From positions 2,114-31,450 of the forward strand of contig CAZWVL010000011.1 in assembly GCA_964637115.1 (NCBI GenBank): 29,337 nucleotides of DNA, given 5' to 3'. The stretch is from an uncultured Methanosarcinales archaeon (GTDB taxonomy: Archaea > Nanobdellota > Nanobdellia > Woesearchaeales > ARS49). Positions within the stretch are counted from its first letter, which is position 1; every line of letters starts with the position of its first letter. Shown piece by piece: positions 1-29,337 of the stretch. A model generated the notes under the pieces. That model saw only the letters and a program-made list of their open reading frames with translations. It was not told where the DNA came from and ran no database searches. The position numbers were made by a program, and so were the translations under genes.

Positions 1-55
1 TAGCCTTGGACATTGCAGCTTCCATCTCGCGAATCTTCTCGTGCTGGTCGGTCAT
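1..55 (-). CDS. 5' end of a gene running off the left edge (MTDQHEKIREMEAAMSKA...), possibly a DRG-family GTP-binding protein
   Basis: ATG at 55-53 preceded on the minus strand by an SD-like AAGGAG. The 18 visible residues resemble the 'EKIxExExxxxK' N-terminal helix of archaeal DRG GTPases; too short to be sure. Confidence 0.4.
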   Translation of the reverse strand, partial: MTDQHEKIREMEAAMSKA

Positions 56-75
56 TGTTGCTCCTTGTTTTTCCT

Positions 76-160
76 CGCGCCGCGCCTTGGCTGTGCCAAG
101 GTGAGTTTTTCTCCCCTGCACAGGCAAGGGGAGAAAAATTCAGTCTACGACCGCGGCGCG
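76..160. other. Perfect four-way-junction (cloverleaf) palindromic element
   Basis: Stems read directly: 76-84/152-160 (9 bp, all GC), 85-91/95-101 (7 bp), 102-117/127-142 (16 bp, one G-T), 143-145/149-151 (3 bp), with no unpaired linkers between them. Function unknown. Confidence 0.75.
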
Positions 161-185
161 CTTTAACCAAGAACTCTCACGCTGG

Positions 186-202
186 TATAAAAAACTTTAT
201 AA
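186..202. promoter_or_regulatory. Back-to-back TATA boxes for the divergent left-edge gene and the MscS-like gene
   Basis: TTTTTATA on minus (193-186) and TTTATAA on plus (196-202), the latter about 24-30 nt upstream of the ATG at 226. Confidence 0.5.
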
Positions 203-225
203 CTGGCATGAATGAACTTGTTAAT

Positions 226-729
226 ATGGGATTCATGACTGTGGTTCAATGGATATACAGCAAATTTGCAGTAGCAATCATCATCCTGCTGGCAGGATTC
301 ATAATTGCAAAAATAGCAGGCAAGCTGGTAAAAAGAGTGCTTGCAGAAGCGGAACTCAACAAGATACTAGCAAAGGCAAAGTTTACGCCAATGAGCGATG
401 CGCTGGGAGCAATTGTCGAGTATGTGCTCTACGCTGCTACACTATTGGTAGTTTTGCAACAGTTTGGAGTAGCAAACATCACAGTGTGGGTGGTGGGCAT
501 TATTGCAGCAATTGTAATCATATTCTCGCTGACCTTGACTTTAAGAGACTTCATTCCAAATGCAATCGTAGGATTGTTCATCAGAAAGAAATTGAAGGCA
601 AAATTGGGCAAACAAATCCAGATAGGAATGATTTCAGGCAAACTAGTACAAGTAGGAATAGTAGCAAGCACAATCAAAAATGCAGATGAACAATATGTTC
701 CGCACTTGTATGCGAGCAAATATGTCTAG
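226..729 (+). CDS. Small-conductance mechanosensitive channel (MscS/CmpX-like), short form
   Basis: Hydrophobic helices, 'L+DFIPNAIVGLFI' TM3-like segment and 'GKQIQIG..SGKLVQVG...STI' beta-domain start. Start placed at ATG 226 from TATA spacing; ATG 208 is an alternative. Confidence 0.7.
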   Translation: MGFMTVVQWIYSKFAVAIIILLAGFIIAKIAGKLVKRVLAEAELNKILAKAKFTPMSDALGAIVEYVLYAATLLVVLQQFGVANITVWVVGIIAAIVIIFSLTLTLRDFIPNAIVGLFIRKKLKAKLGKQIQIGMISGKLVQVGIVASTIKNADEQYVPHLYASKYV

Positions 730-965
730 ACAATTTCCAACAAGCTGACAATGTTGAAAATCTGCGTTCTGGTATAAGACTGCACATTGACATCCTCAGT
801 AATATACTCAAGCTCGTGCAGTGCCTTGCTCACTTTGATAGAAGTTTCAGAATTCTCATTAAGAACTTTAATAGTTGATTGAAGTTTTGCCTTGACGTTC
901 TTTGGCGTCGAGGGGTCTTGCTCCAATTCCTGAATAGCCACGATTACATTCTGAAGCTGATCCAT
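726..965 (-). CDS. UPF0147 family archaeal protein
   Basis: 79 aa; 'L.QDPSTPKNVK', 'L..I.EDVNV.SYTRTQI.NIVS.LE' match the family pattern. Confidence 0.85.
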   Translation of the reverse strand: MDQLQNVIVAIQELEQDPSTPKNVKAKLQSTIKVLNENSETSIKVSKALHELEYITEDVNVQSYTRTQIFNIVSLLEIV

Positions 966-969
966 GTTA

Positions 970-1299
970 TCACTCCTTTACTGTTGCCAAGACTTCTTCT
1001 TGCAGCTTTTTAGCTTTTTCTCTTAACTGCTTTTCCTGCTTTTCCAAAGTCTGCACGCGCAGCTCAAGCAATTCCTTCTTGCCCTGCAGTTCCTTCTGCA
1101 AAACATCCTTATCAGCCCCAATCATAATTCCGCCAACAATCTTGTAAGCAACCTGAGAAGTGGAAATTTCCTTCAATGCACCCTCAACTTCGAATAATTG
1201 AGCTTGGAACTGCTGCTTCTGCATATTCAATGACTGGAGATTCTGCTCCATCATTTGCAAACGCTGAATGCTCTCTTGAGCATCTTTAGGCAGGCTCAT
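970..1299 (-). CDS. pfdB: Prefoldin beta subunit
   Basis: 109 aa; two coiled-coil helices around one beta hairpin ('AYKIVGGIMI'); typical position downstream of rpoP. Confidence 0.92.
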   Translation of the reverse strand: MSLPKDAQESIQRLQMMEQNLQSLNMQKQQFQAQLFEVEGALKEISTSQVAYKIVGGIMIGADKDVLQKELQGKKELLELRVQTLEKQEKQLREKAKKLQEEVLATVKE

Positions 1300-1433
1300 A
1301 ATGCTTTAACCTTAGTTGAAACAGAACGTGACTTGTACAAAACTTTACTGCCGCAGTACGGGCAGCGCACACGCTTGCCCATCATTTCCTCAGAGATTTT
1401 CTTACTGCACAAAAAACAAGTATACTTTACCAT
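1296..1433 (-). CDS. rpoP: DNA-directed RNA polymerase subunit P (Rpo12)
   Basis: 45 aa from ATG 1433: MVKYTCFLC...RVRCPYCGSKVLYKSR; zinc ribbon; lies between L37Ae and pfdB. Confidence 0.93.
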   Translation of the reverse strand: MVKYTCFLCSKKISEEMMGKRVRCPYCGSKVLYKSRSVSTKVKAL

Positions 1434-1434
1434 T

Positions 1435-1743
1435 TTATTGCTCTTCGTCCTCAACGACTTCCCTAGTGCGTATTTCAGGCGCCTCAGCAATCATCTGAGC
1501 AGCCTGCTCAACCAAGCTGAGCTTTGCGCCAACAGTATAAGCTTTTGCTGTGAACCTGGCATTGCACTTCTCGCACTGCCAGATACCAAATGAAACGCGA
1601 TGAACTTTAGGCTTAGCACAGTACGGACAAGGATGGTCCTTCTTCATCTCTATTTCAATCTTCGCAGCCTTGTTCTTAGTAGTACGACCGTAACGCGTAC
1701 CATAACGCTTCACTGGACCCAAACCTCTCAGTGCTTCTGCCAT
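1435..1743 (-). CDS. rpl37ae: 50S ribosomal protein L37Ae (eL43) with an acidic C-terminal extension
   Basis: 'KRYGTRYG', 'CPYC', 'GIWQCEKC..RFTAKAY'; start at ATG 1743 supported by a TATA box at 1766-1773. Confidence 0.95.
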   Translation of the reverse strand: MAEALRGLGPVKRYGTRYGRTTKNKAAKIEIEMKKDHPCPYCAKPKVHRVSFGIWQCEKCNARFTAKAYTVGAKLSLVEQAAQMIAEAPEIRTREVVEDEEQ

Positions 1744-1765
1744 TACAGTGCGGAACAGTGAAGGG

Positions 1766-1773
1766 TTTAAAAA
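1766..1773 (-). promoter_or_regulatory. TATA box of the rpl37ae-rpoP-pfdB-UPF0147 gene run
   Basis: TTTTTAAA 23-30 nt upstream of the ATG at 1743. Confidence 0.6.
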
Positions 1774-1803
1774 GGTTTTGAAATGCTTGCATTTCAAAGC
1801 CCA

Positions 1804-1824
1804 GCCGAATTCTTCGAATTCGGC
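1804..1824. repeat. Perfect inverted repeat GCCGAATTC-TTC-GAATTCGGC in a divergent promoter region
   Basis: 9-bp stem and 3-nt loop read directly, between the TATA boxes of rpl37ae and aRF1. Confidence 0.8.
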
Positions 1825-1846
1825 GTGGTTTCGAGGGGGAACAAAG

Positions 1847-1854
1847 TTTTAAAT
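1847..1854 (+). promoter_or_regulatory. TATA box of aRF1
   Basis: TTTTAAAT 26-33 nt upstream of the ATG at 1880. Confidence 0.55.
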
Positions 1855-1879
1855 AGCGTCCACATAGAACAAAAAAGGT

Positions 1880-2977
1880 ATGTCACTGACTGAAAACCAG
1901 AGATTTCACCTGAAAAAATTCATCAAGGAACTGGATTCATATAGCGCGCGTCATACGGAATTTGTAACTGTATACGTGCCAACAGGCTATGATTTAAACA
2001 AGATAATCCAGCACTTACAGCAAGAGCAAGGAACTGCAACCAACATCAAAAGTGCGCAAACCAGGAACAACGTAATTGATGCATTAGAACGAATGATTGT
2101 GCACCTGCGACTAGTTGGCAAAACTCCAAAAAATGGACTTGCCGCATTCTCAGGAAATGTTGCAGCACGCGAAGGTATGTCCGATGTCAGAGTGTGGAGT
2201 ATAGAACCATCGATTCCCATACAGACACGCATCTACAGATGTGACAAAAACTTCCAGCTGGATATTTTAAAGGCCATGCTTGAAGCAAAAGAAGCATACG
2301 GAATGATAGTCATCGATTCCAGAGACGCGGCAATTGCAGTTCTAAAAGGCAAAACAATCATTCCTCTAGTGCAAACGCACTCACACGTTCCGGGCAAGAT
2401 GAAAGCGGGAGGGCAATCAAGCATCAGATTTGCACGAAACAGAGAAATTGCAGTCAATGACCATTTCAAGAAAGTGGCAGACATTGTCAAAGACCAATTC
2501 TTAAAAATGGAAGGACTGAAAGGAATCCTTGTTGGAGGTCCTGGACCAACAAAATATGATTTTGTAGAGAGCGGACAAATAACCAATGAAGTCAAAAAGA
2601 AGATCATAGCAATCAAAGACTTGAGTTACACCGGCGATTTTGGACTTGAAGAGCTGCTTGAGAAGAGCCAGGACGTCTTAGCACACGAAGATGTCACAGA
2701 AGAAAAGAAACTAGTCAGCAAATTCCTGGAAATGCTTGCCATCAAGCCAGAACTAGTTACTTATGGAGAGGCAAACACATTGAAAGCGCTCGAACTCGGC
2801 GCTGTTAACATTGTACTTTTGTCAGAAGCGCTTGACGAACAAAAAATAGAACAGTTTGAAATCACTGCAAAAGCATTCTCAACAGAAATCAGAATTATTT
2901 CAACAGAAACACGAGAAGGAGTGCAGCTCAGAGACATAGGAAAAATCGGCGCGATTTTGAGATACCCCATAGAATGA
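1880..2977 (+). CDS. prf1: Peptide chain release factor aRF1 (eRF1 family)
   Basis: NIKS motif, YxCxxxF ('YRCDKNF'), GGQS motif, C-terminal 'IGAILRY'. Confidence 0.97.
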   Translation: MSLTENQRFHLKKFIKELDSYSARHTEFVTVYVPTGYDLNKIIQHLQQEQGTATNIKSAQTRNNVIDALERMIVHLRLVGKTPKNGLAAFSGNVAAREGMSDVRVWSIEPSIPIQTRIYRCDKNFQLDILKAMLEAKEAYGMIVIDSRDAAIAVLKGKTIIPLVQTHSHVPGKMKAGGQSSIRFARNREIAVNDHFKKVADIVKDQFLKMEGLKGILVGGPGPTKYDFVESGQITNEVKKKIIAIKDLSYTGDFGLEELLEKSQDVLAHEDVTEEKKLVSKFLEMLAIKPELVTYGEANTLKALELGAVNIVLLSEALDEQKIEQFEITAKAFSTEIRIISTETREGVQLRDIGKIGAILRYPIE

Positions 2978-3621
2978 ACCTCCTAGAACAATCCTACCGA
3001 GAACTGTATCCAGACGGCACTGCTTCTAATTTCACCCTCCAGTACAGCGGCAGATTCAAAGGATACAACGGCAACATCAGAATGCGCCTGGGAGAAATAA
3101 CCGTCAATATGAGCAGGCAATGGAGAGGAGTAAGCCCAGATATACAAAAAGGGCTTGTCCAAGAACTTCTTTCAAGATTATTTAAGACAAAAAAACAGAC
3201 AATCAATATGGAATTATACCATCATTTCATCAGAAGCCTTTCATCAGTTGCTCCAAGGACACACACCCATCCTGTTCTGGAAGAAAGCTTCAAAAGAGTC
3301 AATGACGCGCTCTTCAATGGAATGATGAACCAGCCGAACTTAAAAATTGGAAATGGAATTAACAGGCTGGGAACATATGAATATGCAACAGACGCAATAA
3401 CCATCAGCAAGATTCTGTTTGACAATCAAGAGTTAATGGACTATGTGATGTATCACGAAATGCTCCACAAGAAACATCAATATACATCCAAACCTGGAAG
3501 GCATCTGCACCACAGCACACAGTTCAAAAAAGATGAAGCAAGATTTCCGAATTCAGAGCATTTAGAACTCGAGCTTAACAAACTGGTCAGAAAAAACAAA
3601 AGATGGAGCTTATTCTGGTAA
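2974..3621 (+). CDS. SprT-like / YgjP-like zinc metallopeptidase domain protein
   Basis: 'RLGTY', 'ITIS..L', 'YVMYHEMLHKKH' (HExxH), 'HHS.QFK..E'; ATGA overlap with the aRF1 stop. Confidence 0.75.
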   Translation: MNLLEQSYRELYPDGTASNFTLQYSGRFKGYNGNIRMRLGEITVNMSRQWRGVSPDIQKGLVQELLSRLFKTKKQTINMELYHHFIRSLSSVAPRTHTHPVLEESFKRVNDALFNGMMNQPNLKIGNGINRLGTYEYATDAITISKILFDNQELMDYVMYHEMLHKKHQYTSKPGRHLHHSTQFKKDEARFPNSEHLELELNKLVRKNKRWSLFW

Positions 3622-3655
3622 GTTATTTAAAGGACCTATTGACTCTAGAATATAT

Positions 3656-4252
3656 ATGGTGAGAATATTAGCAGCAGGGGACTTCCACGGAGATAAACAG
3701 ATAGCAGTCTATCTCGCAAACAAAGCAGTATATGAAAAAGCAGATTTGATAGTATTAAATGGGGACATAGTGGAAGAAAACGACACTGAAGGAGTCATGC
3801 ACCATTTTGTCAAAACAGGAAAGCCTGTGTTTTTGGTGCCGGGCAACCACGACTGGTTTGCAACTGATTTTCTTGCAGCGCAATACAACGCGACCAATTT
3901 GCACGGCAAAAGCGTCAAACACGGAAATGTTGCGCTCTTAGGCTGCGGCGGAACAAATGCGGGCATGAATATGCTCACTGAAAAAGAAATTTATGACACA
4001 ATAAAAGAGACTGACAGGGGCATTACAGCATCAAAAAAATTATTGATAACACACATCCATCCGGCAGACAGTCTCATGGAATCATTCTCCCAATTCGTCA
4101 AGGGAAGCATTGGATTAAGAAAGGCAATAGAAGCAACCAAGCCAGATATTGTCGTCTGCGGACACGTGCATGAAGCAGAAGGCATAGAAGAGAAAATAGG
4201 AAATACCTTAGTCATTAATGTCGGAAAGAAAGGAAGAATATTGGAACTGTAA
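3656..4252 (+). CDS. Calcineurin-like metallophosphoesterase
   Basis: Motifs D-x-H ('GDFHG'), 'GDIV', 'GNHD', 'ITH', 'GHVHE'. Confidence 0.92.
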   Translation: MVRILAAGDFHGDKQIAVYLANKAVYEKADLIVLNGDIVEENDTEGVMHHFVKTGKPVFLVPGNHDWFATDFLAAQYNATNLHGKSVKHGNVALLGCGGTNAGMNMLTEKEIYDTIKETDRGITASKKLLITHIHPADSLMESFSQFVKGSIGLRKAIEATKPDIVVCGHVHEAEGIEEKIGNTLVINVGKKGRILEL

Positions 4253-4320
4253 AAACCGTAATGCGGTTTTTAGCACAGTCGGAAACCCACACAAATATAT
4301 TATTTCTTGTGGATTTCCGA
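4250..4320. terminator. Two hairpins filling the gap between convergent genes (possible terminators or 3' stabilisers)
   Basis: 4250-4258/4264-4272 perfect 9-bp stem starting at the TAA stop. 4279-4320 is a longer stem (TCGGAAA..CCACA / TGTGG..TTTCCGA) that is continuous with a G-U pair on the minus strand. Confidence 0.55.
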
Positions 4321-4323
4321 TGT

Positions 4324-4827
4324 CTAAGTGAACCTCGTCAAATTAAGGAATGCCTTGAGATTATTCTTCAATGCCATAACGTCCTCTTTTACTCCACGCT
4401 CAAAACCGCTGATGAAAGGCGTGTACACATATTTCTCAAAGACGGTCCTTAGAACAAAAAATACTGGCTTACCTTCCCATCTGCCCTCATAATCAGTTTC
4501 AAGAATTCCATCAAAAATCAGAATAATCTTGCCTTCCTGTATTTTCACTTTCCTTCCATCACGCTCAATAACAATATCTTTCATATCCTGGAATTGAGCC
4601 TTGATTTTGATAACACTCTTGGCATAATCAGTATACTTCTTGAACGGCTCAAATTCCATATCAACAATCTTCCCCTCAGGCTTCGTGGTTTCACCGTGAC
4701 GCTTCTCAATCAACCAATAACCCTTGTCAGTAGCCCAGTTCTGCATGACTTTGAACACCTCTTTGGCATCAAAGACACCCTGATAATCAAGGCGCTCCTT
4801 GTCAATAACAATATTTCTTTCCGCCAT
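4324..4827 (-). CDS. Uncharacterised protein, paralog 3 of a tandem triplet
   Basis: 167 aa ORF sharing motifs with 4828-5346 and 5386-6021 (see findings). Confidence 0.85.
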   Translation of the reverse strand: MAERNIVIDKERLDYQGVFDAKEVFKVMQNWATDKGYWLIEKRHGETTKPEGKIVDMEFEPFKKYTDYAKSVIKIKAQFQDMKDIVIERDGRKVKIQEGKIILIFDGILETDYEGRWEGKPVFFVLRTVFEKYVYTPFISGFERGVKEDVMALKNNLKAFLNLTRFT

Positions 4828-5346
4828 TCACATAACCTCTTGGCCAAGTTTTTCCTTAATCAGCCGAGTCAACTGCAAAGACTTCAGCAAACACATATCT
4901 TCCCAGTAGTCAACAATCGTGTATTTAATAATGTAATTCCTGTAAAACGCATTCAGCGCCTTTATGAACGGTGCGAACGGTCCAGCGCCCTTAAAACGGT
5001 TCTGCCAATCTAATACGAGCATCGGAGAAATTTCAAAGAATATCTGGCCGTCCTGCACTTTAATCTTCTTGCCATCCTGAATAATTTCCACATCACGCAG
5101 GTTATAGACTCTCATGAAAAACTCGATTTCATATCTGACATACTCGGTAATGTTCTTCTTCCCTTTCATCTTGAACTCGTGCTCCGTACCGGTAGGTCCT
5201 GGAAACTTCTGCTTATACATCGGCATGTCAAGAACATCAAAATCTTCATCAATATACCATTTGCGCACGGCCTGCAGCAAGTCAGAATAGTTGAAAAAAC
5301 CGCGATGCTTAATCAACTGCACTGGCTGCGGATACTCGTCTGCCAT
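4828..5346 (-). CDS. Uncharacterised protein, paralog 2 of a tandem triplet
   Basis: 172 aa ORF; TATA TTTATAAA at 5369-5376; shared motifs. Confidence 0.85.
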   Translation of the reverse strand: MADEYPQPVQLIKHRGFFNYSDLLQAVRKWYIDEDFDVLDMPMYKQKFPGPTGTEHEFKMKGKKNITEYVRYEIEFFMRVYNLRDVEIIQDGKKIKVQDGQIFFEISPMLVLDWQNRFKGAGPFAPFIKALNAFYRNYIIKYTIVDYWEDMCLLKSLQLTRLIKEKLGQEVM

Positions 5347-5385
5347 GCCTTAAAAATACGAAAGACCATTTATAAACATTTGTTT

Positions 5386-6021
5386 CTACTCGAGTGTACG
5401 CTTCACAAAGAATTCCCCCGCTTCCTTGGTAGGCATGAAAGTTTCCAACTTCAAATAGTTCATAATGAGGTCGCGAAAGCGATAAGCGTCAGAATAAATG
5501 TTCTTCTTGTGCATGGTAATCTTGTTTCTCAACTGGCGCTTAATATAAAGATCCTTGATATTCTTGAACGGCCACTTGGTCCATTCTTTCTCCTTGTCAA
5601 TGAGAAGTGCAGCGCGACAAGTAACTTCGAACTCGCTCCTGTCTGCCTTCAATTTCTGGCCTTTCCAAGCAATCTCCGTGTCCTTCAAACCAAGAATCTT
5701 CCAATCAACATCCATCATATACGTAAACAGACTTTTTCCCGGACCTGGCGGCGGCCTGGTCAAACGCCATCTCAACCAGATTTCCTTTCCAAAAGCAGGG
5801 CTCTCACGCTGCATATAATACGTCTCTGGAAATTTTGAATCATCACGGTCAGGAGTTGCCCAGCCTTCCTCAACAACCCAGTCATGAATCATTGTGTAGA
5901 CATAGCTCAAGTTGTAAGCATCACGAACCTGAATAACCCATTCCGTAACAGGAAGACGATCACAGTTCAAATAAGTCCATCGATGAATAATAGGATTATC
6001 ACTCGGCTGCTGGAATGCCAT
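5386..6021 (-). CDS. Uncharacterised protein, paralog 1 of a tandem triplet
   Basis: 211 aa ORF; TATA-like TTTATAAA about 23-30 nt upstream; shared motifs. Confidence 0.85.
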   Translation of the reverse strand: MAFQQPSDNPIIHRWTYLNCDRLPVTEWVIQVRDAYNLSYVYTMIHDWVVEEGWATPDRDDSKFPETYYMQRESPAFGKEIWLRWRLTRPPPGPGKSLFTYMMDVDWKILGLKDTEIAWKGQKLKADRSEFEVTCRAALLIDKEKEWTKWPFKNIKDLYIKRQLRNKITMHKKNIYSDAYRFRDLIMNYLKLETFMPTKEAGEFFVKRTLE

Positions 6022-6098
6022 GCCCTGACCAATGGCAAGCGAGTTTATAAAGATAACGGGGGCAAAATTTAATAAACAACAGTCAGGGGAGCATTAGA

Positions 6099-7292
6099 AT
6101 GCTAGTCGGAATTGTAGGAAAGGCCAACGTTGGAAAAAGCACGTTCTTCAAAGCAGCGACACTCGCAGAGGCGCTGATTGCAAACTATCCCTTTGCGACG
6201 ATAAAGCCAAACAGGGCATTTGCATTCATCAAAATAGATTGTGTAGACAAGGAATTGGGAGTGCAGTGCAATCCAAAGTATGGATACTGCGTAAAGAACA
6301 AAAGATTTGTGCCAATAGAAGTATTAGATGTTGCTGGCCTGGTGCCAGGAGCACACGAAGGAAAAGGAATGGGCAACCAGTTCTTGGATGACTTGAGGCA
6401 GGCGGACGTATTTATTCATGTTGTAGATATGGCAGGAACAACCAACCAAAGAGGGGAGCCTGTCGAACCAGGCAGTTACGACCCTGCATTTGACATCAGA
6501 TTTCTTGAAGTAGAACTGGACATGTGGATACTTGGCATCATACACAGAGGCTGGGACAGGTTTGCACGCGTAGTCCAACAGGAAAAGGCGAAATTGTCAA
6601 CCGCGATGGCGAAGCAATTATCTGGATTAAACGTCACTGAAGCAATTGTTCAAGAAGCGATGGGAAAACTTGGCCTCGACCCAGAAAAACCGGCAGCGTG
6701 GACTGACCAAAACCTGCTTGACATCGCAAAGCACATCAGAAAAAGAACAAAACCGATGCTGGTTGTTGCAAATAAAATGGACCTGCCGACAGCGCAGGCG
6801 AATTTAGAAAGATGCCAAAAAGAATTCCCGGACTATACTATCATTCCCTGCTCGGGCGATTCTGAACTTGCACTAAAAGAAGCAGCAAAAGCAGGATTAA
6901 TCAGCTACATTCCAGGAGAATCAAGTTTTGAAATGAGCGACAAACTTAATGATAACCAAAAAAAAGCACTTATGTTCATAAAACAGAACGTACTTGACAA
7001 ATATGGAAGCACGGGAGTGCAAAAAGCACTTGACATAGCCGTGCTTGAACTACTGAAGTACATCGCAATATTCCCCGGAGGAGTTGGAAAGTTAGGAGAT
7101 AGCCAAGGAAGAATACTGCCAGACTGCTTCTTACTCCCACCTGGAAGCACAGCACTCGGCTTTGCAGCACACATTCACACAGACTTGGCAAAGAATTTTG
7201 TAGCGGCAATTGATGTCAAGAGCAAAAGAAAAATTGCCAAAGACACGCCGCTCAAAAACAGGGATGTTATCGAGATAATGGTCTCAAAATAG
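6099..7292 (+). CDS. ychF: YchF/Ola1 family translation-associated NTPase, archaeal type
   Basis: 'GKANVGKST', 'NYPFATI.PN', 'DVAGLVPGAHEGKGMGNQFL', 'NKMD', C-terminal TGS domain ('LPPGSTA..FA..IHTD'). Confidence 0.93.
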   Translation: MLVGIVGKANVGKSTFFKAATLAEALIANYPFATIKPNRAFAFIKIDCVDKELGVQCNPKYGYCVKNKRFVPIEVLDVAGLVPGAHEGKGMGNQFLDDLRQADVFIHVVDMAGTTNQRGEPVEPGSYDPAFDIRFLEVELDMWILGIIHRGWDRFARVVQQEKAKLSTAMAKQLSGLNVTEAIVQEAMGKLGLDPEKPAAWTDQNLLDIAKHIRKRTKPMLVVANKMDLPTAQANLERCQKEFPDYTIIPCSGDSELALKEAAKAGLISYIPGESSFEMSDKLNDNQKKALMFIKQNVLDKYGSTGVQKALDIAVLELLKYIAIFPGGVGKLGDSQGRILPDCFLLPPGSTALGFAAHIHTDLAKNFVAAIDVKSKRKIAKDTPLKNRDVIEIMVSK

Positions 7293-7956
7293 GCTCAATA
7301 ACGATCATACTTCTGCCAAACTTTTTGCTGGGAATCCAAGCTTTCCTGAAATGCTCATATGAAATGACATGCTCCATTCCCCAAGGATCACAGATAAAAA
7401 AACCCTGCTTATTGAAACCACGTACAAGAATCATATGAGTACCGATTTCTTTTGAATGATAAAATCTGCCGGCAAGCACTTCAGCAATAACAGGAATGCT
7501 CCTCTGCACATACCTCTTGATAAGTTCGATAGAAGCATTGCGGCGGTGCGCATATTTCCCCGTCTTCAAGGCTTTGCGTTCGTGCTCGGCATACAATTTT
7601 GCAAGGTCTGCAGTCCAAACACCCCAGTCTTCCAGCTCTCCGTTCCAAAAAGTTGTGACCTTGAAGCCCCTCTTGATTAAAGGCATTGCGATGCAAGCAT
7701 CACAAAGCCCTTCATATTTTTTACTTAACTGCGCCTTACGATAAAACTTCACCTCATCAATAGGGTCACCATAATAGTGCAATACCATTCTAACGCACGC
7801 GGCAAGACACGTCACAGGCAGACGCTGATGAAAACACTCAACCGGAAGAAGATATTCGCGCTTTAACACACTTCTTCCACGCTCAGTCTTTGACCAGGCG
7901 TGAAATTCGCCATATATTTCGTGCGGATGCAGAGGACATTCTTTCGATCTACGCAT
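7267..7956 (-). CDS. Peptidase C39-like (papain-fold) cysteine peptidase
   Basis: 'HQRLPVTCLAACVRMVLHYYG' (Q...C), 'GTHMILVRG' (H), 'ICDPWG' (D). Start uncertain: ATG 7956 (GAGGCG upstream) or GTG 7869. Tail-to-tail overlap with ychF. Confidence 0.8.
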   Translation of the reverse strand: MRRSKECPLHPHEIYGEFHAWSKTERGRSVLKREYLLPVECFHQRLPVTCLAACVRMVLHYYGDPIDEVKFYRKAQLSKKYEGLCDACIAMPLIKRGFKVTTFWNGELEDWGVWTADLAKLYAEHERKALKTGKYAHRRNASIELIKRYVQRSIPVIAEVLAGRFYHSKEIGTHMILVRGFNKQGFFICDPWGMEHVISYEHFRKAWIPSKKFGRSMIVIEPILRPLSR

Positions 7957-7984
7957 CGAGAATCGCCTCTTTAAACTGTGCATA

Positions 7985-8096
7985 TGCGATTCGCAAGAAA
8001 ATTCCCTGCATTTTCTGCGCCCAGAAAAGCAAAGCTTTTCTCGGGCTCGGGCCTAGAAAATCGCCCAATATCTTTGTTTTATTTGGCGATTTTCTA
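7985..8096. other. Cluster of intergenic hairpins between the GGDEF gene stop and the C39 gene
   Basis: 8054-8065/8085-8096 perfect 12-bp stem (TAGAAAATCGCC/GGCGATTTTCTA); GCCCAGAAAAGC-AAA-GCTTTTCTCGGGC at about 8019-8046; competing TTTTCTG/CAGAAAA at 8011-8028; TGCG-ATT-CGCA at 7985-7995. Confidence 0.7.
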
Positions 8097-9419
8097 CGCA
8101 TCTAATACACCTAAGTGTTTGTCAACAATAAGGAAAGCTATAACTTTGTTCTTGCCAAGGTGCTTTGCACGGTACAAGGCACGGTCAGCTTCTTTGATGA
8201 GAGTCTCTCTTGAGACAGAACTGTTCATGCAAGTAATTAGGCCGATGCTGATTGTAAGTTCACAGTTTTTCTCAACTTCAGAACGAAGTTTTTCAGCAAC
8301 TTCCTTTGCATTTTGCTGCGAATAATTTGGCAGGACCATCATAAATTCCTCGCCGCCATAACGGCAGCACATAGAGCCCTTAGGCGCAACATTCTTGATA
8401 ATTTCAGCAATAATCTTCAGAATACGGTCACCTTCAGGATGACCTTTTGTGTCATTAAAGTTCTTGAAATTGTCAACATCAAGCATTGCCAGGCTTATGG
8501 GCGAGTTTTTTGAGGAGAGATCAGAAATCAGCGAGTCAACTCTCTTGGCAAGTTCGGAACGATTGTTCAAGCCAGTCAAAGAATCAGTAACGGCAGATTC
8601 CTGCACCTTCTCAAACTGAGAAAGACGAGAAAGAACAGCAGCCAGTTCATAGAGCACTTCTGACACGCCGTCCAACGAAAACAGCTGTTCAGCAGTGCAA
8701 ACAGCGTAACCAATCATTTCTCTATTAAGAGTCAGAGGAAAGCCAACAGTGCATTTTGGAAGTTTGTCACGGTCCTTAATACCCTCCAGCAAGAAATCAG
8801 ACTGAACATTCTGAATAGTACAGGTTGTTTTAGTGCCTTTCACTTGAGCGATGACACGCTGCTCAACAGCTGCGCCAACCTCTGATACGTCAAAATTACG
8901 CGCTTTTTTGTTGTAAGCATACAATAGAACATTGCTAAGCTTGAACTTGTGCGACAAAAACTGGACAGAAGTGTACAAGGCCTTGTCAATATCCTGCACA
9001 TGCGCAATTGATTGAGAAAATTCCAGCAGAAGTTTAGCACGAGACAAAGATTCCTTTAGAATGGCTTCTGAGCGGCCGGCAGCAGCAGCCTGCCTGACTG
9101 TAATTTCTATCCAATCTGCAAATTCATCCTTCCACATTGGAAGTTTTTGCCTAGCGTCAGAAAGCTCCTCATCAAAAGCGTGCGTTTCATCAGTCTTGAA
9201 CGGACCAACAATAATCTGGCCGCTATCAATTAACACTGCAACATATTTGATTCCAGGAACAATGGAATAAGGAGCATCATTCTTACGATTGCGCAGCTCT
9301 TGGAAGAAAGACATTTTGCCAAACACCGCCTGCTCGCAAATGACAGGAGCCTTCAGCCGGGCAGACAAAGACTCTGCCAGCTCACGCCACACCTCTGTCT
9401 TGACAAATGCTGGAAGCAT
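8094..9419 (-). CDS. Sensor (PocR-like?)-GAF-GGDEF diguanylate cyclase
   Basis: 'TDSLTGLNNR', 'LDVDNFKNFNDTKGHPEGD', 'RYGGEEF' (8343-8357), 'TISIG', 'ADRALYRAKHLGKNKV'. The middle region is GAF-like ('GFPLTLNREMIGY'); the N-terminal domain call is tentative. Confidence 0.93.
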   Translation of the reverse strand: MLPAFVKTEVWRELAESLSARLKAPVICEQAVFGKMSFFQELRNRKNDAPYSIVPGIKYVAVLIDSGQIIVGPFKTDETHAFDEELSDARQKLPMWKDEFADWIEITVRQAAAAGRSEAILKESLSRAKLLLEFSQSIAHVQDIDKALYTSVQFLSHKFKLSNVLLYAYNKKARNFDVSEVGAAVEQRVIAQVKGTKTTCTIQNVQSDFLLEGIKDRDKLPKCTVGFPLTLNREMIGYAVCTAEQLFSLDGVSEVLYELAAVLSRLSQFEKVQESAVTDSLTGLNNRSELAKRVDSLISDLSSKNSPISLAMLDVDNFKNFNDTKGHPEGDRILKIIAEIIKNVAPKGSMCCRYGGEEFMMVLPNYSQQNAKEVAEKLRSEVEKNCELTISIGLITCMNSSVSRETLIKEADRALYRAKHLGKNKVIAFLIVDKHLGVLDA

Positions 9420-9444
9420 TTACTTATTGCAGAAACAAGACAAT

Positions 9445-10182
9445 TTAAAGTTTCCTGTTGGAATGACCAGAATAGGAAACATTCTCGTCATCTTCACGAC
9501 GATAAACAGCACCAGACATACGCTCCTCAATAACGTGAGCAGCAATGCCTGCAGTTCTTGGAATTATGAAGAAAGCGCGGGCAGACTGCCAAGGAAAGCC
9601 AAGGTCTGAGATAATGGCTGCAATCGCGCCATCAATGTTAAGATGCAACACTTTCTTTGTTTGCGCACAGAGTTCTTCATCAAGTTGCTTTGCGAACTTG
9701 ACGTGCTTTCCAGCAAGCTTGTGTTTTTCGGCAAGCGCGAATAAAGGAACAACTCTCGGATCTTGATCGTAATGCTTATGACCATAGCCAGGCACGCGCT
9801 CTTTTCTGGAGACCATACTTTTTACCAGTTCTGCTGCAGATTTTCCTGCATTGTCTTGGAATAATCGGGCAGCCTGTTCAACAGCACCGCCATGATAGTC
9901 GCCAATGGCAAGAGTGCCGGCTGCAACAGCAGCGTTGATTGGGTTGCCAGCACTTTGAACTATTCTAGCAGCTGTTATAGATGGCACTTGAATACCGTGT
10001 TCTGCAGCGCTCACGAAAATAGCGTCAAGAAGTTCACGCTCGCCCTTTTTTGGCAAATCTCCCTTGATAAGCAGGCAAATCATATCAGTAAAAGTGATCT
10101 TGCCTACCAATGCAGAAACATCATAGCCGCGCACACTAGCACCTTTCTCAGAAACCTTTGAAATCTTTGTATCCCATTTCAT
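9445..10182 (-). CDS. ccl: Citryl-CoA lyase (citrate synthase fold)
   Basis: 245 aa; 'EHG..VPS', 'HGGA', 'PGYGHK', 'DPR', 'LNIDG', 'PRTAG..AH..EE'; much shorter than citrate synthase; translationally coupled to the alpha subunit. Confidence 0.88.
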   Translation of the reverse strand: MKWDTKISKVSEKGASVRGYDVSALVGKITFTDMICLLIKGDLPKKGERELLDAIFVSAAEHGIQVPSITAARIVQSAGNPINAAVAAGTLAIGDYHGGAVEQAARLFQDNAGKSAAELVKSMVSRKERVPGYGHKHYDQDPRVVPLFALAEKHKLAGKHVKFAKQLDEELCAQTKKVLHLNIDGAIAAIISDLGFPWQSARAFFIIPRTAGIAAHVIEERMSGAVYRREDDENVSYSGHSNRKL

Positions 10183-11075
10183 AATGCATCCCTTATTACA
10201 TTGCCCAGTTCGTGATGATATTCAGCTATTATAGCACCGGCCTTGCGCAATTTCTCGATTTTGTCAGACGGCCTGCCCTTGCCGCGCTCAATAATCGCGC
10301 CAGCATGACCGAACTGAATTCCAGCGGGCAGGTTCTCGGCAAACTTGCCTCCGATAAACACTGCAATCGGCTTAGTGAACTCCTTATTTTTTAATACTTC
10401 CGCAATCTCATCTTCATACGTGCCACCTAACTCACCAAAAGCCACAACAGCTTTTGTCTCCTTGTCTTTTTCGAACAATCTCAGCAAGTCTGCATATGTT
10501 GAGCCTATCAACATTTCTCCACCCATGCCGATAACTGTGCTCTGGCCAAGTCCTGCTTGCCGAATAACCCAAGCAGTCTCATTAGTCATACCACCGCTTT
10601 TGGAAATAATGCCAACAGAACCTTTCTTGTAAATACGCTCAACCATATCAGGTATGCCGCCGATTGGACCGATACGCGAAAGTTCAGGACTTATCATGCC
10701 AACAGCAGCAGGGCCGATTAGAACAGCTTTCTTTTCTCTTGCTTTAGCAATCATTTCAGCAGCGTCGTGCAAGGGAACGTTTTCCGTGAATACAAGCACC
10801 AGAGGAATGTCGTTATCGAGAGCCTCGAAAACAGCGGATTTTACAAATAACGGCGGGACAACCACAAACGACGCATTAATGTCGTGCTGAGATTTTGCCT
10901 CTTTGACAGAATTGAAAACGGGAATACCATGCACTTCCTGACCGCCTTTGCCCGGAGTAACGCCAGCAGGAACTTTCGTGCCATACTGCACCATAAGCTC
11001 AGCAGCACGGGAACCCTCAGTGCCCGTAATGCCCTGAATCAATGCTTTTGTGTTTTTATCAAGCAGGATTGCCAT
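10179..11075 (-). CDS. Citryl-CoA synthetase / ATP-citrate lyase alpha-type subunit (CoA-binding, phospho-His)
   Basis: 'QGITG', 'GPAAVG' (ACL-like GPATVG rather than SCS GPNCPG), 'SKSGGMTNE' (ACL SRSGGMSNE), 'QFGHAGA' phosphohistidine loop. Confidence 0.88.
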   Translation of the reverse strand: MAILLDKNTKALIQGITGTEGSRAAELMVQYGTKVPAGVTPGKGGQEVHGIPVFNSVKEAKSQHDINASFVVVPPLFVKSAVFEALDNDIPLVLVFTENVPLHDAAEMIAKAREKKAVLIGPAAVGMISPELSRIGPIGGIPDMVERIYKKGSVGIISKSGGMTNETAWVIRQAGLGQSTVIGMGGEMLIGSTYADLLRLFEKDKETKAVVAFGELGGTYEDEIAEVLKNKEFTKPIAVFIGGKFAENLPAGIQFGHAGAIIERGKGRPSDKIEKLRKAGAIIAEYHHELGNVIRDAL

Positions 11076-12210
11076 ATTTTTTCATCTTCTCCACAATAAT
11101 TTTCGCAGTAGCGGTCAAAGGCGTCTCAGCACCATGCATTTCAATATCCCAGCCGTGCTTTTTTGCGGCATCCATCAGGATAGCCTTGCCTTCTTTTTCA
11201 TACTGGCCAGAACGCCTAACGACAATTGGAAATTTAGGATTGACTTCTTCAAAAGCCCTAACAATACCAGCCATCATGGTATCAACACGCGAAAAGTTTG
11301 CAATAGCGCCAACAATCCAACAGCCCCTAATGCCCGGTTTTGTAATAGCCTGCTTCGTCAACACATACATTTTCTCATCTGTTGGATTGCCTCCAAATTC
11401 TGTGTAATTTGCCGGCTTTCCCCCTGCGTCAATCAAAGCATCCATGCAAGTAATGCTTCCACCGCCTCCAGCGGCTAGAAAAGCGACATCACCATCAAGT
11501 TCGAGATACTTCACAGTGCCCTTGTAATCAGCATCGTTAGCTGCTTTGACCAACTTCTCACGCTCGGTCAACGGGCGGCCGATGCTTGAAGGGCGTTCGC
11601 TATATGCCCAGTCCTTATGACGCCCTAATGCAAAATCATCAAGCTCGATGTGAGCGTCAAGACAGACAAAGCCGGATTTGGTCTCTGCCACAGGATTAAT
11701 TTCAAGCAGTTTGCAGTCCTCTTTAACAAAGACATTCCAGAGCGAGACGAGTAATGGAGCAAGCGCCTTGTGCTCTTTGAGAAACGAGGCAGCCTGAGCT
11801 TCAGAAAGACCGGCGAGTTCGTTTATGACCAGTTTTTGTACTTCTTTCTGCTCTTCAATTCCGGTGCCGCCATGAAGGCTGAATAACAGAACTGGAGAAC
11901 GGGAATTAGTATCAAAAAAGAAGCTGGCGTAGTACTGTTTTTGCATTTCTATTAGGTCTTCAACCAATACGCTTTTGACTTCCTCGCCCTTCATCGATTT
12001 ACCGAGAAGGCTTACAATGGCGTTTTCGGCCTGCTTCTTGTCCTTGCAAATTTTGATGCCGCCAAGATCTGCACGCTTGCCGAACAAAACTTGGGCCTTG
12101 ACAACACAGGGAGCAGATACTTCCTGCTTTACTGACAGCAGAACGCCTTTTGGCACTACAATACCGTGCTTCTGCAACAGCGCTTTTGCCTCGTATTCGT
12201 ATAACCGCAT
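11059..12210 (-). CDS. Citryl-CoA synthetase / ATP-citrate lyase beta-type subunit (ATP-grasp plus citrate-binding domain)
   Basis: 'MRLYEYEAK', 'VVKAQV..GKR...GG', 'LEINP', 'AGGGGS', 'NYTEFGGNP', 'GAIANFSRVD', 'IVVRRSG'; start at ATG 12210. Confidence 0.9.
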   Translation of the reverse strand: MRLYEYEAKALLQKHGIVVPKGVLLSVKQEVSAPCVVKAQVLFGKRADLGGIKICKDKKQAENAIVSLLGKSMKGEEVKSVLVEDLIEMQKQYYASFFFDTNSRSPVLLFSLHGGTGIEEQKEVQKLVINELAGLSEAQAASFLKEHKALAPLLVSLWNVFVKEDCKLLEINPVAETKSGFVCLDAHIELDDFALGRHKDWAYSERPSSIGRPLTEREKLVKAANDADYKGTVKYLELDGDVAFLAAGGGGSITCMDALIDAGGKPANYTEFGGNPTDEKMYVLTKQAITKPGIRGCWIVGAIANFSRVDTMMAGIVRAFEEVNPKFPIVVRRSGQYEKEGKAILMDAAKKHGWDIEMHGAETPLTATAKIIVEKMKKYGNPA

Positions 12211-12232
12211 GACTAACTGGCAAACAGCATTA

Positions 12233-12241
12233 TTTTTAAAT
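12233..12241. promoter_or_regulatory. Single TATA element equidistant from two divergent start codons
   Basis: TTTTTAAAT centred about 27 nt from ATG 12210 (minus) and about 26 nt from ATG 12263 (plus). Confidence 0.55.
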
Positions 12242-12249
12242 CTCACTAT

Positions 12250-12263
12250 TTTCTTCGAAGAAA
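12250..12263. promoter_or_regulatory. Perfect 14-bp palindrome TTTCTTCGAAGAAA (candidate operator)
   Basis: Read directly; lies between the TATA box and the ATG of the first methyltransferase. Confidence 0.4.
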
Positions 12264-12898
12264 TGAGCTCACTGTCGGACGTATATACGTACCATCACGA
12301 ACGTACCAGAAAAACAGAATTTTCCATTCTTGAGAAGGAAAGAGGAGAACTTTTTTCACAATGGGTTGGCACGGGAAAGAAAATAATGGATATTGGGTGC
12401 AGAGATGGCACGTTAACACGCTATTTTACAAAAGGCAATGAAGTTCTTGGTGTTGATATAGATCCAAAGATGCTTGAATCAGCGAAGAAAAGACTCGGCA
12501 TCAGGACAAAATTAATGGATCTGAATGACAAATGGGACGCCAAAGAACAATTTGACGTAATTGTGGCGGCAGAAGTTGTAGAACATTTGTATTATCCTGA
12601 TTTAATCTGCAAGAAAATAGCACGGCATTTGAAAAAAGGCGGATTGTTTATCGGATCAGTGCCAAATGCATACAATATCAAGAACAGATTAAGGTATTTG
12701 TTTGGCATACAGAAGAATACGCCGCTAGAGGATAGGACACACATCAACCAATTTTCATACAAATTGCTAAAGGACGCCTTGCAGAAGGAATTTTCAAAAG
12801 TTGAAGTTATTGGGTTGGCATCTGGAATTTCTGGAAAAATTGCGCAGATGTTTCCCAATCTTGGCTCATTCATACTAGTATGGCGGTGCGAGAAGTGA
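12263..12898 (+). CDS. Class I SAM-dependent methyltransferase
   Basis: 'IMDIGCRDG', 'VLGVDID', 'FDVIVAAEVVEHL', 'LKKGG.F..SVPN'; start at ATG 12263. Confidence 0.9.
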   Translation: MSSLSDVYTYHHERTRKTEFSILEKERGELFSQWVGTGKKIMDIGCRDGTLTRYFTKGNEVLGVDIDPKMLESAKKRLGIRTKLMDLNDKWDAKEQFDVIVAAEVVEHLYYPDLICKKIARHLKKGGLFIGSVPNAYNIKNRLRYLFGIQKNTPLEDRTHINQFSYKLLKDALQKEFSKVEVIGLASGISGKIAQMFPNLGSFILVWRCEK

Positions 12899-13578
12899 AG
12901 ATAAATTTGTACCCTGGACCATATCACTGGTATCTCGGCAGGTTCTACAAAAGAAAATACGAAGAAGCTGCAGAACTCGCGAAAAAATTTCTGAAAAAAA
13001 CCTTTACCGCACTTGATGTGGGCTGTGGTGATGGTAGAATGGAAGAACTACTTGCACCAAGCATCAAGAAGATAATTGGCGTAGATAATCAGGAGCGGCC
13101 ATTGCAATTTGCAAAACTTTTGGTAACGCATAAGAATGTTGAATTCAGATTGAGCGGGAATAAGCTACCTGTGGAAAATGGAGAAGTTGACGCGGTTGTA
13201 TGCTTTGACGTAATAGAGCACATTCCAGTTAATGCTGTGAAGAGTTTCGTAAATGAGATAAAGAGAGTTCTCAAGAAAAGAGGCACATTTATTGTGACCA
13301 CTCCAAACAGAAAAGAACTGCGCGGCAGATTTTTTGGACACAAAGTAGATCCTAAACATTATCAGGAATTTACTATTAAAGAACTGCAAGAATTGCTGGA
13401 AAAGAATGGATTTGAAATAAAGTGTATGACCGGCATATATGTGCCATTGCCAATCCCATTCTTTGAACACTTCGGAAATGTTTATCCATTCTACTGGTTG
13501 TTTGCGTTTTTGGTAAAATTAGGCAGAGTTTTCCCAAATTTGGCCGAGACTATGTTTATCGTCGGGGTCAAAAAATGA
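12895..13578 (+). CDS. Class I SAM-dependent methyltransferase
   Basis: 'LDVGCGDG', 'GVDN', 'VDAVVCFDVIEHI', 'LKKRG.F..TTPN'. GTG 12895 chosen because it gives a GTGA overlap; ATG 12880 is an alternative. Confidence 0.9.
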   Translation: MKINLYPGPYHWYLGRFYKRKYEEAAELAKKFLKKTFTALDVGCGDGRMEELLAPSIKKIIGVDNQERPLQFAKLLVTHKNVEFRLSGNKLPVENGEVDAVVCFDVIEHIPVNAVKSFVNEIKRVLKKRGTFIVTTPNRKELRGRFFGHKVDPKHYQEFTIKELQELLEKNGFEIKCMTGIYVPLPIPFFEHFGNVYPFYWLFAFLVKLGRVFPNLAETMFIVGVKK

Positions 13579-14231
13579 ACATTTGGCAGTTCGCCTGGCA
13601 GAGCTTGAAATACTCGCCATTACGCGCACTTCAGTACGAAGAACTCAAGAAAAATGAGTTGAAAGGAAAAGTTTTGGACCTAGGAGGCGGAGGAAAGGCG
13701 TCGTATAGTGCGCTCTTCAAAGGAAAATATGATGTAGTGTCGTTGAACATTGATGAGAGTTTGAAGCCGACGCACGTTCACGATATAACAAAACCGTTTC
13801 CTCTTAAAGACCACGAATTTGACGCGGCAATCAGCTTCAACACATTTGAGCACATCCCAGAATTTGAGACAACCTTCAAAGAAACATTCAGAGTGCTCAA
13901 GAAAGGCGGACTATTCATCTTCTCAACACCATTTCTAAAAGAAGTGCACGGCTCACCAAGCGACTACTGGAGATACACCAGCAGCTGTTATGAGCATTTA
14001 CTCAGCAAACACGGGTTCGCCATAACAAACATAACACCACTTGGAAAAGGCATATTTGTTGCACGGTATTCATTACTTTATGGAGCAATACCGCGCTTCT
14101 TACGGCCATTCTTTGCTGCGTGGGCGTGGTTCCTTGACAGCACACTCTCCACCCTATCAGGCAGGTACAGAAAAATGTGCATGCAGGACCATTACCCGCT
14201 CGGGTATTTTGTTTATGCAGAAAAACATTAG
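13575..14231 (+). CDS. Class I SAM-dependent methyltransferase (type 11-like)
   Basis: 'VLDLGGG', 'FDAAISFNTFEHI', 'LKKGG.F.FSTPF...HGSPSDYWRYT'; ATGA overlap. Confidence 0.9.
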   Translation: MNIWQFAWQSLKYSPLRALQYEELKKNELKGKVLDLGGGGKASYSALFKGKYDVVSLNIDESLKPTHVHDITKPFPLKDHEFDAAISFNTFEHIPEFETTFKETFRVLKKGGLFIFSTPFLKEVHGSPSDYWRYTSSCYEHLLSKHGFAITNITPLGKGIFVARYSLLYGAIPRFLRPFFAAWAWFLDSTLSTLSGRYRKMCMQDHYPLGYFVYAEKH

Positions 14232-15481
14232 TGAAGGCTTTTCCACGCTGCCGCAACGTAAACCAAGTTTGAGATTGCTTTTGCAGCGACAAGACCATAC
14301 ATTCCGTACAAAGGTATCATAACAAGAAGAGCTATAATCTCAACACTCGAGTACAGCGCATTTATCATGTATAGTTTTTTCTTCTGCTTTTGCGCTTCCT
14401 GAACACGAGTAAACACAAAAGCAACTGCACGCGGTATTGTTACAAGCAACAATAGTTGTGCAATTGTTATTGCCGAATCGTATTGTGCTGAAAAAAAGAA
14501 TGGAATAAGAAATGGCGCCAGAATCGCTGCCGCCGCCGCAATTCCTATAAAGAATAATACCATCTTTCCCGACCTTCTTTTAACTTCCAGATACATCGAT
14601 TCCTTGTTTTGTAGTGCAAGTTTTGGAAATATGAGCGTGCCTATTGTTTTCGAAACAGCGTAGAGCTGTTCTGCCATTGCAGCGCCGATTGTATAGATTG
14701 CTGTTGCTGCAAAGCCAAGAAAAAAAGTAACAATAATCTTGTCGAAGAACATCTTGATTTCTGGCATGAAGTTGATTACAGTCAAGTGCACGCTATATGA
14801 AGTAAAGTCAGACTCGGTTTTCTTGTTCTTTAAATGCCTTTTTGCAAATATGAAGGCAAACGTATATCCGATGGCTCTGAAACCAAGGTATGCTGAAACT
14901 AGAATCAAAAGGTTTTTTGTAAAGAATAAGCAAGCCAATACTGCAAGAGGGCCCGCCACTTCTGAAATCAGTTGAAATGCACAACTCCATTCAAATTTTT
15001 TTCTTCCAACAAAGAACGCGTGTGCCAAATCAAGAGTATAAATAACAGGGACGAGAATAATCGGTATAAGCAGTGCTGGCCAGACAGTCTCATAGCGTGG
15101 CTCATGCTTGAAATAAAAATACGCCGAGGTTGCAATAAGACTTAGCACGACCAGAATGCTCCATTTGAGTTTGAGCTTGACTCCCTGAAGCAGTGTTCCG
15201 TCCTTGTTTTGACTCACTCCCAATGCAACCGCAGTATTTGCACCCGGAAGTGCAAGAACGCTCAGCACTCCTATGACTGCAAGAACGAATTGGAATTGTC
15301 CGAATAATTCTTTGCTTGCCAGCCTAGCAAAAAATACAGTTAGAATAAAATAGCTTATTATGATTAAAAATTGTGTTGAAAAAAGGACGGCCCCTCCCTT
15401 AAAATAATACATAACATCCAAATCTGTCCACTTATTCAGGAAAGAAACTAGATGCTTAATCTCTTTTTTTATAGCATTCAT
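14228..15481 (-). CDS. Oligosaccharide flippase (Wzx / MOP superfamily)
   Basis: 417 aa polytopic membrane protein; 'ARL.SKE.FGQ', 'DK..V..FLG....AIY..G'; located in a nucleotide-sugar gene run. Confidence 0.85.
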
Positions 15482-16401
15482 ATGTTTTTAAAATAATCAA
15501 TCGTCTTCTTAAGGCCTTCGGTCAATGGAATGGCAGGCGCCCACTTCAACTTTGACTTAGCAAGAGTGATGTCGGGCTTGCGCTGCTTAGGATCATCTTG
15601 CGGCAGGGGCTTGTACACAATTTTTGACCTGCTCTTTGTCAACGATATTATTTTTTCAGCGAGCTTCCTGATAGTGAATTCATCAGGATTTCCCAGGTTA
15701 ACAGGACCAATAGCATTCGAGTTCATCAACTTGACAAGGCCGTCAACAAGGTCTGAGACAAAGCAGAAGCTGCGTGTTTGTGAGCCTGTGCCATAAACCG
15801 TAATGGGCTTATTTTGAAGAGCCTGCAAGATGAAATTGCTTACAACACGGCCATCATCCGGCGCCATATTAGGGCCGTAAGTGTTGAAGATGCGGGCAAT
15901 GCGGATATCGACAGCGTATTGACGATGAAAGTCCATGCACAAAGTCTCAGCAGCGCGCTTGCCCTCGTCATAACAGCTCCTTACGCCGATTGGGTTAACG
16001 TTGCCCCAGTATGTTTCTTTTTGGGGGTGCTCCAACGGATCGCCATAAATTTCACTCGTGCTTGCCTGTAATATTCTTGCCTTGCAAGAATGAGCAAGTT
16101 CAAGCATATTATAAGTGCCTATTACAGATGTTTTGAATGTAAAAACAGGATCCTTTTGATAATGGACAGGAGATGCGGGACAGGCAAGATTATAAATCTG
16201 GTCAGCAGCATCATCAAACGGCTCAGTAATATCCTGCTGGATGAATTCAAATTTGGGATTCTTCAGGAACTGCTGGATGTTCTTTTTACTTCCAGTATAA
16301 AGATTATCAATGCACACCACTTCGTGATTCTGGTCGAGAAGCGCCTTGCATAAGTGAGAACCGATAAAGCCAGCCCCGCCAGTAACGATGATGCGCATCA
16401 C
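15478..16401 (-). CDS. uxs: UDP-glucuronate decarboxylase (UDP-xylose synthase)
   Basis: '[11 protein letters not shown]', '[14 protein letters not shown]', '[32 protein letters not shown]', '[13 protein letters not shown]'. Confidence 0.93.
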
Positions 16402-17672
16402 GCCCTCCCAATAGAACGGTATTCAAAGCCAAGCTTGCGCATTTTTTCTGGATCAAACACATTGCGCGCATCAATGAACTTTTTTACCTTGAGTTTCTTC
16501 ACGTCCATTGTCTTATAGTCACTCCAATCAGTTGCGAGAATGATCAAATCAGCATCTTCAGAAGCTTCATAAGCATCTTTGCAATAAGTAACGTCTTTAA
16601 GAATCTTTTTTGCATTCTCAACTGCCTGCGGGTCGCATGCTCTTATTTTAGCGCCGTCTTTTTGCATGTCCTCTATGAGCAGACATGCCGGCGAAAGGCG
16701 AACATCATCCGTATTGGGCTTGAAAGCGAGGCCGAGAACTGCTATTGTCTTGTTCTTTAACGTGCCGAGCAATTCCTTTGCCATATTTTTGACGTGAAGG
16801 CGCTGGTGTTCGTTGATTTTTACAACTGCTTCAAGCAAAGAAGCGTCAACTTTGTGCTTTTTCAAGACCGAAATGAAAGCATCAACATCTTTTGGAAAAC
16901 AAAAACCTCCATAACCAAGACCGGCATTCAAGAATTCCCTGCCAATACGCTTATCCATTCCAACACCATCCATCACTATCTTGATTTCAGCATCGGTTTT
17001 CTCACACAACTGGGCAACCATATTGGCAAAACTGATTTTCATTGAGAGGAAACTATTGGAAGCGTGCTTGATAAGCTCAGCACTGTTCAGATTTGTGTGG
17101 ATAATGGGCGCTTTGATAGGAGCATAGATTTCTGACATAACTTTGTCGGCTTTTTTTGTTTCAGTACCGATAACAATTCTATCTGGATGGAGAAAATCGT
17201 GCACAGAAGTGCCCTCCCTCAAGAATTCAGGGTTAACCGCAACATCAAACTCTGTCTTCAAATATTTTCCAAGCAAAGACTTCATCCATTGGGCTGTCTG
17301 CACTGGAACAGTGCTCTTTTCAACAATAACTGCATAGTGCTTAAGGTTTGCACCGATGTCCTTAATGACCTGTTCCATAAAAGAAAGATCAGGAGAACCG
17401 TCTTTCTTTGGAGGAGTTCCAACACAAATAAAAATAGCTTCAGCGTCTTTGATGGTTTCCTGGATTGAAGTGGAAAAAGACAAATTACCAGACTTTAGAT
17501 GCTTTGTAAGAAGTTCAGGCAAACCTGCCTCAAAGATTGGACAAATACCCTTTTTCAGCTTGGTGATCTTAGACGCGTCAATATCATTACATGTGACCTT
17601 GTGGCCAAGCTCGGCAAGACAGGCGCCTGTAGTTAGTCCAACATATCCAGTACCAATAACTGCAATTTTCAT
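16398..17672 (-). CDS. ugd: UDP-glucose 6-dehydrogenase
   Basis: 'IGTGYVG', 'ICVGTP', 'KSTVP', 'NPEFLREG', '[10 protein letters not shown]' (catalytic Cys), '[13 protein letters not shown]'. Confidence 0.95.
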
Positions 17673-17760
17673 TGCGACAATAGTCAGGACAAGGGTATAA
17701 ATAGATTATGATTTGAATGTCAAGATTTGAGTTACGGAACCATTAATGCAGTAAGAATTA

Positions 17761-18675
17761 TTATTTGATAGTCTGTTCTATACCTTCATGGAACGGCACA
17801 TCGGGATGAAAATGCAATACTTTCTTTGCTTCAGAAATGTCGGCAACACTGTGAATAATGTCACCTGACTGCTTTGGAGCAAATTTAGGCTGGATTTTTG
17901 TGCCGATAACCTCGTTCAAATGAGCAAGCATTTCCTTAATAGAAACTTGAACGCCGGTTGCAATGTTGAATACTCTTCCAGACGCATGCGCAGCAGTCAT
18001 TGCCTTCAAGTTTGCCTGGACAACATCAGCAACAAAAACAAAATCCCTGGTCTGCATTCCATCGCCGAAGATTGTCGGCTGCTGATGGCTCTTTAATGCT
18101 GTAACAAATTTTGTAATGACGCCCGAGTAAGGGGATGTTGGATCTTGCCTTGGGCCGTACACGTTAAAGTAGCGCAACGCAACTGTTTCCATGCCGTATA
18201 TTTTGTTGAAAATAAGAGTGTACTGCTCGCCAGCAAGCTTTGACAACGCATAAGGAGTTTGCGGGCGCAGAGGGCTGCTTTCGGTTTTTGGCAAACTTGG
18301 GTCGTCGCCGTAAACTGAAGCACTGCTGGAGTAAATCACGCGCTTAACTTTTGCGTCTCTTGCTGCCAGCAGAACTTTCAATGTGCCTGTAGCATTCGTC
18401 TCATGCGTTTCCAAAGGATGCTCAACAGAGTAAGGAACGCTCGCATTTGCTGCCAAGTGGAATACGAACTCTTTGCCCTGCATTACTTTTTTGAGAATAT
18501 TGGAATCAGTAATATCGCCTTTGACAAAAGTGATTTTGTCCTTGATTGTAGAAAGGTTAGACTGCTTGCCAGAAGACAAATTATCAAGCACGGTAACATC
18601 GTGCTTTGGGGCTAAAGCTTCCACCAAATGGCTGCCAATAAAGCCCGCACCGCCTGTAACAAGTACTTTTGCCAT
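17761..18675 (-). CDS. Extended SDR NAD-dependent nucleotide-sugar epimerase (UDP-Glc/GlcNAc 4-epimerase-like)
   Basis: '[11 protein letters not shown]', 'SSSASVYG', 'PYALSK' (YxxxK), 'LRYFNVYGPRQDP.SPYSGVI'. Confidence 0.92.
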   Translation of the reverse strand: MAKVLVTGGAGFIGSHLVEALAPKHDVTVLDNLSSGKQSNLSTIKDKITFVKGDITDSNILKKVMQGKEFVFHLAANASVPYSVEHPLETHETNATGTLKVLLAARDAKVKRVIYSSSASVYGDDPSLPKTESSPLRPQTPYALSKLAGEQYTLIFNKIYGMETVALRYFNVYGPRQDPTSPYSGVITKFVTALKSHQQPTIFGDGMQTRDFVFVADVVQANLKAMTAAHASGRVFNIATGVQVSIKEMLAHLNEVIGTKIQPKFAPKQSGDIIHSVADISEAKKVLHFHPDVPFHEGIEQTIK

Positions 18676-18697
18676 GGCAAGCGGAAATTAAGAAAGC

Positions 18698-18705
18698 TTT
18701 ATAAA
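18698..18705. promoter_or_regulatory. Palindromic TATA box TTTATAAA shared by the 5S rRNA and the epimerase gene
   Basis: Centre is about 26 nt from the 5S 5' end (18728) and about 26 nt from ATG 18675; BRE-like GAAAG on the 5S-facing side. Confidence 0.6.
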
Positions 18706-18727
18706 CCCCACCCTTTGTCGTCAATAA

Positions 18728-18837
18728 TGGACGGCCATAGGGGTCGGGTTCCACCTGGTCTCATTCGAACCCAGCAGTTAAACCGGCCTCCGTAACGGTG
18801 TGTACTCCGCTGAGGGGGAAATCCGTCAAGCTGTCCA
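18728..18837 (+). rRNA. rrf: 5S ribosomal RNA (stand-alone, about 110 nt)
   Basis: Helix I TGGACGG/CTGTCCA; conserved 'GGCCATAG', 'CGAAC', 'AGTTAA', 'GTACT...GGGAAA' blocks. Confidence 0.9.
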
Positions 18838-18885
18838 CCTTATATTCTCCTTAAATTTAAATAAAGAGCCAAAGTAACTAACCTC

Positions 18886-19512
18886 ATGTTGCCGTACCTT
18901 GTTGCAATTCTTCCACCAGCACCAATTGCAAAGAAAGTAAATGAATTGAAGCAATGGGTGATAGAACGCTGCGGAATTCTTGAAGAGTCACTCAGCATCG
19001 CACACATTACACTAAACTTGAATCGTTTTCCAAACATTGAGCTTGTGGACAAAGCTTTATCTGAATGTTGCGCGACATTTCCTCCAATTGAGATTGCTGT
19101 TGAAGGTCTCAATACATTTCCGGGGCAAACTACTGTTGCATACGCGTATATAATGCCTAATCCTGCTCTTCAGCAACTCCAGGAAAGAATTGCAAATGCG
19201 CTGGCGCCATTACATGATGGTGAGCATTTACGAGAATACTTGACTCCAAAACGCTACATATTTACTACAGGCCAAATCCTCGCTTCAGAAAAATACGGAT
19301 ACCCCTATATAGGCCACGGCTGGCAACCACATATGACCATAGCGTTTTTTGACGACAAGAATTTTCAAAAAGCCGGCAAGGAATTATTGACGAAACCGAT
19401 TGAAGGAAAGTTCACAGTGCATGAAATAACATTGCTTTCCCTGCAACAAGCGGACGGCACGTGGCAATGGAAACCTTTCCGTGTTTATCCGCTTGGAACT
19501 AAATCTCAATAA
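18886..19512 (+). CDS. 2H phosphoesterase (2'-5' RNA ligase-like superfamily)
   Basis: Two HxT motifs ('AHITL', 'PHMTI'); TATA TTTAAATA about 23-30 nt upstream. Confidence 0.85.
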   Translation: MLPYLVAILPPAPIAKKVNELKQWVIERCGILEESLSIAHITLNLNRFPNIELVDKALSECCATFPPIEIAVEGLNTFPGQTTVAYAYIMPNPALQQLQERIANALAPLHDGEHLREYLTPKRYIFTTGQILASEKYGYPYIGHGWQPHMTIAFFDDKNFQKAGKELLTKPIEGKFTVHEITLLSLQQADGTWQWKPFRVYPLGTKSQ

Positions 19513-19526
19513 CAACATCACTCGTC
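19499..19526 (-). repeat. Displaced copy of the NFACT gene 3' end (reads TSDVVIEI-stop)
   Basis: 24/28 nt identical to 20025-20052, including an exact 16-bp core AACAACATCACTCGTC (19511-19526 = 20037-20052). Confidence 0.85.
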
Positions 19527-20021
19527 GTTCGGCAAATAAGAAAGAACTTTCTTAACTGTTTGAGCAACGGTTTTCTTGTTCGTATAAATTACAATTCCAC
19601 GATCAAATCTTGAGACAAGATGGTGAACAGCAACCGTTGCATCTTTTCCGTGTGACTTCTTCCTCCTGCTGTCTCTAGCTATGCAAACCTTCAAAGAAGC
19701 TTTCAAGGTGAAGATATAATGAGGCGAGGACAAATTTTTGACGATATGCTGAATTTGTCTCTTATGATAGAAACAGCCATCAAATATCACTATCTTGCTT
19801 GCTTTTAATTTTGCTTTTATTTCTGGAAAGATAATATTGCTTGCCTTTATAAAATTCCGAATAGGAATGCACTTTGCATAATGATCGACCTTATCCAAAC
19901 CGTGCTTTGCCAAAACAGCATCTATTGATACGTGTTTTGCACGCAAAATCTTGGCAAGCCTGCAGGCTATCGTCGACTTTCCAACGCCCAAAGGCCCTCT
20001 AATGATGACATAATAACACAT
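19518..20021 (-). CDS. P-loop nucleotide/small-molecule kinase-like protein
   Basis: 'GPLGVGKST' Walker A, 'VIFDG', lid-like 'CIARDSRR'; 167 aa. Confidence 0.82.
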   Translation of the reverse strand: MCYYVIIRGPLGVGKSTIACRLAKILRAKHVSIDAVLAKHGLDKVDHYAKCIPIRNFIKASNIIFPEIKAKLKASKIVIFDGCFYHKRQIQHIVKNLSSPHYIFTLKASLKVCIARDSRRKKSHGKDATVAVHHLVSRFDRGIVIYTNKKTVAQTVKKVLSYLPNDE

Positions 20022-20024
20022 AAG

Positions 20025-21038
20025 CTAGATATCTACAACAACATCACTCGTCTTTGGATTCAAGTCCTTGATTTTGGCATGGCCTTTCAGTTTTGCCTTG
20101 ATTTCCTGCAAAGAGAATTTCGCTTTAGCTTTGTTTAGTTCTTCAAGAATGTCCTTTAGTTCTTGATAATGTTCGTAAATTAATTCTCCTTTGCGCTGCA
20201 CGTCAATAGCCTCTTTTTCCATTGCAGTAATGTTCTTTGACTGCATGCTGATTACTTCCATAAGTTTTGCTTTTTTGGCAGCAAACGCCTTCTGCGCGCC
20301 GGATATTTTCTGGGACTGCATGGCGTGCGGCAGTTTTGCATCAATCAGTTCAGAGAAAGACTTGTATTGATGACCTTCTTCCTTGAACTGCCAAAGCTTA
20401 ATGGGGCTGAGTTCGCCATCCGGATATTCTCTGGGACTGGGTTTTTCTTTCAACAAAGACTGATATGCCTTAAAATCTCCGCCGCGAGCAATAATTTCTC
20501 TCACAAGTAGTTTGCCAAAGCCGAGAGAAGCAAGTTCTTTTTCATCACTTGGAACTTTTTCCAGCTCAAAAATATTTTTCCTTGCAGGAGGAGCAACGTA
20601 ATTCAAACCGCGCCTGATTTCACGGTCTTTCCAAGCGCGCTCTTCTCTTGCTCCCAAGATTTTTCTAGATGCGTCTGTCAAGATGACGTTTCCATTCTGG
20701 AAAAGTTCAATGAAAAGGTAAAAAGTTTCTTTTTGAGTTTCGAAAGTCATCTGGACAATACGCTCGCTGCCCAACTGCTCTATTTTCGTTATTTTCTTTC
20801 CTTCCAAAAAGCGGCGCATAGAACTGCAGAGTGCAGAGAATTTTTCTGGCGCTTCTGGCTTATCTTTTGCAAGCCAGATGGCATTAGCAATGCGAAGAAA
20901 TATCTTGCCAGCGCCAGACTTGTGAATCTGCAACAAGAAGCCGTCCGGTTCATAAATTTTGTCAACACGGGCACCTATAATATCTTGAAGTTCTTTGACG
21001 AGAAAATGCAGTTCAAGAAAATTAAGCTCGGATTTCAT
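20025..21038 (-). CDS. NFACT / Rqc2 (RqcH/FbpA) family protein, N-terminal half only
   Basis: 'GARVDKIY', 'RRFLEG..I..IEQ...ERI', 'IELF..GNVILTD', 'R.I..G..Y..PP', 'SFSELID', coiled coil with 'GELIYEHY'; ends before the NFACT-R domain. Confidence 0.88.
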   Translation of the reverse strand: MKSELNFLELHFLVKELQDIIGARVDKIYEPDGFLLQIHKSGAGKIFLRIANAIWLAKDKPEAPEKFSALCSSMRRFLEGKKITKIEQLGSERIVQMTFETQKETFYLFIELFQNGNVILTDASRKILGAREERAWKDREIRRGLNYVAPPARKNIFELEKVPSDEKELASLGFGKLLVREIIARGGDFKAYQSLLKEKPSPREYPDGELSPIKLWQFKEEGHQYKSFSELIDAKLPHAMQSQKISGAQKAFAAKKAKLMEVISMQSKNITAMEKEAIDVQRKGELIYEHYQELKDILEELNKAKAKFSLQEIKAKLKGHAKIKDLNPKTSDVVVDI

Positions 21039-21106
21039 ATATTATATGGGCCTGAAGCGAAGAATTTAAATCTTGCCAATAGAATGGCTGGTTTTGGGGT
21101 TAAAAG

Positions 21107-22063
21107 GTGAAAGCACTTATAACTGGAATCACGGGGCAAGATGGCTCTTACTTGGCAGAGCTCCTGCTGTCAAAAGGATACGAAGTTTATGGACTGGTCA
21201 GAAGAAACAGCACTTCAAACACTCAACGCATAGACCATCTGCCGCAAGTCAAACTTGTTTATGGCGACCTCCAAGACTCACACGCCCTCTCACAGATTAT
21301 ACGCGCGATAAAACCCGATGAGGTGTACAATCTAGCTGCACAAAGCCACGTGCGCGTGAGCTTTGACATACCAGAGTACACATCAGATGCTACCGGCATT
21401 GGAGCACTACGCTTATTGGAAGCAGTCAGACACGAACATCCAAAAGCAAAATTCTACCAAGCATCAAGCAGCGAAATGTTTGGGAAAGTACTTGCTGTGC
21501 CACAGGACGAGAAGACGCCATTCAATCCAAGAAGCCCCTATGCCTGCGCTAAAGTGTTTGCACACCACACAGTAAGATTGTATCGTGATGCATACAAAAT
21601 GTTTGCCTGCAACGGCATCCTTTTCAACCACGAAAGCCCAAGAAGAGGAGACAATTTTGTAACTAAAAAAATTACAAAAGCTGTTGCACGCATCAAGCTA
21701 GGCAAACAAAAAGACTTAATGCTGGGAAATCTTGAAGCAAAAAGAGACTGGGGCTATGCGCCGGAATATGTAGAAGCAATGTGGAGAATGCTGCAGCAGC
21801 CAGAACCTGATGACTATGTCATATCGACAGGAGAAACTCACAGCGTACAGGAATTTGTAGAAGAAGCATTTGCCTCTGTTGGACTAAACTGGAAAAACCA
21901 CGTAAAGATAGACGCACAATTCTACAGGCCGGCAGAAGTTGACTGTCTAATAGGAGATTACACAAAAGCGAAACAAAAGCTAGGCTGGCAGCCAAAAACA
22001 ACATTCAAACAGCTTGTCAAGATAATGGTAGAAGCTGACTTGGAAGAAGAACAGAAAAAGTAA
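21107..22063 (+). CDS. gmd: GDP-mannose 4,6-dehydratase
   Basis: '[19 protein letters not shown]', '[13 protein letters not shown]', 'PRSPYACAK', '[17 protein letters not shown]', 'LGNL.AKRDWG'; GTG start. Confidence 0.97.
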
Positions 22064-23788
22064 TTATTTCTCCAACAACATTTGCACAATCTGCGCATAC
22101 GCAGGACGTGTTATGAGAACGCCAATAGTCACGGCAAGAATTGTCGTAATGGCGAACCCCTTCAACAGACCTGCGCCTGCAAAGAGCAACGGCAACATTG
22201 CGACGACAATCGTCAGGTATGCACTGAAGATGATGAAAAATGCACGCTTAATGCGCTCTTTCCAATTATAAATTGCTTCTTTCTGTCCACGAATAGCTTC
22301 GTCCGTAATAACAATCTGGTCATTCACACCAGTACCAATAGCGAGAATAATACCAGCGATAGCTGCAAGGTCAATATTCCAGCCAATCAATGCAGCCATT
22401 GCAACAGTAAGGAAAATCTCTGAAATAGCCGTGAAAACAATAGGGAACGCAATTATGACACGCCTATATACGAGCATCAACACAACTGCAACACCAAGCA
22501 ATGCAAACAGGCCAACGTAAACAGCATTTTTCAAAAATTCCTTGCCTAAAGTAGGAGAAATGTTGTCAATACGCTCAATTTCAATCTTAACTGGAAGCGA
22601 ACCGGTGATAAGAATGGTCTGCAAACGCTTCATATTCTTCAAAGCATCTTCCATTGCAGCCTGCTCTGTAGCGCCCTTGCCGCCACCACTAATGGCGATG
22701 TCAGTAACTGCACGGCCACGCAAGTCAGAAGCAATGCTCAAACGGTCAACTTCCTGATCATCAAGATACAGGACAAGCTGCTCTGACAAACTATCTCCAA
22801 CAACTGTAAGACCGCCTGTAAGATCTGCCTGACGCTGAGCAGCCCCAGGGCTCAGAGTAATAGAAAACATGAAACTGCAACCCCATCCTTCTGCTGCTTT
22901 TCCACAGCCCCTATTCGGGTCTAGACCTGAACACTGAGCAGTCCTGCAGACATACGTAATGTCCTGGCCGCCCTTGAAAACAGTCTCAGTTCCAATCTTT
23001 GATTCAAACTTGCCCTGCTTCCCGAGCAAATCACGCACTTCCTCCTCAGAAGCGCCTGCAATTTCAACAAGAATAAACTTGCTGCCTCCACCAATAAAAT
23101 CAGGACGATCGGAAACTTCAGTAACAACAACGTCACCAAGACCATAAACATTCAGACGCTCCTTCAACGAATCAATCATCAAAGACATAGTATCAGCAGA
23201 AACTTCCTCAGCAGGCCTCAGCAAGACTCTGGTGCCACCCTGCAAGTCAAGACCCTTGCGCAAGTTGCTCGTTGCAGCAGGACCAACACTAAAACCAAGC
23301 GGTTCAACGCCAACAACCTCAGACAAAACTTTTGGCTGATCAATTTCCCTCTGAACAGTCTTGTTCACCAAAATCATCGTACCATTTATGGTTTCGTTAA
23401 CCTCTATTGTTTCATCAACCAGAATTGTCTCAGTTTCGTTGAGAACAGTTACTTTATACTCTGGCTTTGCCACGAGTTTGTACGTATTCTTGGTTGTCTT
23501 AACAGAAACAGTCTGGTTAGGCTGTAATGTTGAAACAAAAGCGTAGTATGCCTGCACGTCAAGAATAGGCTTGTTGTTCATTGCGATAATGCGCTCATGC
23601 GCCATCGGAGACAATCCTCCCCTAGGGTTCTCAAAACCTGCAAGCTCAGCGCTACTGTTTCTTGCAACAGCCTTTACAGACACTCCCTCATTCCACGGAC
23701 GCGGATTGATGGCAAATAATCCCAACAGCAAGCAAACTAGAAGAATTATTACACGAGTATTGGTCAAGATCTTTTTAATTGGGGCCAT
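22064..23788 (-). CDS. secD: Protein translocase subunit SecD, archaeal type
   Basis: 'GLDLQGGTRV', 'RLN.YGL.DV', 'L.TGSLPV', 'ISPTLG', six C-terminal TM helices, 'GVLITRPAY'. Confidence 0.92.
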   Translation of the reverse strand: MAPIKKILTNTRVIILLVCLLLGLFAINPRPWNEGVSVKAVARNSSAELAGFENPRGGLSPMAHERIIAMNNKPILDVQAYYAFVSTLQPNQTVSVKTTKNTYKLVAKPEYKVTVLNETETILVDETIEVNETINGTMILVNKTVQREIDQPKVLSEVVGVEPLGFSVGPAATSNLRKGLDLQGGTRVLLRPAEEVSADTMSLMIDSLKERLNVYGLGDVVVTEVSDRPDFIGGGSKFILVEIAGASEEEVRDLLGKQGKFESKIGTETVFKGGQDITYVCRTAQCSGLDPNRGCGKAAEGWGCSFMFSITLSPGAAQRQADLTGGLTVVGDSLSEQLVLYLDDQEVDRLSIASDLRGRAVTDIAISGGGKGATEQAAMEDALKNMKRLQTILITGSLPVKIEIERIDNISPTLGKEFLKNAVYVGLFALLGVAVVLMLVYRRVIIAFPIVFTAISEIFLTVAMAALIGWNIDLAAIAGIILAIGTGVNDQIVITDEAIRGQKEAIYNWKERIKRAFFIIFSAYLTIVVAMLPLLFAGAGLLKGFAITTILAVTIGVLITRPAYAQIVQMLLEK

Positions 23789-24677
23789 GCTGCTCCTTTT
23801 TCTCCATATACCATCTCAAAATGCCCGCGTTCTGGAACCACGTGTAGATAAGATCAAACACCAAGCCGATAGTTGTTATCAGCATAATCTGGCGAATTGT
23901 GTCTGACTGCGTGAATATCAATCCAATTATTGAAGCGACCAGTGCGGTAATGGTCATAGTAACTCCTGTGCGCAACGCGCCAACAGTCCTTTCAAAAATA
24001 GTGCCACCTTCAGCCTTGCGCTTGAGCACCTTTGTAGTCAGCAAGATGTCAGTGTCGACAGAATAACCAATCAGCATCAACAACGCTGCAATTCCGGCAG
24101 TACTCATCTTCATACCAATCAAGTTAATGACGGCAAGAGTTGAGATGATGTCAGAAACGGCAGCAAGGATGACAAATGAGGAAGGCACAATCGAACGGAA
24201 TGACAGAAAAACAACAATTGCCATAAAAATAAACGCATATATCAACGCGCGCACCGTTTGTGAGAAGAAACGCGCACCCAACGAACTTCCCATACTTTCA
24301 ACACTATATTTACCTTCTTCAAGCACTATGCCGGATGACTTTAGAGATGTTTGCAGGTCTTCAACAGAAACGTCAGCCGCCTCAACAATCAGCGCAGTTG
24401 CAACGCCAGCCTCAGTAATCTCGCGAACAGAAATATCAGCACTGGGATGCGCATTAGTTAATGACTGCTTAAGCACATGAATGTCAACCGGCGAATCAAC
24501 CGGAATCGTCATAGTAATGCCACCCTTCAAAGAAACGCCCCTCTGGAAGAACTCACCAGTGCGAGCATAGCTAACGCCTAAATAAATAATGCAGACGAAG
24601 AGCAACAAGAAACTAAATATCATCAATTTCTTGTACTGCTTATCGTAAATGTTTGACAATGATTCTTTGAGTGACAA
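23775..24677 (-). CDS. secF: Protein translocase subunit SecF, archaeal type
   Basis: 'GVSLKGG', 'SLG..F', 'LIGYSVDTDILLT', 'TW.QNAGIL'. TTG 24677 favoured (GGTGG SD, TATA at 24711-24718) over GTG 24692. Confidence 0.92.
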   Translation of the reverse strand: MSLKESLSNIYDKQYKKLMIFSFLLLFVCIIYLGVSYARTGEFFQRGVSLKGGITMTIPVDSPVDIHVLKQSLTNAHPSADISVREITEAGVATALIVEAADVSVEDLQTSLKSSGIVLEEGKYSVESMGSSLGARFFSQTVRALIYAFIFMAIVVFLSFRSIVPSSFVILAAVSDIISTLAVINLIGMKMSTAGIAALLMLIGYSVDTDILLTTKVLKRKAEGGTIFERTVGALRTGVTMTITALVASIIGLIFTQSDTIRQIMLITTIGLVFDLIYTWFQNAGILRWYMEKKEQHGPN

Positions 24678-24713
24678 ATATACCACCTGCACTGGGCAGA
24701 ACTATAAGGGTTT

Positions 24714-26321
24714 TTAAACCTTCTGCTTGACGACAGCCTGCACAAAACCCAAGAATAGCGGATTTGGATTTTCCAGTCTTGAAGTTAGTTCATTGTGAGC
24801 TTGAGTTGCGACAAAAAATGGATGTTTTGAAAGCTCAATATATTCTACAAGACGCTTGTTCTCTGAAACGCCAGAGAAAATCATACCGTGCTTAAGCAAA
24901 ATATCGTGATATTTTGGATTAACTTCGTATCTGTGCCTGTGTCTCTCCCAAGCTTCGTCTGCATTGTAAAGTTTTTGAACAATAGAACCTTTTTGCAAAA
25001 CTGCCTTGCACGCGCCCAGTCGCATAGTACCGCCCTTTGCGGTTATGGTGCGCTGCTCTGGAATGTAATCAATGATAGGATCAGGAGTTTTTTCATCTAT
25101 TTCAGTTGTGTGAGCTGCTTTTAGATTGCAGACATCTCTTGCAAACTCAACAACTGCAAGCTGAAGACCATAACAAATGCCGAGGAAAGGAATATTATGT
25201 TCACGGACGTACTTTATAATTGCAATTTTACCTTCAACACCACGCGAGCCAAAACCGCCCGGAATAAGAACACCGTCAACACCTTTCAGGGCTTCTTCCA
25301 CAGGGATTTTGTCCTGCTCAATATCCGTTGTTTCAATCCATTTCAGATTAACGTGAGCATCACAATGCGCGCCGGCGTGCGTTAACGCTTCAGAAATACT
25401 GGCATAGCTGTCCTTGAGCTCAGTATATTTTCCGCAAACAGCAACAGTAACCTCCTTCTTAGGAGACTTAATCCTGTTGACTAATTTCTCCCATTCAGTC
25501 AAGTCCTCCTTGAAATCAAGCTTAAGTTTTTCCTTAATGCGGTCAAGCAAACCTTCCTTCTTGAACATCAAAGGAATCTCGTAAATGCTCTCAATGTCCT
25601 TGCCGCTAATCACTTCGTTTGTAGGAACATCACAGAACAATGCAATCTTTTCTTTCAACTTTACAGAAAGCGAGTTTTTGCTTCTGCAAATAATAATGTC
25701 AGGAGAAATCCCCTTTTCCCTCAACAGTGCAATGTCTCTCTGTGCAGGCTTGGTCTTAGCCTCACCAACGCTATCAAGGAATGGAACATAAGTCAAATGA
25801 ATGTAAATGACATTGTCCTGGCCGACCTGCTTTTTCAACTGTCTGGCGGCTTCAATGAACCAAGAGTTTTCAATGTCACCAACTGTACCGCCTATTTCTA
25901 TAGTCATAATGTCAGGTTTTTCTTGATCAACAATTTCCTTCCACCAGCGCTTAATTTCATCCGTAATATGAGGAAAGATTTGAATGGTCTTGCCAAGATA
26001 CTGGCCTTCACGCTCCTTTGCTATGACGCGGCTGAAAACTTTTCCTGACGTAAGATTCCAACTGGACTTGCACGTTACGCCAATAAAGCGCTCATAATGG
26101 CCAAAGTCCATGTCAACCTCGCCACCATCAGCAAGAACAAAGACTTCACCGTGCTCAACGGGATTCATAGTGCCAGGGTCAACGTTCAGATAACCGTCAC
26201 ACTTTATTGTAACAATCTTATGATGGTCCTTCAGAAGGCGGCCAATGGCAGCAGTTGCAGTACCTTTACCTAAACCAGAAAGAACTCCGCCGGTAACAAC
26301 AATATATTTTGTTTGGTGCAC
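24714..26321 (-). CDS. pyrG: CTP synthase
   Basis: 'TGGVLSGLGKG', 'DGYLNVDPGTM', 'EIGGTVGDIE', 'PGGFG.RG', 'GICYGLQ', 'RHRHRYE', 'HNE' triad. Confidence 0.97.
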   Translation of the reverse strand: MHQTKYIVVTGGVLSGLGKGTATAAIGRLLKDHHKIVTIKCDGYLNVDPGTMNPVEHGEVFVLADGGEVDMDFGHYERFIGVTCKSSWNLTSGKVFSRVIAKEREGQYLGKTIQIFPHITDEIKRWWKEIVDQEKPDIMTIEIGGTVGDIENSWFIEAARQLKKQVGQDNVIYIHLTYVPFLDSVGEAKTKPAQRDIALLREKGISPDIIICRSKNSLSVKLKEKIALFCDVPTNEVISGKDIESIYEIPLMFKKEGLLDRIKEKLKLDFKEDLTEWEKLVNRIKSPKKEVTVAVCGKYTELKDSYASISEALTHAGAHCDAHVNLKWIETTDIEQDKIPVEEALKGVDGVLIPGGFGSRGVEGKIAIIKYVREHNIPFLGICYGLQLAVVEFARDVCNLKAAHTTEIDEKTPDPIIDYIPEQRTITAKGGTMRLGACKAVLQKGSIVQKLYNADEAWERHRHRYEVNPKYHDILLKHGMIFSGVSENKRLVEYIELSKHPFFVATQAHNELTSRLENPNPLFLGFVQAVVKQKV

Positions 26322-26417
26322 AATTTAGAAAGTATTGAATACTTTAAAAAGTTTTTGATACTGCAAAACAGAGATAACAAAGCAAAAATTATATACGACA
26401 GCATATTTTTTAACGTC

Positions 26418-27332
26418 GTGATATCAATTTATTGTTCTGAAAAGCTGGACGGAGTGGCTGCAGCAGCAATTATCATGCGCCACGCAATTCTTGGAAAGCT
26501 CCCTGTGCACTTCGGGGGATTTTTGCATCCAGATGCACTTGATGAAGAGCTGGCTGATATGGCAAATGATGAACACAAACTGGTTTTCGTGCTTGATATC
26601 GGCGTGATGCCGGAACACCTGCCGTTAATAGAGAAAGCCAGCCAAAAAAACAAGATTGTCTATTGGAACACGCACGATGCAGATAGCATAATTCCTCCAG
26701 CAAAAATCTTTGACTGCGCTGTCGAGAATAAATGTTCTGCAGAACTTGCCCAGCAGCGCTTTCTGCCAAATGACTCTATCGCAAAAAAGCTTGCGCAATT
26801 GGCGCATGAAATGAAGTTCTGGCAGATACAGGACGAAACCGCTGCAAGACTGTCGGACTTAATTGCTGCCGGCTATAATCCGCTCGAGCTTCTTGACTCA
26901 ATGGCACGAGGAGCATTCTGGAACCCGAAATTCGAAGAATTCCACAAAGAACTGCTCGAGAAAAAATTAGAAGCGTTTGATGAGCTTCTGAAATCACTTA
27001 TTGTAAAGTCGTATGTTAACTATCGCTTCGGCTTTGCAATGGCATCCTCGATCCTTACAACTGCAGACGCCTGTCAAAAAGTCCTTGATGGCCATGCCGG
27101 CATTGATGTGGCTGTTGTTTTATACAGAGACGGGAGAATAGGCTTCAGAAGAAGAGACGAGTGCGACGTAAACGTCAAGGAACTAGCAGTGCTGTTCAAA
27201 GGAGGAGGAATGCCGTTTGCCGCCGGCGCAAAACTCAGAATGCAGATATCAAAAGAAAACCTGCCAGAAGTATTGTTCTATCTTGACCAAGCGTTCAAGA
27301 ATTTCTTTGTGGGAATTAAGACAGTTGCATAA
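26418..27332 (+). CDS. DHH/DHHA1-fold protein with degenerate catalytic motifs
   Basis: 'SEKLDGVAAAAI' (motif I-like), 'VLDIG', 'WNTH' in place of DHH, DHHA1 'FKGGGMPFAAG'. GTG 26418 chosen from the TATA at 26389-26395. Confidence 0.8.
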   Translation: MISIYCSEKLDGVAAAAIIMRHAILGKLPVHFGGFLHPDALDEELADMANDEHKLVFVLDIGVMPEHLPLIEKASQKNKIVYWNTHDADSIIPPAKIFDCAVENKCSAELAQQRFLPNDSIAKKLAQLAHEMKFWQIQDETAARLSDLIAAGYNPLELLDSMARGAFWNPKFEEFHKELLEKKLEAFDELLKSLIVKSYVNYRFGFAMASSILTTADACQKVLDGHAGIDVAVVLYRDGRIGFRRRDECDVNVKELAVLFKGGGMPFAAGAKLRMQISKENLPEVLFYLDQAFKNFFVGIKTVA

Positions 27333-27364
27333 CTTTTATATAGCAACTATCGAACTGTTAGCAT

Positions 27365-27907
27365 ATGATATTCACACTCAAAGAACTCTTTGATGTTCTC
27401 ATCATGACTTTAGCTGTAGGCTACATCTTCATGGACTTGTTTAGAAAACAGCCGATCGGCTTTGACAAGAACGCATTCTTTTTTGCCTGTCTTGTGACAG
27501 CTCCTGCATTAATCGTGCACGAACTCGCACACAAATTTATCGCATTAAGTTTTGGCCTTGGAGCAACATTCCACGCGGCATATTTCTGGCTCGCATTAGG
27601 AATAATTCTAAAAATGCTGCGCTTTGGATTCATATTCTTTGTTCCTGCTTATGTGAGTATTGGCCAGGGAGTAGCAGTTCCTCCGTTGTCATTCGCGCTT
27701 ATCGCTTTCGCCGGTCCTGCATTAAATCTTGCTTTATTCATAGTTGCATGGGCTTTGCTGAAACAAAGAAGATTGAAAAGAAACACTTTCATATTTCTAC
27801 AGGTAACCAAGCAGATAAATCTGTTCCTGTTCATATTCAACATGCTACCCATTCCATTCTTCGACGGCATGAAAGTGTATCAAGGATTGTATAACGCATT
27901 CTTTTGA
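27365..27907 (+). CDS. M50 family (site-2 protease-like) intramembrane metalloprotease
   Basis: 'IVHELAHK' (HExxH), 'AFAGPALN', 'NMLPIPFFDG' (NxxPxxxxDG). Confidence 0.9.
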   Translation: MIFTLKELFDVLIMTLAVGYIFMDLFRKQPIGFDKNAFFFACLVTAPALIVHELAHKFIALSFGLGATFHAAYFWLALGIILKMLRFGFIFFVPAYVSIGQGVAVPPLSFALIAFAGPALNLALFIVAWALLKQRRLKRNTFIFLQVTKQINLFLFIFNMLPIPFFDGMKVYQGLYNAFF

Positions 27908-27910
27908 GAA

Positions 27911-28516
27911 TTACTTCATAATCTTATACCATTGGAACAAGATGCGGTCAACGCTTTTCAACAAGTCAAGCTCATGGCCAGACAACGTAATGCAATCTCC
28001 ATCTAAAGTTACTTGAGTTGGGGCTTTAGGCACTAAGTAGATTACAGAAGCATTGTCCTGACAGGTAACAATTGGACGATTTGCACAAGCCTCTGTCAAG
28101 TTCTTAGTGCAAGCCGCTTCAACAGTAAAGTTCAAGGCACGCACAACGTTTAAGGTGAGTTCAGACGCTGCAAGGGCCAGATACTTGTATTCTTCCTTGT
28201 CAGCTTCCGGATCAAAAGTAATGTAGATTGGCGGCTTTCTGAAACCAGTAAAGCTGCCGGCGATTGTAACGTCTTCTACTTGAGTTGGATTGAAACGGAA
28301 CGCGGCACGATACACTTGATTACGAAGCTCTATGTTGGTCTCCCACAAGCCGCCAAGCTCCTCAAATGTGAAGTAATCATATTCAACTTTGTTTGTTTCC
28401 GACTGTTTACCTTTCAGGCCGAACAAGAGGAAGAGAAGGACTGCAATAAATGCTATAGTTCCAATTACGTAGAAATACTTTGTTTCCTTGTTCAGCTTTG
28501 GAATTTCTTCAGTCAT
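27911..28516 (-). CDS. Uncharacterised single-pass membrane protein (paralog B)
   Basis: N-terminal TM helix, 'YITFDP', Cys-containing C-terminal domain; similar to 28513-29076. Confidence 0.8.
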   Translation of the reverse strand: MTEEIPKLNKETKYFYVIGTIAFIAVLLFLLFGLKGKQSETNKVEYDYFTFEELGGLWETNIELRNQVYRAAFRFNPTQVEDVTIAGSFTGFRKPPIYITFDPEADKEEYKYLALAASELTLNVVRALNFTVEAACTKNLTEACANRPIVTCQDNASVIYLVPKAPTQVTLDGDCITLSGHELDLLKSVDRILFQWYKIMK

Positions 28517-29076
28517 GACATTACGCCGAGAACAGCATAGACAAGACGCTCAGTTTCCTGATAAAGGTCAGAAGCATCCAATGCCTGCACTTTGATGCAA
28601 TTGCCCTCCGCCCTTATTATAGACTGATTGCTCTGCAGCAGTTCAATAACAGGCTGTGCTTCAGTTGCCTCTGCACAGGTTTTCAACGGCAATTCAATAC
28701 TCTCATATTTGTTAGTAACCGCACGGTCTATCATTTTAACATCAGATAATTGCGTTTCAAGATAATACTGCGCTTCGCCAAAATTTGAAGCCAAAGTGCT
28801 ATTCGGGTTATAAGTAACAGTAAGAACCGGTTTTTGCAATAACAGTTTTACGTCCTCTGGAATTTGAATGTACTCAACGTCTCTCGGAAAGAAAATGAAA
28901 GTGTGCTGTTTTCCATCAATCTTGGCAACATACTGCTGGTTGACCAATTTAAATTTCAAACCGTTATATTTTAACGTTGTAGAAGGCCCAACAGCCAAAT
29001 CAACAACAACCAACGCAACAGTGCTCAAAACCATAATGCCAATAATGGCCAATCCCATAAGCTTCTTTGACTCCAT
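28513..29076 (-). CDS. Uncharacterised single-pass membrane protein (paralog A)
   Basis: N-terminal TM or signal helix, 'TVTYNP', 'KTC..A....PVI.L', 'GNCI'; ATGA coupling to paralog B; TATA about 23-30 nt upstream. Confidence 0.8.
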   Translation of the reverse strand: MESKKLMGLAIIGIMVLSTVALVVVDLAVGPSTTLKYNGLKFKLVNQQYVAKIDGKQHTFIFFPRDVEYIQIPEDVKLLLQKPVLTVTYNPNSTLASNFGEAQYYLETQLSDVKMIDRAVTNKYESIELPLKTCAEATEAQPVIELLQSNQSIIRAEGNCIKVQALDASDLYQETERLVYAVLGVMS

Positions 29077-29154
29077 AGCGTCGATGCGGAAGAACGGGTT
29101 TAAAAAAGTTGTGTACGCAAAACTTTATATACGATACTCTTGGAAAGCAATACT

Positions 29155-29313
29155 ATGAAGTGCGATATTTGCGGCAAAACAACGGCGGAAACGTTCCTTA
29201 AGAAGATTATTGGAAGCTATGTAAAGGATGAAAAAGGTAAGTTGCACCCTGTTTGCCGGGAATGCCAGAAGAAATTAGGCAACAAAAACGAAATCTTAAA
29301 AAATCTGAAATAA
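29155..29313 (+). CDS. 52-aa zinc-finger microprotein (CxxC...CxxC), below the ORF-track cutoff
   Basis: MKCDICGKTTAETFLKKIIGSYVKDEKGKLHPVCRECQKKLGNKNEILKNLK; TATA TTTATATA at about 29124-29131. Confidence 0.8.
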   Translation: MKCDICGKTTAETFLKKIIGSYVKDEKGKLHPVCRECQKKLGNKNEILKNLK

Positions 29314-29318
29314 TCCAC

Positions 29319-29337
29319 GCCTCCGTAGCTTAGTAGC
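29319..29337 (+). tRNA. 5' end of a probable tRNA cut by the window edge (isotype not determinable)
   Basis: GCCTCCG-TA-GCTT-AG matches acceptor 5' strand, U8-A9, D-stem and A14-G15; only 19 nt visible. Confidence 0.6.

Follow-up and report, generated by a model that had tools for sequence, protein, structure and literature searches.

Locus and neighbouring genes

The window, that is, the whole stretch of 29,337 nucleotides analysed, contains at positions 8094-9419 on the reverse strand a genuine open reading frame without internal stop codons (ORF list and translation), encoding a protein of 441 amino acids (aa). The whole gene was annotated as a putative sensor diguanylate cyclase from the reading frame, the Pfam GGDEF match (E 3.5e-39) and an AlphaFold model. 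A preliminary description of this DNA placed it among archaeal genes, and a Pelota/eRF1-type factor, a YGR210-like GTPase, NFACT and a KTI12-like protein are indeed encoded nearby in the window. The YGR210-like Obg-family GTPase gene (6099..7292, forward strand; Pfam) is the convergent neighbour of the cyclase gene, an arrangement that GGDEF orthologues retain at 20 or more of the 29 family loci and that recurs in other families. A conserved hypothetical gene (5386..6021, reverse strand; unmatched in Pfam) is the outer member of the ancestral block and adjoins the GTPase gene in other families too. A C39-like peptidase gene (7267..7983, reverse strand; Peptidase_C39_2, 1.7e-11) lies between the GTPase and GGDEF genes; it occurs there in same-genus loci only and stands outside the ancestral block.

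A TATA-like TTTAAAT (9443..9449, reverse strand) is centred about 27 nt upstream of the ATG and overlaps the stop codon of the upstream gene. Such a box is found at the same distance in five of six congeners, including genome G013, in which a citryl-CoA lyase gene was not found upstream of the cyclase. The element is possibly the cyclase's own promoter, which would give a leaderless or short-leader mRNA.

Sequence motifs of the gene product

The protein comprises, in order, a PocR remnant, a GAF domain, a signalling helix, the GGDEF domain and a clade-specific C-terminal tail. Family membership is supported by Pfam GGDEF (PF00990), which matches residues 276-425 over profile positions 1-161 of 161 with 134.6 bits against a cut-off of 23.8, and by NCBIfam TIGR00254 (E 3.9e-40, 137.3 bits against a cut-off of 37.4). 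The catalytic domain was delimited by fold match, residue mapping and invariance to residues 278-431 (8127..8588, reverse strand). Residues were mapped by HMMER alignment to PleD (1w25), for which the published number equals the chain index plus 1, and conservation was read from an alignment of 48 orthologues with identity down to 31%.

The canonical diguanylate cyclase motifs are all present, as had been described. The DSLTG wide turn occupies residues 279-283. Metal-binding D314 (PleD D327) and guanine-binding N322 (PleD N335) and D331 (PleD D344) are invariant in the 48 orthologues, as is the A-site R353-Y-G355-G-E-E-F359, in which a conserved Arg precedes the hairpin (GGEEF at nt 8343-8357, reverse strand, inside the GGDEF domain). 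Phosphate-binding K419 (PleD K442) is likewise invariant, and K423 is a conservative change from PleD R446 within a G(K/R)N motif that 90% or more of the aligned sequences retain. Across the alignment the motif residues are invariant or nearly so and the catalytic residues entirely so, and the latter are, as judged from these sequences, under purifying selection.

The Ser that marks Hypr enzymes at the PleD D344 position is replaced by the invariant Asp331, which bears out the earlier reading that the guanine-specifying Asp is retained; c-di-GMP, not cGAMP, is the most likely product. The replacement of the RxxD inhibitory site, which in I-site-regulated cyclases of the PleD/WspR type lies five residues upstream of GGDEF, was also confirmed, since PKGS (residues 346-349, nt 8373-8384, reverse strand) aligns exactly with PleD RAID and there is thus no I-site; P346 is conserved in 90% or more of the orthologues, and Arg is absent at this position. 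The C-terminal tail VxAFxxVDKxLGxxD (residues 426-441, 8097..8144, reverse strand), defined from the orthologue alignment and the model, has an invariant D433 and forms two extra strands in the model. On the alignment, this conserved tail is a signature of the Woesearchaeal GGDEF clade.

Predicted structure and sensor domains

The AlphaFold model of the 441-aa protein has a mean pLDDT of 92.6. Its GGDEF domain superimposes on GcbC (5euh) and PleD (1w25) with an rmsd of 1.3 Å over 155-158 residues (Z 24-25, VIA-align), and Foldseek assigns it to the GGDEF fold with probability 1.00. A two-copy homodimer prediction from the orthologue alignment gave a median score of 0.39 against a mark of 0.42, with controls at 0.00.

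Residues 1-275 match no Pfam family at E up to 1. A GAF-fold sensor domain (residues 144-245, 8685..8990, reverse strand) was nevertheless recognized by structure alignment with VIA-align, which spans residues 105-275 and gives Z 14-15.6 to several GAF domains (3p01, 3trc, 4g3k, 8jrc), with rmsd 2.8-3.8 Å over 139-162 residues for 3p01, 3trc and 4g3k; Pfam GAF models do not match the 441-aa protein, although they do match orthologues. The GAF-like N-terminal region proposed earlier is therefore borne out by fold (residues 122-275 against GAF domains, Z 14-16). The domain is preceded by a long connecting helix (residues 98-138, 9006..9128, reverse strand; DSSP on the model) and followed by a helical linker, or signalling helix (residues 249-277, 8589..8675, reverse strand; model), which ends in the DSLTG turn and aligns with the stalks of WspR, DgcB and SadC.

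The first 95 residues (9135..9419, reverse strand) form a small alpha/beta module, apparently a shortened PocR derivative without the canonical Cys/His cluster, whose fold was assigned from tandem-GAF alignments made with the complete model. Its PocR ancestry is supported only indirectly, by orthology and by hhalign against the PocR region of positional orthologues (probability 84%, E 7.7e-6). BLASTP of the N-terminal halves against PocR-bearing orthologues gives E 7e-8, and orthologues in the same slot in three genera of the same family (g32, g11, g34) carry a canonical PocR at 1e-22. The PocR-like assignment may thus hold through the orthologues' domains, but the Pfam PocR model (PF10114) is unmatched. 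In the cluster of the canonical orthologues (FFC...FCTLC...CH), the first Cys has become Q40 ('FFQ'), FCTLC is deleted and CHAG reads PGI; two deletions relative to the orthologues' PocR remove about 32 residues of the domain. The label 'Cys-less' is accurate for this cluster but not for the module, in which one unrelated Cys, C28, remains. The orthologues together form a natural sensor-decay series, from PocR with cysteines through PocR without them to none.

Conservation, synteny and phylogeny

The cyclase gene belongs to a conserved block of five genes, namely the hypothetical gene, the YGR210-like GTPase, GGDEF, DHH-DHHA1 and AbrB-PhoU, which recurs in families f42 and f51, in genome G046 and at locus L053. 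GGDEF orthologues hold the same slot of the block in at least three families of the order. GGDEF was found in 14 of 14 genus genomes and 24 of 24 family genomes, and 51 of 61 family genomes have an orthologue of the cyclase. Dozens of genomes assembled independently of one another carry the gene in this slot, and GC content is flat across the cyclase locus; together these observations refute the chimeric assembly against which the preliminary description had cautioned.

Of the 45 archaeal domains in the GGDEF tree, 43 group in a single clade, whose 39-row core has an SH-aLRT of 98. The 77 named bacterial GGDEF domains, the nearest among the matches listed, fall outside this clade in the unrooted tree; the bacterial comparison set was the best among the matches listed, covering at least 600 stretches. 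Between the two outcomes foreseen for such a tree, an archaeal clade and a recent transfer, the former was obtained and the latter is refuted. Six proteins (P0076-P0081) considered as a bacterial sister group were rejected as such, because they match proteins from the Woesearchaeal genomes G067 and G076 at 94-100% identity. One of them, P0078, carries the NCBI label 'Binatia bacterium' and is 76% identical to the G076 orthologue, while the cluster mates match Woesearchaeal genome sequences at 100% (P0077) and 94% (P0076) identity; because P0078 and its mates match Woesearchaeal sequences, the label is probably a binning error. On this comparative evidence the gene is native to an archaeal (Woesearchaeota) chromosome and is neither a chimera nor a recent transfer. 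An ancient bacterial transfer into the ancestor of the order would still be compatible with the data, as the GGDEF tree is unrooted.

Candidate partners of the cyclase

The preliminary description saw no EAL, HD-GYP or PilZ gene in the window, and the genome scan that it proposed gave the same outcome: EAL, HD_5 and PilZ were found neither in the window nor in the 1.27-Mb, 98% complete genome, and MshEN was not found in that genome either, so that a complete circuit cannot be drawn. The single HD-domain protein of the genome was rejected as an HD-GYP, being a nucleoside 2-deoxyribosyltransferase-HD fusion. The c-di-GMP-I riboswitch (RF01051) was unmatched in the genome, as was the control in every genome. 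In a GGDEF paralogue on another contig (C7), RKSD occupies precisely the I-site position, and a degenerate GGDEF lies on contig C2. A canonical PilZ is encoded in a sister genus (L049, 1435-1902) and retains both RxxxR and DxSxxG.

Of the 301 genomes sampled across the phylum, 137 contain GGDEF, and a genome of about 1 Mb can have as many as 6-7 separate matches. EAL, HD-GYP-type and PilZ domains were not found in 104 of these 137 GGDEF-positive genomes, the present one included. Co-occurrence of HD_5 with GGDEF is weak (odds ratio 1.85, Fisher p 0.059, genomes not being independent).

The DHH-DHHA1 gene of the block ancestrally adjoins the cyclase gene, co-oriented and sometimes overlapping, with versions beside the cyclase in L053 and G013. 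Among the family genomes sampled, 24 of 24 retain an orthologue, which in the present genome lies on another contig (C2, 10273-11325; L133, 1480-2562). It is a candidate phosphodiesterase. Outside the family of the present genome the orthologue does not track GGDEF (15/38 against a base rate of 112/276), so the link between the two genes is one of adjacency only. A DHHA1 gene within the window (26313-27332) was rejected as the cyclase-linked DHH gene, having no significant similarity to it.

Interpretation

The gene probably encodes a native, vertically inherited, cytoplasmic sensor diguanylate cyclase whose product is used inside the cell. From the gene, fold, residues, conservation, synteny and distribution, all observed directly, we infer catalysis, product, dimerization and intracellular use as follows. 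The degenerate PocR-derived module and the GAF domain would sense a signal, which the helical linker would relay to the GGDEF domain. Solved GAF/stalk-GGDEF enzymes suggest that two such domains, brought together in a dimer, would then condense two GTP into c-di-GMP. Because the RxxD I-site is absent, the enzyme would escape inhibition by its own product. The gene would have descended vertically from a PocR-GAF-GGDEF ancestor in the five-gene block, and in its own sub-lineage the cysteine cluster would have disappeared from the PocR domain, DHH-DHHA1 and AbrB-PhoU would have moved to another contig, and a citryl-CoA synthetase/lyase cluster and the C39 peptidase gene would have moved in beside the cyclase. 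The cytoplasmic protein with its sensor domains, the I-site paralogue and the sister-genus PilZ point to intracellular use, and the receptors and degrading enzyme for the product may belong to none of the canonical PilZ, EAL and HD-GYP families. Several observations count against this explanation: EAL, HD_5, PilZ and MshEN were not found in the genome, PleD R446 is a Lys, the N-terminal module matches no Pfam family, published assays of DPANN proteins are inconsistent across read-outs (PMC13725321), and c-di-GMP is reported as undetected in any archaeal cell (PMC13725321, PMC8646023).

A further-reaching proposal, which we consider rather unlikely, is that Woesearchaeales and much of their DPANN phylum possess a c-di-GMP system of non-canonical parts, with the DHH-DHHA1 protein as phosphodiesterase and receptors from families so far without a link to c-di-GMP. 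The DHH-DHHA1 substrate would then be c-di-GMP or pGpG, and the divergent AbrB-PhoU regulator would be one receptor candidate. If true, archaea would have a second way, of their own, to turn over c-di-GMP.

Somewhat less probable still is that the intact-looking GGDEF protein is not a c-di-GMP synthase in the cell but a GTP-binding sensor or scaffold, or an enzyme for another nucleotide (cGAMP, a linear dinucleotide or similar). Such a function would explain why c-di-GMP receptors and phosphodiesterases were not found, canonical partners being missed in this genome as in the other GGDEF-positive genomes counted among the 104; it would also fit the catalysis-independent phenotypes of several archaeal GGDEF proteins in Salmonella (PMC13725321) and the statement that c-di-GMP has never been detected in archaea (PMC8646023). 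However, the catalytic and guanine-specificity residues are all invariant across deep divergence, which is not expected of a pure scaffold, and, by the criterion also used in PMC13725321, Asp331 stands at the position that carries Ser in Hypr cGAMP synthases. The I-site and PilZ motifs of the relatives, moreover, are specific for c-di-GMP and count against this reading.

DPANN archaea are often episymbionts. This habit, and a small genome (1.27 Mb) in which a receptor was not recognized, would fit a c-di-GMP signal aimed at a host or partner cell, as proposed in the preliminary description; it is improbable, because the sensor domains are intracellular, nothing resembles an export signal, a delivery route is not in evidence, and the I-site paralogue and sister-genus PilZ imply internal sensing. 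That the gene came recently from bacteria by horizontal transfer, or reflects faulty assembly or binning, as the overwhelmingly bacterial occurrence of GGDEF and the 'Binatia' label of P0078 might suggest, is hardly credible given the flat GC content, the identical slot in dozens of separate genome assemblies from several families, the separation of the archaeal clade from the 77 named bacterial domains (nearest among the matches listed) and the 76-100% identity of the probably misbinned cluster to Woesearchaeal sequences. The native sensor cyclase is therefore preferred: from the earlier interpretation, the intact native GGDEF, the likely c-di-GMP product, the missing I-site and the negative search for canonical partners in the genome are retained, while the host-directed signal and the premise of novelty are given up.

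Significance

That premise, of a nearly unprecedented archaeal GGDEF protein, is outdated, given the 137 positive genomes of the phylum and two published studies. Braun et al. 2021 listed more than 300 archaeal GGDEF hits, many from DPANN (PMC8646023), and Sidorov et al., September 2026, reported that GGDEF proteins from DPANN metagenome-assembled genomes (MAGs) act as cyclases in Salmonella and E. coli, some with catalysis-dependent c-di-GMP read-outs in both species, including riboswitch read-outs in E. coli, the assays being inconsistent across read-outs (PMC13725321). Through these assays, proteins of this kind are in part already characterized in the lineage, and the gene itself is not new but adds one member to a published class. 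The spread of archaeal GGDEF, inheritance versus transfer, and the phosphodiesterases and receptors are left open by the one experimental study (PMC13725321), and c-di-GMP is not known to have been measured in any archaeal cell. The locus and its relatives partly answer these questions for one phylum, in which the gene is common (137/301), old, vertically kept in a block and usually without a recognized partner (104/137). They also turn the archaeal c-di-GMP question into concrete tests, with a defined protein, a candidate phosphodiesterase and the sensor-decay series.

Comparison with known systems

The archaeal GGDEF proteins of PMC13725321 resemble the window protein in their archaeal origin and archaeal gene flanks, in an intact GG(D/E)EF with substrate residues and Asp rather than Ser at the Hypr position, and in PocR and GAF N-terminal sensors, a 'PocR-GAF' architecture being named among its 20 MAG proteins. 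They include a Methanocella arvoryzae protein (REC-PAS-PocR-GGDEF-HD-GYP) and DPANN/class II MAG proteins such as KHO53289.1, KHO53915.1, RJQ22058.1 and KYK22704.1. The six accessions linkable to the orthologue family of the window protein (MEM3154785.1, VVB81368.1, MBW2969936.1, MBI4146560.1, RJQ19321.1, HLF54200.1) do not appear in its main text. That study describes archaeal GGDEF as sporadic and single-copy, whereas in the Woesearchaeal phylum it reaches nearly half of the genomes sampled and several matches per genome.

The canonical PocR-GAF-GGDEF relatives of the same archaeal family (P0076-P0081, L039, L040, L043; about 503-515 aa) lie beside the same GTPase gene, have 30-35% full-length identity and share the GAF domain, linker, GGDEF domain and C-terminal tail. 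They too lack an I-site, GTID replacing RxxD, but keep the CxxC...CH cluster and the Pfam PocR match (1e-22), both missing from the window protein. In a third form, found in other genera, the module is entirely lost, leaving a GAF-GGDEF protein of about 330 aa.

Bacterial GAF/stalk-GGDEF enzymes, for which PleD (1w25, 2v0n), WspR (3bre, 3i5c), GcbC (5euh), DgcB (6ttr) and Dcsbis (4zmu) give the GGDEF fold at rmsd 1.3-1.9 Å, share identical active-site residues, N-terminal sensor domains and a helical stalk running into the DxLTG turn. The window protein differs in its lack of an RxxD I-site, PleD, WspR, GcbC and DgcB being product-inhibited; in identity, 31-39% over the GGDEF domain only; in its C-terminal tail (426-441), absent from the bacterial enzymes; and in its host, an archaeon in which EAL, HD-GYP and PilZ were not found. 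The Hypr cGAMP synthases (GSU1658/GacA, MXAN_2643) likewise share the GGDEF fold and a GGEEF-type active site, but have Ser at the PleD D344 position, where the window protein has Asp331.

Cyclase gene and predicted protein

The open reading frame at 8094-9419 (-) runs for 441 codons without interruption and encodes a predicted sensor diguanylate cyclase with a complete GGDEF domain (residues 276-425, Pfam E 3.5e-39, profile positions 1-161 of 161), and NCBIfam also calls it a GGDEF protein. Residues were mapped by HMMER alignment to PleD (1w25; published PleD number = chain index + 1), which places D314, N322 and D331 at PleD D327, N335 and D344, R353 and GGEEF 355-359 at R366 and GGEEF 368-372, K419 at K442, and K423 at R446. 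All GGDEF motifs listed in a preliminary description of the sequence were found in this alignment, and the catalytic residues are all invariant across 48 aligned orthologues (100 % down to 31 % identity). The I-site, the RxxD product-inhibition motif of PleD-type cyclases, had been described as missing, and PKGS (346-349) indeed stands where PleD has RAID. A TATA-like TTTAAAT centred ~27 nt upstream of the ATG is kept in five of six congeners, which suggests that the gene may be driven by its own promoter.

In an AlphaFold model built on the 48-orthologue alignment (mean pLDDT 92.6), residues 1-95 form a small alpha/beta module, 98-138 a long helix, 144-245 an alpha/beta domain, 249-277 a helical linker and 278-431 the GGDEF domain, with a short conserved tail at the C-terminus. 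GcbC and PleD fit the modelled GGDEF domain with an rmsd of 1.3 Å (Z about 25), and residues 122-275 match many GAF domains (Z 14-16). No Pfam model matched the first 275 residues. Positional orthologues in other genera of the family (about 503-515 aa) carry a canonical PocR domain (1e-22) and GAF, and the cyclase N-terminus aligns with their PocR region (hhalign probability 84 %, E 7.7e-6), while the PocR cysteine/histidine cluster is deleted or substituted in the 48-orthologue alignment. The earlier wording, a Cys-less PocR-like region, is fair because of this alignment and the loss of the cluster, except that one unrelated cysteine, C28, remains.

By analogy, the protein most likely works like bacterial GAF/stalk-GGDEF cyclases, and we infer its catalysis, dimerisation and product. 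The N-terminal modules would sense a ligand or state and shift the register of the helical linker, which would govern productive pairing of two GTP-loaded GGDEF domains in an enzyme lacking product inhibition.

Genomic context and phylogeny

The source genome (1.27 Mb, 98 % complete) has named homologues pointing to Woesearchaeota, and GC content is flat over the cyclase gene. The archaeal surroundings reported earlier were borne out by genes for a Pelota/eRF1-type factor, a YGR210-like Obg GTPase, NFACT and a KTI12-like protein, with a 5S rRNA gene further along (18727-18839 (+), Rfam 66.4 bits), which is isolated, with sugar-nucleotide genes on one side and a 2'-5' RNA ligase-like gene on the other. 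GGDEF matches occur in 14/14 genomes of the genus and 24/24 of the family, and the cyclase orthologue is present in 51 of 61 family genomes. It lies tail-to-tail with the GTPase gene in at least 20 of 29 family loci, an arrangement that persists at ~35 % identity with the protein reduced to a GAF-GGDEF form of about 330 aa. A DHH-DHHA1 gene lies upstream and co-oriented in 18 fetched loci (16 with both ORFs resolved), with gaps of -31 to +572 nt.

A five-gene block (hypothetical gene, YGR210-like GTPase, GGDEF, DHH-DHHA1, AbrB-PhoU) was compared in genomes of other families (G127 and G291, G156 and G284), in G046 of the window's family and in contig L053. G127, G156 and L053 have all five genes; in G291 and G284 the contig stops within the block, and G046 lacks the hypothetical gene. 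The window's sub-lineage has the block split between GGDEF and DHH, and the source genome carries DHH-DHHA1 and AbrB-PhoU together on contig C2. Their former place beside the cyclase gene is occupied, in the same genus only, by three overlapping or adjoining genes (9445-12246 (-)) directly upstream of it, which code for 395-aa ATP-grasp/citrate-binding and 298-aa CoA-ligase alpha-type subunits and for a 245-aa protein that aligns with the C-terminal part only of the citrate-synthase profile. By sequence they resemble a split citryl-CoA synthetase with a citryl-CoA lyase, together a putative two-step ATP-citrate lyase that would be unusual in a DPANN genome of 1.27 Mb. Given this restriction to one genus, the citrate genes came to lie beside the cyclase gene recently. 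A C39-like peptidase gene (-), also restricted to the genus, separates the GTPase (+) and GGDEF genes as an insertion, its 3' end overlapping that of the GTPase gene by 26 nt (7267-7292); in relatives without it the cyclase gene ends no more than a few dozen bases from the GTPase stop. Contig L053 (CAYHOF010000027.1, 57-62 % GC) is labelled uncultured Methanosarcinales, and its GTPase shares 61 % identity with that of the window, which places it as near as members of the window's own family; either L053 has been mislabelled or archaeal lineages have exchanged the block.

For the GGDEF phylogeny proposed in the preliminary description, an unrooted maximum-likelihood tree of 123 domains was built, in which 43 of 45 archaeal domains form one clade (SH-aLRT 85), with a 39-row core (SH-aLRT 98) containing all positional orthologues and L053, and with the 77 nearest named bacterial domains among the matches listed falling outside. 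The order's ancestor may have received the gene in an ancient transfer, since the tree is unrooted and its bacterial set is the nearest among the matches listed; a chimera or recent transfer is ruled out by the conserved synteny and the archaeal clade. Presumed bacterial relatives of the cyclase were rejected, being 94-100 % identical to Woesearchaeal genome sequences. P0078, a protein that NCBI assigns to Candidatus Binatia bacterium, shares 76 % identity with the cyclase orthologue in Woesearchaeal genome G076, and the other members of its cluster match Woesearchaeal sequences at 94-100 % identity; a binning error probably explains the bacterial label. Unpublished genomes (G010, G023, G054, G064, G075, G081, G300) contribute rows to the GGDEF, orthologue, phylum and DHH tallies, and loci L011, L012, L030, L041 and L044 to the synteny table and tree; they decide no conclusion alone.

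Other candidate c-di-GMP components

The genome-wide check suggested earlier found no EAL, HD_5 (HD-GYP type), PilZ or MshEN domain in the source genome. A c-di-AMP cyclase was not found either, and the sole HD protein of the genome is an unrelated fusion. Two further GGDEF genes are present. One, on contig C7 (L002 598-2019 (+), 473 aa), encodes a full GGDEF domain with GGEEL for GGEEF and RKSD exactly at the I-site; in the tree it lies on a long branch outside the main archaeal clade, adjoining a Methylococcaceae sequence. The other, on C2, is degenerate (hairpin KRGDEF; L003 1036-2265 (+)) and adjoins a cyclodipeptide synthase gene (L003 6-791 (+), Pfam CDPS 1.4e-34), the pair spanning about 84.3-86.6 kb of C2.

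Several DHH-DHHA1 enzymes, among them GdpP, NrnA, CnpB and PggH, break down cyclic or linear dinucleotides. The conserved co-oriented adjacency makes the linked DHH-DHHA1 protein a candidate phosphodiesterase, but an improbable one: it weakly resembles RecJ/GAN nucleases (58-63 bits against cut-offs of 360-397), its presence does not follow GGDEF outside the family, and the equally conserved GTPase neighbour indicates that synteny alone can persist here. The source genome has at least three DHH-type genes (window 26313-27332 (+), C2 and C19); the 339-aa product of the first has a weak DHHA1 match only (3.9e-5, under cut-off) and has no significant sequence similarity to the cyclase-linked protein.

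Across the 61 family genomes EAL was found in none. A short HD_5 protein occurs in nine (L046 1456-2100 (-) and L047 1447-2094 (-), about 215 aa, with HHE...SYP for the HD-GYP signature) and could be a divergent c-di-GMP phosphodiesterase. PilZ with intact RxxxR and DxSxxG occurs in three, all of one sister genus (g2; L049 1435-1902 (-), L050, L051), as a stand-alone protein of about 150 aa whose gene conservedly adjoins those for an ArsR-type HTH membrane protein and a SIMPL/DUF541 protein. Among 301 high-quality genomes of the phylum, 137 matched GGDEF, 48 HD_5, five EAL and four PilZ, and in 104 of those 137 with GGDEF neither HD_5 nor EAL nor PilZ was found. Genomes in other families of the phylum encode GGDEF-HD-GYP or GGDEF-EAL fusions (G120:C3:44413-45384; G185:C58:7007-8227; G031:C4:20095-21366) as single open frames of 632-726 aa, and composite turnover proteins therefore exist in parts of the phylum. 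The I-site paralogue and PilZ, as specific c-di-GMP-binding features, argue that c-di-GMP may be made and sensed within cells of this lineage.

Comparison with known systems

A single archaeal GGDEF was accepted in 2018 (PMC5847659), and a 2021 BLAST survey counted >300 hits in archaea, many of them belonging to Asgard and DPANN lineages (PMC8646023). Sidorov et al. (September 2026; PMC13725321) obtained catalysis-dependent read-outs in bacteria from several archaeal proteins, including DPANN MAG ones, and list the PocR-GAF architecture; none of the accessions that could be linked to the orthologue family of the cyclase is named in its main text. The KRGDEF hairpin of the C2 protein recalls the unconventional motifs (e.g. 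RYGGDKGDEF) of archaeal MAG proteins in that study. Archaeal and DPANN GGDEF proteins are thus already known, and recently published, as a class, of which the cyclase is a further member.

Follow-up and report, generated by a model that had tools for sequence, protein, structure and literature searches.

What use does a host-dependent archaeon with almost no central metabolism have for an enzyme type known from textbooks as part of the reductive TCA (rTCA) cycle, when that enzyme stands alone? In Aquificaceae, citryl-CoA synthetase and citryl-CoA lyase (CCS/CCL) form the citrate-cleaving step of this cycle. Here the question is raised by three adjacent genes of a Woesearchaeales archaeon from freshwater sediment. 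They lie in a stretch of 29,337 nucleotides that was analysed as a whole and is called the window below. The original prediction, made from the sequence of the window, described them as a three-piece citrate-cleaving system in a reduced archaeon, and the genome fits the latter part, measuring 1.27 Mb and encoding eRF1, NFACT and a YGR210-type GTPase. We read the trio as two enzymes that together cleave citrate at the expense of ATP, as in Hydrogenobacter, and that serve as an accessory cassette acting on scavenged citrate, and would put the probability of this reading at roughly 70%.

The list of open reading frames contains, as described earlier, three overlapping co-directional genes on the minus strand between positions 9445 and 12210. 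They are given here from beta to the lyase, together with a box preceding the first.

11059 to 12210, minus strand: large subunit (beta, CcsA-like) of citryl-CoA synthetase, 383 aa, with an ATP-grasp and an ACL-type citrate-binding domain
10179 to 11075, minus strand: small subunit (alpha, CcsB-like) of citryl-CoA synthetase, 298 aa, combining a CoA-binding domain with a phosphohistidine loop
9445 to 10182, minus strand: citryl-CoA lyase (Ccl-like), 245 aa, with the citrate-synthase C-terminal fold and lacking the N-terminal part
12230 to 12240, minus strand: A/T-rich box TTTAAAAATAA, read from the sequence, its centre lying about 25 nt ahead of the beta start codon

The end of the beta gene shares 17 nt with the start of alpha, and the last 4 nt of alpha are also the first of the lyase gene (ATGA). 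Because the reading frames overlap, the trio is probably translated as a coupled operon. The start of beta was set at the ATG at 12210 rather than at the alternative GTG at 12246, because a protein begun at the latter would read through the A/T-rich box and because homologues begin with M-x-LYE. The box itself is a candidate archaeal TATA box, whose position would suit a leaderless or short-leader operon transcript.

The large subunit matches the Pfam families ATP-grasp_2 (PF08442, 112 bits) and Citrate_bind (PF16114, 81 bits with a cut-off of 26.8), and the same Pfam search returned no Ligase_CoA (PF00549) match on it. Citrate_bind matched in none of the 14 control genomes, all of which carry SucC. 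The top PDB match of beta is CcsA of Hydrogenobacter (6hxq_B, 190 bits), and the NCBIfam SucC model stays under its threshold (213 against a cut-off of 370). Two of the motifs from which a preference for citrate over succinate had been read, ANFS (aa 304–307) and VRRSG (aa 331–335), are indeed present, and in the PDB alignments they stand opposite 'ianft' and 'vrrgg' of the ACL beta subunit 6hxj_A and 'anntr' and 'vrrng' of CcsA 6hxq_B, while Thermus succinyl-CoA synthetase (SCS) has 'fggitr' and 'vmrvag' at these places. Citrate-site loops of the forms AN-x-T/S and RR-x-G replace the SCS loops FGGI-x-RCD and VRL-x-G in beta, and these two motif classes fall apart on the beta tree. In a FastTree phylogeny, beta falls into a clade of 74 rows with a support of 95. 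Of these rows, 70 have the AN[FN][TS] and RR motifs, and a Nitrospirales ACL subunit is in the clade too. The check named in the original prediction, whether the subunits group with succinyl- or malyl-CoA ligases, did not refute it: under a mixture model (IQ-TREE, LG+C20), beta again fell within the CCS/ACL clade (SH-aLRT 99), and an AU test rejected trees that hold it with succinyl-type and IGGxNRMD-type ligases (p-AU 0.0034).

The small subunit, which matches both CoA_binding and Ligase_CoA of Pfam, gives a more mixed picture. Overall, archaeal SCS alpha subunits outscore CcsB as its relatives (272 against 226 bits), which counts against its assignment to CCS; the two SucD models of NCBIfam score it under their cut-offs (301.5 against 353 and 296 against 336). 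Its predicted motifs GPAAVG (121–126), SKSGGMTNE (158–166) and QFGHAGA (254–260) are all in place, although their supposed likeness to ACLY was judged only by way of CcsB, taken as a proxy. In the PDB alignment they lie opposite 'gptslg', 'sksgglt' and 'sfghaga' of CcsB 6hxq_A; SCS alpha reads 'gpncpg', 'srsgtltye' and 'rmghaga' instead. Alpha and 6hxq_A have in common a 6-aa loop insertion (IGPIGGIPDMVE), the segment SKSGG(M/L)T, a 3-aa insertion and the segment FGHAGA, all of which are missing from SCS alpha subunits. The same alpha motifs recur in all 99 sequences that were aligned among the best 120 matches listed, and E. coli SucD lacks them. The residue of the phosphohistidine loop is His257, within QFGHAGA.

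The third protein exceeds the cut-offs of two NCBIfam citryl-CoA lyase models, NF004869 (273 bits against 212) and NF004866 (255 against 245). Its top relative in the PDB is Ccl 6hxp_A at 195 bits; citrate synthases reach 74 bits at most, and 2-methylcitrate synthases are among the weaker matches. His97, His135 and Asp184 align with the catalytic His, His and Asp of E. coli GltA and are invariant across 57 members of the lyase family. Taken together, the Citrate_bind score of beta (81 against 26.8) and the first lyase score (273 against 212) place the assignment far beyond chance, and the predicted identity as citryl-CoA synthetase plus separate lyase stands. All three genes are under strong purifying selection (dN/dS 0.04–0.10 overall; 0.05–0.06 for beta, 0.08–0.10 for alpha and 0.04–0.10 for the lyase).

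The trio behaves as a clean cassette that is either present or absent: it occurs in 8 of the 15 genomes of the genus and in about 4% of the class. Other DPANN groups and many CPR bacteria have it as well. The beta-alpha-ccl order is intact in all nine related genomes that carry the trio and, among 80 loci of DPANN, CPR, Chloroflexota and Acidobacteriota, in almost every one. In 30 of these 80 loci, all from CPR, it follows genes for an NTP-transferase, GlmS, a HAD protein, a CofD-like protein and a GNAT, and one Woesearchaeota locus has it 8 nt behind glmS-glmM-glmU. In the window, genes for a methyltransferase, a flippase, an epimerase and a UDP-sugar dehydrogenase adjoin the trio, and no acetyltransferase gene does so. 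A functional link to the GGDEF gene downstream and to the C39 peptidase was considered and set aside as unspecific, since both belong to a conserved backbone also found in congeners without the trio. No further TCA gene occurs within the window, in agreement with the original prediction.

The wider claim that the trio serves some purpose other than rTCA carbon fixation extends to the whole genome. Profile searches for the partner enzymes (PF00330, PF00180, PF01855 and PF00056) found no match for aconitase, isocitrate dehydrogenase, POR_N (PFOR/OGOR) or Ldh_1_N (Ldh-type MDH) in this 98.3%-complete genome, and the controls were matched. The trio is therefore excluded from any cell-autonomous rTCA cycle of this archaeon. 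The genome likewise yields no citrate transporter of the CitMHS or DASS families, no thiolase and no AMP-forming acetyl-CoA synthetase. It does encode an ADP-forming acetyl-CoA synthetase, whose alpha gene (ACD alpha) adjoins a class I/II aminotransferase gene, as well as a malic enzyme, three hexapeptide acyltransferases, of which one belongs to a dehydratase-DegT-acyltransferase sugar cluster, and six GNATs.

A 2-oxoacid dehydrogenase complex (E1 alpha, E1 beta and E2, with lipoate ligase and lipoyl synthase) is encoded at C3:112956-118075 and recurs in 14–15 of the 15 congeners; a role of the trio as sole source of acetyl-CoA is thereby ruled out. We also considered whether the trio replaces PFOR. 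Within the genus, POR_N is found in none of the eight trio-positive and in four of the seven trio-negative genomes, a count over kin that are not independent, and in other genera PFOR occurs in 2/11 trio-positive against 2/20 trio-negative genomes, so that the two are not generally exclusive. Malic enzyme fares no better as a fixed sink for oxaloacetate: it is present in two of eight against none of seven genomes in the genus, but in 4/11 against 6/20 elsewhere, which is no enrichment with the trio. Neither co-occurrence test lends general support to a fixed partner.

Substrate, direction, citrate source and fate of the products are what we infer from these residues and this gene content. Beta would bind ATP through its ATP-grasp domain and citrate through the ANFS and RRSG loops, and phosphorylated His257 of alpha would lead by way of citryl phosphate to citryl-CoA. 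The separate lyase, with His97, His135 and Asp184, is then predicted to cleave the free citryl-CoA into acetyl-CoA and oxaloacetate. The citrate would be scavenged, presumably from a host or the environment, and would feed a very small acetyl-CoA/oxaloacetate node. From there, acetyl-CoA may serve sugar and protein acetyltransferases or be used by the ADP-forming acetyl-CoA synthetase, by which the invested ATP would be returned, and oxaloacetate may be turned into aspartate by the aminotransferase or into pyruvate by malic enzyme. A further, tentative proposal, to which we give clearly less than even odds, is that the trio is a horizontally mobile DPANN/CPR cassette that converts scavenged citrate into acetyl groups mainly for the N-acetylated envelope sugars of host-dependent cells. 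No description of such a role in supplying acetyl-CoA from citrate for envelope sugars was found in the literature searched.

The direction of the reaction deserves particular attention. Run in reverse, the trio would join acetyl-CoA and oxaloacetate to citryl-CoA and release citrate, gaining ATP by substrate-level phosphorylation. The overall reaction lies near equilibrium, and, as Moller et al. are said to have reported in 1987, the ATP-citrate lyase of Desulfobacter postgatei works toward citrate and forms ATP. The substrates could be at hand as well, acetyl-CoA from the 2-oxoacid dehydrogenase complex and oxaloacetate from aspartate by the aminotransferase. We nevertheless hold citrate production to be unlikely here. 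Aconitase and isocitrate dehydrogenase were not found, which would leave citrate as a dead end; the ADP-forming acetyl-CoA synthetase, which is universally present, gains the same ATP without spending oxaloacetate; and the repeated position of the trio after glmS, glmU or GNAT genes elsewhere fits a supply of acetyl-CoA and not the production of citrate. Of the two directions, cleavage appears to have the better support, since neither aconitase nor any other evident consumer of citrate was seen in the genome.

The substrate might also be a related acid, such as 2-methylcitrate, which would yield propionyl-CoA and oxaloacetate, or another hydroxy-di- or tricarboxylate. Specificity cannot be read off the sequence alone, beta has a serine in ANFS where ANFT has a threonine, and the citrate-synthase fold of the lyase also includes 2-methylcitrate synthases, seen above among its weaker matches. 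We judge a different acid improbable all the same, given that characterised CcsA and an ACL subunit have the AN[FN][TS] and RR motifs in common with beta, and that the lyase, above both citryl-CoA lyase cut-offs, is far nearer to Ccl than to citrate or methylcitrate synthases.

Many public records would instead make the locus an ordinary SucCD beside a truncated citrate synthase. Such naming, with homologues often entered as 'succinate--CoA ligase', finds some backing in the overall resemblance of alpha to archaeal SCS alpha, but it is very improbable for this trio: both synthetase subunits fall under the SucC and SucD cut-offs given above, beta has Citrate_bind in place of Ligase_CoA, the SCS motifs FGGI.RCD, VRL.GT, GPNCPG and SGTLTYE are all substituted, the AU test speaks against an SCS placement of beta, and no other TCA enzyme was found that could use succinyl-CoA. 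Least credible of all is a part in CO2 fixation through the citrate-cleaving step of an rTCA cycle, possibly one shared with a host: it would match the familiar role of these enzymes, and a preprint has raised, as speculation, an rTCA cycle shared by syntrophy in Nanohaloarchaea, but the trio occurs in only half of the genus, and aconitase, isocitrate dehydrogenase, 2-oxoacid:ferredoxin oxidoreductases and Ldh-type MDH are unmatched in the 98%-complete genome, which contradicts a cell-autonomous cycle.

If the trio does cleave scavenged citrate, then citrate would count among the metabolites that ultra-small archaea and bacteria obtain from their hosts or surroundings, and the origin of acetyl-CoA and oxaloacetate in some of these cells would be explained. 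There is also a consequence for annotation. Public records mostly name these genes succinyl-CoA synthetase and citrate synthase, and such labels give metabolic reconstructions of DPANN and CPR genomes the false look of a partial TCA cycle or of carbon fixation.

Both the enzyme kind and its occurrence in DPANN and CPR are already known, and the trio is a further member. Homologues of CCS/CCL in genomes of both groups, and their mis-annotation as SCS or CS, have been reported (bioRxiv 10.1101/2022.10.25.513756; PMC8091004). The portions of these two sources available to us treat the presence of the genes and the evolution of the rTCA cycle, and describe neither presence and absence at a single locus nor the envelope-sugar neighbours.

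Among characterised systems, SucCD (E. coli 1jkj, Thermus 3ufx, Aeropyrum 2yv2) has the superfamily fold and the ATP-grasp, CoA-binding and phosphohistidine chemistry of the trio, and its alpha subunit is highly similar; the acid-binding motifs and the two alpha indels differ, and the C-terminal domain of the trio's beta subunit is Citrate_bind and not Ligase_CoA. The two-subunit ACL (AclA/AclB of Chlorobium and Nitrospira; archaeal ACLY-A/B, 6hxj and 6hxi) has motifs of the ANFT/RRGG type in common with beta, but its SucD-like and lyase parts form one polypeptide of about 610–630 aa from which citryl-CoA is not released. In the trio these parts are separate genes, a stop codon and the ATGA overlap lying between the alpha and lyase frames, and ACL chains score lower against it than CCS chains do. 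Closest are CcsA/CcsB (6hxq) and Ccl (6hxp) of Hydrogenobacter thermophilus, which have the same three-protein layout and domains, citrate-site motifs, alpha indels, phosphohistidine loop and lyase His/His/Asp. Identity to them is only moderate in the printed alignments, and their chains are longer, at 429, 353 and 268 aa against 383, 298 and 245 aa. Unlike the H. thermophilus system, the genes described here overlap and appear coupled, and they form an optional cassette in a 1.27 Mb DPANN host without rTCA partner enzymes.

All three genes are read in the same direction, from the window's minus strand, and the ORF listing bears out the overlaps initially seen:

11059-12210, minus strand: beta, large (CcsA-like) subunit, 383 aa when started at ATG 12210
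10179-11075, minus strand: alpha, small (CcsB-like) subunit, 298 aa
9445-10182, minus strand: ccl, lyase, 245 aa
12230-12240: A/T box TTTAAAAATAA, about 25 nt upstream of the beta ATG at 12210

The beta stop and alpha start overlap by 17 nt, the alpha stop and ccl start by 4 nt (ATGA). Given the M-x-LYE start of beta homologues and the A/T box upstream, the start is placed at ATG 12210, as originally taken, and not at GTG 12246.

Domain content and family models were used to assign the trio. The beta protein matches Pfam ATP-grasp_2 (112 bits) and PF16114, the citrate-binding domain of ATP-citrate lyase (ACL; 81 bits, cut-off 26.8), with no Pfam match to Ligase_CoA; alpha carries CoA_binding and Ligase_CoA, and ccl the C-terminal citrate-synthase domain. 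PF16114 matched 0/14 control genomes, SucC being present in 14/14. The NCBIfam SucC and SucD models remained under cut-off for the trio (213 vs 370 and 301.5 vs 353, respectively), and ccl passed two citryl-CoA lyase models (273 vs a cut-off of 212; 255 vs 245). Residues His97, His135 and Asp184 of ccl, invariant among 57 family members, align with the two catalytic histidines and the catalytic aspartate of the E. coli citrate synthase GltA.

For the large subunit, a set of 147 relatives was assembled, in which named loci and E. coli SucC were joined to 50%-identity representatives drawn from 1.84 billion proteins. Beta from the window falls inside a 74-row clade (FastTree support 95) that also contains a Nitrospirales ACL subunit and in which 70 rows carry AN[FN][TS] and RR; SCS-motif rows (succinyl-CoA synthetase) are not part of it, nor are another two ligase clades. 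Rows with citryl-CoA synthetase (CCS)/ACL motifs form one group in a 44-row IQ-TREE analysis (LG+C20, SH-aLRT 99), and a forced grouping of beta with ligases of the SCS and IGGxNRMD types is rejected by an AU test (delta lnL 52, p 0.0034). The large subunit does not show the grouping with succinyl- or malyl-CoA ligases that would have contradicted the original prediction.

The trio is patchily distributed. PF16114, our marker for its presence, was found in 8/15 genomes of the genus (source genome counted), in 0/22 sampled other genera of the family and in 14-15/351 genomes of the class. One congener in the genus tallies, G010, is flagged as unpublished; it lacks the trio and POR_N (the PFOR/OGOR marker) and has ADP-forming acetyl-CoA synthetase (ACD), E1 and the aminotransferase. 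Without it, the trio stands at 8/14 and POR at 4/14, and the conclusions are unchanged. The order beta-alpha-ccl is conserved in 9/9 related trio genomes and nearly all of 80 loci. At the syntenic site, one congener reads epimerase-beta-alpha-ccl-GGDEF while in trio-negative G012 the epimerase directly adjoins the GGDEF gene; consequently, the trio behaves as a clean three-gene presence/absence cassette. Its dN/dS is 0.04-0.10 against three congeners, with dS saturated. With each species represented by one scanned genome, at least 568 relatives were detected, in Woesearchaeota, Aenigmatarchaeota, Micrarchaeota and Nanohaloarchaea and, among bacteria, in many CPR groups (Magasanikbacteria foremost), Chloracidobacterium and Anaerolineae. 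Among relatives, a 1023-aa representative (P0205) matches the large subunit across residues 4-405 and may be a single-chain ACL-like fusion. An Anaerolineae locus (L038, 7975-10087) bears a second, divergent beta/alpha pair directly 3' of the trio (35-39% identity); as its alpha motifs are altered (SRSNGIVNE, LGHRGV), this pair may be a paralogous ligase with another specificity.

The source genome (1.27 Mb, 98.3% complete) contains archaeal markers, and the closest homologues are labelled Woesearchaeota/DPANN. No citrate consumer besides the trio is visible in it, and sinks exist for both acetyl-CoA and oxaloacetate. It encodes a malic enzyme, a 2-oxoacid dehydrogenase complex accompanied by genes for lipoylation, and ACD:

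C2:142283-143632, source genome: ACD alpha; a class I/II aminotransferase lies two genes away

Both the dehydrogenase complex and ACD belong to the core of the genus. Within it, no genome combines POR_N with the trio (POR_N in 0/8 trio-positive vs 4/7 trio-negative genomes); in other genera POR_N occurs in 2/11 trio-positive and 2/20 trio-negative genomes, and malic enzyme is not enriched in trio-positive genomes (4/11 vs 6/20). These tallies reveal no obligate partner among POR_N, malic enzyme, dehydrogenase complex and ACD, so the trio would be an accessory input to a conserved node at which acetyl-CoA yields acetate and ATP. Citrate fermentation is possible on the stoichiometry of the gene content: the trio would cleave citrate to acetyl-CoA and oxaloacetate, malic enzyme would convert oxaloacetate to pyruvate, the dehydrogenase complex would yield a second acetyl-CoA, and ACD would turn the two acetyl-CoA into two acetate while forming two ATP, so that one ATP is gained overall.

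Several related features were observed. ACD alpha and the aminotransferase are convergent within about 2 kb (C2:142283-145476), likewise in at least eight congeners, which suggests a conserved module from amino acids or oxo-acids through acyl-CoA to ATP. A complete-looking 2-oxoacid dehydrogenase operon (C3:112956-118075) encodes E1 alpha, E1 beta, E2, lipoate-protein ligase and lipoyl synthase, and recurs in nearly all congeners of this DPANN archaeon. The genus seems to comprise two metabolic types, a PFOR type (G002, G004, G008, G012, all but the last with an Ldh/Mdh-type dehydrogenase) and a citrate-trio type (G000, the source genome, with G001, G003, G005, G006, G009, G011 and G014).

Acetyl-CoA supply for envelope sugars fits the neighbouring genes. 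In the window the trio adjoins three methyltransferases, a flippase, two epimerases and a UDP-sugar dehydrogenase, with no adjacent acetyltransferase; the genome encodes six GNATs and three hexapeptide acyltransferases, one within a 4,6-dehydratase/DegT/acyltransferase sugar cluster. Genes for an NTP-transferase, GlmS, HAD, a CofD-like protein and a 111-aa GNAT lie upstream in 30/80 loci, and in a woesearchaeotal locus (L023) glmS-glmM-glmU precedes the trio by 8 nt. However, those 30 loci are all CPR and close kin of one another, and neighbours are unrelated in other DPANN loci. No paper found within the literature searched proposes such a role. A lone 5S rRNA gene (18727-18839, plus strand, Rfam 66 bits) is flanked by genes for an epimerase and a 2'-5' RNA-ligase-like protein, with no 16S or 23S nearby in the window.

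Aconitase, isocitrate dehydrogenase, POR_N, Ldh-type malate dehydrogenase, CitMHS and DASS citrate transporters, thiolase and AMP-forming acyl-CoA synthetases had no match in the 98.3%-complete genome, positive controls being matched. Since the partner enzymes are unmatched genome-wide, cell-autonomous rTCA is ruled out in this archaeon, as originally argued.

Past the lyase stop by 25 nt begins a GGDEF gene (8094-9419, minus strand, 441 aa, intact GGEEF diguanylate-cyclase domain, 135 bits); a terminator scan, uninformative for an archaeon, found none in between. GGDEF genes occur, often several each, in 53/61 related archaeal genomes (unpublished G010 and G023 counted); the archaeal control genomes have none. 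Archaeal GGDEF proteins, some with cyclase activity reported in 2026 (PMC13725321), are known yet little studied. The backbone eRF1 ... GTPase-C39-GGDEF is conserved, including in trio-negative congeners; a citrate/cyclic-dinucleotide/protease module is thus unsupported, as the GGDEF and C39-like peptidase genes (7267-9419) are kept without the trio.

CCS and citryl-CoA lyase (CCL) homologues in DPANN and CPR, and their mis-annotation, feature in a 2022 preprint (bioRxiv 10.1101/2022.10.25.513756), and a DPANN survey (PMC8091004) includes such homologues in a few MAGs; aclA/aclB appear in the gene chart of a Woesearchaeota study. Among solved structures, ccl is nearest to Hydrogenobacter thermophilus Ccl (6hxp_A, 195 bits; citrate synthases at most 74) and beta to CcsA of that species (6hxq_B, 190 bits), followed by an ACL subunit (154 bits) and Thermus SCS (152 bits). 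In beta, ANFS (aa 304-307) is aligned with 'ianft' in ACL and 'anntr' in CcsA, and VRRSG (aa 331-335) with 'vrrgg' and 'vrrng', respectively; the ACL matches agree with the original prediction. The alpha subunit, with His257 as predicted phosphohistidine, is nearest overall to an archaeal SCS alpha (2yv2, 272 bits), with CcsB lower (226 bits). CCS-type motifs, lacking in E. coli SucD, are nevertheless present in all 99 top alpha database matches that were aligned, of 120 listed (identity down to 52%). In the alignments, alpha and CcsB have in common six residues inserted in a loop (IGPIGGIPDMVE), a further insertion of three residues, and the motifs SKSGG(M/L)T and FGHAGA, whereas SCS alpha has none of these features and reads GPNCPG, SRSGTLTYE and RMGHAGA.
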